64,000 bases of DNA from a virus. The translations under genes were made by a program, and so were the position numbers. Where the stretch lies: the IMG/VR virus record IMGVR_UViG_3300028585_000019, positions 26,975 through 90,974 of that record; one strand, written 5' to 3'. Shown here in pieces: positions 1 to 64,000 of this stretch. The notes under the pieces were generated by a model. It saw nothing but the letters and a program-made list of their open reading frames with translations. It was not told where the DNA came from and did no database searches. Positions within the stretch are counted from its first letter, which is position 1, and each line of letters opens with the position of its first letter.

Positions 1-2
1 CG

Positions 3-239
3 CCTTATTTAGGTACAACAAAATATAAAGACGACTTTGATCATGAAAAGTTTTATGATTGGTGTTTAGATCGTCACAAAGAAGGACATAAGGTATTTAT
101 TTCAGAGTATTGGATGCCAGAGGATATGTTTGAATGTGTGTGGTCAAAAGAGGTCAATAACTCTTTAACTAAAGATACTGGAAGCAAGAAAGGTGTTGAA
201 AAACTTTTTATAGTAAAGGAGAAAACAAAATATGACTAA
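3..239 (+). CDS. DNA adenine methyltransferase (Dam-like), 3' fragment
   Basis: Manual translation: (P)PYLGTTKYKDDFDHEKFYDWC...KVFISEY...EKLF*. This is the end of a DPPY motif followed by the typical D12-class tail; truncated by the window edge. Confidence 0.75.
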   Translation, partial: PYLGTTKYKDDFDHEKFYDWCLDRHKEGHKVFISEYWMPEDMFECVWSKEVNNSLTKDTGSKKGVEKLFIVKEKTKYD

Positions 240-393
240 TATGCTTTTCGGAGACAATCAAATGGAGAGCATCACAATTGGTGATGAAGTGATGTTCTTC
301 TGTGTAGAAGACGATACATCGCTCTGGTCAGTTGGTGATGACGATATTGATGAAGAGAATCTTTCTGAGCTTGCTTTGTATAATCTTAAATAA
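232..393 (+). CDS. small acidic hypothetical protein (53 aa)
   Basis: AAGGAG RBS, ATG overlapping the methylase stop, open to TAA at 391-393. Confidence 0.55.
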   Translation: MTNMLFGDNQMESITIGDEVMFFCVEDDTSLWSVGDDDIDEENLSELALYNLK

Positions 394-397
394 TTTG

Positions 398-426
398 TTG
401 ACATAATTAATAAAAAGATATAAAGT
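398..426 (+). promoter_or_regulatory. sigma70-type promoter
   Basis: TTGACA-17-TAAAGT. Confidence 0.55.
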
Positions 427-455
427 GATTATATAAATAGAAATTAAGGAATAAT

Positions 456-587
456 ATGAAGATTACAAAAATTAAGCTTGAAGAGGGTAACCGAATGATC
501 CGTCTATGTCTTGTAGGGCAAAATGAAGGTCGTTGGTTTTCACGTATCGATCTGTGGTGGGTTGGTTATCGTTTTACAAAAGAATAA
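456..587 (+). CDS. small hypothetical protein (43 aa)
   Basis: AAGGA RBS; MKITKIKLEEGNRMIRLCLVG...FTKE*. Confidence 0.5.
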   Translation: MKITKIKLEEGNRMIRLCLVGQNEGRWFSRIDLWWVGYRFTKE

Positions 588-596
588 GGAATTATA

Positions 597-791
597 ATGA
601 AAACTAAAGAAGATATTGAGATTGAAGAAATGATTCGTCTGATTGATATTGAGGCTGATATCTGGCTTTCTGAGAATGAATTGGAGTTTGAGGATATTGA
701 TAATCCAGTTCATCCGTTTCGTTTTGAATACGCTCATGAAGCCCTTACCAGCACTGGTACTACTCGCTTTAAGAAGTGGACTGCTGAATAA
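597..791 (+). CDS. hypothetical protein
   Basis: 64-aa ORF with AAGGA RBS. Confidence 0.6.
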   Translation: MKTKEDIEIEEMIRLIDIEADIWLSENELEFEDIDNPVHPFRFEYAHEALTSTGTTRFKKWTAE

Positions 792-832
792 GGAAAATAA
801 GATGAATGACGAACATGATGATCTTTAAGCTA

Positions 833-862
833 TTGACAATAATAGAGAAACAATGTTAAAAT
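833..862 (+). promoter_or_regulatory. sigma70 promoter with extended -10, upstream of the candidate sRNA
   Basis: TTGACA-18-TAAAAT with TG at 854-855. Confidence 0.65.
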
Positions 863-868
863 GTACGC

Positions 869-1035
869 ATAAGGGAGAAGAAAAGATATGAGTATTCTCC
901 CACGAATTCTAGAGCATTCTTCTCTGTTGATGTATTGATTAACTGCCCTCTCCTCAGTTAGTCAGGTGATGCAGAGAAGGAAGCCGCCCTTCCATGTGTT
1001 GTAGCGTAAGCTCCTGTGGAAAGGGTGTTTTATTT
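869..1035 (+). ncRNA. candidate structured small RNA (~165 nt)
   Basis: Own promoter; stems at 873-901, 917-981 and 986-1026 (the last with a GTAA tetraloop and a T-rich tail); no ORF longer than 16 aa noticed. Confidence 0.55.
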
Positions 1036-1068
1036 GTAGGATAATCTTTTTATTTCTAATTAAATGAC

Positions 1069-1097
1069 TTGACAGCGTACTCTGGCGAGATTATTAT
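1069..1097 (+). promoter_or_regulatory. sigma70-type promoter
   Basis: TTGACA-17-TATTAT. Confidence 0.6.
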
Positions 1098-1131
1098 TAC
1101 CCCTATATTAACATAAATAAGGGGTTTAACT

Positions 1132-1692
1132 TTGAAAGTCGCAAAGAACAATAGAGACGAAAAGATTGCCGTTGTTGAAGGAATTGCTGAGGGTAAGATT
1201 CTTGAAGAGGATGAGCTGATCAGTCTAGTCTTTGATAAAATTAGCAATGATAAAAGGCTTAAAGGTAGTAAAGGAAATTCTCCTTTTGCTGTAGGTACAA
1301 AAGCTTATAAACAAGCTACTGTAGACTCGTATGAAAGGGCACTTGCTTCTGTACTTCTATACTCTTTCAAGCACGGTAAAAGTTCTTCTATAGGCTATCT
1401 CTATTTTATAGAGAGTAATAGTCACAAGGGGTATGTTAAGATTGGTTATTCTCAGGACGTAGAGACAAGATTGAATTCTTATCAGATTTGTTCACCGCAT
1501 AGGGATTTTAGGGTAGTTAAGTATTTAATTCTAAAGCACCCAGCGCAAGCAGAAAAGGTAGCTCTAAATTTACTTTCCAGCAAATCTGTTGGAGGTGAGT
1601 GGATTAAAACAGACGATGCAGAAGACGACTTTAAAACTGTTTGTAAATTTTTAGCTTCTATTGGTATTAAAAATAGATTTGCTTTTACTTAA
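1132..1692 (+). CDS. GIY-YIG superfamily (T5orf172/MUG113-like) endonuclease-like protein
   Basis: GYLYFI...YVKIGYS..VETRLNSYQ...AEK...GEW motif series. Confidence 0.75.
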   Translation: MKVAKNNRDEKIAVVEGIAEGKILEEDELISLVFDKISNDKRLKGSKGNSPFAVGTKAYKQATVDSYERALASVLLYSFKHGKSSSIGYLYFIESNSHKGYVKIGYSQDVETRLNSYQICSPHRDFRVVKYLILKHPAQAEKVALNLLSSKSVGGEWIKTDDAEDDFKTVCKFLASIGIKNRFAFT

Positions 1693-1696
1693 AAGT

Positions 1697-1773
1697 GCTC
1701 CGTTAGCTCAACTGGATAGAGCAGTAGTCCTCTAAACTATAGGTTAGAAGTTCAAATCTTCTACGGAGTTCCA
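1697..1773 (+). tRNA. tRNA-Arg (TCT), atypical C33
   Basis: Cloverleaf GCTCCGT/ACGGAGT; D-arm GCTC/GAGC with A20; anticodon stem GTAGT/ACTAT with loop CC-TCT-AA; T-loop TTCAAAT; encoded CCA. Confidence 0.88.
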
Positions 1774-1779
1774 AACACC

Positions 1780-2158
1780 ACTCAATCGGGACGCTGATTG
1801 TTTAATTCCCTTTAAGGGGCTTGAAGCTGACAGACGTGTTAGTAATTCCTCGTAGACGGGTGTTGAACGGGGCAATGAATTTTACAGCGTAAGACGATGT
1901 GGATACTGGTTGTGTACTAGACCACCCACCTTTGGACGGATAAATGAGTACACTATTTATCGGAAGCGGCCTTAGAGATTAAAGCTTTAAGGACATTGGA
2001 CATGAAGCGATTTGATTCGTTAACTAACAATACCGTGCGACTTCCCTGTAATATGAAACATATCAAGCGCCTTGGAAGCAGAGCTATCTGTACTCCATTG
2101 ATATGTCATAACAATAAATGACAACCAAATATTTGCCCCACCTTGTGTGGGGCTTTTT
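1780..2158 (+). ncRNA. candidate large structured ncRNA (~370 nt) downstream of the tRNA
   Basis: ORF-free; at least 8 hairpins plus nested long-range pairings; repeated GACG loops; ends in an intrinsic terminator. Confidence 0.55.
2135..2158 (+). terminator. rho-independent terminator
   Basis: GCCCCAC-CTTGT-GTGGGGC-TTTTT. Confidence 0.85.
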
Positions 2159-2192
2159 CTTGCCTACAATAATAGAAACTGCCTATTAAAGC

Positions 2193-2222
2193 TTGACAAT
2201 ACATAGATAATCATGTTAATAT
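2193..2222 (+). promoter_or_regulatory. sigma70-type promoter upstream of terS
   Basis: TTGACA-18-TAATAT with TG extension. Confidence 0.55.
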
Positions 2223-2260
2223 TCTTTTATGTCCCGGAACAATAAAGCAGGAATGAAAGA

Positions 2261-2716
2261 ATGAGTGATGAAGATAATGATGTAAGTGAACCTCTCTACA
2301 CAGAGAGCGGTAGGAAGTTACCAAGTACAGCTTGGCCTAAAGGTCATTGTCCTAATAAAAAAGGACGGCCAAAAGCTGGCACAGAGAAGGCTAATGCAAA
2401 GCCTCGCAGTAAGATGCGTAACACTCTTAGTAAGCTTTATGAGCTTGAGCAAGTGGCTGCTGATGTAATTAAAGAGCATCTTGAGAATAAAGACAAAACT
2501 GTCGATCTGGATAAGAGTCGTCTTGATGTTGCTAAGTTTGTTATCAAGGCAATTGAGTCTTACAACAATACATGTCTTCGTGAAGAGATGGCTATCCTCG
2601 GTATTCGCGAGAAGAATGAAAAGAATGCTGATACTCTAGAAGAAAATCAATCTTTGGAAGCAGAAGCTCCTAAGAACTTTAGCATGGACTTGGTAGAAAC
2701 TTCCCTTAAACATTGA
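2261..2716 (+). CDS. probable terminase small subunit (DUF5681-like N-terminus)
   Basis: TAWPKGHCPNKKGRPK motif, helical body, position upstream of terL. Confidence 0.6.
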   Translation: MSDEDNDVSEPLYTESGRKLPSTAWPKGHCPNKKGRPKAGTEKANAKPRSKMRNTLSKLYELEQVAADVIKEHLENKDKTVDLDKSRLDVAKFVIKAIESYNNTCLREEMAILGIREKNEKNADTLEENQSLEAEAPKNFSMDLVETSLKH

Positions 2717-2724
2717 GGCAAGAT

Positions 2725-2937
2725 ATGCAATCAACAATTGAAAGACTTGAGTGGCAAATTGCACAATTAGAAAGCAGGGTAGCTCTTCTTGAGCTTGAGA
2801 TTACAGCTTTGAAGCAAACTGAGATTAATATTGATCCTGTGATGGTAACAACCGAATTTAAATCTGCAACAGAGAAAACCCTTAAAGAGGCATTGAAGCC
2901 CGGTGGTATGCTTTGGAATGCAATTAATAGTCGGTGA
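2725..2937 (+). CDS. small coiled-coil protein whose C-terminus resembles the tape measure protein C-terminus
   Basis: GAGG RBS before ATG at 2725; ends KSATEKTLKEALKPGGMLWNAINSR versus TMP KSECERAISNGLKPGGQIWRQMNGR. Confidence 0.7.
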   Translation: MQSTIERLEWQIAQLESRVALLELEITALKQTEINIDPVMVTTEFKSATEKTLKEALKPGGMLWNAINSR

Positions 2938-2943
2938 AGACTT

Positions 2944-3066
2944 ATGGATAATATCAAAATCGATATCATGTATTCAGACGGGTACTGGAAGTTTAAATGC
3001 TGCAAAACCTCTGTCTGGTCGGATTGGTTTGAAATAAAGAAACAAAAACCCAGAATTTTACATTGA
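2944..3066 (+). CDS. possible 40-aa hypothetical protein
   Basis: MDNIKIDIMYSDGYWKFKCCK...RILH*; fills the gap between neighbours; weak RBS. Confidence 0.35.
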   Translation: MDNIKIDIMYSDGYWKFKCCKTSVWSDWFEIKKQKPRILH

Positions 3067-3075
3067 GGAATAAAT

Positions 3076-3306
3076 ATGGAAAACCAACATAAAATGATTA
3101 AAGGTTATCGTGATCTTTCTCAATCAGAAATTGATGGGATGAACTCAATCAAGTCTCTTGAAGTTGATACTGGAGCCCTGTTTAAACAAATTTCTGAAAT
3201 TGAAGGCGTTGATCCCCGTTCTTTAGCACTAGCTAAAACTAAACTGCAAGAAGGTTTTATGTGGTTCGTCCGTGCTATTGCAAAACCTGCTGACCCATTT
3301 AATTAA
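3076..3306 (+). CDS. acb2: anti-CBASS sponge protein Acb2 (Acb2/Tad1 family)
   Basis: MENQHKMIKGYRDLSQSEIDGMNSIK...RSLALAKTKLQEGFMWFVRAIAKP matches the Acb2 signature as recalled (Y11 and K26 positions conserved). Confidence 0.85.
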   Translation: MENQHKMIKGYRDLSQSEIDGMNSIKSLEVDTGALFKQISEIEGVDPRSLALAKTKLQEGFMWFVRAIAKPADPFN

Positions 3307-3319
3307 TAAGGAATAAATA

Positions 3320-3847
3320 ATGAAATATGAAATCTTGCTGACCAGCAAAGATATGTTTGGTCAAGACGTAGTTGATAACCTGCTGGAACTTGGTAAGCTT
3401 GGTGCTGTAAAGAAAGAAGGCACTTTCGCTCATATGAAGTTTCCTTACACTGTGTATCTTGAAGTAGAAGCTGATGAGCCTCCTATGCCTTCTGCTCAAA
3501 TCCGTGTATTCGATCATAAGAAGAAAGAAGTGTTTGCTAAAGCTTTGGAAGAACAGCGTAAAGAAAAAGAGAAGGCTGAAAAGAAAGAGGCTAAGAAAGC
3601 AGAGAGTTCCACCCAAGCTGCTTCTAATTTCTCTGTAGAGCAAGAAGATAAAGATGATGAGGATGAAGGCGAAGCTGATAATTCTCTGGCTACCAATGAT
3701 CAAGGTGAACCCTGGACTAAAGAGCAGCTTGAGGATCTTGATTGGAACACCTTTAAAAAGGCACTTAAGCAGTCCCAAGGTATTACTGGGCGGAATCGTC
3801 CACAGATGTTGAAGCAGTATCTGGATAAAGTAGCTGAAAGTCAATAA
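3320..3847 (+). CDS. hypothetical protein with charged linker and small C-terminal helical (Rho-N/HeH-like) domain
   Basis: 175-aa ORF with strong RBS; C-terminal WTKEQLEDLDWNTFKK...GITGRNR. Confidence 0.7.
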   Translation: MKYEILLTSKDMFGQDVVDNLLELGKLGAVKKEGTFAHMKFPYTVYLEVEADEPPMPSAQIRVFDHKKKEVFAKALEEQRKEKEKAEKKEAKKAESSTQAASNFSVEQEDKDDEDEGEADNSLATNDQGEPWTKEQLEDLDWNTFKKALKQSQGITGRNRPQMLKQYLDKVAESQ

Positions 3848-3873
3848 ATTTAAGGCTTTTAAGTTATAAAGGC

Positions 3874-3902
3874 TTGACAAGGCAGTTATTATTTAGTATA
3901 CT
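3874..3902 (+). promoter_or_regulatory. sigma70 promoter ahead of the endonuclease-terL-head operon
   Basis: TTGACA-17-TATACT. Confidence 0.75.
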
Positions 3903-3964
3903 ATGAAATGTATAGAGAGAATTTATTGAGGATTTAGTTCTTATGAATTCTCTTTAAAACTTTA

Positions 3965-4051
3965 TGTGGATGACACGGGATTGCAAGCCCTTCTTGTTGC
4001 TTACTCAGCAAGATAGTCCACACCTATTCCACCTAGTAAGAGGTAAAATTA
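3965..4051 (+). promoter_or_regulatory. cis-regulatory RNA: 3-way junction plus kissing loop covering the RBS (C4-antisense-like)
   Basis: Stems 3965-71/4016-22, 3977-90 and 3992-99/4006-13 with loop CTTACT, complementary to loop AGTAAG of hairpin ACCT/AGGT (4031-4044), which contains the SD. Confidence 0.55.
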
Positions 4052-5452
4052 ATGAATATTAGTATCGGAGATGTATTTTCACGTCTCACAGTTATTGAAA
4101 AAGCCGAGGACAAGACTTCTCCTGGCGGAAGGGTTCGTAAGTACTGGTTGTGTAAATGTTCGTGCGACAGAAATAAAACTCTCGAAGTCCGATCTGATAG
4201 CCTTACAGGTGAACGAGTCAGAAGTTGTGGGTGTCTCAGAGATGAGACGGCTCGTAAGATGCGGACTGGTCAGCCACCAAAAACTGTTAGACCTTTGCCT
4301 AGCCTTGCTGGTAATGTCTATGGTTTGCTTACTGTTGTAAAGCAAGCTGAACCTACTGAAACTCCTAAAGGGAGGAAGATGCCTAGGTGGGAATGCTCCT
4401 GTGAATGTGGAGAGACTGCTATTCTTTATCATGAACGACTTCGTAATAAAGAATACGTTTCTTGTGGGTGTGTCTCTAAAAAATCATATGATGCTGGATT
4501 CAAAAGTGCAACAGAGGGGTTTATTAGTAAAGCTAAAGAAGTTCATGGTGACAAATATGACTACTCTCTCACTTGCTTTGAGAGTTCTCGAAAACATGTA
4601 ACTATTTTGTGTAAGACTCATGGAGAGTTTAAACAAATTTCTGCTAATCATCTAACAGGAAACGGTTGTCCGCGTTGTGGAGTTGAAAGTAGGGCTGATA
4701 CCCTTGAAACTTTTATAGTAAAATCTGAGATTCTACATTCTAATGTGTATGACTACTCTAAAGTGGATTTCATCAGTCCTACAGAACCTGTTACTATTAC
4801 ATGCAAAGTACATGGAGATTTTGAGCAAAGACCTAAGACTCATTTAGGCGGTTTGGGTTGTCCTTTATGTAGCAGAGAGTCCGTTCTTAGTAATAGAGAA
4901 GAAGAATTTATTCGCCGTTCTATAGAGAAACATGGTGATAGGTATGATTACTCAGAAGTTGTCTATGAGGACGTACGTATCCATGTGAAAGTTGGATGTC
5001 CTTCTCACGGCACATTTCTACAAAGGCCTGATATTCACATGTTAGGTAGTAAATGTCCGAAATGTTCTTCTGAGGAGAGGGCTGCAAAACAACATTGGGA
5101 TTATCTGGAACGCTGCAAACTAGATCCTAAGCTTGCAAATTCGCCCGCTGTTCTGTACTTATTAAAACTTAATGACAACTTTGAATGTTTTCTTAAAGTT
5201 GGAATAAGTTCCTCTTTTAAAAGAAGGTTGTCTCACTACAAGGAAGAGGGGTTAGACTTTGAAGTTCTAGAAGTTGTTAATACTACAGCAATTCAGGCCG
5301 CATTGCTTGAAAGGGAAACTCTGAAGTATATTAGAGAATCTAGTATTAGATATATCCCTAACAAAATATTTGCAGGTTGGACAGAGTGTGCAACTCTAGA
5401 AAGTAAAGATCAACTTCTAGAAATTTTTAAGGAGCTTAGTAATAATGTCTGA
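4052..5452 (+). CDS. putative homing endonuclease with multiple Zn-ribbon (DUF723/CapR-like) repeats and a C-terminal GIY-YIG-like domain
   Basis: Two WxCxCxC(G)...SCGC modules; three HGxxYDYS...CxxHGxF...GCPxC repeats; LKVGIS...GWTE C-terminus. Confidence 0.75.
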   Translation: MNISIGDVFSRLTVIEKAEDKTSPGGRVRKYWLCKCSCDRNKTLEVRSDSLTGERVRSCGCLRDETARKMRTGQPPKTVRPLPSLAGNVYGLLTVVKQAEPTETPKGRKMPRWECSCECGETAILYHERLRNKEYVSCGCVSKKSYDAGFKSATEGFISKAKEVHGDKYDYSLTCFESSRKHVTILCKTHGEFKQISANHLTGNGCPRCGVESRADTLETFIVKSEILHSNVYDYSKVDFISPTEPVTITCKVHGDFEQRPKTHLGGLGCPLCSRESVLSNREEEFIRRSIEKHGDRYDYSEVVYEDVRIHVKVGCPSHGTFLQRPDIHMLGSKCPKCSSEERAAKQHWDYLERCKLDPKLANSPAVLYLLKLNDNFECFLKVGISSSFKRRLSHYKEEGLDFEVLEVVNTTAIQAALLERETLKYIRESSIRYIPNKIFAGWTECATLESKDQLLEIFKELSNNV

Positions 5453-6956
5453 AAAGCCGATTGTGGCCCCCCAGTCGGCCTTCCAAAGAGACGTCCTCGT
5501 TAGCGACTCCCGCATTATCGTTGCTGGTGGAGCTGCCGGCTGCGCAAAAAGCACCATCGGAATTATGAGACACTTGAGGTGGATGAATGACCCTCTTTAT
5601 AGAGGGTTTTGCATTCGTAAGAACTCTACTGCTATTATGAAAAGTGGCGGTCTTTTCGATGCTGCTGTTCACCTCTATTCTCAAGTAGATGATATTAAGA
5701 TTAAACTAAAAGATCAGCGCATACAGTTTAGTTCAGGAGCTTCAGTTTCATTCTCCCATTATGAGAATGATAAGGCTGGACAGTTATACCATGGCTTGGA
5801 GTTGAGTAACGTCTTTTATGACGAAGCCTCTCATGCCGCTGAATCTCATATTTGGTGGCTAATCTCCCGTCTTCGTACAAAAGCTAAGATGGATCCCTCG
5901 ATCTGGCTCTCATGTAACCCTGATCCAGACAGCTTTTTGTTTGAGTGGGTCAAATGGTGGCTCTACGACGAAACTAGTCCTAATTACGGCCTCCCTGACC
6001 CAGAAAAGAACGGCAAGGTTCGGTGGATTTTGCGAAGAGATGGCGTAATATTTTGGGGAGATTCTAAAGAAGAGATGATTGTCAAGTACGGCAAACCAAA
6101 TCTTCCACCTGACCACCCTCAGCAAGTCAAACCGCTCAGTTTTCAAGTCATCCTTGGTACAATTTATGATAATCCTTGGTTAATCGAAAATCAACCAGAA
6201 TATCTTGCCTCGCTTGAAGCAATGCCAGACGTAGAGAGGCGTCGCCTCCTTTTAGGAGATTGGACAGCACGCGAGACTGGCAGCACATTCTTTCAGAGAG
6301 AGTGGTGTAAAGAAGAGATTGAGGAGCCACCAGCTTGCGAAATTGTGAGAACAGTTAGAGCTTATGACTTTGCTGGTACTTTGAAGTCAGCTTCAAACCC
6401 TTCGCCAGACTATACAGCATGTGCAAAGCTTAGTAAATTGAAAAATGGAAACTACTTTGTTCATGAAGTGTTGAAAACCCGTATCCTCCCCGGAGACTGG
6501 GAAAAGTTCATACTTGAGAACGCGCTAAGAGATGGTTACGGAACTGAAATCATTGTCCCTTTAGATCCAGGTGCATCAGCCAAATTAGCTACAGGTCTGT
6601 TGACAAGGGCTCTTTCTGAGTGTGGTTATAGAGTTAGAACACTTCGGGCTTCTGGTAGTAAATTAGATCGGTTCCGTCCTTTCTCGTCTCTTGCAATGAA
6701 TGGACACGTCACATTCTTAAAAGGATGTGGTACTGATATAGAGAACAATATCCAATGCGACAACAACTTTGTTTATAAAGAGTTAGAAGCTTTTACAGGC
6801 AAAAGAAAGGCAGGTGAGTCATCTCACGATGATATCCCGGATTGCTGTTCTGATGCAATTTCTACACTAGCTTCTCGCATCAACATCCCAAATATGTCTA
6901 GTGGCTTAACAGCCGTTAACATGCAAAATAAAACACCTTTTGATAAAGCTCGTTGA
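5445..6956 (+). CDS. terL: terminase large subunit
   Basis: PQ adenine motif, GGAAGCAKS Walker A, FYDEA Walker B, CNPD motif, C-terminal RAYDFA and HDDIPD nuclease motifs. Confidence 0.93.
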   Translation: MSEKPIVAPQSAFQRDVLVSDSRIIVAGGAAGCAKSTIGIMRHLRWMNDPLYRGFCIRKNSTAIMKSGGLFDAAVHLYSQVDDIKIKLKDQRIQFSSGASVSFSHYENDKAGQLYHGLELSNVFYDEASHAAESHIWWLISRLRTKAKMDPSIWLSCNPDPDSFLFEWVKWWLYDETSPNYGLPDPEKNGKVRWILRRDGVIFWGDSKEEMIVKYGKPNLPPDHPQQVKPLSFQVILGTIYDNPWLIENQPEYLASLEAMPDVERRRLLLGDWTARETGSTFFQREWCKEEIEEPPACEIVRTVRAYDFAGTLKSASNPSPDYTACAKLSKLKNGNYFVHEVLKTRILPGDWEKFILENALRDGYGTEIIVPLDPGASAKLATGLLTRALSECGYRVRTLRASGSKLDRFRPFSSLAMNGHVTFLKGCGTDIENNIQCDNNFVYKELEAFTGKRKAGESSHDDIPDCCSDAISTLASRINIPNMSSGLTAVNMQNKTPFDKAR

Positions 6957-6984
6957 GGGCTTTTTAATCCTTTAAGGAGTATAT

Positions 6985-8499
6985 ATGGCAGAAGGAGATG
7001 TTACATCGCCAACCCTCTCCTTAGAGAAAGGTGATGAAAAAGCACCACCAATTGTTTACGGAGCTACAGGATATACAGGCTTGGTAACTCTTGGTGGTCG
7101 TGTTTTTGATGAGTGTGCCAAAGAGCTTTTGTGGCCCAGGGCATATCACACGTACAAGAAGATGGCCCTTCACCAAGCTATTGCTCCTGCACTTAGATAC
7201 GTTGAAGAGAAGGTTGCCGGAGCGGAGTGGACTGTAAAGATTCCAAAAGGGTCTGCACGCCCAAATGCAAAAGCCGAGGCAGTCTTCCTAAATCAAGTTA
7301 TGAGTGATATGGAGCACAGCTGGAAATCAGCAATTAAAGATGCTGCCAGCATGAACCACTATGGATTCTCACTTCTTGAAATTGTTCCTCGTTTCCGTAA
7401 TAAAAAGTACGGTAGTAAATATGATGATGGTCTTGTAGGTCTTGAAGCGCTACAGGTTCGTAGTCAGGGCAGTGTAGATCGGTTTGAATGGTACGACAAA
7501 GGCCGAACCTTAGCTGGTTTTTATCAGAAAGCTATTTATCCCACGGATACACAAAATGCATTAACTTTTGAAGGTCTCGCTCCCCTTGCCACACAGCAAT
7601 TAGATGTTAAGTGGATTCCTCGCAAAAAGTTTATTTTGTGTCGCCTGAACCCTGAGAATAGTAACCCTTATGGCACATCACCATTACAGGGAGTGTGGTC
7701 GGCGTGGAAGCTTCTAGAGGCATTTCAAGAGTCGGAGATTATTGGCACAGCTCAAGACAACAACGCATTTAAGATTCTTTACCTCCCTCCTGAGTATCTT
7801 GTAGAAGATGCTGACGAAGATCGTAAGAAATCCTTCCAGATGTATCAGAAGATGATGGAACGCGCCCACCAAGCAAAACAAAGTGGCTTCATTCTTCCAA
7901 TGCTTGTTGACCAAGATGGCAACAAGATGTTTGATTTTGAAATCAAAAATATCTCTGGTACCAAGTCTTATGACGTTGAAGCAATTATCCAACGCCTCAC
8001 TCGTGAAATTCAAGTTGGTTTGTTCTCTGACGTTCTTAGTATGGGCGGAAATGGAGGATCTTACAGTCTCTCTGATAACAAGATGCTTCAAATTGAAGTA
8101 GCGGTTAAGAGTGTTCTTAATGAAATAAAAGATCAGTTTAACCACCAACTAGTCAAAACACTATTTCAACAAAATGGATGGTCACTTGATGGTGACTTGC
8201 CTTACTTTGATTATGAACTTCCAAACTCTGAAACACTTGCAGATAAGGGATCTTTTATCCAGCGCGTTGCTGCTGTCGGTATGCTACCCGTAGTACCCCA
8301 GACAGTTAACTTTGTTCTTAAAGCTCTAGGTGTAGATTACCAAGTCCCGGACGATATGCCCACAGAGGAGCTTAGACGCATCATGTCAAACTTCACGAGT
8401 GAGGCCTCTGGTGGAATGGAATCGGGGTTACCCTCATCCAATGGTAGTGGAACTGGTGAATCTGGTGACGCCTCTATTGCAAACACAGCAAATACATAA
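6985..8499 (+). CDS. portal protein (DUF935/gp29-like)
   Basis: 504 aa directly after terL; YGFSLLEIV, NPYGTSPL and GSYSLS motifs. Confidence 0.85.
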   Translation: MAEGDVTSPTLSLEKGDEKAPPIVYGATGYTGLVTLGGRVFDECAKELLWPRAYHTYKKMALHQAIAPALRYVEEKVAGAEWTVKIPKGSARPNAKAEAVFLNQVMSDMEHSWKSAIKDAASMNHYGFSLLEIVPRFRNKKYGSKYDDGLVGLEALQVRSQGSVDRFEWYDKGRTLAGFYQKAIYPTDTQNALTFEGLAPLATQQLDVKWIPRKKFILCRLNPENSNPYGTSPLQGVWSAWKLLEAFQESEIIGTAQDNNAFKILYLPPEYLVEDADEDRKKSFQMYQKMMERAHQAKQSGFILPMLVDQDGNKMFDFEIKNISGTKSYDVEAIIQRLTREIQVGLFSDVLSMGGNGGSYSLSDNKMLQIEVAVKSVLNEIKDQFNHQLVKTLFQQNGWSLDGDLPYFDYELPNSETLADKGSFIQRVAAVGMLPVVPQTVNFVLKALGVDYQVPDDMPTEELRRIMSNFTSEASGGMESGLPSSNGSGTGESGDASIANTANT

Positions 8500-8511
8500 G
8501 GAGACTCCTTT

Positions 8512-9954
8512 ATGGCAAAACATTCTCTTGTGAGATTGAAGGGGTCTCTTGTAAATACCCCACACTTAATTGAACCAAATAGCTTTGGTAGTATTATGGA
8601 ATACGTTAATAAGCGTATTGAAGGTAATGCTGATGTAGTTCCTAAAGCTATTGAACAGGATGATGAAGATGATCTTGTTCAAGAACGTATTTCCCACGGG
8701 TACAACCCAGATACGAAAACTGGCATCCTTTATATTGATGGCCCCCTGACCTACAAGACCACTGGTTGGGAAGCACTTTGTGGCGGTACAAGCTATGAGA
8801 TGCTTAAAGAGCAGATGGAAGCTTATGTGTCGTATGGTGCTAAAACAGTTGCAATGATTTGCTCATCTGGTGGCGGTGAAGCTCACGGAATGATGGACAG
8901 TGCAAACTATGTTCGTAAACTTGCAGACGAAAATGGGATTAATCTTGTTTGTTATGTAGACGGTATGTCAGCTTCGGCTAGTTATGGTTGGTCTGTAGTT
9001 GCAGATGAAATCTATATGTCTGAAGACTCGCAAGTAGGCAGTGTTGGTGTCCTTATCCAGTTGATTAACAATTCTAAAAATCTGGAAATGAACGGATTTG
9101 AAAGGTTGTTTATTCACGCAGGAGAGGAAAAGATTCCTTTTGATAAAGAGGGTAACTTTGCTGAACACTTCCTTGACCGACTACAAGAGCAAGTGGACAT
9201 GCTTTACGAAGGTTTTACTACTCATGTTGCTGAACACCGTAATATGACAGTTCAAGCTGTTAAAGACACCAAAGCAAACGTATTTCTCTCGCAAGAAGCT
9301 ATCCAACTTGGGTTAGCCGATGGTGTGATGACTGCTGAGGAATTTTATGAATATTTGGCTGATGTAGCCCAGAAAAACCTAGAGGTGAATGTTATGGGCG
9401 ACCAGTCCAAAAATCGTGCATTTAAATTTTTCAACAAAGAGGATAAAGCTGAGATGTCCCAACTTAAAGAACTGCAAGCCCTTGCTGAAACGCAAGAAGC
9501 TCTGCTGCAAGACAAGGAAGCTGCTCTGATTGCCTCCCTTGAACAAGTAAACACTCTGCAAGCTTCTGTAGGTGAACTTACCAGCAAACTGGAATCTCTG
9601 CAAGCCTTTGCAGAAGAACATAAAGCTGCTGCTGAGCTTGCTAAAGCTGAAGCACAACGTGTAGCTGAAGAAGCTGCTCAAGCTAAGGTTGATCAACGCA
9701 TGGCTTCTCTGAAGGATGTGTTGGCAGAAGATCAAGTAGAAGCAACTTACGCTGCTCTGTCCTCTCTGGATGATGCTTCGTTCTCCGTTATCGTTTCTCA
9801 ATACGCTGCTACCAAACAAGCTCGGGCTGAAGCCTTTAAAGCTATTGGTGGTGAGGGTGTTGAACAAGAATCACTTGTCGCTGAGCACGACAGTGTGGAT
9901 GCCATCCGTCAGGCTGGTGTAGCTCATGCTCGTCAACGTTTTACTAACAAGTAA
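8512..9954 (+). CDS. prohead protease (S49/SppA-like) fused to a scaffold-like coiled coil
   Basis: SGGG, MSASASY and VGSVGV motifs; Ala/Glu-rich C-terminal half. Confidence 0.88.
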   Translation: MAKHSLVRLKGSLVNTPHLIEPNSFGSIMEYVNKRIEGNADVVPKAIEQDDEDDLVQERISHGYNPDTKTGILYIDGPLTYKTTGWEALCGGTSYEMLKEQMEAYVSYGAKTVAMICSSGGGEAHGMMDSANYVRKLADENGINLVCYVDGMSASASYGWSVVADEIYMSEDSQVGSVGVLIQLINNSKNLEMNGFERLFIHAGEEKIPFDKEGNFAEHFLDRLQEQVDMLYEGFTTHVAEHRNMTVQAVKDTKANVFLSQEAIQLGLADGVMTAEEFYEYLADVAQKNLEVNVMGDQSKNRAFKFFNKEDKAEMSQLKELQALAETQEALLQDKEAALIASLEQVNTLQASVGELTSKLESLQAFAEEHKAAAELAKAEAQRVAEEAAQAKVDQRMASLKDVLAEDQVEATYAALSSLDDASFSVIVSQYAATKQARAEAFKAIGGEGVEQESLVAEHDSVDAIRQAGVAHARQRFTNK

Positions 9955-10000
9955 TAGCGTTTTACAAATCAAAATAAATAAGTAAAGAGGAACCTGACTA

Positions 10001-10450
10001 ATGGCTTTCACCAATATTACTCTCCAGAAGCGTGCTTCTGATCTGGTAGTTGCTCATGAAGATCACAACTTCAGCAACGAAGATGCAAACATTACCCCGC
10101 CGGCTGCCAGTGCTGCTATCCCTTTTGGCACTGTAGTTTTCCGTGCTAAGGGTTTGGCTAAAGATGCTCCTTGGGCTGCTGTCACTGCCGCTGCCGCTCT
10201 TGTCCCTGACAATGAGTTCGGTGTTGTCTTCGGTAACCACTACGGCTTTGCTGCTGACTTCGTTCCGCGTGCAATCGTAGCTGACCGTTACAATGCAATC
10301 ATCGTTAAGCGTGCAGTAGCTGGTGTTAAAGAATACTACCTCAAGCAAGTACACGGCACTCAACTTGGTGATGACTTCTCTGTCCTCAAAGAGTTGCTGG
10401 GCAATCAGGGCGTAGTTGTTCTGGATGATGTTTCTGACCTTACCGTATAA
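10001..10450 (+). CDS. head decoration/stabilisation protein
   Basis: 149 aa between protease and capsid; highly expressed codon pattern. Confidence 0.7.
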   Translation: MAFTNITLQKRASDLVVAHEDHNFSNEDANITPPAASAAIPFGTVVFRAKGLAKDAPWAAVTAAAALVPDNEFGVVFGNHYGFAADFVPRAIVADRYNAIIVKRAVAGVKEYYLKQVHGTQLGDDFSVLKELLGNQGVVVLDDVSDLTV

Positions 10451-10516
10451 GAATCAGACAATCAATAACGAGGGTGTAAAAGCCCTCAATACAAATTTAA
10501 AGAAGGATTGAGAATA

Positions 10517-11614
10517 ATGGCACTAATTATTGACAAGAATATTGATCGTCTGAGCCAAGGCAAATACGTTGAACTTACCGACATTCTGGTAGAGATTCCA
10601 CGTAACCAAGGCATCTTCGATCAACTGGCTGTGTTTGAAGATGTATACGTTACTCAAAAGAAAATTGAGATTCAACGTTCCACGTATGCAAACCATCTGG
10701 TAAAAGATAAGAACTGGGAAGCTAAGCCTGATACTCTGGTAAGCCGTCCAGTACAAGGTTTCATCCAAGCTTCTATCCCTAACATGCAACTGCTCGATGC
10801 TATCAAGCCTCAAGACATTGATGGTGTTGCTAAAGTTGATACCATCCTTGAGGCTGCTGGCCTTGAAGAAGTGATGGACGTTCGTGTAGAGAAACTGGCT
10901 GCTCTGAATGGTGCATTTGATGACACACACGAAGCTGCCCGTATGCAACTGCTGAAGTTTGGTACTGTCTATGCTCCTAGTGGCACTCTGGCTACTAGCT
11001 ACGGCGATACCATTGACTTCTACGAAGAAATGGGTGTTACTCGTCAGACCTTCGAAATCCCACTGACTGGCGCTAACGATCCTCGTGTTGCTGTATCGAA
11101 CATTGTTAAAGCAATGAAGCTGGCTCTGCGTACTGCCCCTACTCGTGGTGGTTATCGTGAACTGGTAATTCTGGCTGGTACTAACCTGTTCAACGCAGTT
11201 ATCACCAACCCGTTCGTTACTGAAGTCACCAAATACTACAACCAAGATCTGAGCCGTCTCCTGACTGGTACTGCTCAGCAAGCTCAAGGTTATGACACCT
11301 TTTTCCAAGAAGTTGTTGTCTGGGGTATCCGTTTCATCGACGTAGGCGCTGGTGGCTACACTTCGCCGGATGGCACTTTCACTCAGTGGATTGATGATGA
11401 TGCTGGTATCGCCCTGCCTACCGGTGTTCGTGGTATGTTCAAGACCTACTACGCTCCTGCTAACAAGTTTAGCTCGGTCAACAAGCGGGCCGCTGGTCGT
11501 TACTACTGGGAACGTCTGAACGACGAAGACGATCTGATCCAAATGAAAGTTGAATCCAACTTCATGAACGGTCTTCTGTATCCTCAAGCTGTATTTGATA
11601 TTACTTTCTCGTAA
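10517..11614 (+). CDS. major capsid protein (lambda gpE-like family)
   Basis: 365 aa; synteny; IDFYEEMG, FKTYYAPAN and VESNF motifs; strong codon bias; followed by a terminator. Confidence 0.9.
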   Translation: MALIIDKNIDRLSQGKYVELTDILVEIPRNQGIFDQLAVFEDVYVTQKKIEIQRSTYANHLVKDKNWEAKPDTLVSRPVQGFIQASIPNMQLLDAIKPQDIDGVAKVDTILEAAGLEEVMDVRVEKLAALNGAFDDTHEAARMQLLKFGTVYAPSGTLATSYGDTIDFYEEMGVTRQTFEIPLTGANDPRVAVSNIVKAMKLALRTAPTRGGYRELVILAGTNLFNAVITNPFVTEVTKYYNQDLSRLLTGTAQQAQGYDTFFQEVVVWGIRFIDVGAGGYTSPDGTFTQWIDDDAGIALPTGVRGMFKTYYAPANKFSSVNKRAAGRYYWERLNDEDDLIQMKVESNFMNGLLYPQAVFDITFS

Positions 11615-11626
11615 GAGAGCACATAT

Positions 11627-11654
11627 GGGCGGCTTCATCGCCGCCCTTTGTTTT
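11627..11654 (+). terminator. rho-independent terminator after the capsid gene
   Basis: GGGCGGC-TTCATC-GCCGCCC-TTTGTTTT. Confidence 0.8.
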
Positions 11655-11665
11655 GGAGACAATAT

Positions 11666-12094
11666 ATGACCGATGAAGAAAAGATTGCTCTCCTAGCCCT
11701 CATGCTTGGTGATATCCCCGGTGGTCCTTACTACCCTATGTTCACTGAAGAACAATACCTTCAGTTTCTAAAGTTAGGTCGTGGTGATGTAAACCGTGCT
11801 GCTGTTTATGCTGCTATTAGTGCTGGTTACTTTGTTGGAAGTGAGTCTTCTCGTGAAGTGATTGGTGAGCTACAGATTAGTAATGCAACTGGTGGTAACT
11901 ATCTAAAGCTTCTTGACTACCTTATCAGTAACGTTGGTCGTGTACCTCCTGCTGGCTTGATGCCTTGGTTTGCTGGATCTGACGGTTGTAATCGTAACAA
12001 GCTCCTTGATTATTCTGTTTGTGATGTTGTCAATTATGAGACATTTCAAAACGTATGGAATAAGACAGGTAGCGGTTGTTGCTCAAGTTGCTAA
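11666..12094 (+). CDS. head-tail connector/adaptor protein
   Basis: First gene after the capsid; GGAG RBS; Cys-rich tail. Confidence 0.6.
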   Translation: MTDEEKIALLALMLGDIPGGPYYPMFTEEQYLQFLKLGRGDVNRAAVYAAISAGYFVGSESSREVIGELQISNATGGNYLKLLDYLISNVGRVPPAGLMPWFAGSDGCNRNKLLDYSVCDVVNYETFQNVWNKTGSGCCSSC

Positions 12095-12106
12095 GGGGGG
12101 TTTGAT

Positions 12107-12496
12107 ATGTCTTCAATGCACCCTAGAATGAGAGCAATGGTTATACGCAATCTTGGTTTAGCTCCTAGAGGACAGGGAAGCGTAGTTACGCTGCGACAAG
12201 TAGTGGATGGAGTATTTAATCCAGCTACAGGTGAGATTGATCAGATTGTAACGGAATACTCAGGAAGTGGTGTTAGGGTTAATTACTCAGAATACACACA
12301 CAGAAACTTCGATATCCCCTACAGTGATTATCAAATCTATCTATCCCCTATTCAAGCTGATGGGGAAGAAATGCCAACCCCTCAAATCGACGACACATTA
12401 GTGTTTCTTGGTAACGAGGTAAAGGTGGTAGAGCTTCACCCTTTCAATGAGAATGGCTTTGGTTGTGGTTGGAAGATAAGGGTTAGGACAAGTTAA
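12107..12496 (+). CDS. head closure/stopper protein
   Basis: GVFNPATG motif; beta-rich 129 aa; synteny. Confidence 0.65.
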   Translation: MSSMHPRMRAMVIRNLGLAPRGQGSVVTLRQVVDGVFNPATGEIDQIVTEYSGSGVRVNYSEYTHRNFDIPYSDYQIYLSPIQADGEEMPTPQIDDTLVFLGNEVKVVELHPFNENGFGCGWKIRVRTS

Positions 12497-12933
12497 TGAC
12501 TGACTTCTCTGATGTTATGAATGAATGGATTGATTCTGTTGAAATTAAAATGGATGACATCTTTCAGACAGTGGTTATCAAAGTTGGTGAGCATGTTGTC
12601 CAGCTATCTCCTGTTGATACAGGCTTGTTTAGAGGTAACTGGCAACTAACGATTGATGAAGAACAATCGTCTGAGCTTACACGTCTTGATCCATCTGGTA
12701 ATGCTGCTATCTCATCTATTGCTGCTAAAGCTAATAATTTGACAGCAGGGCAAGTAGCTTACATCTTAAACCATCTTGAATACGGATATGACCTTGAATA
12801 TGGTACATACTTTGGCCCAACAGCTAAAGTAACAGAGGAAGGGTTTAGTAGACAAGCTCCAGAAGGTATGGTGAGGATTACAGAAGCTGAGTTTATCCCG
12901 ATTGTTGAACAGGCAGTCCGCCTTAATATTTAA
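12496..12933 (+). CDS. neck/tail completion protein (HK97 gp10-like)
   Basis: SPVDTGLFRGNW, LEYG and SRQAPEGMV motifs. Confidence 0.8.
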   Translation: MTDFSDVMNEWIDSVEIKMDDIFQTVVIKVGEHVVQLSPVDTGLFRGNWQLTIDEEQSSELTRLDPSGNAAISSIAAKANNLTAGQVAYILNHLEYGYDLEYGTYFGPTAKVTEEGFSRQAPEGMVRITEAEFIPIVEQAVRLNI

Positions 12934-12960
12934 AGGAGGCTATCCTCCCTAGGAGAATAG

Positions 12961-13374
12961 ATGTCTCAGGCAAGAGTGAGAAACTTGTTTCAAACGGCTT
13001 TAAATGCTTATGCAACAACAAAAAATATTAGGGTTGCATTTGATAACGTACAAATGGTACCAAGAGCTAATGAGACTTATCTTGTTAGTCACCTCTTACC
13101 ATCTTCAACAGCTACACAAACGTTGAATGGTGATCATAAGAGATTTCTCGGAGTCTACCAAATAACAATTGTAACTCCATCTGGTAAAGCAACAGCCCAG
13201 TCAGATGAGATTGCAAGTGAGCTACAAGAAATATTTACTATCTTTAAAAGATATACAGATTCCGATGGCTTTACCGTAACAGTGATGACACCTTTAAATG
13301 TCCCTGAAGGTAAAGTTCAAAATGGAGGCTGGATCGTCCCTTGTTATTTTAATTACAGAGCGGACACAAATTAA
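12961..13374 (+). CDS. tail terminator protein (DUF4128-like)
   Basis: GVYQITIVTPSGK motif; position before the tail tube gene. Confidence 0.75.
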   Translation: MSQARVRNLFQTALNAYATTKNIRVAFDNVQMVPRANETYLVSHLLPSSTATQTLNGDHKRFLGVYQITIVTPSGKATAQSDEIASELQEIFTIFKRYTDSDGFTVTVMTPLNVPEGKVQNGGWIVPCYFNYRADTN

Positions 13375-13404
13375 TATTAATGTTTAACAAGTGAGGAAAA
13401 TACC

Positions 13405-14064
13405 ATGGCGTTTACGTTGCCAAATGGCAGTACCATCGATCTGGCTTCCACCTACAGTGCTGAAGTTGTTGTAGAATCTATCTCTAATACAAACCCAGCT
13501 GTCGTGACTGCAACTGGTCACGGTTTTGCTGAAGGCGATATTGTCCAACTCTCGACTTCTTGGGAGCTTTTGAACAACCGCTCGTTCTTGGTTGGTGATG
13601 TAACTACTGACACCTTTCAACTTCTTGGTGCAGGCAATGACACCACCAACACTAGCTTCTATCCTGTTGGGTCTAGTGGCGGCGTAGTCAAAGCTGTTGA
13701 GACTTGGACAACCATCAACCAAATCACAGCGGTAGAGTTTGGTGGCGGTGAACAGGAAGAACTCACCGTTCAGTTCCTTGCCTCCCGTACTCAGATTAAC
13801 ATTCCAACTGTTAAATCTGCAATCTCCATGACCCTGACTGTTGCGGACGACCCGACACAGCTCTACGTTCCTGTTGTCCAAGGTTATGATTTTGACCTGA
13901 GTATCAACACCTTGCGTATGAACTTGGTGAATGGTGATAGTATTCTCTATCCAGCAATCGTCACCTTCAGTCCTACTCCTACTGTGACAATCAACGAACT
14001 GCTGACCAACACCATCAGCCTTTCTGTACAAGCTACTCCAACTCGGTACACTCGTCCAGAATAA
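13405..14064 (+). CDS. major tail (tube) protein
   Basis: MAFTLPNG, NPAVVTATGHG and GGEQ motifs of the Phage_tail_3 type. Confidence 0.88.
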   Translation: MAFTLPNGSTIDLASTYSAEVVVESISNTNPAVVTATGHGFAEGDIVQLSTSWELLNNRSFLVGDVTTDTFQLLGAGNDTTNTSFYPVGSSGGVVKAVETWTTINQITAVEFGGGEQEELTVQFLASRTQINIPTVKSAISMTLTVADDPTQLYVPVVQGYDFDLSINTLRMNLVNGDSILYPAIVTFSPTPTVTINELLTNTISLSVQATPTRYTRPE

Positions 14065-14139
14065 GTAGTTGCTTTACTTCAACCACCTCTGATATCATAC
14101 TAAAGACCCAGACAATTTCGTCTGGGATTTATTTCGGAG

Positions 14140-14804
14140 GTGGTTATGGTTACTAGAGGTAAAACGCTCTCAAAGCGAAAACTGGTACAGGGGGTAGGTA
14201 TTAATGATGCTCCCTTTCCTACACAAAGGATTCCTTACACTGATGAAGAAGGTGTTTACCATGGTAAATGGACTCACCCTATCTATGCCTATTGGCATAA
14301 TGTCCTGACAAGAACAAACGATCCAAAGTATCATGCGAAATTTCCAGCTTATGTCAAGGCAGAAATTATTGAAAGTTGGAAGTCTTTTATGGGATTTTAT
14401 TCTTGGGCAGAAACTCAAGACTATGATAGCGGAAAGGTTCTTGATAAGGATATTCTAGGAGACGGTACGCTGTATAGTCCTGAGACTTGCTGTTTTGTAG
14501 ACGAGAGGGTGAATAATTTCCTAGTAGGTCAAAATATCAAAGTACATATCTGAAAGGTGTACATTTCGATAAAGAGAGTGGGAAATTTAGAGCTTGCATG
14601 GCAATGCTGGGTAAACATAAAAACCTCGGAAGATATCGTAGTCAATATGAAGGTCATTTGGTTTACTGCAAAGCAAAATTGGCTTATGCGATTGAAATTG
14701 TAAACGAGTACAGGGTTGAAGATCGTATCGCCACTGCTCTAATCCAAAAGCTTCAAAAGAGGGTTGATGAGGCAGAAATCCTTTATCAGCAAAGTTTAAT
14801 TTAA
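14140..14804 (+). pseudogene. HNH-type homing endonuclease split by a 1-nt frameshift near 14531
   Basis: ORF1 has LDKDILGDGTLYSPETCCFV; the -1 frame continues STYLKGVHFDKESGKFRACMAMLGKHKNLGRY (AP2-like); adding one A to CAAAAT restores a single frame. Confidence 0.7.
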
Positions 14805-14820
14805 TAGGAGAACAATTAAC

Positions 14821-15216
14821 ATGGCAAAGAAGTTCAGTATCATCCAAAACGCAACATTCAAACAAACTGTAAAGATTCCTCGTATTGGTGGTGAACCAAT
14901 TGATGTAGAGTTTGAATATAAATACCTCACTCGCCCACAGATTTCCAAGCTTCAGGACGAATGGGACGAGTCTAGTCGTAAAATGATTGCCGAATGGAAA
15001 GAGAAGGGACTTGAAAATACTCCTCTGTTTGATATAACAGAAGATGAAATCAAACATAACATCAAGCAGCTACAAGACATTGTTGTAGGATGGAATTTCG
15101 ACGAACCTCTAGACGAAGAGAATATTCGTGCTCTGGTAGAAAGTTCAATCGGTGCAACTGATGTGGTTATCAGTGCATACCATCAAGCCTATCAAAAGGC
15201 TAAGTTGGGAAACTAA
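14821..15216 (+). CDS. tail assembly chaperone (gpG-like)
   Basis: TFKQTVKIPRIGG and IVVGWNFDEP motifs; ends LGN at a slippery site. Confidence 0.88.
   Translation: MAKKFSIIQNATFKQTVKIPRIGGEPIDVEFEYKYLTRPQISKLQDEWDESSRKMIAEWKEKGLENTPLFDITEDEIKHNIKQLQDIVVGWNFDEPLDEENIRALVESSIGATDVVISAYHQAYQKAKLGN
15207..15213 (+). promoter_or_regulatory. -1 programmed ribosomal frameshift site G GGA AAC
   Basis: The -1 frame is open and in frame with 15261-15539. Confidence 0.85.
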
Positions 15217-15260
15217 AGAAGGTCAGCCGTTCCCTATACCAAGAAGAAGCTCCTAATAAT

Positions 15261-15539
15261 ATGTTGAGCTTCTTCGGCCTCACTAAAGAAGATATGCCAG
15301 ATGAAACAATAGAAGTATTTCCTGATAACTGGAAAGCATTCTTAACATTTGATGCAATGTCTACTCAGTGGAGATGCGGTGCTATAGGGGCTACTGGCCT
15401 AGATTATAATTGTCTTCCCTTAGTTGCACAATCTGTTGGTGTAAAGAAGAAAGAACTTCCTGATATTCTAGGTGATATTAGGGTGCTTGAATCAGAAGCT
15501 TTAAAGGTGATGATTGAGCAGAGAGATAAGAAGAAATAG
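15261..15539 (+). CDS. gpT-like (DUF1799) C-terminal part of the frameshifted chaperone
   Basis: PDNW...MSTQWR...GLDY...E..AL motif. Confidence 0.85.
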   Translation: MLSFFGLTKEDMPDETIEVFPDNWKAFLTFDAMSTQWRCGAIGATGLDYNCLPLVAQSVGVKKKELPDILGDIRVLESEALKVMIEQRDKKK

Positions 15540-15588
15540 AAGTGGTAGTTTATCTGTCACTATCTTAGCCAAGATTTGAGAGGGAATA

Positions 15589-18500
15589 ATGCCTACAATT
15601 GCAGAATTACAGATTAAGGTCAACACAACTGACCTAGACAGGGCTAAGAAATCCCTTGATGATCTGGCTAAGTCTACAGCGAATTTAGATAAAGCCTCAG
15701 AAGCATCTTCTCGTACACGTACTAAAGCTAGTGAGCAAGTAAGTGATATTCTCGAAGATGAAGCTGCGATAATTGAACGTGTTGCTGCTGCTGAGAAGCA
15801 AAGGGCACAGTCTGCTGCTGCAAGCTCTGGCACGTTGGCTAGCAGCTACAAACAATCATCTCAAGCTGTAAATCAATTTGAAAGTGCAGTTGATAATGCT
15901 GCTGCATCACAAGGTAAGCTTCAAGCTTCCACTAAGACACGTATTTCTGATGTTGCCTCTGAGAGACAAGCTTATCGTCAGCTTATTGCATCTATTGATC
16001 CTACTACAGCAGCTCTTCAGAAATTAGAAGATCAACAAAGAGAGTTAAATGCTCTCCAAGCTCGTGGTAAAGCTGGTACAGGGATTGGCATTGATCCTGC
16101 TGAGTTTACCCGTCTCAACACAATGATTGAGGCTAGTCGTAAACGTATTGGTGATCTTGGTGCTACAACTGGTAAGACAGCAAAAGAAATTAACTTTGCA
16201 TTGCGTGGTCTTCCCGCGCAGTTCACTGACATTGCTGTATCTTTGCAAGGTGGACAAGCCCCTCTGACTGTATTCCTTCAACAAGGCGGTCAGATTAAGG
16301 ATATGTTCGGCGGTGTTGGCCCTGCTCTGCGTGCTATGGCAGGCTATGCATTTAGTCTCATCAACCCTTTCACTTTAGCTGCTGCTGCACTGGGCGCTCT
16401 TGCAGTTGGGTTTGTTGTTGGTAGCCGGGAAGCATCAGCCTACAACAAGGCTCTTATCACTACAGGAAATATTGCTGGTGTTACAGCAGACAGTTTATCT
16501 GAATCTGCCAGAGCTATTTCTGATATGGGCGGAACTCAAGGAGCTGCCGCTAAAGCTCTCATTGAAGTAGCCTCTGCTGGCCGATTCACTGCTACACAGA
16601 TTGACAGTATCGCTGAAGCCGCTGTTCGGATGAACTCTGTAACGGGTAAAGCAGTTAGTGACACAGTAGGTGAATTTGAAGCTCTGGCTAAAGAGCCAAG
16701 TAAAGCAATTCTTGATCTTAATAGTAAATATCACTTCCTAACATCTTCTGTCTTTGAACAAATTCAAGCATTGGAGAATCAGGGAAGAACACAAGATGCT
16801 GCAACCCTAGCTATTGAAACTTACTCTAACACTCTGCAATCTCGTACAACCGGTATCAAAGAAAATCTTAGTATTATTGAGACAGGTTGGAAAGCTATTA
16901 GTGGTGCTGCAAAGCTTGCCCTTGATGCTATCGTTGATGTTGGTCGTGAGCAGACGTTCGCAGATCAGCTCGCAGAAGCACAAGAGGCTGTCAGGGTTGC
17001 CGAAGGTGCTCGTAACGCTACATATCGTGGACGCCAAGGGCTTCTCCCTGAGCGTGAAAGAGAAGTAGAGATTGCTAGGCAGTATGTAGAAGAACTTAAA
17101 GATCAACAAGAAGGTGAGCGTTTAGTTGCAGAGCAACAAGCGTTTAAGCAACGAACCCAAGACCGTGCGGTAGCATCTGGTCAAAGGTTGAACTCTCAAT
17201 ATCAGGCAAGTTTGTCTACTACTGAGAAACTCAGGAAAGAACTTACTGATCTGAGTAAAGAGTATGACAATATTAAGGCAGCAGGATCCGTATCTGCTGA
17301 AACTGAGAAGCAATATCAAGATACTGTAGCTGCAACAACTAAACGTCTCAAGGAAGCTGAAGAGGCTGAGAAGAAACGTGGTGCAGCCCGTACAAAAACC
17401 CCCGTTGTCAGAGAAGATTCCGGTGCTCGCCTTCTTGCAACAATGAAACAACAAGAAGAGTCTTTGATTGCACAACGTGATGCAACAGATAGGATTACTT
17501 CCGAAGAACAAAAGCTGATTAAGCTTCGTGAACAATTTAGACAAATTGAACAGAAACAACTCACTGAAAAGCTCACCAAAGAACAAACAAGTCTTTTGGC
17601 TAACAAAGAAGCTTTGCTTGCTCAACAGCAAAAGAATGCTGAAGTACAGAAAGAGATTGTTGCTCAGAAAGAACTTGAGAAGCTTGCCACTGTCCGTGCT
17701 GCTCTTGACCAACAGATTGCTGTAGATCGTCAGAAGTATCAAGATGCTTTGATTGGGGCTACAAGCTCTGATAAAGAAGCAGAGCGACTGAGAGAACGTA
17801 ATCGTCTTGAACAAGATTACCAGCGTCAACTTCAAGAGTTTGGTAAGCAAAACCGAGAAGGAAGTCTCTCTGATGGTGGTTACCAAGAAGCTACTGCACA
17901 ACTTGCTGTAACTCTGGCAGAACGTCAACGTTTGATGGAAGACTATTACGCCAAGCAAGATCAGATGCAAGGCGACTGGGTAAATGGTGCTAAGAAGGCT
18001 TATGAGAATTGGGCTGAAGCAGGTCGAAATGTTGCTGGTATGACACAGAGCTTGTTTACTTCTGCTTTCAGCAGTATGGAAGACGCTCTCACAGGTTTTG
18101 TTACTACTGGTAAACTTAGCTTCAAAGACCTGACAGTAAGTATTCTTAAAGACCTTGCTGCCATGGCAACTAAGATTGCAGCTAACCAAATCCTTACAAG
18201 TATTATCGGCAGTTTTGCTGGTGGCTTTGGTGGAGCAGCATCTGCCGGAGCTAGTGCAGCCACTTCTGCTACGACAAATACAGGATCTGCATTTGCGGGT
18301 TATGCTGCTAAAGGTAAAGCCTTCTCTGGTGGTGTTGAATACTTCGCTAATGGTGGTGCTTTCACTAATTCCATCGTAAACCGTCCTACAGCCTTCGGTA
18401 CAGGAACTGGTATTGGTGTAATGGGTGAAGCTGGCCCTGAAGCTATTCTGCCACTAACTCGTACAAGTGATGGTCAACTAGGTGTTAAAGGTATGGGTGG

Positions 18501-18699
18501 TGGATCTACTGTTGTTGCTCCTGTAAGTGTCACTATTCAAACAGATGGTGGTATGGGGGGACAAGGCAACTCATCTTCTACCAACCAAGAAGGCCAAGGT
18601 AAGGCTGTACAGCAAGCTATTAAGTCTGAATGTGAACGTGCTATCTCCAACGGTCTTAAGCCTGGAGGTCAAATCTGGCGTCAAATGAATGGGCGATAG
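15589..18699 (+). CDS. tail tape measure protein (lambda-type)
   Basis: 1036 aa, helical; LPAQFTDIAVSLQGGQ and MGEAGPEAILPL motifs. Confidence 0.95.
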   Translation: MPTIAELQIKVNTTDLDRAKKSLDDLAKSTANLDKASEASSRTRTKASEQVSDILEDEAAIIERVAAAEKQRAQSAAASSGTLASSYKQSSQAVNQFESAVDNAAASQGKLQASTKTRISDVASERQAYRQLIASIDPTTAALQKLEDQQRELNALQARGKAGTGIGIDPAEFTRLNTMIEASRKRIGDLGATTGKTAKEINFALRGLPAQFTDIAVSLQGGQAPLTVFLQQGGQIKDMFGGVGPALRAMAGYAFSLINPFTLAAAALGALAVGFVVGSREASAYNKALITTGNIAGVTADSLSESARAISDMGGTQGAAAKALIEVASAGRFTATQIDSIAEAAVRMNSVTGKAVSDTVGEFEALAKEPSKAILDLNSKYHFLTSSVFEQIQALENQGRTQDAATLAIETYSNTLQSRTTGIKENLSIIETGWKAISGAAKLALDAIVDVGREQTFADQLAEAQEAVRVAEGARNATYRGRQGLLPEREREVEIARQYVEELKDQQEGERLVAEQQAFKQRTQDRAVASGQRLNSQYQASLSTTEKLRKELTDLSKEYDNIKAAGSVSAETEKQYQDTVAATTKRLKEAEEAEKKRGAARTKTPVVREDSGARLLATMKQQEESLIAQRDATDRITSEEQKLIKLREQFRQIEQKQLTEKLTKEQTSLLANKEALLAQQQKNAEVQKEIVAQKELEKLATVRAALDQQIAVDRQKYQDALIGATSSDKEAERLRERNRLEQDYQRQLQEFGKQNREGSLSDGGYQEATAQLAVTLAERQRLMEDYYAKQDQMQGDWVNGAKKAYENWAEAGRNVAGMTQSLFTSAFSSMEDALTGFVTTGKLSFKDLTVSILKDLAAMATKIAANQILTSIIGSFAGGFGGAASAGASAATSATTNTGSAFAGYAAKGKAFSGGVEYFANGGAFTNSIVNRPTAFGTGTGIGVMGEAGPEAILPLTRTSDGQLGVKGMGGGSTVVAPVSVTIQTDGGMGGQGNSSSTNQEGQGKAVQQAIKSECERAISNGLKPGGQIWRQMNGR

Positions 18700-18739
18700 A
18701 AATGTCGCCCCCTTAAAAGAATTAAATGAGGGATGATAA

Positions 18740-19078
18740 ATGGCTTTACAAGAATTTAAATTCCCTGTTCTAGCCAATGATTCCGGGGAGACCCGGTTTG
18801 TTGTAAGGAAAGCACAGTTTGGTGATAGTTATGCCCAAGTTAGCGGAGAAGGGCTACAATCTTCTGTAGATTCGTGGGCTGTCTCTTATGCAGGTCTTTG
18901 GGAAGATGTTTTAGAGGTTGAGAACTTCCTTAAAGAACATAAAGGATATATGAGTTTTGCGTGGCGTACACCTAAACGAGAACTTAAACTTTTCCGAGCT
19001 GAAACTTGGCAAGTGCTTCCTTACGCTAGAGACGTATTTCGTCTTACGACAACATTTGAAGAGGCTTTTGCTCCCTAG
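18740..19078 (+). CDS. minor tail protein M-like (distal tail)
   Basis: QFGDSYAQ, SFAWRTP and TFEEAFAP motifs. Confidence 0.88.
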   Translation: MALQEFKFPVLANDSGETRFVVRKAQFGDSYAQVSGEGLQSSVDSWAVSYAGLWEDVLEVENFLKEHKGYMSFAWRTPKRELKLFRAETWQVLPYARDVFRLTTTFEEAFAP

Positions 19079-19090
19079 AGGAAATAAATT

Positions 19091-20488
19091 ATGGCAATAC
19101 AAGATATTGATTTAGGAACAATTCCTCTAGACGGGACAGATGGTGATACAGCTAGGGAAGCGTTCGTTAAGGTGAATGAGAACTTTGATGAGATTGATAC
19201 TCGTGTAACTGCGCTTGAGAATGAGCCAGATCCGGGTACTGTTAAAAGTGTAAATGGTGTTTTACCTAATAATCAAGGTAACGTAACGCTTACCCCAGCT
19301 AATGTAGGGTCAGCCACAGCAGCTCAAGGGTTACTGGCTTCTAGCGCCGTTCAACCAAGTTCATTAGGTACCGCTGCATATCTTGATGCAAATGCTTTTG
19401 CCACAAACGAGCAAGGACAGGCAGCAACTACAGCGTTAGCTCTTGCGCAAAGCGCAGTTCAACCAGAAGATTTGGGATCGGCTGCATATCTAAGTAGCAG
19501 CAAGTTTGCATCAGCAGCTCAAGGCTTACTTGCTGATAGTGCTGTGCAGCCTGAAGACATACCTTCTATTCTCTCTCCATATGAAAGACTTCTTACTGCT
19601 GGGGATAACATTGCCATAGATAGGACAGATCCCTCCACCCCTATTATAAATTCTATTCCTATTAGAATTTATGAACAACAACCAGAAAATCCACCACTTT
19701 ATACCTTTTTCATGGTAGTCCCGCCACCAGATATTGATAAACCTGTTGTAAGCTCTTTTGTTATAGTTGGTAATACTCCACCACCGCTAGCAATCTCATC
19801 TTTCGATGCTACTGATAATGTTGGAGTAACTGGTTGGTGGCTTGGTGAAACAGCACAAACCCCAGCGCTTAGCGACCCTAAATGGTCAGTCACAAAACCT
19901 CCTATCTACAATACAGAGTCTGTAGGGAGCGTAGTTGTTTATGCCAGGGCTAGAGATGCTGCTGGAAACATCAGCGATGCAGCCAGTCAAACAGTAAATG
20001 TTTTGGCCAACCCTTATGTTGATGTTAGTTGGCCTTATGACTCGGCAAGGGATACTGGTTTATTCAGTGTTGCAGCGGGTAGTTTCACTACCAGGTCTAG
20101 CATTCCGTTTGTGAATACTATAACAAGAACAATAAAAAGTGTCAGCGTTCCTATGAGAAAACAAGTTGAGGCTTCTTATCCGGGTGTTGGTACAGTGCAA
20201 CTGCAAATACGCTCAGGTAGTAACACAGGCACTGTTTTGGCAACAGCAACAACAGCACAATTCACGTCTGCGACGGTTAGTGCAAAATTGTTTACTCTTC
20301 CAGCTAACTTAACTTTGCAAGCAGGTGTTACATATTTCTTCGTATTTAGTTTGATAAATTTATCAGGCGGAGATTCAGTTTATCGACTACTTACTGACCC
20401 AACTAAAGGTACAATTTGGTCGAACTATAATGAAACTACATGGACTAGCTACGCAGGTCAGAGTCCTTTGAGATTGGAACTAGCATGA
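19091..20488 (+). CDS. side tail fibre/adhesin-like protein
   Basis: N-terminal DGTDGDTAREAFVKVNENF attachment motif, VKSVNG, three A..QG..A.SAVQP repeats, Ig-like RDAAGN segment, beta-sandwich C-terminus. Confidence 0.7.
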   Translation: MAIQDIDLGTIPLDGTDGDTAREAFVKVNENFDEIDTRVTALENEPDPGTVKSVNGVLPNNQGNVTLTPANVGSATAAQGLLASSAVQPSSLGTAAYLDANAFATNEQGQAATTALALAQSAVQPEDLGSAAYLSSSKFASAAQGLLADSAVQPEDIPSILSPYERLLTAGDNIAIDRTDPSTPIINSIPIRIYEQQPENPPLYTFFMVVPPPDIDKPVVSSFVIVGNTPPPLAISSFDATDNVGVTGWWLGETAQTPALSDPKWSVTKPPIYNTESVGSVVVYARARDAAGNISDAASQTVNVLANPYVDVSWPYDSARDTGLFSVAAGSFTTRSSIPFVNTITRTIKSVSVPMRKQVEASYPGVGTVQLQIRSGSNTGTVLATATTAQFTSATVSAKLFTLPANLTLQAGVTYFFVFSLINLSGGDSVYRLLTDPTKGTIWSNYNETTWTSYAGQSPLRLELA

Positions 20489-21591
20489 TTAATATTCCAT
20501 ATGATGATGAGAGTATATACTATGCAGGTAGGTGGGATTTATCAAATTCCTCAGCAAGAAGTTACTGGCAGGGCAGCCAAATACGTTTCAGAGTAGAAGG
20601 AACAGGTCAGATAATTCTAGACCTATCCGTAACTGGAAGTAACTTTGTCGTTGTAAATATAGATTCTGGCCCAGCCGTTTTGTATACATTAAGTACAACT
20701 AGTAATCAAAGTTTAGTTATACCTCTGCCAAATGCATCCATGCACACAATTGTTCTTAAACTGTTCTCTGATCCGGTTACTCAGTTTTCTGGCACCAGCA
20801 CATGTGCCCTCAGGTCTATACAGTTGGATAATGAGGGAGCACTATCTCCATGGGGCAATCGGGGGTTGGTTGTGGTACAAGCTGTTGGAGATAGCTGGAT
20901 GGCTGCACAGAATGATTGGCCCTATTTACTGAATAACTCAGTATACAATATCCAGCCGATTGCATTTGGCGGCGCAAAAACATCAGACCTTAACTCCCAG
21001 TATAATAATTTCTCATCTTCCACGGTAGCAGTAGCTGATAAGCCAGCAAACCTCGTATTGGTCAGTACCGGGGTAAATGACACTTATGCTAACGTAAGTG
21101 TCAGTGATTATCAAACTGCAATGAGTGCTCTTGTTGATAAGATAAGAATTAGGCAGCCAAACGCCAGGATTGGTATTCTAGGGGCACCCCGGAATATTGC
21201 AGCCAACAGACTATACAATCAATACGATTCTGCAAATCAGGCGGTAGCTAATTCAAAGACTGGCGTGACCTTTACACCAACACCTAATAGTGTAGCTGAC
21301 AACCTATCATGGGATACTGATCAGGCCCACCTCACTTTCACAGGTCGCCAACAATACGCTGCTTGGGTAAAAACCCAAATTGATCCTATTATCGACTTTA
21401 GAAGTATCTCAGTAACAACAAGTCAAGGTTCAACACCCGTGCTGCTAGGCTTAGGCTCCCAGGAGGGTGACCTCAGTGTCAGGCTTAATGGGGGATTATA
21501 CAGAACAAAGCTGGAACCTGTATACACCCCGTACCCAGAACAAAAGGTTTTGGTTAAGTTATTAAATGGAATTTTCCAAATATCCGAATAG
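20485..21591 (+). CDS. SGNH/GDSL esterase with N-terminal beta domain (CE2-like)
   Basis: YYAGRW N-terminus; catalytic blocks VGDSW, GG, GVND and DQAH. Confidence 0.82.
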   Translation: MINIPYDDESIYYAGRWDLSNSSARSYWQGSQIRFRVEGTGQIILDLSVTGSNFVVVNIDSGPAVLYTLSTTSNQSLVIPLPNASMHTIVLKLFSDPVTQFSGTSTCALRSIQLDNEGALSPWGNRGLVVVQAVGDSWMAAQNDWPYLLNNSVYNIQPIAFGGAKTSDLNSQYNNFSSSTVAVADKPANLVLVSTGVNDTYANVSVSDYQTAMSALVDKIRIRQPNARIGILGAPRNIAANRLYNQYDSANQAVANSKTGVTFTPTPNSVADNLSWDTDQAHLTFTGRQQYAAWVKTQIDPIIDFRSISVTTSQGSTPVLLGLGSQEGDLSVRLNGGLYRTKLEPVYTPYPEQKVLVKLLNGIFQISE

Positions 21592-21608
21592 TTTTATTAG
21601 GAGTAACT

Positions 21609-22421
21609 ATGCTTCGTAATGATGTGCAAAAGTTAGAACCTGGAAGTTTAGTTACTCTTATTGAAGTTGATTGCACTTCTTTCGGAGGGGACATTCTTCG
21701 CTTCCATGGGCACAATATAGCATTTACTGAACAACAAATTCAAAATATCATGAGGCCTTTGTATGCAGGTTCATTAAGCTGGTACGCAGGAGAGACTGAT
21801 GTTGTTGTTGGTTCGGGGGTCGTTGGAGACCGCCAAGGGGTTGGTCTTCCAATTATCTGGCAAGGTAATCAGTACACTGCATACCCCTGTCAAGTAGAAG
21901 GTATTGAAGCTGATAGCTCTGGCCAGCCTACAGAGCCTAGTCTTTCGGTAAGTAATGTGGACGGAACTATCAGCTCCCTTTGTTTGTTCTTTGATGATCT
22001 GGTTCAGGCTAAAGTGTCCATCAGACAAACTCTGTCTCATTATCTGGATGCTGCTAACTTTGTTGGTGGTAATCCTGATGCTGATGCTACTCAAGAGTTT
22101 GTAGAAACATATTATATTGATTCTAAGATTCAGGAAGATAATGTGACTATTAGCTGGAAGCTTTCAAACCCAGCGGATCTCGGAGGACAAATTATTCCAG
22201 CGCGTTTGATTACAGCAAGCTGTGAATGGTGCCTGCGGGGTGAGTATAGAGGCCCCGATTGTAACTACCAAGGCCCGATGTATGATGTAAATGACAACCC
22301 AACGGATGATCCTTCTGAAGACGTTTGTGCAGGTGTTCTTAATAGTTGTAAAGTTAGGTTTGGCGAGGATAATGAACTATCCTTCGGGGCGTTTCCTTCT
22401 TCGAATCTAATTGGCCGTTAA
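21609..22421 (+). CDS. minor tail protein L-like
   Basis: LRFH, IIWQG and CEW...YRGPDCNY...C...C..RFG Cys pattern. Confidence 0.9.
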   Translation: MLRNDVQKLEPGSLVTLIEVDCTSFGGDILRFHGHNIAFTEQQIQNIMRPLYAGSLSWYAGETDVVVGSGVVGDRQGVGLPIIWQGNQYTAYPCQVEGIEADSSGQPTEPSLSVSNVDGTISSLCLFFDDLVQAKVSIRQTLSHYLDAANFVGGNPDADATQEFVETYYIDSKIQEDNVTISWKLSNPADLGGQIIPARLITASCEWCLRGEYRGPDCNYQGPMYDVNDNPTDDPSEDVCAGVLNSCKVRFGEDNELSFGAFPSSNLIGR

Positions 22422-22424
22422 ATA

Positions 22425-22454
22425 TTGACAACTATATTATTTATATGTTATAGT
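22425..22454 (+). promoter_or_regulatory. internal sigma70 promoter upstream of tail K
   Basis: TTGACA-18-TATAGT with TG extension. Confidence 0.6.
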
Positions 22455-22487
22455 TATCTTTTGAATATAGTAAGTTAGGAGATAACA

Positions 22488-23213
22488 TTGAACATCTTAA
22501 ATAAGACTCTGCAAAAGCAAATCTTTGCTCACGCTGAGAAAGAATACCCAAAAGAATGTTGTGGGTTGATCGTTAAAGCTACAAGTAAAAAGATTTATAT
22601 CCCTTGTATTAATACAGCAGATACAGAACATCAAGAAGACGAGTTTGTCATCTCCCCTGAAGCATACGCTGAAGCTGAAGATCAAGGAGAGATTCTTGCT
22701 GTTGTGCATAGTCACTGCGATCATACGACACAACCATCTGTAAGAGATAGTGCAGTATGCAGTCAGATGGAAATTCCTTGGATTATTGTATCTTATCCTG
22801 AGAAAGACTTAAGGGTTATTACACCACAGTATTACCCACTTGAGGGTAGACCGTTCTGCCACGGAACACGTCTAGATTGTGTTGGTTTGATTAAAGACTA
22901 CTACAAAGAAAATCTCAATATTCACATTAATCATTATGAGCACTCTAGGTGGTGGTGGGAGCAAGGAGAAGATCTTTACGGGCAATTGCATGAGCAAGAA
23001 GGGTTCTTCAAAGTAACAGACGGAACTCTCAAAGAACATGACGTGATTGTTATGAAGATTCGTGCTGATATTGAGAATCATGGTGGTATCTATGTAGGTA
23101 ACAGTATGATGCTTCATCACATGTTTGGGAAGCTGTCTAAGAAAGAAATTTATGGTGGGTATTGGGCTGAGAAGACAAGTTATATTCTTCGCCATAAGAG
23201 TGTAGGAGATTAG
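22488..23213 (+). CDS. tail assembly protein K-like (JAB + NlpC/P60)
   Basis: YPKECCG, VHSH, DC and H.GIY motifs. Confidence 0.9.
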   Translation: MNILNKTLQKQIFAHAEKEYPKECCGLIVKATSKKIYIPCINTADTEHQEDEFVISPEAYAEAEDQGEILAVVHSHCDHTTQPSVRDSAVCSQMEIPWIIVSYPEKDLRVITPQYYPLEGRPFCHGTRLDCVGLIKDYYKENLNIHINHYEHSRWWWEQGEDLYGQLHEQEGFFKVTDGTLKEHDVIVMKIRADIENHGGIYVGNSMMLHHMFGKLSKKEIYGGYWAEKTSYILRHKSVGD

Positions 23214-23215
23214 TT

Positions 23216-23788
23216 GTGATTAATAATACAATGCGTACTGTTAGGCTCTACAGTAAGATGGGTGCAAAGTTCGGCAGGGTACACAAGCTTGCTGTGAACA
23301 GTCCAGCAGAAGCAATTAAAGCTTTGTGTGTAACTATCCCTGGCTTTGAAAAGTACCTGATGGAGTCTAAGAAAAATAATCTTGAGTTTGCTGTATTCAA
23401 CGGCAAAGAAAATATCTCTGAAGATCTTCTTAAGATGGGCGGTACTAGAGATATCCGCATTGCTCCTATTGTCTCTGGTAGTAAACGCAATGGTCTGTTT
23501 CAGACAATCCTTGGGGCTGTATTAGTTGTCGTTGGTGTCGTATTTCCTCCAGCAGCATTCTTGGTAGCTCCCGGTCTTGCTTTGTTGGCTGGTGGTATTA
23601 TTCAAATGCTTAGCCCACAGGCGAAAGGGTTGAAGAGTAGGGAAGACCCTGACAACCGCCCATCGGCATCGTTCGGCGGTGCTGTGAATACGGTCGCACA
23701 AGGGAATCCCATAGCTATTTTAGGAGGAGCCCGTCAGATCGGCGGTGCGATCATCTCAGCATCTATTGTAGCAGAAGAATATGCATAA
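23216..23788 (+). CDS. tail assembly protein I-like
   Basis: AEAIKAL, IRIAPIVSGSK and FGGAVNTVAQG motifs. Confidence 0.9.
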   Translation: MINNTMRTVRLYSKMGAKFGRVHKLAVNSPAEAIKALCVTIPGFEKYLMESKKNNLEFAVFNGKENISEDLLKMGGTRDIRIAPIVSGSKRNGLFQTILGAVLVVVGVVFPPAAFLVAPGLALLAGGIIQMLSPQAKGLKSREDPDNRPSASFGGAVNTVAQGNPIAILGGARQIGGAIISASIVAEEYA

Positions 23789-23812
23789 TTGAAAAGAATT
23801 TAGGAGAAGGAA

Positions 23813-26812
23813 GTGTCAGAAGATTTTCAAATCAAAGGTAACAAGGGTGGTGAGAAGAAGCAATACCAACCTGTAGAGTCTGCTGACAGTCTCCGCTCTA
23901 TTGCTAAAGCTAAGATTCTTCTTGCTCTTGGTGAGGGTGAGTTTGAGGGGGTTCCTACAGCACGAGACATTTACTTAGACGATACTCCTCTTGCTGACTC
24001 TAACGGTAATCTAAACTTTCAGAATGTAAAGTGGGAATATCGCTCAGGCTCTCAAGATCAAGAATACATTAAAGGTATGCCTTCTGTAGAGAATGAGTTT
24101 GGTTTAAACTACAATCTTCAAGTAGGCACACCATACATTCGGGCAATCACCAATACATCTCTTTCTGCTGTACGTGTTCGTATGCGCTGGCCTGCTCTTC
24201 AACAGCAACAGTCTAATGGAGATTTGACAGGAACTTCTGTAGAATACGCAATCGATATCTCTACAGATGGTGGCCCTTATGTAACACAACTACAAGAAAG
24301 TGTTGTAGGTAAGACAACCACACCTTATGAGCGTAGTAGACGTATTGATCTTCCAACAGCAACCAGTGGTTGGCAAATACGTGTCCGCAGGCTTACACCA
24401 GACAGCACTACAGCAACACTTCAGAACTCAATGTTCGTTAGCGGCATCACTGAGATTGTTGATGCTAAGCTTCGTTATCCAAACACAGCCTTGTTGTTTG
24501 TTGAATTCGATGCTGCAACATTCCAGAACATCCCTAAGATTAGTGTAAGAATCAAAGGCAGAAGTTGGCCTGTACCTAGTAACTATGATCCTGTCAATCG
24601 TATCTACTCTGGTGCATGGGATGGTACATTTAAAAGTGCTTGGACAGACAACCCTGTGTGGATTGGTTATGGGATTATGATCCATGAGAGGTTTGGATTA
24701 GGTAAGCGCATCAAAGCAAACAATATTGATAAGTGGGAGCTATACAGAATCTCCCAATACTGTGATGAACTTGTTAGTGACGGTAAAGGAGGACAAGAGC
24801 CTCGCTTCACTTGCAACGTATACATCCAATCAAGGCAACAAGCTTGGACAGTATTACGTGATATTGCAGCTATCTATCGTGGTATGACGTACTGGTCTAA
24901 GAGTATGATGACCTCTATTGCTGATATGCCTCGGGACATTGACTACAACTTCTCACGCACTAACGTAATTGACGGTAAGTTTGTTTATGCTGGCAGTAGT
25001 GAACGTGACGTCTACAGTCGTGCTATCATTGCTTATGACAATCCAGACAACCTCTACAATAGTGATACAACGGCTGTTTATGACCAAGCTTTGCAACGTA
25101 GATATGGTGACAACCTTCTAGAGATTACGGCTATTGGCTGTACTAGTGAATCTGAAGCTCAGAGACGTGGCAAGTGGGCATTGTACACCAATAGTAAGAA
25201 CCGGACAGTAAGCTTTCAGACTGGCTTGGAAGGTGATATTCCTCTGCCCGGACACATCATTGGTATTGCAGATCCTTTGCTTGCGGGTCGTCCTATCGGT
25301 GGTCGTATTCGTTCTGTTAACTCACGTTCTAGTGTTGTGCTAGACAGACCATCACAGGCTAAGATTGGTGATATTCTCATCCTTAACCTTCCAAGTGGTA
25401 TTAGTCAGGGGAGAACAGTTAACTCCGTAGCTGAAGATGGTAGAGTATTGGGTGTAACAGTTCAATATTCAGAACTTCCAGAAGCAGAGGCTCAGTGGTC
25501 TATTGATGCCCAGGATTTAGCTGTACAACAGTTTAGGGTAACTAAGGTAAGAAAAGAAGAGCCTCACATTGTTTCAATTGAAGCGGTCTTTCATGATCCT
25601 AATAAGTATGAGTTTGTTGATACTGGTGCAAGACGGGAAGACAGGCCAATTACAGTAATTCCTCCAAGCGTACAAGCCCCACCAACCAATGTCAAGATTA
25701 CAAGCAATACGATGGTTGAACAAACCATGGCTGTAACAACAATGACAATCAGTTGGGATGCTCCTGAAAACGCCGTTTACTATATTGTAGAATGGCGTAA
25801 GGATGACAAAGAGTGGATTAGGATGCCTCGCACTGGTGCAACTAGTGTTGATATTACAGGTGTTTATTCAGGACAGTATCTTGCACGAGTAAGAGCTTAC
25901 AATGCTATTGACTCTCAATCTGTACCAGCTACCTCTGTTCTTACCAATGTTGTTGGGAAAGAGGGTGCTCCTCCTGCTGTTGTAAACCTTCGTACAAGTG
26001 CTCAAGTGTTTGGTATTAAGGTTGATTGGAACTTCCCTGTTGGGGCTACAGATACCAACTATACAGAGATTCAATATAACACTAATCCTGTAGATGATGG
26101 AACAGAGCTTCTTCTGGGTACATTTGCTTATCCTCTGAACACCTACACTCAAGCAGGGCTGAGTGCTGGACAGACATTCCATTATAGAGCACGGCTTGTT
26201 GATAAGACGGGTAATATCGGCCCTTGGTCAAATTGGGTAAGTGGGAGTGCTTCTGCTCAAGCAACTGAGATTCTTGACTACCTTACTGGTCAAATTACTG
26301 AGACACAGCTTGGGTCAAACCTACTTGAGAAGATTGATTCTGGTGGTGGGGCAAGTATTGAGATTGAACAGCTCAAAGGTGAGCTTGAAGTAATGTACTC
26401 CATCAAGCTTGGTATTGACGTTAATGGTAGGTACTACGGCGCGGGCATGGGGATCGGGATCGAGAACACCCCAGAGGGTATGCAATCTCAAGTGTTGTTT
26501 GTTGCTGATAGGTTTGCAATCTTGAATCAGATTGATGGACAAGTCACAAGCCCGTTTATTGTCCAAGGTGGTAGTGTCTACATGAACTCCGCGATCATCC
26601 AAAATGCCAGCATAGACTTTTTGAAGATTAGCGACAGCGTACAGTCTAATAATTATGTTGCAGGGCAGACGGGCTGGAAGCTATACAAAAGCGGGTTATT
26701 TGAGATTAATGGATCACTCGCGGGTCAAGGTCAAATGAAGATTGATAATCAATCTGTACGAGTATTTGATTCTAATGGAACTTTAAGGGTTCGTATGGGC
26801 ATTTGGACTTAA
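23813..26812 (+). CDS. central tail tip/host specificity protein J-like
   Basis: LGEGE, YPNTA, WTDNP and EPRF motifs; FN3 domains; DUF1983-like ADRFA; terminal RVRMG. Confidence 0.95.
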   Translation: MSEDFQIKGNKGGEKKQYQPVESADSLRSIAKAKILLALGEGEFEGVPTARDIYLDDTPLADSNGNLNFQNVKWEYRSGSQDQEYIKGMPSVENEFGLNYNLQVGTPYIRAITNTSLSAVRVRMRWPALQQQQSNGDLTGTSVEYAIDISTDGGPYVTQLQESVVGKTTTPYERSRRIDLPTATSGWQIRVRRLTPDSTTATLQNSMFVSGITEIVDAKLRYPNTALLFVEFDAATFQNIPKISVRIKGRSWPVPSNYDPVNRIYSGAWDGTFKSAWTDNPVWIGYGIMIHERFGLGKRIKANNIDKWELYRISQYCDELVSDGKGGQEPRFTCNVYIQSRQQAWTVLRDIAAIYRGMTYWSKSMMTSIADMPRDIDYNFSRTNVIDGKFVYAGSSERDVYSRAIIAYDNPDNLYNSDTTAVYDQALQRRYGDNLLEITAIGCTSESEAQRRGKWALYTNSKNRTVSFQTGLEGDIPLPGHIIGIADPLLAGRPIGGRIRSVNSRSSVVLDRPSQAKIGDILILNLPSGISQGRTVNSVAEDGRVLGVTVQYSELPEAEAQWSIDAQDLAVQQFRVTKVRKEEPHIVSIEAVFHDPNKYEFVDTGARREDRPITVIPPSVQAPPTNVKITSNTMVEQTMAVTTMTISWDAPENAVYYIVEWRKDDKEWIRMPRTGATSVDITGVYSGQYLARVRAYNAIDSQSVPATSVLTNVVGKEGAPPAVVNLRTSAQVFGIKVDWNFPVGATDTNYTEIQYNTNPVDDGTELLLGTFAYPLNTYTQAGLSAGQTFHYRARLVDKTGNIGPWSNWVSGSASAQATEILDYLTGQITETQLGSNLLEKIDSGGGASIEIEQLKGELEVMYSIKLGIDVNGRYYGAGMGIGIENTPEGMQSQVLFVADRFAILNQIDGQVTSPFIVQGGSVYMNSAIIQNASIDFLKISDSVQSNNYVAGQTGWKLYKSGLFEINGSLAGQGQMKIDNQSVRVFDSNGTLRVRMGIWT

Positions 26813-26819
26813 AGCAAAT

Positions 26820-26837
26820 AAAGACAAGGAAGTCTTT
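26820..26837 (+). promoter_or_regulatory. hairpin matching the CsrA/RsmA binding consensus
   Basis: AAAGAC-AAGGAA-GTCTTT contains ACAAGGAAGT, just upstream of the RBS of 26858. Confidence 0.45.
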
Positions 26838-26857
26838 GATTTAAAGGAGAGTTTGGC

Positions 26858-27562
26858 ATGCCGGCTGGTTTACAAGTTTTCAACAATTTTGATACTGTAC
26901 AAGTAGATTCAAACTGGAGAAATTATAGTCTGGTATCTTCGCAGACAATTATTTCCAGCAATAACGCATGGGGGGAGGTAAACTACGCAGGGGCTATATA
27001 TACTACATCTAATGCGAGTGACCTCATATTTGTCTACTGTCCTTCAAGCTTCTTCCCAATATGCATTGTTCAACAAAACGGACAAAGATCATATAGGGTG
27101 GGTACAGGCGCCACTGCGGGAGTTGCTGTTACTTTTTATATTTTTCGGGAACAAGTTCCTGTAGATTCTAAATATGGACTTCAAGTTTTTAATGAAAATG
27201 GCGTATTGACTTTTGATTCATTAAGCAAGATGAATAGAATTGTTGGAGCCATACCAATTTCAGTCTCCTCTCAACCTAGTTTCTATAATTACGGAGGTGG
27301 TGGAAAATATGCAGTAATGGTTCCAAGCTTTACTGGGCAACTTATTCAACAAGATACTGGAGCTGGCCAGGGAGGCTTAGCATTTAGGATGCTTTCAACA
27401 AACTCCCCAAGAATATTGAGTCAGGGCGCCGGGATTTCTTATGAAGGTCTGGGGATATCTTCTTTAAAACAGATCCCTATACAAAATCCCAGCCCTGGGG
27501 TTATAATTAACAATTATAATGGAGCACCCTACATAGTAACAGATGTGAGAGGTTATGATTGA
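26858..27562 (+). CDS. tail tip accessory / receptor-binding protein
   Basis: Internal repeats MPAGLQVFN and YGLQVFNENG..TFDS, typical of post-J genes. Confidence 0.7.
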   Translation: MPAGLQVFNNFDTVQVDSNWRNYSLVSSQTIISSNNAWGEVNYAGAIYTTSNASDLIFVYCPSSFFPICIVQQNGQRSYRVGTGATAGVAVTFYIFREQVPVDSKYGLQVFNENGVLTFDSLSKMNRIVGAIPISVSSQPSFYNYGGGGKYAVMVPSFTGQLIQQDTGAGQGGLAFRMLSTNSPRILSQGAGISYEGLGISSLKQIPIQNPSPGVIINNYNGAPYIVTDVRGYD

Positions 27563-27858
27563 TGCAAGGCCTAGAAATTTACAACGCAGACGGGACTTTA
27601 CAATTTACAACCTCTAGTAGATTAACAAGATTTCTAGACAGCTTCAATATAGGCACTGGGGCTGGGAGTAGGGTTGTTCTTGGACTAAACACAGGCACAC
27701 CTATTGCATTTGCCTCCCCAAATATTAATAACAACACTAGCTTTTGGGGCGTACCTGTCCCAACTTTCAGTTTTAATGAATCAACTCAAACAGTTTCGTG
27801 GGGCTCTATTAGTAACCCGCAAGTATCAGGTTACTCTGTTATTATTGCGGTCTATTAA
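27559..27858 (+). CDS. small tail tip accessory protein
   Basis: QGLEIYNADG N-terminus, homologous to the repeat in the upstream gene. Confidence 0.7.
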   Translation: MMQGLEIYNADGTLQFTTSSRLTRFLDSFNIGTGAGSRVVLGLNTGTPIAFASPNINNNTSFWGVPVPTFSFNESTQTVSWGSISNPQVSGYSVIIAVY

Positions 27859-28224
27859 ATGAAAAGATTCCCGTTCACATTGCAAGTAGAACTACAACCA
27901 GATAGAAAATACTGGAAGCTTTTATCAGAGTTCACATACCTTGATCCTGATTTTGGTGACATCACAGTGGACAGAGACTTTATCTCTGATTTTGCATCTG
28001 TACCAAGGCTTCCTCTTCTATTCACTATTCTTGGTCAATATGGACACTCTGCTGCAATTATCCACGACTGGCTTTACTCTACTCAAACATTAAATAGGAA
28101 AGATTCAGATAGAGTATTTCTTAATGCTCTAAGATCTTCTGGTATTGCTAGATGGAGAGCTTGGCTTCTATATGGCGGCGTAAGGCTCTTTGGTAATAGT
28201 AGGTGGAAAGCTCACGGTAATTAA
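27859..28224 (+). CDS. DUF1353 family protein
   Basis: F.SDFASVP, AAIIHDWLY and GVRLFG motifs. Confidence 0.85.
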   Translation: MKRFPFTLQVELQPDRKYWKLLSEFTYLDPDFGDITVDRDFISDFASVPRLPLLFTILGQYGHSAAIIHDWLYSTQTLNRKDSDRVFLNALRSSGIARWRAWLLYGGVRLFGNSRWKAHGN

Positions 28225-28242
28225 TTTTATAGGAAATAAACT

Positions 28243-28893
28243 ATGAAAACAATGACAATTGAAGACTTATCTAAGCTTGCAGGAGTATCTGAGGATATTG
28301 CAGCAGTTTGGGTGAGTGCTTTGAATAACACAATGGATCGCTTTGGTATCTCAACCCCACTTCGCAGAGCACATTTCATTGCTCAGATTGGACATGAATC
28401 GGCAGGCTTCACAGCCCTCAAGGAAAACCTCAACTACAGCGTAGAGGGACTTCTTAAAACTTTCGGTCGTCATCGTATCTCTGAGGGTGCTGCTCTTGAG
28501 TATGGACGCTCTCAAGGTAAAGCTGCTAATCAAGAAGCAATCGCTAATGAGATTTATGGTGGTGATTGGGGGCGTAAGAACCTTGGTAACACGCAGAAGG
28601 GAGACGGTTTCCGATATATTGGGCGTGGCTTGATCCAACTTACAGGCAAGGCCAACTACCAAGCTGCTGAGAATAGCCTTAAGCTTGATCTTGTTAATCG
28701 TCCTGAGCGTGTTAGTGAAGACAATCTAATTGCGACATTGGTTGCATGCTGGTTTTGGCAGACTAAAGGCTTGAATGAGCTTGCTGATGCAGATGATCTA
28801 GAAGCTGTTACACGTAGGGTTAACGGGGCTTTAAATGGTATTGAAGATCGTCGTAAGCGTTTAGCAAGGGCAAAGGCTTTCTATGGAATCTGA
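28243..28893 (+). CDS. endolysin, glycoside hydrolase family 19
   Basis: FIAQIGHES, ENLNYS, GRGLIQLTG..NY and VNG..NG..DR motifs. Confidence 0.93.
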   Translation: MKTMTIEDLSKLAGVSEDIAAVWVSALNNTMDRFGISTPLRRAHFIAQIGHESAGFTALKENLNYSVEGLLKTFGRHRISEGAALEYGRSQGKAANQEAIANEIYGGDWGRKNLGNTQKGDGFRYIGRGLIQLTGKANYQAAENSLKLDLVNRPERVSEDNLIATLVACWFWQTKGLNELADADDLEAVTRRVNGALNGIEDRRKRLARAKAFYGI

Positions 28894-29215
28894 AGAAAAG
28901 AAAGAAGTTCCTCTGACTAAAGATACAGCAACAGAGATTACTATCCCATCAACCAAGTTAACAGTAGTTCCTAATTGGCGGCGTGTTTTAAGAACATATT
29001 CTTTTTGGGCCATGATTGCTTCTGCTTGCTTAGTGTTTGTAGAAAGTATCCTTCCATTTTTTGGTGTATTACAACCGTTGTTGTCAGAGGGTGTATATGC
29101 GGGGACTATCTTCTTCTTTAACCTATTAGCCGTAATTGCCCGCATGATCAAGCAGAAATCTCTGTGGGAATACCACCCTGAACAGGAGAAGCAAGATGAC
29201 AATAAACTGGATTAA
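28883..29215 (+). CDS. holin (2 predicted TM segments)
   Basis: NWRRVLRTYSFW...ARMIKQ; follows the endolysin. Confidence 0.75.
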   Translation: MESEEKKEVPLTKDTATEITIPSTKLTVVPNWRRVLRTYSFWAMIASACLVFVESILPFFGVLQPLLSEGVYAGTIFFFNLLAVIARMIKQKSLWEYHPEQEKQDDNKLD

Positions 29216-29621
29216 GCTTATTCCTTACATTGTTATCAGTATCTTGCTTGGGGCATTCTTCTTTACGTGGAATGCCTACTCATCGTCTCAGGAAGAGGTT
29301 GGTGGTCTTAAGAGTGAAGTGAATGTTCTCCAAGCTTCTCTTGAACGTCAAGTCAAAGAAGCTGAGTTGTTAAGACAATCTGCTAAAGCAACAGAAGAAA
29401 TTCTGGTTAAAGAGCAAGATAAAAGACTTGAAGTAGAACAACAACTCTCCTCTTCTAAAGCATCTATTGCTCAACTGAAGAAAGAGAATAACCTTCTTAA
29501 GCGGAGAGGAGATAATGAAAACTCAGATACTGGTGGTATTGAGCTTAGTGATGATGCTACAAGGCTGCTCTTCGAGTCCTTCTGCAGAGTCAACAAGAAA
29601 CATCCTGATTGCGCCTCCTGA
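29196..29621 (+). CDS. i-spanin (Rz-like), copy 1
   Basis: N-terminal TM segment, coiled coil, C-terminal FC.......C. Confidence 0.75.
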   Translation: MTINWIKLIPYIVISILLGAFFFTWNAYSSSQEEVGGLKSEVNVLQASLERQVKEAELLRQSAKATEEILVKEQDKRLEVEQQLSSSKASIAQLKKENNLLKRRGDNENSDTGGIELSDDATRLLFESFCRVNKKHPDCAS

Positions 29622-29817
29622 TACTATGTTAACGTACCCCTGCGTAGCTACTAGTGCTGGTACGGGTGTTGATACGTTGATGGATGGTTATATTGCTAAC
29701 AACTCCTGTCTTGAGCAATGGCAGAATAGGATGGATTCTTTAGTTGAATGGAAGAAAAAGAATATATTACTTTATGAGGGAGGGCGTTTAGATGGGAAAG
29801 ATTCACGAAGCAATTAA
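29515..29817 (+). CDS. o-spanin (Rz1-like lipoprotein), copy 1
   Basis: Lipobox LQGC; APP..L..PC; overlaps the i-spanin gene; GGAG RBS. Confidence 0.8.
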   Translation: MKTQILVVLSLVMMLQGCSSSPSAESTRNILIAPPDTMLTYPCVATSAGTGVDTLMDGYIANNSCLEQWQNRMDSLVEWKKKNILLYEGGRLDGKDSRSN

Positions 29818-30283
29818 GCGTCTTAATGATGTGTGGCTTGATTTAAGTGAGGATCATTATTTGCATGTGTGGGCTGGTATTATCACCTTGTGTGTGGGTG
29901 GAATCTTGGTCTTTATGCTCTTTTCTCAGACTGATAGAATTGACCTCCTTAAAAAAGAGAATGTGGATTTGATGCAACAGCTGAGCACAGTGAATTCAGA
30001 CCTAGCCTCACTGAAGGCACAACTGGAATCAAACTCCTCTCCTGTAATCCTCCCTCAACGACAGATCGACTCTGTGATTGAGAGTGGTACACAAGAAATC
30101 AAGGGAAAGGTAAAAGAGATTCAGGAAGAGCTTGTTAATAACCCAAACCCTGCAACACCAAAAGTATCTATCTCTCAACCCAAACAAAGTAATTCTTCAA
30201 ACACACAACTGATGAATAAAAGTTTATTAGAAGGGTTTTGTAAGGATAACGCCGCACATCAGAATTGCAGGGGAGATAATTGA
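29792..30283 (+). CDS. i-spanin-like protein, copy 2
   Basis: TM segment plus coiled coil; C-terminus LLEGFCKDNAAHQNC parallels copy 1 LFESFCRVNKKHPDC. Confidence 0.65.
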   Translation: MGKIHEAIKRLNDVWLDLSEDHYLHVWAGIITLCVGGILVFMLFSQTDRIDLLKKENVDLMQQLSTVNSDLASLKAQLESNSSPVILPQRQIDSVIESGTQEIKGKVKEIQEELVNNPNPATPKVSISQPKQSNSSNTQLMNKSLLEGFCKDNAAHQNCRGDN

Positions 30284-30510
30284 TGAGGTTAATCATTGTC
30301 TCTTGTATGATGTTAATAGCAGGGTGCAGTAATAATAAGCAAAATCTAGACATTTCTCCTTGTTATGTCAGCCCACCACCAACACTCTCCGGCAACTCCA
30401 ATACTGATTTAGTCTCTCTATCCACTGCGTGGCTTGAACAAACATCAAATCTTGGACGCTGTAATGATAAACTCACAAAAATAAGAAGCACGCTTGAAGG
30501 GGAGAAGTAG
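30283..30510 (+). CDS. o-spanin-like lipoprotein, copy 2
   Basis: Lipobox IAGC; PC, Pro-rich segment, L..CN.KL..I. Confidence 0.7.
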   Translation: MRLIIVSCMMLIAGCSNNKQNLDISPCYVSPPPTLSGNSNTDLVSLSTAWLEQTSNLGRCNDKLTKIRSTLEGEK

Positions 30511-30511
30511 T

Positions 30512-30775
30512 ATGTCGGAACAGAAGGATAAAACAATTGTAACACTACAGAATGCCTTGATATCTCTACTCTTTCTGTTAACTGGGTGGCTCTACAATGC
30601 TAATCAGAAGACAGAAGAACGTTTGTATCAGATGCAGTCTGTTGCAATGACAACAGTAGCTGCACAACAACTTGAAGATCGCCTTAGTCGTAATTTTGAA
30701 TTGCGCTTGAACGACATCAGTAACCGCCTAGACTTGATTCTTAAGCTTGTGCAACAAGGGGGGAACTCCAAGTGA
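30512..30775 (+). CDS. single-TM membrane protein (holin/antiholin-like)
   Basis: N-terminal TM segment followed by an amphipathic coiled coil. Confidence 0.55.
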   Translation: MSEQKDKTIVTLQNALISLLFLLTGWLYNANQKTEERLYQMQSVAMTTVAAQQLEDRLSRNFELRLNDISNRLDLILKLVQQGGNSK

Positions 30776-31191
30776 ACCTGATCGAGAAGCTCTCTGAAGA
30801 GAAGTACAGTGTATGGATCAGGTGGCTGTCTCTGATTTCACAAGTTGTGATTTTGATTCTTGCGCTTACGCTCCTGACTAATATTGCTACACGTCAGTAT
30901 AATTATGCTCAGATGGAAACGGTGCGCGTAGAGATATTTGATCAGATGTACAAAGACAGTAAAGAGTTTGATGAAAAACTAAAGCTTCTGAAAGAAGAGT
31001 TGACTGCCTATCAGAATACCCGAGAAGGAAGAGCTAAATTCTTTGGTGAGAAAGTGGTGGAACTTGAACATAAAATTGATCAGAACCACGAAAGGATCAA
31101 TCGAAGAGTAGACAATCTAAATACCAAGCAGAATTACTGGACTGGTAAAGTTAAGAAAGCGGAGATTGAAGCTAAACTTAAAAAGCAATAG
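30772..31191 (+). CDS. single-TM coiled-coil membrane protein
   Basis: TM segment at about residues 14-38 followed by a long coiled coil; last gene of the operon. Confidence 0.6.
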   Translation: MNLIEKLSEEKYSVWIRWLSLISQVVILILALTLLTNIATRQYNYAQMETVRVEIFDQMYKDSKEFDEKLKLLKEELTAYQNTREGRAKFFGEKVVELEHKIDQNHERINRRVDNLNTKQNYWTGKVKKAEIEAKLKKQ

Positions 31192-31200
31192 TCATAAATA

Positions 31201-31230
31201 AGGGCTCCTAAATAGGAGCCCTTTTCTTTT
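31201..31230 (+). terminator. terminator at the end of the late operon
   Basis: AGGGCTCCT-AAAT-AGGAGCCCT-TTTCTTTT. Confidence 0.85.
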
Positions 31231-31233
31231 ACT

Positions 31234-31959
31234 TTAAATAAAGTCTTCTGGAAATTGCTGATGATTTGTATAAGCATATTCACCCCGAAGTTCAACACAC
31301 TTTACATCATAAGCTCTTGCTGCGTCAACCTCAACAACAAAACACCCTAAACGATACTTGATATCATTATGTTTAATCTCAGCACACCATTTATTATTTT
31401 TCTTATCGTACCACACACCTTTATACTTAGATCTAGAGCCTTTTCTTGCTCTGGTGTTCCAAGTATTTATTTTATGGCTTGTCCACCGACAGTTCTCTTT
31501 AGAATAACCTTTGTTATTATCAATACGGTCTAATTCAAGACCCTCTTCATATCCTTCAGCCATATCCTCATAAAAGCCTAAAAATTTAATCCAGCGCACC
31601 GGAAAATCAATACCTCTTGCACCATAGTCTTTATAGCTTGGATGGCTTTTTCGGTTGCACCTTGCCTTCATGTTCTGCCAAACAGTATAGATAGGTCTAG
31701 AAGTGAACATTTCTTCACCCTCATCATACTTCTTAAGGCATCGAGATATTTTACTAACTTCTTGAAAATAACAACCGCAGCTTGTTGCATTTCCAGACAG
31801 TACAGAGAAGCACAAAGGACTGCACGTGTTCCCGCACTCACATAAACAGTCAAAGTGCTTTCTTTTTCTACCACCCTTATGCTCTAAATTACTAATAGAA
31901 AGAATAGTAAGTCTTCCAAACTTCTTCCCAATATGCTCTTCTGGTTTAACTTTAACCAT
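31234..31959 (-). CDS. HNH homing endonuclease with AP2 domain
   Basis: CLCECG..SCGC, W.NMKARC, YGARGI, LDRIDNNKGYSKENCRW, SKYKGV...AARAYD. Confidence 0.88.
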   Translation of the reverse strand: MVKVKPEEHIGKKFGRLTILSISNLEHKGGRKRKHFDCLCECGNTCSPLCFSVLSGNATSCGCYFQEVSKISRCLKKYDEGEEMFTSRPIYTVWQNMKARCNRKSHPSYKDYGARGIDFPVRWIKFLGFYEDMAEGYEEGLELDRIDNNKGYSKENCRWTSHKINTWNTRARKGSRSKYKGVWYDKKNNKWCAEIKHNDIKYRLGCFVVEVDAARAYDVKCVELRGEYAYTNHQQFPEDFI

Positions 31960-32176
31960 CTTTATTTCCTCGTCTCTCCTCATAAAAAGTATTTTTGTGT
32001 AACGATTCAAATGTATCTTTTACAGCAGCCCTATTATCTAAAACCTCATCCTTCTTGTCAAGCTCTAATTTCTTCTGCCTATCCTTTTCTTTCATTACAT
32101 CTATGAAAGCATAAATAATGACAGCGTAGATTATAATAGCTAAGACAAGATCACGCAATAATCTTTTCACAGACAA
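31952..32176 (-). CDS. small membrane-anchored hypothetical protein
   Basis: N-terminal hydrophobic stretch, charged C-terminus. Confidence 0.5.
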   Translation of the reverse strand: MSVKRLLRDLVLAIIIYAVIIYAFIDVMKEKDRQKKLELDKKDEVLDNRAAVKDTFESLHKNTFYEERRGNKDG

Positions 32177-32263
32177 GCGCTACCGGTTTGTACAAGATCA
32201 ATGCCCATAAAGCTAAAATCATATTCCATTTTGTATCCTCCATTTCGTTTAATGTTGGTGTGA

Positions 32264-32292
32264 ATTTTAGACCCGCCGGTGTGGCTTGTCAA
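32264..32292 (-). promoter_or_regulatory. sigma70 promoter
   Basis: TTGACA-17-TAAAAT on the minus strand. Confidence 0.65.
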
Positions 32293-32320
32293 CAACTATT
32301 TTCACTTTATTTTAAGCAAA

Positions 32321-32348
32321 GAAAAGCCCTTCGGTTAGGAAGGGCTTT
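32321..32348 (-). terminator. terminator after the orphan fibre gene
   Basis: AAAGCCCTTC/GAAGGGCTTT inverted repeat. Confidence 0.75.
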
Positions 32349-32354
32349 ATGACG

Positions 32355-34124
32355 TTAGCTAAACTCGTACCAAGTTTCGATATTATCTTTTATTACACCA
32401 CCGTCGCCTGTTATCTGATAACGCCAGCCAGCAGGAACGTATAGGGTAAGCGTTAACCACCGAGAGTTGGTGGTGTTTTGTGCACCACTTCGGATTACAA
32501 AATTAGACGCACTGGCATTAGGCAAGTCGTTAATTAGTGATCGAAGATAGAAAGAAGCAGATGTTGTCTGCTTAGAGCGTAAATGTACTATCATTTCGTT
32601 TTTACTGGTGTTAGTTACCCAGTTACCGATAGAACGTGAAGCAAGCACATCACGGTAGATACGGGCACTTTGAGGGAGAAATGTTGGCAGGTTCACCAAA
32701 GGCACTTTCCGACTGCTGTCCAATGGCGCTACGCCACTTGCTGTGTCTTTCTCACTATAAGGAATACCAGCCGTAGCTGCCTTAGCTTCTAGTTCAGTAA
32801 GTCGGGTATTTTGGACAACATCCAGACTATCAATCCTTACAATAGCAGAGTCTGTATCTACTTGTTGGGCTTCTAGTGAGATAACCTTGTTATTGACGTT
32901 GGTAAGAGATGTACCTGAAGCTTCTACGGCACTGAGTCTACTATCTAAAACGACAGAGTTTTCAGCAGCCCTATCACCCTTCTCATTAGCAAAAGCAGCC
33001 AAGCTTTCAACGTTAGTGAGTCTTGTTAGCTGTGCCGAAGTTAGCCCTAAAGGTGGTAGCTGACTAGTGAGAACCTTACCGTCTGCACCAAGAGTTGCAA
33101 CACCACTAACAATCCCCAATTCACTACGCTTAACTACAGTTGTATCTGAGGTCTTTAGAAAGTCTGCTGCATTACCCGCTACATAGTTCTGAGAGATTTC
33201 TGTGCGCAAAGCTCCAACAAACGCCTCTACACTCTCAGGGGTAGCTTTAACATCCCAGCGGGAACGATCTGTAGGACTTACATACCCACGTTCAGCAGTA
33301 GGAGTTACCATTGCAGTTGTGTAGTCTCCGGGAGCTGGTGAAACAACTCCTGTACGACTGTTAAAGGATGTAATACCAGATACTTGGGTATTGGTGAGTG
33401 GCTGCCAGTTAGAAGATAGTGAAGGATCAGCACCAGCTCCTAAGATGTACCCAACACCATTGTCTTGTTGGTAGGCAATAGTAATATCTGAGTGCTCTGT
33501 AAGGGTGAGTCTTTGAGTAGCATCTTCTACAGTAACCTTACGTCCAGTAGGGAGTTCTGGAAGCTGTGATAAAGGGATCTTACCATCTTCTAAGTCAGCC
33601 TTTTCAGAGAGTTTATTGGTGAGGTCTTTAAGGCCACCTGCTGCATTACCTGTCACCATATCTTCAAGACTTTCAATTGCAGCATCTTGGAAACTGTTTA
33701 CAGACTCTGTAGTTTGAACTCTAGACAACAGAGATGCATTACTCTCAAGAAGACTGTTGACACTTGTATCAACACTAGATAATTGATTCTTAATGCTTAA
33801 TTGAGCTGTGTTAAGTTGATCAATAGCTGTGTCAGCCAATTCAAGTTCTTCTTCTACACTACGAAGAGTGTTAGAGTTTCTACCAATATTTTGTTCAGCG
33901 TTGGTGAGTCTTGCCTTCATAAGATCTGTAACTTGATCAAGATCTTCTAGGTGAATGCCTTGCTCTGCTGCAATATCTTGAAGTTGAGCAAGCCTTAATG
34001 CTACAGCAGGGCTTCCTGGCTCATCACCACCCAACAGAGCATCAAACATTCCTTGTTTGACACAAGCAATAACACCAATCCTTGCGAGGGCTGTGATTAA
34101 CTCTGCTCTTTTTAGTTCATTCAT
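32355..34124 (-). CDS. fibre-like structural protein outside the morphogenesis operon
   Basis: Coiled coils; GITSFNSRTG; repeats DGKIPLSQLP, VATLGADGKVLTSQLP and VAPLDSSRKVP; C-terminal VPAGWRY beta domain. Confidence 0.7.
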   Translation of the reverse strand: MNELKRAELITALARIGVIACVKQGMFDALLGGDEPGSPAVALRLAQLQDIAAEQGIHLEDLDQVTDLMKARLTNAEQNIGRNSNTLRSVEEELELADTAIDQLNTAQLSIKNQLSSVDTSVNSLLESNASLLSRVQTTESVNSFQDAAIESLEDMVTGNAAGGLKDLTNKLSEKADLEDGKIPLSQLPELPTGRKVTVEDATQRLTLTEHSDITIAYQQDNGVGYILGAGADPSLSSNWQPLTNTQVSGITSFNSRTGVVSPAPGDYTTAMVTPTAERGYVSPTDRSRWDVKATPESVEAFVGALRTEISQNYVAGNAADFLKTSDTTVVKRSELGIVSGVATLGADGKVLTSQLPPLGLTSAQLTRLTNVESLAAFANEKGDRAAENSVVLDSRLSAVEASGTSLTNVNNKVISLEAQQVDTDSAIVRIDSLDVVQNTRLTELEAKAATAGIPYSEKDTASGVAPLDSSRKVPLVNLPTFLPQSARIYRDVLASRSIGNWVTNTSKNEMIVHLRSKQTTSASFYLRSLINDLPNASASNFVIRSGAQNTTNSRWLTLTLYVPAGWRYQITGDGGVIKDNIETWYEFS

Positions 34125-34160
34125 TGAATTATCCTTGTTTTATAAGTACGTTGTATATTC

Positions 34161-34189
34161 ATTATACACGATTTATACAAGTTTGTCTA
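34161..34189 (-). promoter_or_regulatory. promoter of the orphan fibre gene
   Basis: TAGACA-17-TATAAT with TG extension. Confidence 0.65.
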
Positions 34190-34201
34190 TTGTATAGGTA
34201 T

Positions 34202-34225
34202 AAAAATGCCCCGAATTAACGGGGC
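34202..34225 (-). terminator. terminator after nrdA
   Basis: GCCCCG/CGGGGC stem followed by a T-run on the minus strand. Confidence 0.7.
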
Positions 34226-34232
34226 TACAAAA

Positions 34233-35966
34233 TCATTGACACATTTCACAAGACTCTACACGAGAAATTTCACCAGCACCACGCATGGAATAGATGTAAT
34301 ACAAAGATAGAATCCCTTCATCCTTGAACGCCATCTTATGGATCTTACCAATATATTCCTCACTATCATTGCTTGTAAAATAGAGGTTGATAGATTGCGC
34401 TTGATCAATATACTTCTGTCGTTGGGAGCAAAGACGCAGATAGTCCTCCATCGGAACTTCAAAGCCAGTCAGAAGTGCTGCTTTCTCTTCAGCATCCAAC
34501 CAATCTACTTTTTGTACACTACCTTTGTTAGCAATCACTTCTCGAACACATTGATCAAAATCCAAACCCTTCTCTTTAATCCACTTAACAAGAACCTTGT
34601 TCACTCGGAAGAACTCACCGCCCGCCGACTGTTTAGTAAATGCCATTGCTGTGTCCAAACCGATTCCCTCTGAACCACCACCCATCAACTCTACACTAGA
34701 CTTTGTTGGAGGCATCATCAGTCGTGTAGCGTTACGAATGCCCAAGCCCTCACAACCAAGGGGTTCACCCAACACTCCAGCCAACCACTTAGACGCTTGC
34801 AGAGACTCTTCATCAAGGTGCTTAAAGATCCTGTTATTCAGGAACATACAATCCAAGGACGAAACATTAATCTTCTTCTGTTGCATCAGCGTATGCCATG
34901 CAAGAACACCGCTACCAAGAGCACGGAACTCTTTAGTGAATCGGTAAATCTTCTGCATCGCCTGCTTGTCCATAGGAGTCATTTCATCCATCGTCGCAAG
35001 GTATTCACTGATATTGCAGTCTGCCATTACCTGCCCAATGAACACTAACTTCTCTGGCCAGCTCTCCCACAACTCAAGATTGTAGTTCAGGATTACACAA
35101 CTAAAGGTATAATTCTCATCAGAGGGCAGACACGTCTCTTGACATAAGTTTGACGCTTTTACTGTCATACCTTTACGCTTAAAAGCGTTAGCCAAGTGAC
35201 GATTCATTTTAGAGATGAATGTGAAATACCCTTTACCTCGAGGAAGCTTTACACCCAACATCTTACCGAACTTTTCTTCGGTTTCAGGCTCCTCTTCATC
35301 CATTTTACGATTAAAGTCATCATCAATCAGCCAACCACAGTTGTTTGATTCTGTCCGCTCGTAAAGATGCTTCAATACCTTTTCAAAGTCACCGTGCTGT
35401 GGGCGTAGACTATAAGCCAAACTACCTCGACGGCTACCCTGTGTGGTTTCCTCCATTGCACCAACAAAATCACGAATGATGGGCATAACACCCAGAGAAC
35501 GTCCTCCTCGCTTCAACTTATCACCCTCAGCAGGCCAATGATCAACTGAGTAACTTGTACCATGACTGTGCTTAGTAAGGATGGCCGCTTCTGTAACTGC
35601 ATTGTAACGGTCAAACAGGTTATTACCTACATAACCCCCTGCACAACTCACTGTAGTACCCCGGAAACGCAGCCCGCCGTTGGCTAACAAGGGTGTGGAA
35701 CAGCTTACATAGCCGTCCCATAGAACATTAAAGAAAATATCCTCCCACGTTTTACCACAAGTATATGTATTCTCATCCCACCAAGCCGGATAAGTCTTAG
35801 GTGCATGTTGGCTCAAAGCTTTTGCAACTGTTGTAAACCTAGACTTAACTGATTCATTTTGATAGCTGTATTTTTCATAGAACAGCTGAGTTGCACCTGT
35901 TGTATACCAGTGCGGAATCTCTCCCTTGTTTTGCAAATCTTTACGCAGCGCTGAATAATCAATCAT
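34233..35966 (-). CDS. nrdA: ribonucleotide reductase class I alpha subunit (no ATP cone)
   Basis: STP.LAN, VSC, QGSRRG, SNLCQE, PT.S, QKYIDQAQS.N, LYY and C-terminal CEMCQ. Confidence 0.93.
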   Translation of the reverse strand: MIDYSALRKDLQNKGEIPHWYTTGATQLFYEKYSYQNESVKSRFTTVAKALSQHAPKTYPAWWDENTYTCGKTWEDIFFNVLWDGYVSCSTPLLANGGLRFRGTTVSCAGGYVGNNLFDRYNAVTEAAILTKHSHGTSYSVDHWPAEGDKLKRGGRSLGVMPIIRDFVGAMEETTQGSRRGSLAYSLRPQHGDFEKVLKHLYERTESNNCGWLIDDDFNRKMDEEEPETEEKFGKMLGVKLPRGKGYFTFISKMNRHLANAFKRKGMTVKASNLCQETCLPSDENYTFSCVILNYNLELWESWPEKLVFIGQVMADCNISEYLATMDEMTPMDKQAMQKIYRFTKEFRALGSGVLAWHTLMQQKKINVSSLDCMFLNNRIFKHLDEESLQASKWLAGVLGEPLGCEGLGIRNATRLMMPPTKSSVELMGGGSEGIGLDTAMAFTKQSAGGEFFRVNKVLVKWIKEKGLDFDQCVREVIANKGSVQKVDWLDAEEKAALLTGFEVPMEDYLRLCSQRQKYIDQAQSINLYFTSNDSEEYIGKIHKMAFKDEGILSLYYIYSMRGAGEISRVESCEMCQ

Positions 35967-36949
35967 TAATTTTCTTTCCATCCCCGTACAAAACCATATT
36001 CATCCCAAGAGCTTTCATATTCCATCCCCATACCGGGTGTGAAGAAATCCACTACCTTATACGCATAGGTATTAAGCTCAAACCAATCTGTAATCGAACA
36101 CTCACCTACTACGAAGCGATCTGGTAACCCAAGACGATTGAGGTAAACATTCAAACGCTTCTTTACAAACTCTTTATATTCTTGCTTAGGAACGCTGTTG
36201 AATGTATCACCCGGAATTGCGATATCAATGATACGAGATTCATGTTCATAAGCATAATCAACTGCTGTCAAAACCTGATCGTACCGAATCTTATCATCCT
36301 TCAGAGTAGTACCAAGCTCATTGTAATAAGTGTTGATAATCTCAGCACTAATAATACCATGAAGGTCTTCGTCGATGGCGCTCTGATTGGTACCTCGTGC
36401 AATTACAGGGATCATATTATAGCCATTACTCTGAAAACTTTTGAGGATTGCAAAACTACTAAATAGAATTGCAGTCTCGATCATTGAGAAAATGATTACC
36501 CCCAAGATCTCATCTTCACTAGTAAGCAATTGACCAATCCAATCAGCCCGCTCTTTCAGTTCAGGGTCTTTAGTGTAAGCTAGATAATGCTCATCATTAT
36601 CTAGACCTAATTGCTGGTTAGGTTGATTGTAAAATTCAGCATGTACTGCCCGCTCAATCATCTCAACTACACTAGCAGCCAATTTGACTTCTGGTCGTGG
36701 AAAAATCTCAGCAATCTTTTTCCACATGTCGCCAACACTAAGCTCATAACGAACAAAGAAAGTCAAAACAGTCTTGACAGCATGTAGTTGTTCTGGACTT
36801 AGCTCATAAAGTAATTGCATGCGATCTAGCTCTACTTTCATCTCTGAGCTAAACCATAACTGCTCTTCAAGCTGTTTGTTAGCAAGCTCCACAATGCGAG
36901 GGTAATACCGGGTGTAGCTGTCTGTTGGTGTTTGAATTCTTGTTAGCAC
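35966..36949 (-). CDS. nrdB: ribonucleotide reductase class I beta subunit
   Basis: W..SE, E..VH..FY, IE...LFSSF, DEDLH and DFF motifs. Confidence 0.92.
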   Translation of the reverse strand: MLTRIQTPTDSYTRYYPRIVELANKQLEEQLWFSSEMKVELDRMQLLYELSPEQLHAVKTVLTFFVRYELSVGDMWKKIAEIFPRPEVKLAASVVEMIERAVHAEFYNQPNQQLGLDNDEHYLAYTKDPELKERADWIGQLLTSEDEILGVIIFSMIETAILFSSFAILKSFQSNGYNMIPVIARGTNQSAIDEDLHGIISAEIINTYYNELGTTLKDDKIRYDQVLTAVDYAYEHESRIIDIAIPGDTFNSVPKQEYKEFVKKRLNVYLNRLGLPDRFVVGECSITDWFELNTYAYKVVDFFTPGMGMEYESSWDEYGFVRGWKEN

Positions 36950-36958
36950 ATCATATCC

Positions 36959-37207
36959 TTATTCAATAATCTCAATAATACGTTTAATAGCTTCTTGGCT
37001 ACTACCTACAACAGAATCTTTAACAATACCATCCTGATAGAACACTGTAACCGGAATACCCCGAATACCAAGTTGTTGTGCTTCTTCCATAACATCACTA
37101 TTCATAATATCTTTTACTTCAAAGTTGATGCCTTTCTCGGTGAGGAGGTTCTTGACAACTTTACAACCAGCACAATCGTCAGCACTAAATACAGCAATTT
37201 GCATCAT
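36959..37207 (-). CDS. glutaredoxin/thioredoxin-like protein
   Basis: CAGC active site; GIRGIP; adjacent to nrdB. Confidence 0.85.
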   Translation of the reverse strand: MMQIAVFSADDCAGCKVVKNLLTEKGINFEVKDIMNSDVMEEAQQLGIRGIPVTVFYQDGIVKDSVVGSSQEAIKRIIEIIE

Positions 37208-37656
37208 TCACCCTCCTTATTACTTTTCTCTTTCTCAGCCATATTCTTCATCATTTTCTGATGAATGCTAAGACGTTCTTGGATAATGTCATTCAAACTA
37301 ACACCGCTGTTCAAAGACTCTCTCATCCCAGCCCTAGTGAAGCTTGAAGGGTGGTCTCTGCAAATATCTTCAACGCAACGATATGGTTCAAACTCTTTAT
37401 CACAACGCTCTTTAAATCTTACTAAAGGCCCAAAGTCCATCTTACGTTGATTACGTTCTGTACGTGGAACATGAAGAGCTTGTTCAACCACGTAGCCAAA
37501 ATTTAAATCTGCTCCATTAGTATACAGAATCTTCTCAAACAATTCTTTGTCTTGTCCTTTCCAAGCCTTTTCCCAATCATCTAGCTTTTCTAGGTCGCAA
37601 AAACTGAGGTACTGATTGTGGTAAAGTTTTAGTGTACTGTCTTGTTCTTCTTTCAT
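37204..37656 (-). CDS. hypothetical protein
   Basis: 150-aa ORF with 4-bp overlaps to both neighbours. Confidence 0.7.
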   Translation of the reverse strand: MKEEQDSTLKLYHNQYLSFCDLEKLDDWEKAWKGQDKELFEKILYTNGADLNFGYVVEQALHVPRTERNQRKMDFGPLVRFKERCDKEFEPYRCVEDICRDHPSSFTRAGMRESLNSGVSLNDIIQERLSIHQKMMKNMAEKEKSNKEGE

Positions 37657-38321
37657 ACCTTCATATGCTCCATTAAGGCGGCCCAGCTTACAGGATAAAG
37701 CGGAGCTACAACTTCTTCAATCATCTTAGCAAGCTCTTGTGCTTCAACTTGTGCATGCTCTTCTGTACGAAGTTTAACAATACGGGCAAAGGCTACAAGA
37801 GAACCTGTCCACATCCAGTTTGTCATAGTATTTTGAGGAAGAATCATCCTGGCCATCTCCGGCGCAAGTCCATCTCCAATCATTGAACTGTATGCGCCCA
37901 GTGTTTCAGTCACCAGGAAATTAAAAGATTCATCAATCCATTCGCAGCCTTCAAAATCGACAACACTACCACTACCCTGCTTTACACTCTTTGGACGTGT
38001 TCGCCACTCTCTAGGTTTATAAAACTCAGGGGTATCATCAATATAACGACGACTCTCTTCATTCCAAACAAGGCCAATCTGATGCTTGACAAATTGACGT
38101 GCCATAAAGATTGGGGCTTTAACTCGAATGGTTAGGCTAGTATGGGCCAGCGGACTCCAATGGTTGTGTTTAGCAAGGTAGTTAATAAGTTTTGTATCTT
38201 TCTCAAGATCAAACTCTTTCACTTCTTTTGCAAAGGAGCAACGTGCTGCGTTAACAACGTTTACATCGGAGCCCATATGACATACATAGTCTACTTGCAT
38301 CGGTACAAAACTAACTTTCAT
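37653..38321 (-). CDS. thyX: flavin-dependent thymidylate synthase
   Basis: VNAAR.SF, HWSP, ARQFVKH, NEESRRY, EMARMILPQ and HAQ.E motifs. Confidence 0.95.
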   Translation of the reverse strand: MKVSFVPMQVDYVCHMGSDVNVVNAARCSFAKEVKEFDLEKDTKLINYLAKHNHWSPLAHTSLTIRVKAPIFMARQFVKHQIGLVWNEESRRYIDDTPEFYKPREWRTRPKSVKQGSGSVVDFEGCEWIDESFNFLVTETLGAYSSMIGDGLAPEMARMILPQNTMTNWMWTGSLVAFARIVKLRTEEHAQVEAQELAKMIEEVVAPLYPVSWAALMEHMKV

Positions 38322-38352
38322 CTTCTCTCCTTTTATCTTTACTAGGAAGAAC

Positions 38353-38381
38353 ATTATAGCAGTATTCTTCCTAGTTTGCAA
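38353..38381 (-). promoter_or_regulatory. thyX promoter, flanked by an 11-bp inverted repeat
   Basis: TTGCAA-17-TATAAT; arms ACTAGGAAGAA (38341-51) and TTCTTCCTAGT (38365-75). Confidence 0.7.
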
Positions 38382-38391
38382 TGATTATTTG

Positions 38392-38865
38392 TTATTTATT
38401 TTCAGCTAATGCTTCAGCTTTAAGCGCTGCATAGCTAATACAATCCTCAGCACTATCAGCGTGGTAGCTATCTCGATTCTGATTCTGACGAACGTCTTTA
38501 AGAATTTGTAAAATTAGCCAGCCGTCTGACTCTTTAAGGGAGTGTCCGGTAATAGCATTAAACGCTGTCACAGTACGCCCCATAGAACGTTCACCTTCTG
38601 GTTGGTCATAATCCTTACCACGTTCCTCAAGAAGATTCAAAGCTTTACTAAGAAACTCTGTTGCTTTCTTTGGGCAATTATTTACAAACTCGTCTACTGG
38701 ATTCTTGTTTAATACCAAGCAGAAGTCAGATGGTTCAAGGCTCCAAAGTCTCCCATTAGCTTGAAATTTAGCTTCACCATTTGGCATAATATTGGCTTCA
38801 GTTCTATAACCCGGAGGAAGCCCCATATACTCAAAGTTGTTAGTTAATACTTTAATGTTTGTCAT
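38392..38865 (-). CDS. DUF6378-like (T7 gp1.7-related) nucleotide metabolism protein
   Basis: ERGKDYD...ERSM...LK.VR...H.DS.ED..SYAAL. Confidence 0.7.
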   Translation of the reverse strand: MTNIKVLTNNFEYMGLPPGYRTEANIMPNGEAKFQANGRLWSLEPSDFCLVLNKNPVDEFVNNCPKKATEFLSKALNLLEERGKDYDQPEGERSMGRTVTAFNAITGHSLKESDGWLILQILKDVRQNQNRDSYHADSAEDCISYAALKAEALAENK

Positions 38866-38883
38866 CTTTCTCTCCTTTACTTA

Positions 38884-39252
38884 TTAAGCCTTCTTACCAC
38901 CTTCTTTCATTCGGTTCTCAATCTTATGATCTTCACGTCGAGCATTATACAACAGCTTCTCCTCAATAGCACCTTCAACATCCCAACCTTCATGACCAGC
39001 AAGATCCAGCAAGCGAATAATAGCATCAGCTACTTCAACCTCAGCCATTGGTCGGTGAGGTAACTTATCATCCATCAAGCCCTTACGTACACCTTCCAAA
39101 GCTTCACTTACCTCGGAATGTACCAAAGCAAGTTTTGCTAGGATTTCGGTCACATCGCCTTTAGGTTTAATTTGACCCGTTTGAAAATTAGTCCACCAGC
39201 CAGCTTTGATATTACCTTGATAAATCCGATCTTGCAACTCTTGAATATACAT
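38884..39252 (-). CDS. MazG-like NTP pyrophosphohydrolase
   Basis: LVHSEVSEALE, EVE.ADAIIR.LD and K..YN..R motifs. Confidence 0.85.
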   Translation of the reverse strand: MYIQELQDRIYQGNIKAGWWTNFQTGQIKPKGDVTEILAKLALVHSEVSEALEGVRKGLMDDKLPHRPMAEVEVADAIIRLLDLAGHEGWDVEGAIEEKLLYNARREDHKIENRMKEGGKKA

Positions 39253-39253
39253 A

Positions 39254-39463
39254 TTAATTTGCTCCTTGTTTGTTAAAGTATCTGCGAATTGTATAGCCAC
39301 GTCCAATACTCCAAATCGTACACAAGATTGTGCTAGACGTAGCAATAGCTGTTGGTGTTGTAAAGAAACTCAAGCATACCATCATCAGAAGCCAACTGCC
39401 AGCCATTCCCACGAATGTGTTTGTAAGAGTTTCTTTTAGAGATTGCCTTTTAGTTTGGGACAT
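39254..39463 (-). CDS. small 2-TM phage membrane protein
   Basis: MSQTKRQSL.E...N...G and S..RGY.IRR.FN family signature. Confidence 0.75.
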   Translation of the reverse strand: MSQTKRQSLKETLTNTFVGMAGSWLLMMVCLSFFTTPTAIATSSTILCTIWSIGRGYTIRRYFNKQGAN

Positions 39464-39475
39464 GATTGTTTTCCA

Positions 39476-39946
39476 TTAGTTATCTTTAATAAACCCGAAA
39501 AGTTCCAGTTCCTTATCTTCTCGGGCCTTCTTTGCTTGTTCAAAAGTAGGAAAAGTTCCAAGGTGTAGTCTTTTCTTATCAAACATAATAGAAGCTTGGA
39601 AACCTTCACCGCTCTTTAATTCAAACACGCCAGTCTTCCCTGATTTGTTATTCCTTAAACCAGAACGATTGTGATTTTGTTGGCTATGCGTAGCCCAACG
39701 CACATTGCCTGGCTCGTAGTTTCCTTCTTTATTCGGGTAACGGTCAAGAGACATACCTTCAGGGCAAGGTCCCATGTACTCTAGAAAGGATTCAAAACTT
39801 TCAAACCAGTCTTCAAACACACGGACACCTTTAGCACCATACCTCGGATAATCTTTACAATTAAAATCATAACACCGTTGTCGCATCCCACACCAAATAT
39901 TGTGTTCTCTAGTTCTGGTAAGCCCATGTGTTGCTGTAAAACTCAT
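39476..39946 (-). CDS. HNH homing endonuclease with AP2-like domain
   Basis: W.GMRQRC, YGAKG, SLDRYPNKEGNYEPGNVRWAT, SGKTGV. Confidence 0.88.
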   Translation of the reverse strand: MSFTATHGLTRTREHNIWCGMRQRCYDFNCKDYPRYGAKGVRVFEDWFESFESFLEYMGPCPEGMSLDRYPNKEGNYEPGNVRWATHSQQNHNRSGLRNNKSGKTGVFELKSGEGFQASIMFDKKRLHLGTFPTFEQAKKAREDKELELFGFIKDN

Positions 39947-40728
39947 GTCTTTTCCAAACCTTTACTGTATTTTTCCATAATATAATCCAAACTAACAAAC
40001 ATTGGGCAACCGAAACCATCTTTCACTTCGTGAAGAACAGTCAAACCACGGAAGTGGAAGTTACCCTGGAACCCTTTGTAGGGTTCGTCAAAAGGATAGC
40101 ACGCACCGTTGATAATGCCAATCTGCATCTGACCATCAAGCGTTGGTCGAATAGCACAATCAAGCAGTTGCTTATGTCCAACAACAAAACTTTTACCTAC
40201 GTTCTTTAGTTGATTCAGTGCATTACCGCCGTATGGCTTACCTGTAAACGGGTTAGCGAGGTAATGTACATAATTAATACCATCCACAATTGCAGGTTTA
40301 AGATAGGGATAAACCTCCCAACCGTAATTACTCAAGTTAAGCTCTTCCACGCCAACAAAACCTTCAAACTCAGGGTTGTCGTTAGCAAAGCGATCAGCTC
40401 GGGCTTCATGGTTACCAATGCAGAACACCATACGCGGTGAATAAACTTTCTTCCGATTGTTACGTTGACGCTCTTGGAGTTCTTTCAGGGGTTTAAGAAG
40501 AAGCTCCATCCCCTTGTGTCCCGCCTCAAGGTCAGCCACTAGACGACGACCCTCAAAGCTTTTCTTGCCTCGGTCATAACTAGAAAGACTTTCAAAATCG
40601 AAGTGGTCTCCTATGTGTACAATAACATCCGGTTTCTTAGAAATGATATACTCACCGATAGCTGCAAGATAGTCCATCTTGTGACCCGGTTTTACCTGTG
40701 TATCTGCGATAATAAGATGTTTAGTCAC
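39943..40728 (-). CDS. calcineurin-like metallophosphoesterase
   Basis: IADTQ, GDHFD, GNHE and GHKQ motifs. Confidence 0.85.
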   Translation of the reverse strand: MTKHLIIADTQVKPGHKMDYLAAIGEYIISKKPDVIVHIGDHFDFESLSSYDRGKKSFEGRRLVADLEAGHKGMELLLKPLKELQERQRNNRKKVYSPRMVFCIGNHEARADRFANDNPEFEGFVGVEELNLSNYGWEVYPYLKPAIVDGINYVHYLANPFTGKPYGGNALNQLKNVGKSFVVGHKQLLDCAIRPTLDGQMQIGIINGACYPFDEPYKGFQGNFHFRGLTVLHEVKDGFGCPMFVSLDYIMEKYSKGLEKT

Positions 40729-40830
40729 TCTACTCTCCTCTATTAAATTAAACAAGAATCATCCATTGTGTAACAATGAATACCTGAACAAGCTCTGCTA
40801 CAGTTTTCATATACAGATATGTGAATACGT

Positions 40831-41019
40831 TCATTCCTCTTCCTCCTCATTAACAACAGCTTCCCATTCATCCTTATGAAGTAGTGTTACATCACCATAA
40901 TCAAGCAATACAATAACACCACCATCTTCATCAAACGAATAAACTTCATAAATACCTTGTTCAAACAACCCAGCGTCAGGATCATCGATAAGGCATTTTA
41001 CGCGTGTAATGTCACTCAT
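40831..41019 (-). CDS. hypothetical protein
   Basis: 62 aa, AAGGAG RBS. Confidence 0.6.
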   Translation of the reverse strand: MSDITRVKCLIDDPDAGLFEQGIYEVYSFDEDGGVIVLLDYGDVTLLHKDEWEAVVNEEEEE

Positions 41020-41028
41020 ATATACTCC

Positions 41029-41214
41029 TTAAAATGATGGGTCAGTGAAGGTGTAGTTAGTAGGACTGTCGCTTCTATATTCCTCAAATGTATTATTAAA
41101 CTCTGCCCAGTAATCATCTTCTCCATTTAGAAGCATTTCATTGAAAGTGCTTTCCATGTCTTCAGGAATCAAATACCAATGTCCATCATCGTCTCGTGAA
41201 AATTTATAACGCAT
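41029..41214 (-). CDS. hypothetical protein
   Basis: 61 aa; RDDDGHWYLIP motif; GAGGAG RBS. Confidence 0.65.
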   Translation of the reverse strand: MRYKFSRDDDGHWYLIPEDMESTFNEMLLNGEDDYWAEFNNTFEEYRSDSPTNYTFTDPSF

Positions 41215-41776
41215 TTTGCTTCTCCTCAGCAGGCTTGCCCTGCTCCTTAGTTAGTATATCAATTAACTGTTGCTTTCTCTTAGCTTGATTTGAAGCTGGA
41301 GTGTAGCCCTTATTTCTGATGAAGTCAATATCTTGTTTATTCTTTTGCAATGCGATAATTTGTTTTTGGATTAAGGCTTGCTCAAAAGAGATTCCCATTC
41401 TTTCAGACAAGGCAAGTGCATTATTGCAGTTTTTACAGCAGCACCGCAAGTCTTCCTCACGAACATACAGCAACCTCTCAACAAACCCTTGAATATCCTC
41501 TGTCTTATTAAGCTGCCCTGCCGGGACAATGTGGTCCACTTGGATATCCTTAATCACAAAATCATTACCACACATAGCACAAGTGGCTCCCCACACCGTT
41601 GCTTTATTCCCTCTAGGGTTTGGATTAGGAATTTGCTTTCTCATCTTCTTCAACAGATTTAATTTGCTAGGATGGCGTGACCAGGCCTTACGTAAACATC
41701 CACGAAGATATGTGAAAAAGGCTGTACTTGTTGACCAGGGAGTTCCTTCTCCCCACGGCTCTTTGTACCGACTCAT
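41204..41776 (-). CDS. HNH-type endonuclease of the replication module
   Basis: LR..LRKAWSRHP, CAMCG, VDHIVP, LRCCCKNCN. Confidence 0.78.
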   Translation of the reverse strand: MSRYKEPWGEGTPWSTSTAFFTYLRGCLRKAWSRHPSKLNLLKKMRKQIPNPNPRGNKATVWGATCAMCGNDFVIKDIQVDHIVPAGQLNKTEDIQGFVERLLYVREEDLRCCCKNCNNALALSERMGISFEQALIQKQIIALQKNKQDIDFIRNKGYTPASNQAKRKQQLIDILTKEQGKPAEEKQNAL

Positions 41777-41939
41777 GATGCACATACCATCACCGGCACT
41801 TCAATGCCTAACTCAGCACAGGTCATTTCCAACTCTGCTTGCGCTTCCTTCCACTCTCTTAAGGCTTCTTGAGTACGCTTTCTAGATTCTTCCATTTGTT
41901 CAGGGGTTAACTCTGGCCTCTTAAATTTCAAAGTTGTAA

Positions 41940-42287
41940 TCATTCAAACTCCGGTTTAAAAGGAGCGGTGCGTTGCTTTGTGATGGTATGTGCTGGAATA
42001 ATCTTCTCAGGAACAAGTTCTTCATATTCCTCTACTTTGCAATAATCAATAGAGTTCCACTCAGTACCACAACTGTCATCCCAAGTTCCGTTCAGATTTA
42101 CACAAACATTTAGTAGCTGTGAAGCGTCAACACCTTCATCTTTGAATTCATCAATATGTTCTTGAGTGAATGTAAGAGAAGACCAGCAATAAAAAGATGA
42201 ATATTTACGATGTTCCTTGTCAAAATCCCCTACTTCAGACACATAATCTTTAATTTCTTCTTCGGTAATTTTACGCAGATTAGTCAT
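41940..42287 (-). CDS. hypothetical protein
   Basis: 115 aa, AGGAG RBS. Confidence 0.65.
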   Translation of the reverse strand: MTNLRKITEEEIKDYVSEVGDFDKEHRKYSSFYCWSSLTFTQEHIDEFKDEGVDASQLLNVCVNLNGTWDDSCGTEWNSIDYCKVEEYEELVPEKIIPAHTITKQRTAPFKPEFE

Positions 42288-42297
42288 TTTGTTTCTC

Positions 42298-43242
42298 CTA
42301 TTTCAGACCAGTTTTAAGGTAATTATCAAGGTTCCACTTATCATTTTCAGAGCGAAGCAGGTAAAGGAAGAACCCCATTTCATTCATTCGTTCATACCAT
42401 GAATCTTCCCAGCTTGAAGTATAACACTCATATATTCGCATTGCTAACTCTTTTTCTGTCTTGCAATCAGCTAAGATTTTATTTGCTGTTGCTTTACCAA
42501 CACCCTTAACTTTAATCTTGAATCGTTCTCGTGTAATCTCAGAAAGCTTCTCAATTCCGTAAATATTATCTGCTGCATCGCCCTCTAAAATTTGAATAGC
42601 AAAGTTCTTTGATTGAGTGAAGCTGTCGTTCCAATAGATACCATCTTCAAGTTTGTTGTAATTTAAGAGCCAACCACGACTGTTAGCTGCAATATCCTTG
42701 TCCACATAAGACAAAACAACGTTAGCTTTACTTTGGTCACGAGCTTTTAGTCCTTTCTTATAACTCTCCCACGCCAGTGTATTTACAACATCGTCCGTCT
42801 CTTTTCCTACAGCCTGGATAACTTTATCTTTATACTTCTTAAGGAAGAATTCTCGACACTCATTGAACAACAAAGGTTTGTCAGCCCGTTGACCTTTATA
42901 ATCTACATACTTGGCTTCAAAATCTTTTCGAAAGTTTCCCTCTCCCTCAATACAAAGAACAAAGTCATCACACCGAGCAGCTTCAACAATCTTCTCAACC
43001 TTCTGCTTTATTGATTGAAATGCAAACCTAGGCTCACCAACAACATTAGAGACTGTTTGGAAATCAAATTCATCCTTCTTCCATTTATCTTGAGATTTGA
43101 TCCATTCGTTGAACAAGGTCTTTGAGTCGAACAGCTTTTCTCTGCCCGAAGCTTTATGAACTACATTACATTTGTTCTCTTGTTGTTGTGCCGCTGAGCT
43201 ATAAAGGATCGTATCCGAATCTACAACTAGTAGTCTTGTCAT
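42298..43242 (-). CDS. 5'-3' exonuclease (T7 gp6/RNase H-like)
   Basis: VDSD, NFR, YKGQR, ETDD, DKD, GDAADNI.G and GVG..TA motifs. Confidence 0.88.
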   Translation of the reverse strand: MTRLLVVDSDTILYSSAAQQQENKCNVVHKASGREKLFDSKTLFNEWIKSQDKWKKDEFDFQTVSNVVGEPRFAFQSIKQKVEKIVEAARCDDFVLCIEGEGNFRKDFEAKYVDYKGQRADKPLLFNECREFFLKKYKDKVIQAVGKETDDVVNTLAWESYKKGLKARDQSKANVVLSYVDKDIAANSRGWLLNYNKLEDGIYWNDSFTQSKNFAIQILEGDAADNIYGIEKLSEITRERFKIKVKGVGKATANKILADCKTEKELAMRIYECYTSSWEDSWYERMNEMGFFLYLLRSENDKWNLDNYLKTGLK

Positions 43243-43688
43243 TAATCCTCCTGAATCATATTAATGACTCTGTGATAACCGATTACAATCCACCCATCTT
43301 CAGGAGGAAACCTATTCTTAAGCTGCTGTTCAGTCACACAAGATTTATCATAAATACCGTTAATATTATCCCACCCATCATCGGTATGAATAACTACATA
43401 AACTTCCATATACCCTCCAACGCAGTTAATTGCACTAAACTATCTAAACAAGCACACTTTAGTGCAATATATATATATATATTATATCACCTCAATTAAA
43501 ATGGGATCAGGTTATTTGATGGAGTAAATGAACTTTCATTTGTGTCCTCTTCATCATCCCCGTAAGCTTCCACCTCAGCCATAGAAGCGTAAGCTTCATA
43601 TTGTTCTGTGAATTCAAAGCTGTTCATTGATATTCTCCTTTAATTTATAAGAAAGCCCCAAACAATATTGAGGCCAGTCTTTGTTTAC

Positions 43689-43973
43689 TTACGAATAACG
43701 GTTTTGAATCTCTTCAATTTCCTCAAGCTCTTCGATCTTCTCTTTCAGATTATCTTGTTGAGCCTTGGCTTTTGCAGCTTTCAGAGTCAGAGCTACTACA
43801 GATTTCTCAAGACCCCCTTTGCAGAATTCTTTATGAAAAGTGAACTCATTCTTCAACTCAGATAGATCTTCTTTAAGGGTGATAAGTTCTTGGTTTATTT
43901 GATAAGCACGAGCATAGAGTGCTTTAGGATCTTTTGGGGTAGCTTGTTCAGTATTCGCTTCGCTCATAATCAT
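43689..43973 (-). CDS. small helical DNA-binding protein (GapR/T4 DsbA-like)
   Basis: EL..LKEDL.ELK.E...GL helical pattern. Confidence 0.45.
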   Translation of the reverse strand: MIMSEANTEQATPKDPKALYARAYQINQELITLKEDLSELKNEFTFHKEFCKGGLEKSVVALTLKAAKAKAQQDNLKEKIEELEEIEEIQNRYS

Positions 43974-44188
43974 TTCTCCTCATTAATTTCAATTTGTACA
44001 TCAGCTTGGTTATTTTCAATACTAATTTTAAACACAATACGATCATAATCTTCATTACTAATATTAAGATCAGCTCCAATCTTATCAAGCAAGCTTCGTG
44101 CAACAGAGCCAGAAGGGTTTACATGCCCAATAAGACAAGAGAGCAAGAAATATTCTTCTTGTGTTAGGGATAGATTTTTCATATCCAC
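43970..44188 (-). CDS. hypothetical protein
   Basis: 72 aa, AAGGAG RBS. Confidence 0.55.
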   Translation of the reverse strand: MDMKNLSLTQEEYFLLSCLIGHVNPSGSVARSLLDKIGADLNISNEDYDRIVFKISIENNQADVQIEINEEK

Positions 44189-44210
44189 CGCAGTCTCTCC
44201 TTTAAATAGA

Positions 44211-44234
44211 AGGGCTACTATGTAAGCTAGCCCT
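44211..44234 (-). terminator. probable terminator after the SSB-like gene
   Basis: AGGGCTA/TAGCCCT stem. Confidence 0.5.
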
Positions 44235-44244
44235 GTTTGTTACA

Positions 44245-45303
44245 TCAGATCATATGAAGGAAAAGCTTACCTTCTTGCAGACCAATTGGGGCAAAAGGCA
44301 AATCATCAAACTCGTCAGCACTTACAGTTGGTGTTGGTTTGTTAGCCGGTTTTGGTTTCTCTGCTGGGGATTGTTGCTGAACTGTCGCTTGTCCCTCATT
44401 AGTATTAGCTTGAACCTTACCAACTTGAATCAAAGCCTTCTGAACATCACTACCTTCAAAGTTCTGTGCAAGACGCATGGTGTTTACAACACTTTGACGA
44501 AGTTGCTTCAGTTCATCAGGATTCTGTTCACCTTTAAAATTGACGCCGTAGATGTACTCTGGAGCAAGCTCAGGGATCATAGGAACCATTACATCGGGTA
44601 CTTGACCAGACAGCTTTACCTTCTCATTCAGGTACTCTTTACCGTCATCACCTTTCTTAGTGAACACTTGCACTTCAAACAGAGCAGCTTTACCAAGCAG
44701 GTTACCTAGCATAAAAGGTTTGAAGTTGCCTTTATCATCCAGAACATCTGTAGCTGCTGCCAGCTTGTAGATTTGAGTGTTGTTCTTAAAGCCCCAGCTA
44801 CCATCAGCCTGCTTCACTTCCTTGATGTTATACGGCTTACCAACAGTCTTGCCAACGCCCTTAATGAAGAACTCACCATTGAGTAGCATACGAAGAGGAT
44901 GCTCACTAGCATTTTCATCACCAAAGAACTGACCTTGATTAATCATTACGCCTGGGAAATCCACAGTAAATGCTACTTGCTGACAAGGTTTAACTTCCCA
45001 ACGCTTATAGCGAGTTGGAACTCCTTTATCATCAGGCAGAGTTTCAAAGTATTGATTGGGGTTCTTCTCAAGCTCTGCTGCCTCACTAGCCTCATCACCA
45101 GTCCAGGCCATTTTTGCATCCTCCTGAACCTGAAGACCAAGATCAATGATACCACTGATGATACCAATCATAGCCTTAGCTTTCTTTTGAGTACCTACAG
45201 TTTCAACCAGATACTTAGCCCGAGCATCCCAATCAACTTGTACAGAGTTGGAAGATTGAGTATTGGTTTGAGTGGAGCCTTCAACATGAAAAGTAAACGA
45301 CAT
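44245..45303 (-). CDS. probable single-stranded DNA-binding protein
   Basis: IIDLGLQ motif; low-complexity linker; C-terminal DEFDDLPF; location in the replication module. Confidence 0.6.
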   Translation of the reverse strand: MSFTFHVEGSTQTNTQSSNSVQVDWDARAKYLVETVGTQKKAKAMIGIISGIIDLGLQVQEDAKMAWTGDEASEAAELEKNPNQYFETLPDDKGVPTRYKRWEVKPCQQVAFTVDFPGVMINQGQFFGDENASEHPLRMLLNGEFFIKGVGKTVGKPYNIKEVKQADGSWGFKNNTQIYKLAAATDVLDDKGNFKPFMLGNLLGKAALFEVQVFTKKGDDGKEYLNEKVKLSGQVPDVMVPMIPELAPEYIYGVNFKGEQNPDELKQLRQSVVNTMRLAQNFEGSDVQKALIQVGKVQANTNEGQATVQQQSPAEKPKPANKPTPTVSADEFDDLPFAPIGLQEGKLFLHMI

Positions 45304-45393
45304 ATTTTATTTCCTCTTTTGCGATTTTAAGTTTTGTCACTATGACATTTATTACAGCTTTGCAACGACTCAACCTAAAGAGAAGATTGAGCT

Positions 45394-45413
45394 TTATTCC
45401 ATCCTTGGAATAA
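45394..45413 (-). promoter_or_regulatory. 5' leader hairpin with CsrA/RsmA consensus loop
   Basis: Minus strand TTATTC-CAAGGATG-GAATAA, immediately after a TATAAT box (45419-24). Confidence 0.45.
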
Positions 45414-45451
45414 TCCCGATTATAGCATATTTCAGATATAACATTCAACAT

Positions 45452-45661
45452 TTATTTTCGCTTACTACTCTCAGCAAGAACCAAGCCGAGGAACATAATC
45501 AGTAGGATTACTAGAACCACAACAAAGGGTGCCCAAAGAGGGGCAGTAACCCAAATCCAACTCCAAGCAATCACATTAGTAAGCTTCAGGGTTAGAAAGA
45601 CAATGAACAACAAACCAAAGAAGCCAATACCACCACTATTCTTCACCACTGTATTACTCAT
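45452..45661 (-). CDS. small membrane protein
   Basis: GGIGF.GLL.IVF.TLKL..VI.WSW.WV.APLW conserved phage motif. Confidence 0.75.
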   Translation of the reverse strand: MSNTVVKNSGGIGFFGLLFIVFLTLKLTNVIAWSWIWVTAPLWAPFVVVLVILLIMFLGLVLAESSKRK

Positions 45662-45670
45662 ATTATCTCC

Positions 45671-45943
45671 TTAAAGACTTTCAATAGCTTCAAAAATAAG
45701 CTTGTCTGCTTCTCGTGTATCAACCTCATCAAGATATCCATCTTCTGTTAAAGACCCCGCTACAGCGCCTGCCTTAACAAGGGCAATATACAGCTCAAAC
45801 TCCCAACTTGAATTACCAAATGGACGTTTACCAGAGAAGCCTTCACCTTCGTTGTACAGTGCCCATAGAAGAGCTTTTAGGTAGTCTTTAATGGTGGATG
45901 CTTTCGCATCATTAATCTGCATCGGAATATCTAAGGTACTCAT
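45671..45943 (-). CDS. hypothetical phage protein
   Basis: EGEGFSGKRPFGNSSW motif. Confidence 0.65.
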   Translation of the reverse strand: MSTLDIPMQINDAKASTIKDYLKALLWALYNEGEGFSGKRPFGNSSWEFELYIALVKAGAVAGSLTEDGYLDEVDTREADKLIFEAIESL

Positions 45944-46130
45944 ATCAACGCACTCGACGACTATCTTCAAGCTTATAGACATGCTGAACAATGAAAGCTT
46001 CACAACCAGCCTCTTTCTCAGCCTTAAGAGCTACACGAGCTTCTTTACGTGTCGGGTGAATCGATACATCAGTGTCATAGCCCTTAGATACCACTTGATA
46101 TGCATATCGTACAGTTTTCATATTTACTCC

Positions 46131-46331
46131 TTAGTTAAAATTCTTAATACGTTCTAGTAGGGTATTAGCATACGCGTTCATTTGAGCGTTCTGGATGATC
46201 ATTCGATCACGTTCATCTTGATCGGGGACAATGGCTGTAAATTTATCACTAAGGATAAAGTCTGTCAGTTTACGAATCTTATCCTCAAGATCGTTTAACT
46301 CGTCTACTACACGTTGCTGATGTGGTTGCAT
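46131..46331 (-). CDS. crAss001_48-like hairpin protein
   Basis: HQQRVVDE...L..KI.KL..FI...Q...M..Y...L.ERI..F. Confidence 0.7.
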   Translation of the reverse strand: MQPHQQRVVDELNDLEDKIRKLTDFILSDKFTAIVPDQDERDRMIIQNAQMNAYANTLLERIKNFN

Positions 46332-46631
46332 CTATTCCTCCTCTTGATTAAGATTTTGATCAACCAAAGCATTAGCTTCACAAATAATATACACTTTACG
46401 AACCTCCTTCAAATTATAAATATAACGGCTATTGCTATTCCTATTTACAATACGAAGCTCTTTGCCCTCTTTCTGAATCAATCGTACATTAGTGATTGAA
46501 TCACGAACAGCATTCTTATCACGCCACTCAACATAAAGTTCCATATCAATGTGATCAGGAATCTCGTGAATGAAGTCATCTCCTTTTAGATCTAGCTGCG
46601 GTACAGCATTTAGTGGTTTGTTTTTAGACAA
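46332..46631 (-). CDS. hypothetical protein
   Basis: 99-aa ORF in a tightly packed operon. Confidence 0.55.
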   Translation of the reverse strand: MSKNKPLNAVPQLDLKGDDFIHEIPDHIDMELYVEWRDKNAVRDSITNVRLIQKEGKELRIVNRNSNSRYIYNLKEVRKVYIICEANALVDQNLNQEEE

Positions 46632-46860
46632 GCTCTACCTCCTCATCTACAACTTCAGCCTTGTATACAGTAGGAGCAAACTCAACAGAATAGCCATCAA
46701 ATAAGGCTTTTTGTCGGGCGAGATATTCTGCAATATCTTGGAGACTCTCTACATCCCACATTACTTCAGAGAAATCATCCAAGTATTCTTGTGTAACAAT
46801 CTCGTCATCAAGCTCAACTTCAACAGTTTGAATGACGTTAAATGTGAATTTATGTTTCAT
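46624..46860 (-). CDS. hypothetical protein
   Basis: 78 aa, AAGGAG RBS. Confidence 0.65.
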   Translation of the reverse strand: MKHKFTFNVIQTVEVELDDEIVTQEYLDDFSEVMWDVESLQDIAEYLARQKALFDGYSVEFAPTVYKAEVVDEEVELV

Positions 46861-47097
46861 TTATTTCTCCTTCTTTTGCTTAACAATCTTATCAATTTTA
46901 GTTTGATACAAATCCCACTCGCTTGCAGAGATACCGCCATCGTTCAGATAAGCAGACAATACACCAGACAAGAAGATTTCATAGTATTCTATCATCGTCT
47001 TCTTGTTGCTATTTTGAAGCAACCCAACAAGCTTGTCAATATAGTTTAGACGTTGTTCATGAAACATCTTTTTGAATACATCTTCATTCTCTGTCAT
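46861..47097 (-). CDS. hypothetical protein
   Basis: 78-aa ORF abutting the next gene. Confidence 0.6.
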   Translation of the reverse strand: MTENEDVFKKMFHEQRLNYIDKLVGLLQNSNKKTMIEYYEIFLSGVLSAYLNDGGISASEWDLYQTKIDKIVKQKKEK

Positions 47098-47114
47098 ATT
47101 TGGTGTCTACCTAT

Positions 47115-47309
47115 TTAACTGTTAGCCATTTTCAAGATATGTTCTTTCTGTGCAATCTCATTACCAAAGCGAATGATTTCTTTACGCGCTTCTTTTAGAC
47201 TCATATTACCGAGGCAACTTACCAGATGCTTCTTCCAACGAGCATAACCAATTTCTGTCAAATGCTCTTTGAATGTAGCTTTGAGCGTATTTAGTTCCTC
47301 TGCGTTCAT
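47115..47309 (-). CDS. hypothetical protein
   Basis: 64 aa, AAGGA RBS. Confidence 0.55.
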   Translation of the reverse strand: MNAEELNTLKATFKEHLTEIGYARWKKHLVSCLGNMSLKEARKEIIRFGNEIAQKEHILKMANS

Positions 47310-47512
47310 TAGAAATCCTTCTTAAAAAGACAATAGCTGATAATACCACCAACACAACCAGAAGCCATAACCCCTTCCAAGCCGGTGAGACCAAATACAG
47401 ATTTATTCATAATCGTCCACAAAGTAACACCCATGGCAAAAATTACATACTTCATTTTACTTCTCCTATTTAACAGGAATAGACCAATTTCTATTCCCTT
47501 TGTGTTGTGTGT

Positions 47513-47541
47513 ATTCTAGCTGGCTTGGTGTGGGGTGTCAA
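47513..47541 (-). promoter_or_regulatory. sigma70 promoter
   Basis: TTGACA-17-TAGAAT. Confidence 0.7.
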
Positions 47542-47566
47542 GGGGATTTTCTATGAAAATGAACAA

Positions 47567-50500
47567 TCAATGACACATGTGCCAATCCAATCCCAGAACA
47601 TACCCGGCACTGAGTGGCATGTTCATACTGAAGTCCTTGTTTACTGCCTCGACGGCCATTGCCATCAACTCGCCTTGTCGGCAGTATCCTACAAACCAGC
47701 CCTTGTCACTATGCTGTACATCCCCCCAAACCTCCCGTTGTGCCTTCTTAAAATCAATAGCTTCCTGCTCAGTTTTAAACAACCTAAACTTTACAGAGCC
47801 CTTATCCACTTCACCTTGCGCCTCATCGTGCATCGCGATCATCTGTTGCCAATATTTCCTGTCCTTGGTTAGCTCGTCTTTGAAGAAATCGACAATGTAT
47901 CCCTCCTTCTCAGCAAAACGATCATGGTACACCATTACCTTCTTCGCACAAACAACACCACCACCTTGCAGCAAACTGTTGAGGATCGCATGTGCTGATC
48001 GAGTAGGAACAAGGCGACCGTCAATACCGAGGATACGCTTCTTCTGAAACTTACCTTCCCATTCTCTCTTCAGGGCATCCTTAAGCAACGCCAATGGTTC
48101 TGCTGCTTGCCAAAATGCATCAAACACCTGCTGACCAACCTCAAGAGGAGCACCGATGGTCTTAGCTACTTTGGCAGCCTGGGCGCCGTATGTACAGTTC
48201 CCTGTGATTGTTACAATGCCATTCTGTCGAATAACGAAGTTATCAGTACCTGTGGTCAGACAGAATACATCTGCATACCGCTCACCTATGTGTTTGAACT
48301 CTTGGGTGGTTACGTGTGGTCGCTTCTTTTGAAAGCGAATGTTCTTGCACTTACCTTTACCACGACAAGTTACATTCCAACCTAGCAGGTATCCACACAA
48401 AACAAGTGCATCTGCAATGTTACCTTCGTTCTGCTTGAATCTCCAAGCATTAGCTTCCTCGTTACCTTTAGAGTCACCATCTGCCAACCAAAACGCATAC
48501 ATAAATGCTTCAAGAGCTTCTTTTGAAAGTGTAAGTATCCAGGCGCACCAATCTACATCGTGCTTTTGTTTACGACAACCTACAACCTTATCCAGAAACG
48601 GCCTAAAAGTTTTAGCTCGTAAGCGATAGTTAGTAACCTTATAGGTGTTATCACTCTTTACCACACAAGTGTGGTACTCCATACAGTTAGCTTCTAATAC
48701 GCGGACAATCTCGCTCTGATACTTATGCTCCGCTTGTGAGATTGATGCAACTAGACCTTTCTTAGTCCCGTGAGAGCTGCTAGTACCCCCCTCTTTCTCA
48801 GACCAGCAGTAGTAACCATCAGCCAATACCCATGCAACCAAAGCTGCTTCATCTGGGGTAATTGAAGAACTACCTCCAACGTAAGGTGCAGTATTCAAGA
48901 TATAGTGGGTCTGTTTAATCTCCTCGGTCGTAAATACGCGAGGCTCAATCACTTTAATCGCTGTAGCTTTGTTGCCATATTGCTTCAAAACCATACCATA
49001 CCAACGATGATCTAGTGTTGCCTCAACGCTCCAATTAGTATGCCCAAAGTGCTTTACGTAAGCGTCCTTGTAGAAGTGCGTTTGTTTTACGGTAGTCCAT
49101 TCATTAGCACCTCGCTCTGCGTTGTAGCCGAGTACACGAACACCTTCAAAAACTTCATCAAACTTCTTCCAGCCGGAATCAGTCAGAATTTCCGTAGTAT
49201 CTGTTGGCAAACAACCGTATTTAACGTTCTTCGCTGGGCTTCGACCAAAGTCTTGACCAATAATCTCGCTGATACGTTTACTCATCTTTGTATGCACGTC
49301 ATTTGGCTTTTCTTGAACCAAAGAATTGCAGTAAGACTTATCTGGATCAGTCTCATACTGATAGCAATTATGGCTCTCGATCACTGCCTCCAATGATGAA
49401 AAGTCATACCCCAGTTGCCAAGAAACACTTGCATCCGCCCGAAACATACCGCGCATTTGCTCACCAAATAAGCTAGTGGAGCGGGGCACGTTTACACATA
49501 TACGATGACGCATGCGCGAAGTCGCAGCATCACACGTGCCGGCAGGCGTAGGAATACGGCCATCTTCTCGCAGGTTTGCCAAATATCCATTAGCGGACTG
49601 CTCATCTGTATCATCTTCAAAGTCCTCGAAGCTTACGCCTCCCCCCAGAATAGAATTACGGCGATGGCGATAGGTAAGGTACTCTGTGATGTCCGTAATG
49701 CAACGCAGTTCGTCTGAGCTTTCAGCTAGTGTTTTAAGATTCTTACAAACCTCCTTTTCTTGGCCTGTGGTGAAGCTTGGGTTAGTTTGAACCTTAATAC
49801 CACCATTACGCTCCATACGCTTACTAAAGTAGTTCTGCAATTTTACTCGTGCTTGATCTTTGGTAATATTTTTCTTATAGGGAATCTCCAAGAAATCCAT
49901 TCGGTCAAACATAAAATTACTATTGACCGTCTGTTCAATATACCGGTCAATAGTTGCCTTAAGCTTCTCTGGTGGAAGCTTAATCTTCCCTGTGCCGACG
50001 GTAAGATCTTTCTCCTTGTATTCTAGTACCTTCCAACCGAGACCAACCAACCACTCTTTAATGTGGGTAGTGTCATTGATTGTTGCTCGCATCTCTGCAA
50101 CCAATGCTTGCTCTGCTGGGAGGGGCAGAGGCATAATCTTCCCATTCCAATTAAACATGTACCCCGCATCCGTCTCCTCAATAATCGCACCAAGCTTCTC
50201 TGCGAACTTCAGCATGTTTGCACTAGGTTCACCAGTGCTCTTCTTAAATTGAAGTTTTGGTGGTGTGTAATCCTTCAGAAAAGATTTAGTAGCGGGGCGT
50301 GGTGGAAGTATTGCCTCAATCTTAACACGGCGTTCTTCCATCATCTGATCAAGATTCTTCAGATTCTCCTCTGCCAGTTCTTTATCGAAGTGGAAGCCAC
50401 GGTGCTCTTGCCGAGTAATCAGCTCTGCCACTTGCTTCTCTAGCTTCAGTGCCGGGTGCCACTTATCATTCCAATCCCAAATCTTCATCTCTTCATCAAG

Positions 50501-51139
50501 AAGATCAGCTACAGAGATATTAGCCTTAACGTCCAAGATGTTGTAATAAAGCATATCTGGCCCGAACTTCTCAAAGCGAGCATCTTTGGGTACGTGATAG
50601 CGGAACTCCATCTTCTTGTCGTCACCTTTGGATGCCAAGTTATCCAAACTGTGGCCGCCAAACCGATCAGGATTCAGCACCTTGCTGCGAATCATCGTAT
50701 CGTCAAAGTTTACAACTTTACCAGCCCAGCGGTCATCACCGATAGGAGTATTCATCCCGCACTCAACTTTATAATCAACACCATAGTATAACTTGATGGC
50801 GAGTAAATCATAATTAATCTGGTTATGGGCTATGACGGTGCTGTTCTCAGGCAACCACGCAAGAAACTTGATAAAGTCATCCAGCTTGCGGTGTGTATAG
50901 TCTAAAGGTACATAATCTTTGAATACATAAGAGTGCTGACCAAGGTCAATATTGAAAGGATTGCCTTGGGTGAAGTCAAACTTCTCTCCATCATGAAAAC
51001 CAATAATCTTATTATCAAAGATAACAACAATACAGTGAATTTTATAACTATCTTTGAGCTTATATGGTACAGATGTATAATCAATAGACGACTCATTCAG
51101 AAGATTCGTCGCCTCAATATCCCAAGCAATCTTTTTCAC
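47567..51139 (-). CDS. polA: DNA polymerase family A with 3'-5' exonuclease, intein-containing
   Basis: WDIE, HNQINYD and YNILD exonuclease motifs; YDFSSLE motif A; AKNVKYG|CTYG motif B; LNSLLQ; MHDE motif C. Confidence 0.93.
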   Translation of the reverse strand: MKKIAWDIEATNLLNESSIDYTSVPYKLKDSYKIHCIVVIFDNKIIGFHDGEKFDFTQGNPFNIDLGQHSYVFKDYVPLDYTHRKLDDFIKFLAWLPENSTVIAHNQINYDLLAIKLYYGVDYKVECGMNTPIGDDRWAGKVVNFDDTMIRSKVLNPDRFGGHSLDNLASKGDDKKMEFRYHVPKDARFEKFGPDMLYYNILDVKANISVADLLDEEMKIWDWNDKWHPALKLEKQVAELITRQEHRGFHFDKELAEENLKNLDQMMEERRVKIEAILPPRPATKSFLKDYTPPKLQFKKSTGEPSANMLKFAEKLGAIIEETDAGYMFNWNGKIMPLPLPAEQALVAEMRATINDTTHIKEWLVGLGWKVLEYKEKDLTVGTGKIKLPPEKLKATIDRYIEQTVNSNFMFDRMDFLEIPYKKNITKDQARVKLQNYFSKRMERNGGIKVQTNPSFTTGQEKEVCKNLKTLAESSDELRCITDITEYLTYRHRRNSILGGGVSFEDFEDDTDEQSANGYLANLREDGRIPTPAGTCDAATSRMRHRICVNVPRSTSLFGEQMRGMFRADASVSWQLGYDFSSLEAVIESHNCYQYETDPDKSYCNSLVQEKPNDVHTKMSKRISEIIGQDFGRSPAKNVKYGCLPTDTTEILTDSGWKKFDEVFEGVRVLGYNAERGANEWTTVKQTHFYKDAYVKHFGHTNWSVEATLDHRWYGMVLKQYGNKATAIKVIEPRVFTTEEIKQTHYILNTAPYVGGSSSITPDEAALVAWVLADGYYCWSEKEGGTSSSHGTKKGLVASISQAEHKYQSEIVRVLEANCMEYHTCVVKSDNTYKVTNYRLRAKTFRPFLDKVVGCRKQKHDVDWCAWILTLSKEALEAFMYAFWLADGDSKGNEEANAWRFKQNEGNIADALVLCGYLLGWNVTCRGKGKCKNIRFQKKRPHVTTQEFKHIGERYADVFCLTTGTDNFVIRQNGIVTITGNCTYGAQAAKVAKTIGAPLEVGQQVFDAFWQAAEPLALLKDALKREWEGKFQKKRILGIDGRLVPTRSAHAILNSLLQGGGVVCAKKVMVYHDRFAEKEGYIVDFFKDELTKDRKYWQQMIAMHDEAQGEVDKGSVKFRLFKTEQEAIDFKKAQREVWGDVQHSDKGWFVGYCRQGELMAMAVEAVNKDFSMNMPLSAGYVLGLDWHMCH
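48197..49213 (-). mobile_element. intein with LAGLIDADG endonuclease (339 aa) in polymerase motif B
   Basis: Begins CLPTDTTEILT; block B ATLDHRW; AWVLADG and AFWLADG; VFCLTT...NF; ends ITGN before +1 Cys. Confidence 0.9.
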
Positions 51140-52896
51140 TATTCCTCCAGTTCTACTAAAATTTCAGGGTGGTTCATTTTGTATTCTTCCCAGTCGTGTA
51201 GCTGACCAGTCTTGTAATCAAAGTATACCTCACAAGCGAGCCCTGTGCTAGAGGCATGTCGGTTCTTATGGATCGTAACTTTACTAACGTTTCGTAGGAT
51301 TGGGTTCTCGTGCAGCTTATCCCGCTCGATACTGATTGTCTGTGCTGCACTCTTCATTACAGTAGAAGATCCGATAATGTCGCTCTCTGTCAACCCCGAA
51401 GAGGAACCAGAGGCAAGCTTACGGGTGTGGCAAATCAAGTACACAGACAATTGCGGGTATTCTAGCACAAGCTTCTTCAGCCATGCAACAAAAGATTCTT
51501 GTTCTTCTAGAGAACAGCCAGCAACCAAATCAGAGTACGGATCAGCCACAAGCACCGTTACGCCAAGCTGAATGATCATCTCAAGAATACTTTCCTTAGT
51601 CCCCTCAATACCATCTCCACGAGAGTCATAAACATAGAAACGACTCTTGCCGGAGGGGTCTACCAGAAAGTCTTGTACTTTGCTTTTTACTTCTTCTTGT
51701 TGAAGATAATTTAGCCGATCCTCACCCTGCATAGCGTTCAGGTTTACACCTAGCGCCCTAGAGATAATGTTCGTTGCGTATTTATTCTTACTCGCCTCAA
51801 GACTCATAATACCCACAGTCTCGTGCGGCTCGTTCATAATTGTATGCGCAACAATAGTATCAACAAAGAGGCTCTTGCCCTGGCTTGTAGAGGCAAAGAT
51901 GACATTCAGCTCATTCTTCACCAAACCACCACCAAACATATCCGCAACTTTCTTAAGGAACGGTGGTAAGGATAGCCGTTCAACATTCGTATATTCCAGT
52001 GCTGCATCATACAGTGTGCTTGAGGCATGAACTCCACTTGGTGTCCAAGGCTTTGCAGCCCAGAAGTCGTTATACAGTTCGTCCTCTTTACCCTTCGCCA
52101 CATACTCATTAGGATCTTTGTAGCGCATAGTCATAACGAATACTTTACCACGCGGCAGGATCTTACATACTTTCTCTGCTGCTGCCTTCCCTGCTGCATC
52201 TGAATCTAGTGCCACAATGCAACGCTTAAACTGAGAGAAGAACTTGTAGTTAGCTTGAATCTGCTTGTACGCACCGGATTCTCCGATTGTTGGAGAAACT
52301 ACAGCGACTGGATTATATTGCTTATTCTTTTGCTTGTCCGAAAGAACTTGGAACAGACTGAGGGCGTCGATTTCACCGCCGACAATTACTACCGTATCAG
52401 CAAAAGTCTTAAAGCGTACTTGACCAAACAAATCCACATCCTTACCTGTCTCGCCAAAAGGATTTGGAAAGGATTTAACTTCTTTACGAATCTTGTATCC
52501 ACTCAGCTCATAGTCCTTTGTCGCAGGATAGTAACTCTCAGACACAGCTCCAGTATTGTCATCATATAGATAACGAACCCCATAGAACTTAGACGTTTCA
52601 TCACGAATGCCACGATAACCATTAGTTCGCATTCCTGTTTTTGCTTTAAGTTCAGCAAAAACCTCATCATTAAAAGGTTTACCCACTACGTTAATCTCCT
52701 CATCATCTTCAATTTCACCATGTTCGGCTAACCAATCATCACTAGGGATAGTGAACTCACAGCTCCAACAGTAGGCGCCCTTGCCTTCTCCGTAAACATG
52801 CAAGTTATTCCTAGAACGATCATTACCATTTTTAATACACCTTGGACACCCCGTCTTATGTTGATGAGATAGATCAATTCCGTATTTATTACTCAT
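51139..52896 (-). CDS. T7-like primase-helicase
   Basis: CPRC/CWSC Zn finger; TOPRIM GGEIDA, DSD.AG and KDPNE; Walker A STSQGKS; H.RK; KNR. Confidence 0.93.
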   Translation of the reverse strand: MSNKYGIDLSHQHKTGCPRCIKNGNDRSRNNLHVYGEGKGAYCWSCEFTIPSDDWLAEHGEIEDDEEINVVGKPFNDEVFAELKAKTGMRTNGYRGIRDETSKFYGVRYLYDDNTGAVSESYYPATKDYELSGYKIRKEVKSFPNPFGETGKDVDLFGQVRFKTFADTVVIVGGEIDALSLFQVLSDKQKNKQYNPVAVVSPTIGESGAYKQIQANYKFFSQFKRCIVALDSDAAGKAAAEKVCKILPRGKVFVMTMRYKDPNEYVAKGKEDELYNDFWAAKPWTPSGVHASSTLYDAALEYTNVERLSLPPFLKKVADMFGGGLVKNELNVIFASTSQGKSLFVDTIVAHTIMNEPHETVGIMSLEASKNKYATNIISRALGVNLNAMQGEDRLNYLQQEEVKSKVQDFLVDPSGKSRFYVYDSRGDGIEGTKESILEMIIQLGVTVLVADPYSDLVAGCSLEEQESFVAWLKKLVLEYPQLSVYLICHTRKLASGSSSGLTESDIIGSSTVMKSAAQTISIERDKLHENPILRNVSKVTIHKNRHASSTGLACEVYFDYKTGQLHDWEEYKMNHPEILVELEE

Positions 52897-52936
52897 CCAC
52901 CCTCCCACTTATTTACCTAAATGCCTATTCTATAAG

Positions 52937-53149
52937 CTATTTTATCTCCAACACAGCACTCACCGGCTCAAATACGTCACCATTAAATTGATGATCATGA
53001 AATACAGAACCACTCTCCAAACAAACCATCGTATCATCCTCTGTCATCAACAGATACTTTTGGAGACGCGAACTGATATAGACAAATCCACAATTCAAAT
53101 CATCAAAACTAAGCTCTTGCTTCTTATTCCTAAGATCATTCACCTTCAT
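52937..53149 (-). CDS. hypothetical protein
   Basis: 70-aa ORF with RBS. Confidence 0.6.
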   Translation of the reverse strand: MKVNDLRNKKQELSFDDLNCGFVYISSRLQKYLLMTEDDTMVCLESGSVFHDHQFNGDVFEPVSAVLEIK

Positions 53150-53546
53150 AACTAATTTCCTTTTCCCAATCTAAAGCCTCATTAAACAATGCCTCTGCAT
53201 TATAGAATATTGTACCAGCTTGATCAACTGAATCGATACTTGTGTAATAAGAGTCACCGTCATGGTTATAGTCCCAGCCTAGTTGATAACTACAAACCTC
53301 ATTAGTCTTAGTAGAAACATGTGCCTTAAAGTAACTTACATAACTATGACAGTTAAAATGTGGCTGATCGAACATTCCTCCATCACAATTAAACAATTTG
53401 AATGCTGGATGCTTTGGGTAAATATATAAATAAGTACACCAGATATTCTCATCTGCGTAATTCTTATGTTTACTCACAACTACAGCAAATGTGTTGCTTT
53501 CTTTCTTCCACTCAAGCTTTGGTTTCCAACCTTCTAGATTTGCCAC
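53136..53546 (-). CDS. hypothetical phage protein
   Basis: WCTY.YI...HP and LGWDYNH motifs. Confidence 0.65.
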   Translation of the reverse strand: MANLEGWKPKLEWKKESNTFAVVVSKHKNYADENIWCTYLYIYPKHPAFKLFNCDGGMFDQPHFNCHSYVSYFKAHVSTKTNEVCSYQLGWDYNHDGDSYYTSIDSVDQAGTIFYNAEALFNEALDWEKEISYEGE

Positions 53547-53746
53547 ATTAATTCTCCTATTTCAATCACAAGAACATTCACACCCTGCTTGATAAATATC
53601 CCTTTCCAAATCCTCAATTTCAATCTTAAAACTCTCAATCCTTTCTTCATAATCATCAAGAATCTTAATCACCACTCAAACCATCAATACTACCCTGACG
53701 GATATAATGACCAAGCTCCCAGCCTGTCATATTATTTAGCATGGAT

Positions 53747-53938
53747 TCACTGAACATTAGTCTCTTTCTCCTTAAAAGTTACAGAATGTACAATATCAAG
53801 CTCTTCGCCTAGGATGACTCGGTAATATTCAAAATCTTTTGCTTCAATAAACTGACGAGCTTCATCAGGATCTTCGAATAAATATAGAATTAGGTCTTGA
53901 TACGTACCAAGGTCTCCAGCTAATACAAAATAATTCAT
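53747..53938 (-). CDS. hypothetical protein
   Basis: 63 aa, GAGGAG RBS. Confidence 0.6.
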   Translation of the reverse strand: MNYFVLAGDLGTYQDLILYLFEDPDEARQFIEAKDFEYYRVILGEELDIVHSVTFKEKETNVQ

Positions 53939-53950
53939 TTATCTTTCTCC

Positions 53951-54154
53951 TCAAACATTGTAAATAACAACCCAAGTCTGGGTGTTAGGATTAAAAGCAT
54001 ACCACTCTTTCTTCCCACCAGTCAAGTGAATTGTAGCTGTGTATTCTCCACTCATTGCCTGTACCATGTCCTGAGAGATGGTGACATAAGCACTCTCATC
54101 ACGTTCTTGCACACGCTTGATAAGCTCGTTCTTGAATTGTTCAATCTTATTCAT
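53951..54154 (-). CDS. hypothetical protein
   Basis: 67-aa ORF. Confidence 0.6.
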   Translation of the reverse strand: MNKIEQFKNELIKRVQERDESAYVTISQDMVQAMSGEYTATIHLTGGKKEWYAFNPNTQTWVVIYNV

Positions 54155-54506
54155 TGATTATCTCATAGACAGGAGAAGCATTAATCATAGATTCATAGCA
54201 CTCTGCATCAGTTTCTGTGTCGGAACGAGCTGAATCTTGATATTCATCGCTCCCGTGGTATTCCCATGCAGCGTCTAGCATAGCCTGTGTAGGTTTTATA
54301 GGAACAAGGCGCCATCCCTCTGGCACAACTGATAGATTAGTTTCTAAGTATGCTTTAATAAATTCAAACGCTTTTTGAGTGTCTTTGTATTTAAAACTTT
54401 CAAACTCATCACCACAGCGTCTAATATTCAAAAATGAATCACTCAGACCTAAAGCGTTGTGTACTCCACAAGTCAACTCAAACGCCCTCTTTTCAATCTT
54501 ATTCAT
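54147..54506 (-). CDS. hypothetical protein with a VPEGWRLVP..PT.AM motif (lambdoid Ea-region type)
   Basis: Likely start MNKIEKR after GGGGG; motif common in prophage accessory proteins. Confidence 0.6.
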   Translation of the reverse strand: MNKIEKRAFELTCGVHNALGLSDSFLNIRRCGDEFESFKYKDTQKAFEFIKAYLETNLSVVPEGWRLVPIKPTQAMLDAAWEYHGSDEYQDSARSDTETDAECYESMINASPVYEIINE

Positions 54507-54507
54507 A

Positions 54508-54840
54508 CTAGATAGCCCCCTTCTCAGACTTCTTCTTATTTGCATTATAACAATCTTTGAATACTTTATCAGAATACTGTTTAATATATTTCTGCTTATA
54601 TTCCTCTGTATCCAATACAGAATATTCATATGCTTGTTCAATCAACAAAACAAATAGCTTATTGCCTTGTGCAGCTTGAAGCATCTCAACCATAGGGACA
54701 TCAGCTTGGCGTGCTGTCATCACATCTTTAGCAATATCACCAATGATCGTGCATTTCTCAATATATTGATCTTTTGTTTCTGCTGCTTGTACATTGAATG
54801 TAGCAAAAGCGACAAGAGTTGCTAGGATAATAGATTTCAT
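54508..54840 (-). CDS. secreted/periplasmic hypothetical protein
   Basis: Sec signal peptide (VQA-AE); C...A..VM.ARQ; terminal Cys. Confidence 0.7.
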   Translation of the reverse strand: MKSIILATLVAFATFNVQAAETKDQYIEKCTIIGDIAKDVMTARQADVPMVEMLQAAQGNKLFVLLIEQAYEYSVLDTEEYKQKYIKQYSDKVFKDCYNANKKKSEKGAI

Positions 54841-55056
54841 TTATTCATCTCCTTTAATAATAAACCAAGTAATTTCTGCATCAGGACAAGTGCCCTTACC
54901 AGTTTCAAAGTCGTCGTTTTCATCGTTGTAGTATTCAAGATATCCACGATCATTCCAACGTAGTGTATCAGACCAAAGCTTATTATTGAATTCCCACACA
55001 CCAACAAACTGCCCTTTGAAAGATTTATCTGGCATTTGTTTCAACTTCTTAAGCAT
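54841..55056 (-). CDS. hypothetical protein
   Basis: 71 aa, AGGAG RBS. Confidence 0.6.
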   Translation of the reverse strand: MLKKLKQMPDKSFKGQFVGVWEFNNKLWSDTLRWNDRGYLEYYNDENDDFETGKGTCPDAEITWFIIKGDE

Positions 55057-55067
55057 CTCATTTCTCC

Positions 55068-55412
55068 TTAATCTTTATTGAACTCAATCCACATACGAAG
55101 AAGCTTGTTCTCCAGTGAGGTAAGCTTAGCTTCAATATCCTCTTCAGTCAAGCTGTAAATTTTCAAGGCTGACCAGTGACTATCTTTACCCTCATGGCAC
55201 ATTTCCATCTCAACACCATTACACTGCTCCCCATTAAGCACTAGGCGGCTGATCACCACATTAATGTGGAGTTTATCATTGCACTGGCACAAGGGAATCG
55301 TTTCATCAAAATCCTCCCGGTTATCGATACGAGCTTGCCAGCGCTCAGTAGTGCCAAAGCTATCTTTTTCATTCTTCCAGTTTTTATAGCCTACCTCTTC
55401 AAGAGCTTTCAT
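55068..55412 (-). CDS. hypothetical protein
   Basis: 114 aa, GAGGAG RBS. Confidence 0.65.
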   Translation of the reverse strand: MKALEEVGYKNWKNEKDSFGTTERWQARIDNREDFDETIPLCQCNDKLHINVVISRLVLNGEQCNGVEMEMCHEGKDSHWSALKIYSLTEEDIEAKLTSLENKLLRMWIEFNKD

Positions 55413-55633
55413 TATTTCTCCTCAATTTTAGGGAAAGCTACAACAGCTTTCAATTCACAATGTACGTTACGTGGGAGGTGTTGTTCGCATTCTACTACAA
55501 GCTCTTTATGCTTTGCAAGCTCTGTGTTCAAGGGACGAATCACCATGTACCCAAACACTACAATGCTTACGATCATCATAATAAAACCACCAGTCATAAC
55601 ACCAGCACCAAAATCCACAGAGTTTCTGTTCAT
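55412..55633 (-). CDS. small membrane protein
   Basis: TM segment followed by a CE..LPRN..C motif. Confidence 0.65.
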   Translation of the reverse strand: MNRNSVDFGAGVMTGGFIMMIVSIVVFGYMVIRPLNTELAKHKELVVECEQHLPRNVHCELKAVVAFPKIEEK

Positions 55634-55745
55634 TTACTCATCCTCTCTATCAAAGTTAGGTCAAGAAGGACAGGAAGAAGCATAAGCCAAGCTGTCCAAC
55701 TGTCATCAAAGAAATAACGTAAAGTAATATATGCTACCACTGTGA

Positions 55746-56387
55746 TCATTTTAATCCCTTAGCAGGCTCCCAGGAACCAATGCAGTCCGGGCAAATCGAT
55801 GAGTGCCCGATAATTCCTACGTCATTGCAGGTTGCGCACTTGGGTTTGGCAGGCTCTGCGCTGGCGTCCATCCGATCAAGGATCACACCGGCTGCTCTCA
55901 AAGCATCATTTCGGGCCACGCACGGCTGATACCCGCGCAGCACAGACATGATCAGTAGGAGCTCGTCACGCTCATTTGCCAGCTTCCGCTCAGCCGCATC
56001 GGCGCGCTGGGTGGCGGCTTCGATGTCACATTGGTGCTGGGTAATAGCCTCATCCTTGAAGCGAATTTGTTGCAGTGCGTGTTTCAGCTCGGCGGCGGTA
56101 GTCTTATTCAACTCGCACTCTGAAGCGAGGGACTTCTTGAAAGACTCAAGGCGACCCCGCAACTGCGCCACCTCGGACGGGCCGGCGTGGGTGTAAACGA
56201 CACGACATAGGTAGTTTTCCGGGTCGAGAGTACATGCGGTATACCGAAGGCGATCAACATCGTCCCAACCATCTACTCCATTACTGACCTGGTACACCGG
56301 CTCCTGCTCAGAATTAATAAACTCCATCAGCTTTGCAATCTCTTCTTCTGTATAACCACGGCCTTTACTGTCATAAATCATCAACAT
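55746..56387 (-). CDS. mosaic hypothetical protein with a GC-rich prophage-like body
   Basis: EPVYQ...W.DV, coiled coil QRADAAERKL, C-terminal CxxC..CxxC; abrupt rise in GC. Confidence 0.7.
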   Translation of the reverse strand: MLMIYDSKGRGYTEEEIAKLMEFINSEQEPVYQVSNGVDGWDDVDRLRYTACTLDPENYLCRVVYTHAGPSEVAQLRGRLESFKKSLASECELNKTTAAELKHALQQIRFKDEAITQHQCDIEAATQRADAAERKLANERDELLLIMSVLRGYQPCVARNDALRAAGVILDRMDASAEPAKPKCATCNDVGIIGHSSICPDCIGSWEPAKGLK

Positions 56388-56478
56388 ATTCCTTCTCCTG
56401 TTTGTATATTCGATACCCTAATTCTACCCCAACACATCACACAATGCAATGGAAATAGGTATTGTATGTTTCTATTGA

Positions 56479-56826
56479 CTATTGTTTGTTGATAGGCTTG
56501 TCAATATCAATTACACAAATGTCTCCAGCAAATTTAGCATACACAAGCTTCCCTCCACGGTCAACACATTTCTGTTGCATGATTACTAGTTCATCCTTCC
56601 AATCGAGCTGAACCGTGTCTTCTAACACGATTAAAACTATGATCATAGTAGGTAAAAGGAATAACAGTAAAGCAAGGATCAGTAATAGCTTATCGGGAGT
56701 GTGTGGGACTTGTTTACTGTTACGGAGACTTTTATATCTTCCGGGATAGCTGCCGCCGCCATATGTGCTTATAGCAGTCAGTCCTGGGTTTGCTCCGATA
56801 AGAGCTATCATTGCTGGGTTGCTCAT
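56479..56826 (-). CDS. membrane-anchored hypothetical protein
   Basis: GGAGG RBS, central TM segment, C..RGG..C motif. Confidence 0.65.
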   Translation of the reverse strand: MSNPAMIALIGANPGLTAISTYGGGSYPGRYKSLRNSKQVPHTPDKLLLILALLLFLLPTMIIVLIVLEDTVQLDWKDELVIMQQKCVDRGGKLVYAKFAGDICVIDIDKPINKQ

Positions 56827-56858
56827 TCTATTCCTCCTTCGGTTTGTTTGTTCTGCTC

Positions 56859-56977
56859 ATTCTAGTAGGTGTGCTGAGAGCAAGTCAACACGTTAATGTA
56901 TTATTTTGGTTAATAGTTAGTATTAATGTGATTAATGATAATATAGGTTGACACAGATATTGTTGATCACACATAAT
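56859..56977. promoter_or_regulatory. divergent sigma70 promoters around an AT-rich tract
   Basis: Minus strand TTGACT-18-TAGAAT (56888-56859); plus strand TTGACA-18-CATAAT (about 56948-56977). Confidence 0.6.
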
Positions 56978-56979
56978 AC

Positions 56980-57317
56980 TAAAGGCTGTGTGGTGTTTCG
57001 CCAGCAAGCTTGAGGTATTTTCTACCTACAGCCTCTGGGTATAAACACCACATTAATTATATTGAACTTAACTAGATAGAAATAATAAGATTGAAAAGAA
57101 AGAAAGCAGTAAAATCTGAAACCGTACTCCGACCTCGACACGAAGGAAAGAAGGATATTTATTCTCATCTTGTGCTGATCGTAATCGGGCTTTAGAACGA
57201 AGTGAGCTTCACCATTGGTTGTGTGCTAAAACGAAGTGAGACAGAAAGACTCGTCTCTAGGTAGAAACGCCATACAGATGGAGTATAAAATACATGAACT
57301 AATAAACGGAGTAAATT
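56980..57317 (+). other. candidate replication origin / structured leader
   Basis: Non-coding; at the strand switch; overlapping inverted repeats; AACGAAGTGAG twice; precedes a wHTH gene. Confidence 0.4.
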
Positions 57318-57830
57318 ATGAAAGATCAGAAAGAACAATTTTTAATGCTACCTTATAGCCTTTTGAGTGCCGGGGGTTATGTAAACAATAGCGGAGAATG
57401 CCAAAAGATGACCTTGACAGAGAAGATTATCTATGCACATATTCGTAACAGATTTTTATTTTTTACAAGCTTAGGTAAGGAATATTTCGATACTCAAAAG
57501 TCTATTGCTGAAGTGTGCAACATGGACATCAAAGCTGTTGGGAATGTGCTGCGTAAATTTATCAAGGACGATCTTACAACGATCTATAAGAAGCAGCAAG
57601 GGAATTACTTAAAGAATGTGTATGTGAGTGTGCCACCATTAACACTTTGGTGGAAGGGTCACAAGCCAGTGGAGCCTGAAACTTATGACACATGTGACTA
57701 TGACAAACCAAAAGATTTTGTTGTGGAATTGCCAGATATAGTATATGGAGACGATGATTCTCGTGGTCTGGATCTTTTTGACAACGGAGATATTGACAAG
57801 TATTTTGACATGCTCTACAATTCACCATAG
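57318..57830 (+). CDS. winged-helix DNA-binding protein (replication initiator-like, DUF6945-type)
   Basis: F.MLPY.LL, TEKIIY, FDTQKSIAEVCNMD.KAV..VL HTH; acidic tail. Confidence 0.65.
   Translation: MKDQKEQFLMLPYSLLSAGGYVNNSGECQKMTLTEKIIYAHIRNRFLFFTSLGKEYFDTQKSIAEVCNMDIKAVGNVLRKFIKDDLTTIYKKQQGNYLKNVYVSVPPLTLWWKGHKPVEPETYDTCDYDKPKDFVVELPDIVYGDDDSRGLDLFDNGDIDKYFDMLYNSP
57793..57821 (+). promoter_or_regulatory. sigma70 promoter
   Basis: TTGACA-17-TACAAT. Confidence 0.7.
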
Positions 57831-57877
57831 ATCGAGCTAACACCCCCGATACAAACCAACCAGTAGGAGAAAAACAA

Positions 57878-58150
57878 ATGCAAAACCTTGTTGAAAAAGT
57901 GATGACTTGGAACAGATACCCTGACCAAAACCCTGTTTGGGAAGGTTGGGAGTATGTACCTGATACAGAAGAAGCACGTCTGCAATTGGCAGAGATCCTT
58001 GAATACGACACAGATGGTGGGATGTACGCCCCCACAACAGCATGCCTTCAGATTGATGGCAATCGCTATGTCATTGAGGTAGATGGTTATGTATGGGAAA
58101 CGACAGCTGAGAATTTCCAAGGTATTCTAGAAAAGCTACAAAACACTTGA
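57878..58150 (+). CDS. hypothetical early protein
   Basis: 90 aa, AGGAG RBS. Confidence 0.7.
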   Translation: MQNLVEKVMTWNRYPDQNPVWEGWEYVPDTEEARLQLAEILEYDTDGGMYAPTTACLQIDGNRYVIEVDGYVWETTAENFQGILEKLQNT

Positions 58151-58175
58151 CACACCACATAAGTGTGCCTAAGAT
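58147..58175 (+). promoter_or_regulatory. sigma70 promoter
   Basis: TTGACA-17-TAAGAT. Confidence 0.65.
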
Positions 58176-58201
58176 GTACAAACCAAACACAGGGGGGTAA
58201 A

Positions 58202-58423
58202 ATGAATCACAAAGAAATCAAAGAACAGTGGTATGATCAGTTCATGGAGATGTTATGGGAACATCACACATATGATTGGAAATATGGGAACAGCGATCCT
58301 AATTATCCATTTCAATTAGCAGTGGTCTACTTTGATTGGGAATGGGATGCTTGGGGCAATGCAGTATGTCCAGAAAGGACACCACAAGAAGCGTTTGAAG
58401 AATATCTGGAGAGTCTAGAATGA
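58202..58423 (+). CDS. hypothetical early protein (Trp-rich)
   Basis: AGGGGGG RBS; C-terminal TPQEAFEE. Confidence 0.65.
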   Translation: MNHKEIKEQWYDQFMEMLWEHHTYDWKYGNSDPNYPFQLAVVYFDWEWDAWGNAVCPERTPQEAFEEYLESLE

Positions 58424-58755
58424 ACAATCATATCCCACAACCTAAGTTTTCTGTTGGTGAGAAAGTTTTACGGCAAGCTCCAGAACCTTATTATACAAAA
58501 TTTAATGGGGAGTATGTGGTTGTGAGTGTTATGACCAAACAGGAATATGAAAATTTAGTTCCAGGGGTTTTAGCAATTGGTGATTTCTATTATACTCTAG
58601 ACGGCTTGCGAATAGAGGTTGAAAACCTCTTTGGAGAAAAGTCTGGAGTTGTTAGTTCACACACAGCAGAGCGATTCCTACGTAAAAAGCACGATGGCTC
58701 TGAGTTTACATTTGATCAGCTTATGTCTACACTAAAGCAGCCATGTAATGCTTAA
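58420..58755 (+). CDS. hypothetical protein (SH3-like PKFSVGEKV start)
   Basis: 111 aa; C-terminal FTFDQLMSTLK. Confidence 0.7.
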   Translation: MNNHIPQPKFSVGEKVLRQAPEPYYTKFNGEYVVVSVMTKQEYENLVPGVLAIGDFYYTLDGLRIEVENLFGEKSGVVSSHTAERFLRKKHDGSEFTFDQLMSTLKQPCNA

Positions 58756-58775
58756 TTGAAAATTATTAAAGGAGA

Positions 58776-59036
58776 ATGGGAATGTTAGTAGATTTTGCAA
58801 ATAATAATCCATGGTATCTTTGGGTTTTCATTCCAAGCGGGATGGTACTCATTTCCGGTTTATGCTCTTCACTTGGTATTTCTAAGTGGTGGTCTTTTAT
58901 TGCTGGTGTAAACCCGATTACAGCCATTATCCTTTTCTTACTGGCATTAGCACCTCTTGTTGTCTTGGCTTTTTCAGCTTTCATGGCTTTTGTTGTACTA
59001 GTTGTACATTTACTCCATAAGGAGATTGATAAATGA
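58776..59036 (+). CDS. membrane protein
   Basis: Multiple hydrophobic segments; AAGGAG RBS. Confidence 0.6.
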   Translation: MGMLVDFANNNPWYLWVFIPSGMVLISGLCSSLGISKWWSFIAGVNPITAIILFLLALAPLVVLAFSAFMAFVVLVVHLLHKEIDK

Positions 59037-59353
59037 ACTTCACAGTATACCTATCAGATATCTTTATTGAACAATACCCACTAATCTCTAATGCTCGTCT
59101 GAATGTATCTGTAACAGAAGCTATTGACACGAAGCCACACAAGGGGTATTCTCAAACGTGTGACAGTGACTGGGACTATGAAGGTGCTAAGAGCATTGAT
59201 TTCGAGCCGATGTGGGGAGAACATAAACCTACGGCTTCTGCTTCTTGGAAAGCCCTAACGCCCGATCAGATGCAAGATATTTGTGAAGAATATGAAGATG
59301 AGATTGTAAAAATGCTTTGGGAATTTATTGAGGAGATTAATAATGATTATTGA
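59033..59353 (+). CDS. hypothetical protein
   Basis: 106 aa; CDSDWDY motif. Confidence 0.7.
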   Translation: MNFTVYLSDIFIEQYPLISNARLNVSVTEAIDTKPHKGYSQTCDSDWDYEGAKSIDFEPMWGEHKPTASASWKALTPDQMQDICEEYEDEIVKMLWEFIEEINNDY

Positions 59354-59645
59354 TAAAGAGAATTCATTTATTCTCAAAACACCAAATGAGTTGAATAAAA
59401 TTAACTCTGGTAAGTTTGGCCCTCTCAGTGATCCTCCCTACCCAGAGGGTGGTGACCACACTTTAATTTCCAAGATTCGCTTTGTCCTGAATGGAGATAA
59501 GTTTGAAGAAGGTTACATTATGTCGAAACAAGAGTATGAATTTCTTGGTAAAGATTTTGCAAAGCAAGTTGTGATTAACAAAATGTCTCAAGAGGTTGGT
59601 AATTTTGTGAAAAACGAAATTAAATACGAAATGGAAAATATGTAG
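59343..59645 (+). CDS. hypothetical protein
   Basis: GAGGAG RBS; followed by a terminator. Confidence 0.6.
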   Translation: MIIDKENSFILKTPNELNKINSGKFGPLSDPPYPEGGDHTLISKIRFVLNGDKFEEGYIMSKQEYEFLGKDFAKQVVINKMSQEVGNFVKNEIKYEMENM

Positions 59646-59668
59646 CCGCCTTGTGCGGCTTTTCTTTT
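59644..59668 (+). terminator. rho-independent terminator
   Basis: AGCCGC-CTTGT-GCGGCT-TTTCTTTT. Confidence 0.8.
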
Positions 59669-59756
59669 ATAAAATAATTTAAATTTTTGTTGATATGAAT
59701 GTGGCTAAGGCTTATTCTAGCTTCAATGACACTGAATGTAGCTGAGGAGATATTAG

Positions 59757-59957
59757 ATGAACGATAACAGACACCAAGCGATTTGTGATTGCAAATATGC
59801 ACTTAGTCTTTCTGAGACAGCTTTGCAGCAACACTTGAACGTTTGGTTTGAAGATCAGTACATTCAATCTGTATCAGATCAAGAATACTTCTTGACACTA
59901 CAAGAAATCCAAGCTAAGCTACACACAAATGAATGCTTGTTGAAAAAACAGGTATAA
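59757..59957 (+). CDS. hypothetical protein
   Basis: 66 aa, GAGGAG RBS. Confidence 0.6.
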   Translation: MNDNRHQAICDCKYALSLSETALQQHLNVWFEDQYIQSVSDQEYFLTLQEIQAKLHTNECLLKKQV

Positions 59958-59972
59958 CAGAGGAGAATAGAG

Positions 59973-60197
59973 GTGAGCAAGAGCTTTAAGAAGTGGAAGC
60001 CTAAGACTGGCAGTCCAATCTCCCAAAAAGAACAGAAATATTATTTTGATTTCCCAACCGAGCCTATTGGAGGCGGGAACCCTTACTACTGCTGTAAATA
60101 TTGTAAACGGAGTGTCCCTGAAATAAATGGGCAATTGAATGAACACCATGTCTGGTGCGAGTACAGGATTATTCAAGAGTTGGGTGGCAAGCTGTGA
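59973..60197 (+). CDS. small Zn-finger-like protein
   Basis: GGGNPYYCCKYC..S.PEING.L..H..WC. Confidence 0.65.
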   Translation: MSKSFKKWKPKTGSPISQKEQKYYFDFPTEPIGGGNPYYCCKYCKRSVPEINGQLNEHHVWCEYRIIQELGGKL

Positions 60198-60379
60198 ATC
60201 AGACATTCGCCTCACACGTAAAAGCAGAGCTAGAATCTGCTGGATATTCTTTCACAAAGGATGTTGACAACTACCGGAGTATGGTCGATACTAGTGTTGT
60301 AGTTGAAAGCAACAGAAGCTTAGGGTGTCTTTTGAGAAGCCTTGCTAAGCAATTTAATATTGAATAGGAGAAATAAGAT

Positions 60380-60661
60380 ATGAAAGCAAATTTCTATAAG
60401 GCACCTAATGGTCAGAAAGAAAATATGCAAATCACCAATATCTACCCTGAAGATGAAGAATTCTTCACAAAATACGATATCACCATCAGTATGGAAGAGT
60501 TGGGTGATCAATATGTTGTATATGCAGACACAGGCTATGAAAATGAAGATGGGTACCCAGAAGAATTTATTGCTTTAGCTGAAGGACGTAATTGTGAAGA
60601 TGTTTTGAAAGAACTTCGTGAACTCTGTGAAAACTTTCTCAAGGAAAACGAACATGTTTAA
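60380..60661 (+). CDS. hypothetical acidic protein
   Basis: 93 aa, AGGAG RBS. Confidence 0.7.
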   Translation: MKANFYKAPNGQKENMQITNIYPEDEEFFTKYDITISMEELGDQYVVYADTGYENEDGYPEEFIALAEGRNCEDVLKELRELCENFLKENEHV

Positions 60662-60845
60662 CTCAACATTTGAAAAAGAATATTCTGAATATACAGACAC
60701 ACCTTTGCAAACTGTGATAGAATCACGCCTAGGGAATAACAGTTACGCTATTCCTAAGATTTCTAATGCTTGGGTGTTCTATCAGAATGGCTATAGTCAC
60801 GGTGTAGATGACGAGCTTGAACGTCAATTTTGTGGAGAGAAATAA
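60654..60845 (+). CDS. hypothetical protein
   Basis: AAGGA RBS; overlaps both neighbours. Confidence 0.55.
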   Translation: MFNSTFEKEYSEYTDTPLQTVIESRLGNNSYAIPKISNAWVFYQNGYSHGVDDELERQFCGEK

Positions 60846-61264
60846 TGCACAACAAAGAATTGGCTGATAAGCGTAATATCAGCAAAGAAAATCGTGATGC
60901 TATTGATAAGCTTCATCTTATGCTTGAAGAGCTGATTAGCACATACACGCTTGATATTGATTATCAGAAAGCTTCTGAGCTTTGTCATGATATCGAATTC
61001 ACTACCCAACAAGCCTGGGGCTTTTCTAAGGATAAACGCTATCATACATGGATCAACAAGCTTGAACAAAAGTGGTTTGACCTCACTTGGTCAGGTCGTA
61101 CATTCAAGTGTCTTGATAGTGGAGTACAACGAACAATCGAAAATGGGGATGCTCAGACCTGTTGGTGTGTCAAGGTGGGAAATGGCTTCCTAGATTTTGG
61201 GAGAGCTAATGCCTATCACCGAATTGTTGGAAATATTGTAGAAATTACAGAAAAAGATGCTTGA
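60845..61264 (+). CDS. hypothetical protein
   Basis: IEF..Q.AWGF..D.RYHTW conserved phage motif. Confidence 0.7.
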   Translation: MHNKELADKRNISKENRDAIDKLHLMLEELISTYTLDIDYQKASELCHDIEFTTQQAWGFSKDKRYHTWINKLEQKWFDLTWSGRTFKCLDSGVQRTIENGDAQTCWCVKVGNGFLDFGRANAYHRIVGNIVEITEKDA

Positions 61265-61289
61265 CAGCGTAGTAAGCGGTGTTTAGAAT
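61261..61289 (+). promoter_or_regulatory. sigma70 promoter
   Basis: TTGACA-17-TAGAAT. Confidence 0.7.
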
Positions 61290-61322
61290 AGGCACATACA
61301 AACCAAACATAGGAGAAACAAA

Positions 61323-61559
61323 ATGAAATTTTATCATAAATTTAAAATCAGGGTTGTTTATAAATCTGGTTACCAGCATGATTTCTGGGTGTGGCGAATC
61401 TCTGTGAAAACAGATGGTTCTATCGAGTGGACATGTGCTGATCCTGTTAACAACCGGCCAATGGTTTTTGCAAAAAGTTTGGATGACATTGAGGCAGTTT
61501 GGAAAGTCGGACATAAGGCTGTATTCCGGTTTAAAAACCCTGATTTGGAAACCAATTAA
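61323..61559 (+). CDS. hypothetical protein
   Basis: 78 aa, AGGAG RBS. Confidence 0.7.
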   Translation: MKFYHKFKIRVVYKSGYQHDFWVWRISVKTDGSIEWTCADPVNNRPMVFAKSLDDIEAVWKVGHKAVFRFKNPDLETN

Positions 61560-61560
61560 A

Positions 61561-61833
61561 ATGAAAACTCTAGAACAACGTATCATCTCATCCCTACGCC
61601 CATCTTTCCGAGAGAGTGTATCTATTCGATCTGCTCACTGGGCTTTGTATGATCATGCTTTGGATGATGTAGAAGCAATCTGCTTGCATGAGACAAAAGA
61701 AGATGTTATAAAGATTCTTAATAAATTGATGGCATCATACCCATCTAGCTCTTCAAATCATCAAGCTTATGTAGATTGTGCTAGCTGTTTTGAAGAAAAT
61801 GATATAGAATATAATGGTAAGTTTAAATACTAG
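61561..61833 (+). CDS. hypothetical protein
   Basis: ATG immediately after the upstream stop. Confidence 0.55.
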   Translation: MKTLEQRIISSLRPSFRESVSIRSAHWALYDHALDDVEAICLHETKEDVIKILNKLMASYPSSSSNHQAYVDCASCFEENDIEYNGKFKY

Positions 61834-61843
61834 GAGATGTAAA

Positions 61844-62074
61844 ATGAGCTACACACTTGAGAAAGTAATGCGTGTTTATGATGACAGCGAGGGTGTTTAC
61901 CTTGAAATTCGTCAGAATCCAGACTTCCCAGATTCTGGTCTTGAAATTCATACGAACGAAGACTCTGATAATGAACGTTGGTTTGGTAAAATTAGTCTAC
62001 CCCTGAACTCCAAAGAACAGGTCTTGAAGCTTGCTCAAGCATTGACCGAAATGGCAGAACAGCTTAATAAATAA
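61844..62074 (+). CDS. hypothetical protein
   Basis: AGGAG RBS, 76 aa. Confidence 0.65.
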   Translation: MSYTLEKVMRVYDDSEGVYLEIRQNPDFPDSGLEIHTNEDSDNERWFGKISLPLNSKEQVLKLAQALTEMAEQLNK

Positions 62075-62252
62075 TCTAAGGAAATAAAACAGTGACAAAT
62101 GCAATGTATGTAGAAAAGATTGCCAGTAAAAAGAAAGATTTTGAATATGAAGATGAACGTCGTAAATCAAAGAAGAATGATAAGCGCTTTCGAGATATGA
62201 GGAAAGAGAAAAGGAATAGCAAACGATGTAATGATAGTGATGATTAAAACTT

Positions 62253-62274
62253 AGCCCCTTAATTGGGGCTTTTT
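62253..62274 (+). terminator. rho-independent terminator
   Basis: AGCCCC-TTAATT-GGGGCT-TTTT. Confidence 0.8.
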
Positions 62275-62298
62275 GTATTTATTTGAAAAGGTAATAGT

Positions 62299-63330
62299 AT
62301 GGACTTAAAAGAAATCACAGATTTATATGGAGAGCTTCAGCAGGATAGTTGGTCAGTCAACCGACCACATTTTGGGGAGAATAATCACCTAACGGTTATA
62401 GGCTGGGCGGGTTTGTATAGGAAACAAGACAGACGATTTGTTGTGCATTGTTCTATTTGTGCAAAAGACTCTGAGCTTAATGGGGAAGGTTATTTTATAA
62501 GCTATAAGTTCTCCTTAACAGCTAAAATAGGTATGCAACTGCCTTGTGCCTGTGCAGTAAACACCAATTGGACGGAACACCAATACACTGTACTTTGTAA
62601 AAGAAAATTGACAAAACTCGGTCTTGAATTCTTAGGCTGGTCAGGTAGTGAGTTTGTGGGAGGCTCTACTAAGGTGAGAATTTTATGTCCTTCTCACGGG
62701 GAGTTTTGTACTACGACAGTTAAGGCGTTTGTAAACCAGAACAACACTAAAGGAAATTGCCGTAAATGCGGAGATATTAGTAAATCAATAGTCTCAAAGA
62801 AACCCATAAGTTTCTTCCTTAATAGATTTTACAGTCAAGGTAAGTTCCCTGCGACTACTGAGTTCAGTTGGATTGATAATAATGGCAGCGTAAGAGTTTG
62901 GTCTGTGCGTTGTGGTGATTGTGGGGGAGTTTTTCAAAGCTTGACTTATAGTCTTGTATTGGGAGGTAGGGGTTGTGGGTGCTCTTACGAGAATCAAAAA
63001 GAAGCGTATATTCTGGAGATTTTGAACAATGATGGCGCTGCGGTTGGTATAAAATTTGGTGTTTCTGGTAATGCGAGAAAAAGAAGTGTTAGTATAAACA
63101 GGCTTTGTGTATTCAACGTACGTCTATCTAGAATTTATAGGTTTGGAAATTCAAGCCTTTGCCGGTCTGCTGAAAACTCGTGTAAAAATATACTAGAATG
63201 TGCTGTTATTTCTAAAGAGAATATGCTAGACGGGTGGTCAGAGACAACACACCTAGAAAATTTTGAAAAAGTTGAGGAAATTTATAGACAGCATGGAGGA
63301 AACCTCGTATACTCCAACACAACAGAATAG
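62299..63330 (+). CDS. putative homing endonuclease (Zn-ribbons plus GIY-YIG-like C-terminus)
   Basis: CSIC..D.EL, PCAC, CPSHG, CRKC, GCGC; AYIL...KFGVS...R...AE...DGWSET; C-terminus resembles that of 4052-5452. Confidence 0.72.
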   Translation: MDLKEITDLYGELQQDSWSVNRPHFGENNHLTVIGWAGLYRKQDRRFVVHCSICAKDSELNGEGYFISYKFSLTAKIGMQLPCACAVNTNWTEHQYTVLCKRKLTKLGLEFLGWSGSEFVGGSTKVRILCPSHGEFCTTTVKAFVNQNNTKGNCRKCGDISKSIVSKKPISFFLNRFYSQGKFPATTEFSWIDNNGSVRVWSVRCGDCGGVFQSLTYSLVLGGRGCGCSYENQKEAYILEILNNDGAAVGIKFGVSGNARKRSVSINRLCVFNVRLSRIYRFGNSSLCRSAENSCKNILECAVISKENMLDGWSETTHLENFEKVEEIYRQHGGNLVYSNTTE

Positions 63331-63342
63331 GAGTGACATGAA

Positions 63343-63696
63343 ATGCCTAGAGTGTATATTGTTCAAAGTTGGGTCGGAGCTTGTGACTATTCCGGCGAGC
63401 AGGTGGGTAACCGGAACGGTTTTAGTGTTGAAGGGCGTATAGAAGAAAGGGGCTTTACTCAGGACATTCGCTGGGACAGCTATAAATGTCCACAATACTA
63501 CCATCAGCCACGTAAACCAAAGCCTCAAGCTACTGAAGAACAACAAGAAACTATTTCTCAAGAAACACTTGACACAGACCAACCTATCGCTCACAATACA
63601 CAACAAGAAGAGAAAGAAAGCATCTTCTTGACATTGAAAGATGGGAATATTTTTAAACAGATTTACATTAAATACATAAAACGTAAGGAGAAATGA
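63343..63696 (+). CDS. hypothetical protein
   Basis: AGGAG RBS, 117 aa. Confidence 0.55.
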   Translation: MPRVYIVQSWVGACDYSGEQVGNRNGFSVEGRIEERGFTQDIRWDSYKCPQYYHQPRKPKPQATEEQQETISQETLDTDQPIAHNTQQEEKESIFLTLKDGNIFKQIYIKYIKRKEK

Positions 63697-63697
63697 G

Positions 63698-64000
63698 ATG
63701 ATTAAAGATTATATCAGTCCTAAAGGTGAGAAAGCTTTGATTCAAGTAGCTGAATGGCTTGAAGCTGGAGCACCACACGTTGATATCAACGGACGTAAGA
63801 TTGATCAATTTGATATGGAATCTATCGTAGATCAAAACAACTCATGCGGGACTAGTTGCTGTATCGCAGGCGCTGTTATGCAATTTAATCGATTGAGTCT
63901 TAAAGGTTCTGAAGAAGACGATTGGTGGTTCGATAAAGGGCGTGATAAAGTCGCAAAATATGTGGGTATTTCGCGCCATGATGCAGATGAATTGTTATCC
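63698..64000 (+). CDS. hypothetical protein with a CGTSCCIAG motif, 5' part
   Basis: AAGGAG RBS; MIKDYISPKGEK...FDM...CGTSCCIAGA; runs off the window end. Confidence 0.65.
   Translation, partial: MIKDYISPKGEKALIQVAEWLEAGAPHVDINGRKIDQFDMESIVDQNNSCGTSCCIAGAVMQFNRLSLKGSEEDDWWFDKGRDKVAKYVGISRHDADELLS

Follow-up and report, generated by a model that had tools for sequence, protein, structure and literature searches.

The window analysed here, a stretch of 64,000 nt at the right-hand end of a phage record of 90,974 bp, includes a structured RNA (core at positions 908–1036, inferred transcript of ~168 nt, three helical domains) that represents an undescribed RNA family. As judged by its surroundings in related phages, the RNA is the first cistron, or leader, of tRNA operons in phiPMW-like Pseudomonas phages. 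Its apical loop, CCCUCUCCU at 946–954, is the exact complement of a conserved sequence, AGGAGAGGG, at the ribosome-binding site of host ftsZ. The role that we favour, with a probability of roughly 55%, is that of a trans-acting, DicF-like repressor of host ftsZ translation, which would be cut from the tRNA-operon leader. The large terminase encoded by the window phage shares 76% identity with its counterpart in Pseudomonas phage vB_PsaM_M1, and 66% with the terminases of phiPMW and vB_PpS_SYP.

The extended −10 sigma70 promoter that an earlier note on this DNA had placed upstream of the RNA is present at 833–862 on the plus strand (TTGACA-18 nt-TAAAAT with an extended −10 TG, 11/12 match), and transcription would start near 868–870. 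It is one of five similar promoters within the first 4 kb of the window. The four others, near-consensus sigma70 promoters at 398–426, 1069–1097, 2193–2222 and 3874–3902, each precede a short transcription unit, and the promoter-rich first 4 kb looks like a densely promoted early region. Folding of 868–1040 gave −56 kcal/mol (z = −3.97) with an equally good fold in 0/200 shuffles, in agreement with the three-stem structured RNA described in the earlier note; as also stated there, a long ORF is lacking, plus-strand ORFs of ≥20 aa being absent from 868–1036.

All elements of the RNA lie on the plus strand. Its conserved core at 908–1036 was recognised by the covariance model of the family (R1) with 115.8 bits. 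An accessory 5' hairpin (873–879/895–901, spanning 873–901; GGGAGAA:UUCUCCC), which contains the start of a 16-codon ORF at 888, is carried only by the window copy and by two other members, L015 and L017. The core includes a conserved 5' motif AGAGCA at 911–916, the AGCA of which pairs with UGCU or UGUU after P1 in 9/18 members. In the fold of the window RNA, P0 and P1 together form 914–927/971–984, and the 5' strand of P1 proper is 919–927 (partner 971–979). The next segment, UGAUGUA at 928–934 opposite GUGAU at 966–970, consists of consecutive non-Watson-Crick pairs, including tandem G.A/A.G. It is followed by P2 (935–945/955–965), which is capped by the all-pyrimidine apical loop at 946–954 (also given as CCCTCTCCT), the proposed seed against the ftsZ site. 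Covariation and the fold assign 955–984 to the 3' strand of P2, the 3' side of the internal loop, the 3' strand of P1 and a linker. The P3 hairpin (985–998/1013–1027) has a large loop of 14 nt with semi-conserved UAGUG and CCUUC, and a U-rich tail at 1028–1037 follows.

This tail is the T-rich end of the earlier note and may act as a partial terminator in the window phage. The U-rich run is indeed there, but efficient termination at P3 is doubtful given the 14-nt loop and the fact that P3 adjoins a tRNA gene in relatives, where in many members the first tRNA begins 0–6 nt past the point equivalent to the P3 end. An intrinsic terminator scan with criteria of a G+C-rich stem, a 3–8 nt loop and a U tract did not report P3 and the tail. 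Termination at P3 is not generally a property of the RNA family. Inspection by eye for a kink-turn showed the tandem G.A/A.G and a flanking U.U, but the opposite strand has 4–5 extra bases and departs from the standard pattern. A pseudoknot between the 5' AGAG and the CUCU of the loop was rejected, being weakened by tail variants in L015 and L143, and the AGCA-UGCU pairing was found instead in about half of the members. Stretches of the window copy resembling SRP RNA or complementary to 16S rRNA are without conservation in the family.

The family comprises 18 members (17 distinct), which were collected with nhmmer and the covariance model; the carriers are the Pseudomonas phages phiPMW and vB_PpS_SYP as well as uncultivated relatives. 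A search with nhmmer on terminase-linked loci of relatives gave weak matches in four phages, phiPMW among them, all located upstream of terL; a covariance model made from the first matches, together with pattern scans of IMG/VR and terminase-anchored metagenome loci, extended the set to 18. In the model-guided alignment, 30/31 base pairs are changed on both sides (9/9 in P1, with 92.5% of cells paired; 9/10 in P2; 12/12 in P3), and 91% of the cells are canonical, compared with 38–44% when the partners are slid by 1–3 columns. The observed values were reached in 0/500 covariation shuffles, in an alignment that was fitted to the model and hence favours the structure. An independent RNAalifold analysis of MAFFT-aligned seeds still showed 27/31 compensatory pairs, and the family is almost certainly real.

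Of the points raised for checking in the earlier note, collection of homologues with covariation analysis and conservation of the loop in related phages came out in favour of a conserved RNA. With cmscan against Rfam 15, no family reached its gathering score over the whole window except tRNA-Arg, and 780–2260 had no match even at E values up to 10. ARAGORN left the RNA stretch unmatched in its tRNA/tmRNA search, its sole call being the tRNA-Arg at 1697–1773. Self matches were all that megablast and blastn retrieved from GenBank phages when three members were used as queries, a scan of IMG/VR (without the window's own record) for the exact loop pattern gave no match, the family was not found in the 151 Pseudomonas genomes searched, and the RNA is unmentioned in the phiPMW paper.

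Conservation extends beyond the helices. In the internal loop, the G.A pair is invariant (18/18) and the A.G pair nearly so, and the U.U pair is replaced by C.C in L015, L143 and L128. In the apical loop, the hexamer UCUCCU is invariant, and the whole loop consists of pyrimidines in every member. Substitutions in this loop are few and are C to U only, never U to C, at positions that face G in the proposed target. Since U may form a wobble pair with the facing G, the match would be kept despite such changes, and the substitution pattern fits pairing to a purine target. The conserved internal loop, AGAGCA and the P3 loop motifs suggest a putative protein partner or a tertiary fold. In L014, L093, L047 and L070, AACAACAAA occurs directly after P3; it is absent from the window copy and resembles the Hfq/Crc 'CA motif' of Pseudomonas.

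The genomic position of the RNA, which the earlier note had not recognised, is highly regular. In 17/17 relatives, a tRNA array on the same strand (1–11 tRNAs) begins 0–140 nt downstream of it, and the leading tRNA is not always the same (Trp, Gly, Tyr, Ile, Met, Phe or Asn). In each of the 13 relatives that were inspected, the corresponding position is occupied by a near-consensus TTGACA-17-TATAAT promoter, often with TG, a G+C-rich stretch past the −10 element and an A/T-rich tract upstream. The promoter before the RNA and the tRNA array after it thus define the RNA as the apparent leader cistron of the phage tRNA operon. There is one copy of the RNA per complete genome. The complete genome of the window phage has a single tRNA, tRNA-Arg(UCU) at 1697–1773 on the plus strand, whereas RNA-carrying relatives have 3–9; this tRNA is a remnant of the array that is headed by the RNA in relatives. 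Between the RNA and tRNA-Arg, a gene for a T5orf172/MUG113 (GIY-YIG-like) nuclease-like protein is located at 1132–1692 with its own promoter at 1069–1097. None of the eight related genomes compared has this gene, which therefore resembles a mobile insertion that has separated the RNA from the tRNA.

Immediately after tRNA-Arg, there is an ORF-free stretch of 380 nt at 1774–2161, which ends at a strong terminator (2135–2153) and has a folding z of −3.3; it has neither an Rfam match above threshold nor a homologue in eight related genomes. The order nuclease-like gene, tRNA-Arg, structured RNA in the window mirrors the order segB, tRNA-Arg, rnaD, rnaC in T4, with no sequence similarity. The genome of the window phage (G000) is a mosaic relative to G001–G003, G007 and G161–G165: its terminase is nearest to those of M1-like myoviruses (75–77%), and the phiPMW-like group alone shares its tail module and 15–17 further genes. 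M1-like phages are without the RNA, including one genome with four tRNAs, and no hairpin-displayed CCUCUCCU was found in relatives that lack the RNA. A search for a partner protein by presence and absence in five genomes with the RNA and three without gave 17 carrier-specific genes, mostly tail genes, among which no candidate stood out; this comparison is uninformative for a partner protein as the split follows phylogeny.

The case for ftsZ as target is based on the distribution of AGGAGAGGG, the complement of the loop. The 6.9-Mb genome of Pseudomonas piscis contains 13 copies, compared with 34 copies of a reversed-pattern control, and three further diverse Pseudomonas genomes contain 8–11 copies each. 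In P. piscis, one copy is located 3 nt before the AUG of ftsZ, the product of which was confirmed as FtsZ by its Pfam domains (Tubulin and FtsZ_C). A copy at the ribosome-binding site is common to orthologues in 4/4 genomes for ftsZ only, and all other copies are genome-specific. The pattern AGGAGAGGG-N2-6-ATGTTYGA has exactly one match in 191/201 sampled genomes of the host genus (189/199 without the unpublished genomes G109 and G166), and a control pattern has 0 matches. The distance to the ftsZ AUG is 2–5 nt, usually 3. At the family level, the pattern is present in 59/121 genomes of Pseudomonadaceae, where the ribosome-binding site of ftsZ differs by clade (GGAGAGGG, GGAGAGAGGG, GGAGAAGG(G), GGAGAAGAG and GGAGAAAGG). 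The ftsZ leader in Pseudomonadaceae also has a conserved block, GUAGGCGAAAAAACUAGAGAA, upstream of the ribosome-binding site.

Opening of the loop is predicted to cost 0.0 kcal/mol and opening of the ftsZ site 1.9–5.3 kcal/mol, and the 9-bp duplex would contribute −16.4 kcal/mol. Outside the 9-mer, the RNA and the conserved ftsZ leader showed no further conserved complementarity. As judged by the frequency of the 9-mer at ribosome-binding positions, about 2–6 genes per Pseudomonas genome or roughly 1 gene in 1000, the chance of finding it at ftsZ in particular is about 0.1%. When some 25 equally telling targets are allowed for, this chance becomes about 2–3%, which is low and not negligible, and four bases of the match are additional to the common AGGAG core. 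Two variants of the loop, CUCUCUCCU (L141 and L143) and CUUCUCCU (L015), exactly complement AGGAGAGAG and AGGAGAAG, respectively, which are natural variants of the ftsZ site elsewhere in Pseudomonadaceae. This agreement is only consistent with the proposed pairing, as any pyrimidine variant would find some purine variant.

These data may be combined into the following mechanism. Host RNA polymerase would transcribe the RNA early in infection from its strong promoter, which is similar to the promoters of stable RNA genes. Release of the RNA in relatives would probably follow from an RNase P cut at the 5' end of the first tRNA; in the window phage, with the nuclease-like gene inserted behind the RNA, the 3' end may arise by partial termination at the U-rich tail or by processing. 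The covarying P1–P2 stem would then display the fully accessible 9-nt pyrimidine loop, which would pair with the Shine-Dalgarno region of ftsZ mRNA and thus block binding of the 30S subunit, synthesis of FtsZ and cell division. Direct support exists for the family, its structure, position and promoter and for the exact conserved complementarity; accumulation of the RNA, its maturation and the repression of ftsZ are inferred. A trans-acting translational regulator had been suggested in the earlier note, and this appears to be the best-supported mechanism, with a pyrimidine loop that is probably functional; the candidate target, host ftsZ, was not named there.

Several observations do not sit easily with repression of ftsZ. 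A loop of 9 nt is unable to form all 9 pairs without strain, most members are without an Hfq-type 3' end, and the AGGAGA sites of the phage itself, with up to 7–8 nt of complementarity, could also be bound. Simple antisense action leaves the motifs of the internal loop, AGAGCA and the P3 loop unexplained, and some relatives with tRNAs (M1 and G003) are without the RNA. A more far-reaching version, in which the loop co-evolves with the host ftsZ site as a weapon of virulent phages against division, CUCUCUCCU and CUUCUCCU being adapted to clades with AGGAGAGAG and AGGAGAAG, is a tentative proposal from the loop variants that we would not expect to hold in full; the loop would then be a host-specific determinant, and tRNA-processing enzymes would be borrowed for maturation.

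A cis-acting role would also agree with the strict linkage to tRNA arrays: as leader of the tRNA operon, the RNA might render RNA polymerase insensitive to Rho-dependent or intrinsic termination over the untranslated array, in the manner of HK022 put or rrn leaders, direct processing or protect the 5' end, and its loops would be contacts for polymerase or other factors. The RNA directly follows a strong promoter, precedes a tRNA array in 17/17 relatives and adjoins the first tRNA with its P3 hairpin in many members, and non-helical motifs are conserved beyond the apical loop, all of which would suit such a leader. This explanation is nonetheless rather unlikely, given that the RNA is fully kept in the window phage though one tRNA is left, 660 nt off and behind an inserted gene with its own promoter. 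Moreover, phages with arrays can be without the RNA, a conserved boxA-like element is not present in the alignment, and a leader acting in cis gives no reason for a loop that exactly complements a conserved host ribosome-binding site. A cis-acting function in elongation, processing or stability and action in trans could coexist. A further reading is that of a protein decoy or scaffold, whose pyrimidine loop and tandem G.A loop would bind a protein of host or phage (Rho, a processing enzyme or one with KH or S1 domains, for instance), the ftsZ match being coincidental. The sequence conservation of the internal loop with its isosteric change of U.U to C.C, the all-pyrimidine loop of every member and the conserved AGAGCA and P3 loop motifs speak for this. 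It remains improbable, however, as the match to ftsZ would need a chance event of about 2–3%, the loop changes, few as they are, go only from C to U facing G, and the presence/absence comparison, confounded by phylogeny, offered no gene for the partner.

The loop could also be of a more general kind. AGGAG is the dominant ribosome-binding sequence of this genome, as the earlier note had claimed (upstream of 42/105 called genes), and since AGGAGA is the commonest hexamer upstream of the phage genes (30/105), the loop resembles an anti-Shine-Dalgarno sequence; it also shares CUCCU with the 3' end of 16S rRNA. An RNA that tunes translation or mRNA stability globally through many AGGAGA-type sites of phage or host would account for this, and in six phage genomes about half of the sites with ≥7 nt of complementarity are at ribosome-binding positions. 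Such an RNA would, however, compete with the phage's own translation, and the conserved CCC at the 5' end of the loop, which is rarely matched by phage sites, would be unexplained. No ribosome-binding site of the window phage carries the full 9-mer, and among the six genomes no phage target is conserved throughout, the best being the primase-helicase gene with 4/6; we consider a global role to be a poor candidate. The proposal of the earlier note that the transcript is a gated micropeptide messenger, with the 16-residue peptide MSILPRILEHSSLLMY encoded by the ORF at 888–938 under control of the 5' hairpin, draws on a GGGAG located 10 nt before the ATG at 888. This reading was removed, as the ATG and the frame are missing in L015 and L017, the other members that keep the 5' hairpin; most members are without the hairpin, and the ORF crosses covarying helices, so that a peptide is extremely improbable. 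The 13-nt complementarity between 945–957 and 5070–5082 that had been pointed out for the loop region is a perfect one, but matches of ≥13 nt to the window were obtained with 45/200 shuffled RNAs. The site at 5070–5082 is deep inside a homing-endonuclease-like gene, which is missing from relatives, and has no start codon nearby; hence the match was treated as chance.

Silencing of ftsZ by occupation of its ribosome-binding site is known for DicF (PMC5069750) and DinR (PMC10907235). Phage proteins that block FtsZ, such as lambda Kil (PMC3961180), are well known, and a 2025 review names DicF as the only phage-derived sRNA that acts on cell division (PMC12197685). DicF of the E. coli Qin prophage (RF00039) is phage-derived, is cut from a longer transcript and pairs with the ftsZ ribosome-binding site, and the window RNA is predicted to be alike in these respects. 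The two RNAs have no similarity in sequence or structure, and the RF00039 model found no match. DicF is 53 nt long with its seed in the 3' single strand, whereas the window RNA would be about 130–170 nt long with its seed in a hairpin loop; DicF belongs to the dicBF operon of a cryptic prophage in E. coli, and the window RNA to the tRNA-operon leader of virulent phages in Pseudomonas. DinR of Klebsiella pneumoniae is likewise a processed sRNA acting on the ftsZ ribosome-binding site (PMC10907235) but, unlike the window RNA, is chromosomal, SOS-controlled, Hfq-dependent and derived from a 3' UTR.

Processed stable RNAs other than tRNAs are known from tRNA clusters of virulent phages, namely rnaC and rnaD (species 1 and 2) of T4 and sRNA2 of PAK_P3 (PMC4933390, PMC10914365). 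Their genes are located within the cluster or at its distal end, whereas the present family is found at its head. With filters off, the best score of R1 on the T4 tRNA region was 8.9 bits, and nhmmer with rnaC and rnaD against 700–2300 of the window gave nothing significant; on PAK_P3 (KC862299, 83500–88097), R1 scored ≤10.3 bits, with no similarity to sRNA1 or sRNA2. A CCCUCUUA stretch of T4 rnaD was considered as a loop displayed in a like manner and was rejected, as it is not in a predicted hairpin loop. Processing enzymes also release a regulatory RNA from a tRNA precursor in the case of 3'ETS-leuZ, a host-encoded sponge of sRNAs that originates from a 3' spacer. The window RNA would be similar in its proposed release from a tRNA precursor but lies at the 5' side and is phage-encoded. 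The antitermination leaders HK022 put and rrn boxBAC are, like the window RNA, folded RNAs that follow a promoter ahead of untranslated genes; no sequence relation to them was seen, and the window RNA, in contrast, persists where the tRNA array is almost gone.

For very few small RNAs of virulent phages has a target been assigned. The present analysis contributes a new RNA family supported by covariation, a niche at the head of phage tRNA arrays and a single testable target in P. putida, which together with the cultured phages phiPMW and SYP provides a tractable system. Should the proposed mechanism be true, it would constitute convergent evolution of RNA-based silencing of ftsZ and would provide a function for one class of non-tRNA RNAs in phage tRNA clusters.

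The primase-helicase gene (Toprim and DnaB_C domains; 51139–52908, minus strand) has an internal GAGGAGA with an in-frame GTG just past the zinc-finger region. This internal start recalls the two products of T7 gene 4 (4A and 4B), and in relatives AGAGGAGAG is present at one candidate start or at both. In the P. piscis chromosome, the locus L204 (G010:C11:737642-740650) contains two copies of a C4 antisense RNA and a c4-a1b1 target element beside a chance AGGAGAGGG site; these elements constitute an immunity region of the P1/P7 type in a Pseudomonas chromosome.

Follow-up and report, generated by a model that had tools for sequence, protein, structure and literature searches.

Small stable RNAs encoded in phage tRNA clusters have been known since T4, and no function has been assigned to any of them. 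Those of T4, the species 1 and species 2 RNAs (rnaC and rnaD), are 139 and 119 nt long and lie at the end of the tRNA cluster, directly after tRNA-Arg; they are not known to have a function. An RNA that is released during tRNA maturation is 3'ETS-leuZ of E. coli, which comes from a tRNA 3' trailer, is freed by tRNA processing and acts in trans. The T4 RNAs are annotated as small, stable RNAs, and the genes follow the order segB (GIY-YIG), tRNA-Arg, rnaD and rnaC (PMC2330249, Fig. 1 legend). SegB spreads itself and the neighbouring tRNA genes (PMC2330249). Equally unexplained are GOLLD and ROOL, structured RNAs of phages and prophages that are often found near tRNA islands and whose function is unknown (PMC12286853).

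The locus described here has the same order as that of T4: an ORF with a T5orf172 domain is followed by tRNA-Arg and then by a 109-nt element, designated module A. The explanation that we favour, and that we consider probable when taken as a whole, draws on the analogy with T4. The tract at 1774-2158 would be the untranslated 3' portion of a tRNA operon of the phage, made up of three pieces with different histories, and the first of these pieces, module A, would be a small stable RNA excised by tRNA processing, a non-homologous analogue of the T4 species 1 and 2 RNAs.

Layout of the locus

The window, i.e. the whole stretch of DNA that was analysed, is 64,000 nt long and corresponds to bases 26975-90974 of a 91-kb IMG/VR virus record. 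The sequencing runs that contain this DNA are leaf-litter metagenomes. On the basis of the large terminase, the closest cultured phage is Pseudomonas phage vB_PsaM_M1 (76% identity), and the next cultured kin are vB_PpS_SYP and phiPMW (66% identity each).

All the features of the locus are on the + strand. Small early ORFs are followed by an ORF-free element (833-1035) and by a predicted sigma-70-like promoter (1069-1097: TTGACA, 17 nt, TATTAT; 11 of 12 positions in a consensus scan), which is likely to be the start of the operon transcript. The promoter precedes a 186-aa ORF (1132-1692) carrying a T5orf172/MUG113 domain, which is GIY-YIG-like and of the homing-endonuclease type (Pfam: PF10544, E 1.3e-8; PF13455, E 6.7e-8). 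Next come tRNA-Arg with anticodon TCT and an encoded CCA (1697-1773, detected by ARAGORN; Rfam tRNA, 61.3 bits), the tract itself, and an intrinsic terminator found by scan (2135-2158), composed of a 7-bp G+C-rich stem (hairpin 2135-2153) and a T run. The tract is ORF-free between the tRNA CCA and the terminator, as a first-pass annotation of the DNA had stated, the longest ORF being 43 aa. The terminator hairpin also closes protein-coding operons in the loci L044 and L045, both of which are without the tract. Downstream, the promoter of the next operon (2193-2222, found by scan) is kept in L044, L045 and L046 and is the right-hand boundary of the unit; it is followed by a DUF5681-like ORF (2261-2716).

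Several parts of the neighbourhood were compared between relatives. Window positions 988-1769 (promoter, T5orf172-domain ORF and tRNA-Arg) behave together as an indel: on a plant-metagenome contig of 92.6 kb (X6), 118 letters stand in place of the ORF and the tRNA, and L046 has a different ORF and a tRNA-Leu there. This pattern would fit homing-endonuclease-driven shuffling of tRNA genes, as for T4 SegB. The promoter-driven ORF-free element upstream of this cassette (833-1035) is conserved at 86% in L046 and at about 70% in L051 and L047, is partially present in L018, and is probably a second conserved small RNA of these phages. A similar C-rich CCCUCUCC-type segment lies just 5' of the tRNA array of phiPMW (L058, about 5620-5720). 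Elsewhere in the window, the large terminase gene is directly preceded by a 466-aa ORF (4052-5452) that matches DUF723 and contains repeated Cys-rich segments; vB_PsaM_M1 has an annotated homing endonuclease in the same position. Two group I introns were found in the relative L016 (10065-10331 and 20197-20484; Rfam, 66 and 95 bits), one of them inside the large-terminase match.

Homologues of the tract

Rfam searches of the window at gathering thresholds returned the tRNA only. The sole match of the tRNA model (RF00005) was at 1697-1770, and nothing was matched in 1774-2160 at E values up to 10. GOLLD (RF01998) and ROOL (RF03087) gave no match in the window, either at the gathering score or at E up to 10. 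The tract matches neither degenerate tRNAs nor, at gathering thresholds, a known Rfam family, the two identities against which the first-pass annotation had advised checking it. Positions 1690-2260 of the window and 3130-3850 of L051 were compared by blastn ('distant') with 50,697 phage records, and matched the tRNA only or nothing. No match to the tract was obtained with nhmmer and blastn in the loci of 20 TerL relatives, a search of the whole records of two relatives was likewise negative, and module A is absent from the cultured relatives vB_PsaM_M1 and phiPMW.

The first lead to relatives came from public contigs aligned on window positions 700-2800, and metagenome loci fetched via the neighbouring DUF5681-like protein confirmed the contig pattern. 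On the X6 contig, 1770-1853 (84 nt) and 2094-2162 carry two differences each, and the next gene is about 89% identical. Other public contigs match either 1774-1882 (5 differences in 109 nt on contig X4) or 2056-2408. L046 has a tRNA Leu-TAA, and from its CCA onwards 112 nt are conserved at 97%, followed by 82 unrelated letters and by the last ~105 nt at ~93%. L051 has a diverged copy of the first ~110 nt, located after a weak tRNA-like element: its stems differ compensatorily, and the leader, loops and joints are kept.

A covariance model (R1) was built from the pair formed by the window and L046, with a hand-drawn four-hairpin structure. It matched L002/L021 (50.6 bits), L003/L019 (45.9 bits) and L051 (45.3 bits), with E values of 2e-10 to 5e-9. 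The rebuilt model (R2) and two pattern scans of IMG/VR added seven further phage records of ~84-93 kb that carry module A. The 12 members (nine IMG/VR virus records, two metagenome contigs and the window) all score 73-121 bits with the rebuilt model. Bacterial and archaeal genomes were searched by pattern scans and then with the model: the first scan gave 0 matches and the second 13 chance matches, none of which was confirmed by the model. To judge from these sequences, the module A family is so far confined to metagenomic phages of ~90 kb that are related to one another and whose closest cultured kin infect Pseudomonas.

Two other scans yielded candidates that were rejected. An exact 18-mer scan of hairpin 1 in viral contigs gave 14 chance matches, all within an unrelated coding gene, and a leader/TTGTTTAA pattern scan gave two chance matches in coding DNA.

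Structure and covariation of module A

Module A (1774-1882, + strand) is a four-hairpin RNA of a new family, as defined by covariance models, covariation and RNAalifold. The AACAC leader (1774-1782) is followed by hairpin 1 (1783-1800, 7 bp), hairpin 2 (1801-1825, composite), hairpin 3 (1826-1843, 7 bp), hairpin 4 (1848-1872, 6 bp with an inner loop) and a tail of the GCAAUGAAUU type (1873-1882). Each of the hairpins is supported by compensatory changes. Hairpins 1 and 3 are capped by GACG tetraloops (1790-1793 and 1833-1836), each of which is found in 11 of the 12 members; the exceptions are GCCG in L046 for hairpin 1 and a shortened ACG-type loop in L051 for hairpin 3. The joints UYUAAUU and AAAGU and the A/U-rich AAUGAAUU tail are conserved, and hairpin 4 keeps its CUUCC/GGGAG stem and a GUGU-type loop. 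Across the family, the stems drift via compensatory changes and the loops and joints stay fixed.

A complement of 5-6 bp between the leader and the hairpin 4 loop is possible in 12/12 members. The two segments are nearly invariant, and per sequence the complementarity is marginally above that of shuffles (p 0.02-0.39), which is only suggestive of a pseudoknot of 5-6 bp.

Covariation was assessed in an alignment of the 12 sequences (A8). With 85% identity as the cut-off, about five independent lineages can be told apart in it, since seven members resemble one another at 88-99%. In this alignment, which was fitted to the model and thereby favours the structure, 95.3% of the pair cells are standard pairs and double (both-side) changes are found in 19 of the 33 pairs. 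Of the covarying pairs, 5-6 are found in each of helices 1, 3 and 4, and 3 in helix 2. The alignment reaches a covariation score of 0.46, versus 0.147 for shuffles (0/500 reach 0.46) and at most 0.125 with slid partners. RNAalifold recovers the same four helices, with compensatory changes in 18 of 31 pairs, and the single-sequence minimum-energy fold of 1774-1882 consists of the same four hairpins. The fold energy of module A alone is no better than that of shuffles (z -1.65). The invariant G-U pairs (UG in 12/12, GU in 11/12 and UG in 10/12 members) fit the + strand only, and the RNA is therefore that of the + strand, which is the strand of the tRNAs.

For this part of the tract, the first-pass annotation had proposed a structured, possibly new RNA behind the tRNA and, from its many G-U pairs, on the + strand, with hairpins at 1783-1800, 1801-1825 and 1826-1843. 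The hairpins are borne out by the compensatory changes in the 12 sequences, the strand by the invariant G-U pairs, and the covariation that it had asked for is present; the RNA starts flush with the tRNA CCA, has no Rfam match and keeps two GACG tetraloops. It had also drawn attention to five GACG (1790, 1833, 1855, 1893 and 1935). The cluster is real, since five in 150 nt is unique in the 64 kb (0.27 expected), but conservation is limited to the copies at 1790 and 1833; the copy at 1855 reads AACG in L046.

Module A is 97% identical between the window and L046, and its flanks are 80-86% identical. Recent endonuclease-driven gene conversion, rather than selection, could account for this high identity.

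Position among tRNA genes and proposed processing

A same-strand tRNA is found in the fetched DNA at 11 of the 12 module A loci; at the remaining one, L063, the locus is cut by the contig end. The element is within 0-2 nt of a tRNA end in 6/12 copies. It lies directly 3' of a tRNA CCA in the window, L046, L051 and L002 (n=4), ends 2 nt ahead of a tRNA in L002, L062 and L066 (n=3) and, in L002/L021, is placed exactly between tRNA-Tyr and tRNA-Asn. The tRNA ahead of it is Leu(TAA) in L046 and Arg(TCT) in the window. Because the flanks are unrelated between lineages, module A has sharp ends, and it sits in the tRNA arrays like an extra 'gene'. Five or six members have it 190-1000 nt from the nearest tRNA, so that processing by tRNA enzymes cannot set both ends everywhere. 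There is one copy in the genome: no second copy was found elsewhere in it, and a model search with filters off detected no degenerate second copy in the middle segment of the tract.

Two of the arrays have further features. The tRNA array of L002 (1425-1925) has gaps of 90-140 nt, one of which is filled exactly by module A; the other gaps may hold further small RNAs. In L051 (2402-3208), an HNH endonuclease ORF (2607-3122) lies between a tRNA (2402-2473, 42.9 bits) and the weak tRNA-like element (3138-3205, 27.1 bits, just under gathering) that directly precedes module A.

The sequences show the anatomy, conservation, covariation, strand and tRNA adjacency of module A; its processing, stability, protein binding and pseudoknot are what we infer. 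Host tRNA-maturing enzymes would cut it from the precursor: 3' processing of the upstream tRNA would produce its 5' end, and RNase P acting on a downstream tRNA would produce its 3' end. Once excised, it would persist as a small stable RNA, like the species 1 and 2 RNAs of T4. The twin GACG tetraloops and the third conserved loop would most likely serve as a protein recognition surface.

The main rival is that module A acts in cis within the tRNA operon, which we regard as unlikely. It could be a processing or insulation cassette, in which stable hairpins alternate with A/U-rich single strands, RNase E-type sites are exposed and neighbouring tRNAs are prevented from misfolding, or a put-/nut-like signal by which RNA polymerase gets through a transcript that is untranslated and sensitive to Rho. 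A spacer of this kind might well abut tRNAs, be always co-oriented with them within long untranslated stretches and have conserved A/U-rich joints and an A/U-rich tail (UYUAAUU, AAAGU and the AAUGAAUU tail), as module A does, but it would not need two identical tetraloops and a hairpin 4 loop sequence that are as strictly conserved as these. Moreover, most tRNA junctions of these phages are without module A (the spacers are 2-10 nt in L018, L054 and phiPMW), and in the window it comes after the only tRNA and before the terminator, where antitermination has no obvious use.

Distinctly improbable, in our estimate, is that module A, once excised from the operon, is a trans-acting RNA decoy, in which the two identical GACG-capped hairpins and a pseudoknotted third loop would bind and neutralise a dimeric host factor, for instance a defence nuclease directed at tRNAs or an enzyme of RNA processing. 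If such a decoy exists, it would give phage tRNA arrays, whose role in counter-defence is known, an additional layer based on RNA.

Middle segment and 3' end of the tract

Excision as a small stable RNA is proposed for module A, the first of the three pieces. The 173 nt that follow it (1883-2055, + strand) are non-conserved and, with a z of -1.75, do not fold better than shuffles; they are filler or a strain-specific RNA. No relative gave a blastn or nhmmer match to this segment, which is replaced by 82 other letters in L046 and by 140 on the X6 contig.

The 3' piece (2056-2134, + strand) consists of a pair of hairpins (2060-2104 and 2105-2122, the second with an AACAAUAA loop) and an A/U-rich spacer. 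None but the nearest relatives have this piece: it is conserved at ~93% in L046, where it has two 1-nt indels, and is also present on the X3 and X6 contigs. When the terminator is included (2056-2160), the fold z is -4.15. A scan found no promoter for the 3' piece, and a TAATAT at 2049-2054 is lost in L046. The hairpin pair and the shared terminator would provide the transcript with an sRNA-like, nuclease-resistant 3' end.

A small ORF (2002-2121, 39 aa, with AAGGA 9 nt upstream and the only one with an RBS) was considered and rejected as not conserved: in L046, the two 1-nt indels break its frame, its 5' half is non-homologous and no ORF is present there. The stop-free frames of the tract had no match in PHROGs (best E 0.47).

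ORF-free blocks of ~150 nt, common to relatives, are found downstream of tRNAs in L051 (3440-3600), L047 (1265-1420) and L059 (6200-6300). As they match nothing in Rfam, they are candidates for further RNA modules. Since other ORF-free blocks follow module A in the relatives, the tRNA regions of these phages are, as far as can be read from their sequences, mosaics of non-coding modules, tRNAs and homing-endonuclease genes.

The first-pass annotation had treated these pieces as one multi-domain RNA of ~370 nt. A single multi-domain ncRNA covering all 385 nt of the tract, with long-range pairings to hold it together and with GACG and Crc/Hfq A-rich loops that would make it a sponge, now appears highly unlikely. 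In every relative the middle 173 nt are absent or replaced, whereas module A and the 3' piece are retained. A conserved and covarying unit is formed by the first 109 nt only, and it recurs by itself: it is flanked by tRNAs in L002 and immediately precedes a tRNA in L062 and L066. The tract is indeed one ORF-free transcript segment between the tRNA and the terminator, and the minimum-energy fold of its middle closes with UACAG/CUGUA, but the two long-range pairings that had been proposed, TTACAG/CTGTAA and CAATG/CATTG, are both lost in L046, which has other letters in the middle and CTTTG in place of CATTG. The hairpins suggested at 1939-1961 and 1970-1992 belong to the single-sequence fold of this segment without homologue (z -1.75). 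A better fate met the hairpin at 2104-2123, which (with one at 2078-2093) is in the minimum-energy fold and is kept in L046.

The fold z-score of the whole tract, which the first-pass annotation had suggested as a check, is -2.72 on the + strand versus -0.84 on the - strand, as a single structured RNA might give; however, it is mostly contributed by the terminator end (z -4.15), and the z-scores of the three segments (-1.65, -1.75 and -4.15) mean that thermodynamics alone says little. The iterated-loop sponge relied on the local enrichment of GACG, and three of the five copies are not conserved. The titration of a host protein or toxin, which the first-pass annotation had suggested, is conjecture. 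As for the Crc/Hfq motif, AANAANAA occurs 127 times in the window versus 101 expected (on average once in about 500 nt when both strands are counted), and its single copy in the tract (2110-2117) is at chance level. With one AANAANAA motif instead of several exposed ones, the tract does not qualify as a CrcZ-like Crc/Hfq sponge.

Scarcely credible, and plausible for 1883-2055 only, is a functionless remnant of a lost gene or of a decayed array of pseudo-tRNAs: the relatives carry up to 9 tRNAs here in arrays of highly variable content, and the middle 173 nt are unconserved and unstructured, but the tRNA model is silent in 1774-2160 even at E up to 10, PHROGs offer no match, the only ORF with an RBS is broken in L046, and covariation refutes such decay for 1774-1882, where four hairpins without a cloverleaf have undergone compensatory evolution in five lineages.

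Relation to described RNAs

The 3' piece resembles, in its layout, the Hfq sRNAs of the PinT/isrJ/RyhB type (RF01404, RF01393, RF00057): positions 2083-2156 comprise a hairpin, an A/U-rich spacer, a G+C-rich terminator and a U tail. At E up to 10, Rfam returned weak PinT/isrJ/RyhB-like matches for the last 75 nt with 19.5-21.4 bits, versus gathering scores of 37-60; the PinT model, whose gathering score is 60, reaches 21.4 bits in the window and 31.1 in L046. We read this likeness as a generic architecture and not as homology.

Module A, which in the explanation that we favour would be a small stable RNA excised by tRNA processing, differs from the RNAs that come closest to it in location or origin. 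GOLLD and ROOL are RNAs of 580-800+ nt with many pseudoknots that form multimeric cages, whereas module A is 109 nt long. 3'ETS-leuZ, which sponges sRNAs, is short, largely unstructured and part of a host operon; module A, unlike it, is phage-specific and highly structured, and is found upstream of tRNAs too.

The patchy, mosaic distribution of module A next to homing-endonuclease genes shows how the shuffling of tRNA genes takes non-coding units along with it. If module A binds a host factor, it would connect phage tRNA arrays with an RNA-mediated interference in the RNA metabolism or defence of the host.

With the T4 species 1 and 2 RNAs, module A has no similarity of sequence or structure: in the tRNA region of T4, the best match of model R2 with filters off reached 7.9 bits (E 0.48) and was not located on rnaC or rnaD. 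The species 1 RNA has a tRNA-like 3' domain, and module A is without one. To the small stable RNAs of phage tRNA clusters, module A adds a compact and well-defined member, with a length of 109 nt, clear ends, strong covariation and invariant twin tetraloops; its compactness, its clear ends and the twin tetraloops make it an easy object for probing, pull-down and deletion.

Follow-up and report, generated by a model that had tools for sequence, protein, structure and literature searches.

Ahead of the terminase gene terL, the phage genome analysed here encodes a protein of 70 residues in which a private N-terminal coiled coil is followed by a free-standing copy of the last ~30 residues of the phage's own tape measure protein (TMP). 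Coordinates refer to the window, that is, the whole stretch of 64,000 nucleotides under analysis, and are collected in the table. The protein is a minimal coiled-coil variant of a recurrent kind of phage accessory protein, the function of this kind being uncharacterised, and its gene probably acts in tail-assembly conflicts. The reading favored here, to which a probability of roughly 35% is assigned, is that the 70-aa protein is a small soluble accessory protein rather than a core part of the tail, and that, as a decoy, it keeps Tab-like blockers of tail assembly away from the TMP end. It is preferred because the position of the gene resembles that of the anti-Tab gene and because the protein copies the targeted end of the phage's own TMP.

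A BLASTP comparison of the 70-aa protein with the 1036-aa TMP returned a single ungapped match, between residues 41-70 of the former and 1007-1036 of the latter (12/30 identical, E 2e-6), and this alignment stops at both C-termini, which are those defined by the two stop codons. The gapless alignment of the last 25 residues, flush at the stop and with 11 identities, that had been described in an earlier note on this DNA was thereby reproduced, and the positions of the ORF and of the TMP were found as quoted there (18622-18699 for the TMP end). When the last 30 residues were scored, flush at their ends, against all 313 ORFs of at least 60 aa in the window, the TMP obtained a score of 69, about 9 standard deviations above a background with a mean of -26.5, a standard deviation of 10.5 and a maximum of 8. 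BLASTP against the J, I, K, L and M proteins of the window gave nothing, the TMP end being the sole match. The two termini read KPGG-MLW-NAINSR in the 70-aa protein and KPGG-QIW-RQMNGR in the window TMP, and the residues common to both proteins are located at the hydrophobic positions of the helix and in the tail. At the DNA level, the same codon is used for just 5 of the 11 identical residues, one of these being Trp with its single codon, and the last 78 nt of the two genes are identical at 39 positions (50%). These values argue against a recent DNA duplication and in favor of a likeness kept at the protein level, as the earlier note had deduced from the differing codons.

Table. Position of the 70-aa gene, its parts, its neighbors, the relevant tail genes and the related loci. 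Positions without a prefix are those of the window; the others are preceded by the record in which they are found.
Feature	Position	Strand	Evidence or remark
Sigma-70-like promoter (TTGACA, 18 nt, TAATAT, with TG)	2193..2222	+	consensus scan, 10/12 matches; consensus match only
Conserved 151-aa upstream gene	2261..2716	+	Pfam PF18932 (DUF5681), E 5.7e-4, below cut-off
70-aa gene, free-standing copy of the TMP tip end	2725..2937	+	translated ORF, TMP match
Residues 2-31, private four-heptad coiled coil, a = I/V, d = L	2728..2817	+	AlphaFold2, homologue comparison
Residues 32-42, variable linker of low predicted order	2818..2850	+	pLDDT about 54
Residues 43-70, TMP-end copy: helix 43-57, KPGG turn, tail MLWNAINSR	2851..2934	+	flush with TMP 1007-1036
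Lineage-specific insertion, 381 nt	2938..3318	+	absent from L003 and L004
40-aa Cys/Trp-rich ORF	2944-3066	+	within the 381-nt insertion
Acb2	3076-3306	+	Pfam PF24729, E 5.9e-19; 139 nt downstream of the 70-aa gene
Conserved 175-aa acidic downstream gene, closes the variable slot	3320..3847	+	homologues after the slot in relatives
Lambda-type TMP, 1036 aa	15589..18699	+	Pfam TMP_2 6.5e-74, Tape_meas_lam_C 2.7e-26, TMP_4 6e-11
TMP residues 1007-1036, tip-docking helix and PGGQIW tail	18607..18696	+	BLASTP to the 70-aa protein
gpI homologue, tail assembly protein I	23216..23788	+	Pfam Lambda_tail_I 2.4e-5; thousands of homologues
Slot occupant in phiPMW (gp124)	L026:4936-5169		
Slot occupant in SYP (gp156)	L027:4907-5089		
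Free-standing protein phi80 gp66	L019:4353-5081		
Free-standing protein mEp043 gp71	L012:1150-1617		
Free-standing protein SaltyDalty CDS20	L018:2030-2581		

The nature of the copied segment can be approached through the TMPs of other phages. A tblastn search with the last 150 residues of the window TMP retrieved 555 phage records, with many alignments reaching the final residue, and the common TMP end consists of a helix followed by [KRQ]PGG, x-[IL]-W/Y and a short, mostly basic tail at the stop codon. The [KRQ]PGG-x-[IL]-aromatic end is present in Medea1, HK022, HK446, phiKO2, N15 and Kp4865-4; the TMPs of lambda and cdtI end in a degenerate RDGG-LF/RL form. Judged by its sequence, the 70-aa protein has copied the C-terminal helix and [KRQ]PGG-x-[IL]-W tail that are conserved in TMPs of the lambda/HK97 type, and both features of this tip-docking module, the very C-terminal position and the succession of helix, [KRQ]PGG-x-[IL]-aromatic and short tail, are found in the copy. 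In lambda, residues 818-849 of gpH correspond to this helix and tail and form a three-helix coiled coil in the lumen of the tip (PMC10721106), where they are held by the tripod formed by residues 135-223 of gpI (PMC10721106, PMC12617516), a structural basis for the statement of the earlier note that the C-terminus of lambda-type TMPs docks in the tail tip. Cleavage of gpH yields gpH* and a C-terminal fragment, gpHC, of which three of six copies remain on gpI (PMC12617516). The solved 612-aa TMP of the F-pyocin PyoF5 (PDB 25vf, chain 5) ends with RPGGLVWRMVNG and matches the end of the window TMP with an E value of 7e-12; in the F-pyocin, the TMP trimer touches the gpI-like TAP trimer (PMC13455828). 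A full lambda-type tip set (M, L, K, I and J) is encoded in the window and, by analogy with the lambda and F-pyocin structures (PMC10721106, PMC13455828), the C-terminal part of its gpI homologue is presumed to be the socket for the TMP end. The 70-aa protein has the same amphipathic helix, the same [KRQ]-P-G-G-x-[IL]-aromatic sequence and the same short, mostly basic tail as the lambda/HK97-type TMP end, but it is the product of a separate gene, whereas the TMP end belongs to a protein of roughly 1000 aa. Its helix is also shorter (about 15 residues versus about 25), and upstream of the motif it has a private coil with a dimer-type a/d pattern and no glycine-rich region. As a side observation on the same tail module, two additional genes are located between M and L (19091-21591), encoding a 465-aa protein of no known family and an esterase of the GDSL type (368 aa, with CE2 as its N-terminal domain), which together are likely a glycan-deacetylating tail accessory.

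The 70-aa gene is preceded by a GAGG Shine-Dalgarno sequence (2715-2718), 6 nt 5' of its ATG. AlphaFold2 predicts for its product three helices (2-31, 43-57 and 62-68), the PGG turn and a floppy linker, with a mean pLDDT of 78 that rises to 88-96 in the first helix. The N-terminal heptad coiled coil described in the earlier note is upheld by this prediction and by the retention of its a/d core (a = I5, I12, V19, I26; d = L8, L15, L22, L29) in a 42%-identical homologue in which the surface residues have changed. The profile of the 70-aa protein matches GCN4-type coils in the PDB. Ile or Val at a combined with Leu at d, as in GCN4 variants, is the pattern of dimeric coils, and the trimer presupposed in the earlier note is thus an assumption. 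The linker is the most variable stretch of the family alignment, with a 1-aa indel in one lineage. Comparisons with Pfam, PHROGs and NCBIfam yielded coiled-coil noise or matches limited to the motif and no functional annotation, and the ESM Atlas returned generic helical look-alikes only. According to Pfam, the Acb2_Tad1 hairpin domain is absent from the 70-aa protein, Acb2 being the product of a neighboring gene.

The family of this protein is tiny. A word-index search gave four relatives, an exhaustive HMMER search of 1.84 billion representatives retrieved only two clusters, P0004 and P0129 (69 aa), and the total amounts to seven distinct sequences, all of them metagenomic. The sequence TLKEALKPGGML is unchanged throughout the close family. 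The distant homologue P0129, with an overall identity of 42%, ends with RPGGMLWSVINSR and retains PGGMLW..INSR, so that even at this distance nothing in the family is better conserved than the C-terminal motif; conservation of the motif among homologues had been put forward in the earlier note as a check of its proposal. The dN/dS ratios of the gene against two metagenome homologues are 0.20 and 0.35, and the gene is under purifying selection. No longer protein sharing residues 31-70 was retrieved by a word-index search, no locus was found by scanning viral and genome contigs with the family alignment and P0129, the scan of metagenome contigs gave two short contigs only, and the region had no megablast match in the phage collection. 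In one of the metagenome contigs (L004:1552-1554), the motif has an amber stop in place of its Trp codon (TAG for TGG), and the NAINNR codons behind it are still in frame. P0134, a 71-aa protein from another contig, is identical to this version except for an intact Trp; the amber codon arose either by recent mutation or by an error in sequencing.

The genomic context is that of a variable slot. The 70-aa gene starts 9 nt after a conserved 151-aa gene and about 2.5 kb ahead of terL. The unit containing the 70-aa gene likely starts at a promoter recognised by its consensus (2193-2222), with a terminator (2135-2153) just 5' of it. No terminator-like site was detected between this promoter and the next strong one (3874-3902), and the run behind it comprises the 151-aa gene, the 70-aa gene, the 40-aa ORF, the Acb2 gene and the 175-aa gene; an endonuclease-like gene and then terL are found 3' of the second promoter. 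The 151-aa protein has homologues in the Pseudomonas phages phiPMW (gp123) and vB_PpS_SYP, hereafter SYP (gp157), likewise encoded upstream of terL. Weakly DUF5681-like, it is a candidate small terminase, and comparisons with NCBIfam and PDB sequences gave no small-terminase identification. Homologues of the 175-aa gene are found behind the slot in the metagenome contigs L003 and L004, in phiPMW (gp125) and in SYP (gp155). In L003 and L004, the 70-aa gene is located between the same two conserved genes, the second of them following after 19 nt, without the 40-aa ORF and Acb2. The earlier note had taken the proximity of Acb2 as an argument for a counter-defence role; Acb2 itself was confirmed, but its association with the 70-aa gene is due to an insertion of this genome that is missing from both contigs, which makes the argument a weak one. 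The slot clearly accepts counter-defence cargo, even if this particular neighborhood is not conserved.

In phiPMW and SYP, both flanking genes are kept ahead of terL and the slot holds an unrelated gene (77 or 60 aa). Homologues of L, K and I are retained in these phages, and phiPMW has TRGGGSLQ / TRPGGTIQ as a variant of the TMP end. Since the flanks and the tip are kept there with another gene in the slot, the 70-aa gene is an accessory slot occupant, dispensable for a lambda-type tip. The idea that relatives without the gene are also devoid of a lambda-type tip, raised by the lack of matches to PF06805 and to the TMP end, was dropped, this correlation being ruled out by the homologues and the variant end read directly in phiPMW. 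The slot proteins phiPMW gp124 and SYP gp156 share a C-terminal KPFV-IDGVVY-N motif; neither slot gene has a paralogue elsewhere in its own genome, and gp124 copies no other part of the phiPMW genome.

The closest functional precedent is found in prophage JBD26, whose Tab protein blocks tail assembly with a specificity mapped beyond residue 856 of the TMP, in its C-terminal part, and from which no spontaneous escape mutants were obtained (PMC10884400). The view of the earlier note that some defences target tail assembly is well founded in this respect, and blocking of this kind is a proven strategy, exemplified by Tab and Tai (PMC10884400, PMC11364771). The late operon carries the anti-Tab gene between terS, which it directly follows, and terL (PMC10884400). 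Like the 70-aa protein, anti-Tab (JBD26 gp30) is small (83 aa) and encoded on the forward strand ahead of terL; its gene directly follows the one taken for the small terminase, the corresponding gene of the window being a candidate for this function, and the Tab/anti-Tab system turns on the TMP C-terminal part (PMC10884400), the segment whose end the 70-aa protein copies. The parallel has its limits: anti-Tab binds Tab, the 70-aa gene has no tab partner on the opposite strand, and the tail of JBD26 is Mu-like and bears a baseplate in place of the lambda-type tip of the window phage. No BLASTP match was found between the 70-aa protein and gp30 at E <=10, nor any likeness to Tab. Anti-Tab was also considered as a possible TMP mimic, and showed no resemblance to the JBD26 TMP. 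A second tail-assembly defence and counter-defence pair, TaiEcA/AtiEcA (phi80 orf63/orf64), is encoded upstream of the packaging module, beside the motif-bearing orf66; escape from Tai maps to protein J, not to the TMP (PMC11364771). Neither TaiEcA nor AtiEcA has any sequence likeness to the 70-aa protein.

On this background, the decoy could operate as follows. The parallel N-terminal coiled coil (2-31) would oligomerise the protein, and the floppy linker would display the copy of the phage's own TMP extremity, made of helix 43-57, the KPGG turn and the aromatic tail. Many free copies of the TMP end would in this manner be offered to a host- or prophage-encoded factor that binds it to stop tail assembly; with the blocker occupied, the real TMP would be free to dock. 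The oligomeric state, binding partner, expression timing and phenotype entering this scheme are those that we infer for the protein. Several observations favor it: the copy is significant and flush at the stop, its motif is the part that selection has best preserved, the gene is dispensable for the tip, and its slot has also taken up a counter-defence gene in this genome. In addition, the targeting of the TMP C-terminal part is a published precedent (PMC10884400), and the 96%-complete genome yielded no tyrosine integrase, which suggests a probably virulent phage that would gain by evading tail-assembly blocks. Against the decoy stand the absence of any likeness to anti-Tab or Tab, anti-Tab itself being no TMP mimic, and the status of the upstream gene, a small terminase as a candidate only. 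No credible opposite-strand defence gene is present around the 70-aa gene in the window, the minus-strand ORFs nearby overlapping plus-strand genes and having neither homologues nor signals. The positions held in common with the TMP are as compatible with docking as with epitope mimicry, and a protein that reproduces the docking end faithfully could become a competitor of the phage's own TMP at the tip. Finally, Avs sensors are triggered by TMPs according to a recent review, and a mimic could trigger them as well (PMC13728456).

Free-standing copies of the motif are not limited to this phage. Weak tblastn matches of the 70-aa protein led to several proteins other than TMPs with the motif at their end: mEp043 gp71, a 297-aa protein of the Aeromonas phage AsXd-1, Torfinnsbu CDS81, SaltyDalty CDS20, phi80 gp66 and N15 gp59. 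They belong to PHROGs 16910, 17079, 13555 and 29765, which have no assigned function. In the lambdoid phages, the genes for these proteins belong to the late region and stand between lysis and cos/packaging genes; the neighborhood of Torfinnsbu CDS81 is one of tRNAs and replication genes. N15 gp59 has a mosaic structure in which residues 17-136 match the phage's own J (733-854, E 2e-7) and residues 178-205 its own TMP end, and the AsXd-1 protein likewise matches its own J (E 2e-7). Like the 70-aa protein, the members of this group are non-TMP accessory proteins ending in the TMP motif. Unlike it, they comprise 155-297 aa, with J-derived pieces or a mutually shared N-terminal domain; neither the J modules nor the gp66-type N-terminal domain occurs in the 70-aa protein. 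No full-length match was obtained with PHROG 17079, 16910, 13555 or 29765, the matches found being limited to the motif (E 0.02-0.1; 0.019 for phrog_13555 and 0.095 for phrog_16910).

The coupling of these copies to the cognate TMP was evaluated by scoring seven free-standing ends against 13 TMP ends. The window protein ranks its own TMP end first (1/13, score 64, next 53), which is in keeping with the decoy. Elsewhere the own TMP end ranks 3/13 for N15 gp59, 4/13 for mEp043 gp71, 5/13 for Torfinnsbu CDS81, 10/13 for phi80 gp66 and 13/13 for the AsXd-1 protein, and the last two values in particular speak against the decoy. In phi80, mEp043 and AsXd-1, the own TMP end has diverged (SAGGVLY, MPGSPLW) and the free-standing protein keeps the canonical PGG-x-I-W; given this divergence, co-variation with the cognate TMP is not a general rule. 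This check, proposed in the earlier note, therefore has a positive outcome for the window protein and a negative one for the other phages with free-standing copies.

A canonical free copy next to a diverged TMP of the same phage, as in phi80, mEp043 and AsXd-1, has the look of a poison with a resistant self. It could indeed be imagined that the oligomeric TMP-end copy docks in the gpI socket of rival tips and caps them, so that no tape measure attaches and no tail is made, the targets being co-resident lambdoid prophages, co-infecting phages or F-type tailocins. The contact of the copied segment with the gpI/TAP trimer in lambda and in the F-pyocin (PMC10721106, PMC12617516, PMC13455828), together with the PDB 25vf match, would provide the docking site, and proteins that block tail assembly exist (Tab, Tai). 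For the window protein such a use is nevertheless unlikely: since the copy is most similar to the TMP end of the same phage, the tails of that phage would be at risk of being poisoned, and a probably virulent phage gains little by blocking rival tails in a cell that will soon be lysed.

The same closeness to the cognate TMP, along with the location of the gene within the morphogenesis block ahead of terL, would also suit a helper in the assembly of the phage's own tip. As a placeholder or chaperone, the protein could keep the gpI socket, or surplus tip complexes, occupied until the TMP-chaperone complex arrives, or it could be a minor component of the tip lumen; lambda itself makes a free TMP end, gpHC, part of which stays on gpI (PMC12617516). 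This assignment too seems improbable. The gene is missing from relatives with the same flanks and a lambda-type tip, the family is tiny, the TMP itself fills the socket in solved tails, and the analogous orf66 of phi80 is deletable, loss of titre being reported for the deletion of orf64 only (He et al., PMC11364771). Less probable still is a portable C-terminal tag with a use unrelated to the tip (protease, chaperone or host factor), or an unrelated function with the likeness as a relic, which would suit the occurrence of the same end on very different N-terminal modules across phages and the lack of functional annotation in Pfam, PHROGs and NCBIfam, but not the fact that the motif is the most conserved part of the 70-aa protein, nor that the tip lumen is its only known structural context.

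A broader proposal, held at somewhat less than even odds, is that the last ~30 residues of lambda-type TMPs are a portable docking module, repeatedly grafted onto other scaffolds (a bare coil here, J pieces or another domain in N15 gp59 and phi80 gp66) to protect or sabotage tip assembly, the 70-aa protein being the minimal form of an unrecognised and widespread class acting at the TMP-gpI interface. With phi80 orf66 and N15 gene 59 as catalogued precedents devoid of characterisation, the case of the window is not unique. Tail-assembly-blocking defences such as Tab and Tai were described only in 2024 and the phage answers to them are largely uncharted; a free-standing copy of the TMP docking segment is an obvious candidate tool, shield or weapon, in such conflicts. 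With its 70 residues, the protein is small enough for direct testing and is a potential handle on the recognition of the TMP end during tip assembly.

Several minor observations concern the other carriers of the motif. phi80 gp66, mEp043 gp71 and SaltyDalty CDS20 have in common an N-terminal domain of ~80 aa followed by differing middle modules, which points to a family evolving by module swapping. phi80 and mEp043 have identical TMP ends and different free-standing proteins (242 aa versus 155 aa). In SaltyDalty, the annotated TMP (L023:20103-22901) reaches the end of the record without a lambda-type C-terminus, and no M, L, K or I is annotated after it; a rearrangement of this record or a defect of the tail module may be the reason. 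In AsXd-1, a spanin-like coiled-coil protein with a single transmembrane segment, encoded after the endolysin (L015:5131-5406, minus strand), ends with FTRPGGR, a resemblance to the PGG turn of the TMP end that may be due to chance.

The surroundings of the slot in the window have their own particularities. Before terL and behind the near-consensus promoter at 3874-3902, a gene (4052-5452) encodes a 466-aa protein with repeated Cys-pair/DUF723-like units and looks like a homing-endonuclease-type insertion; at the corresponding place, L003 starts a shorter, different version. On the other side, a tRNA-Arg gene (TCT, 1697-1773) directly follows a T5orf172/GIY-YIG-like gene (1132-1692) and precedes the terminator at 2135-2153.
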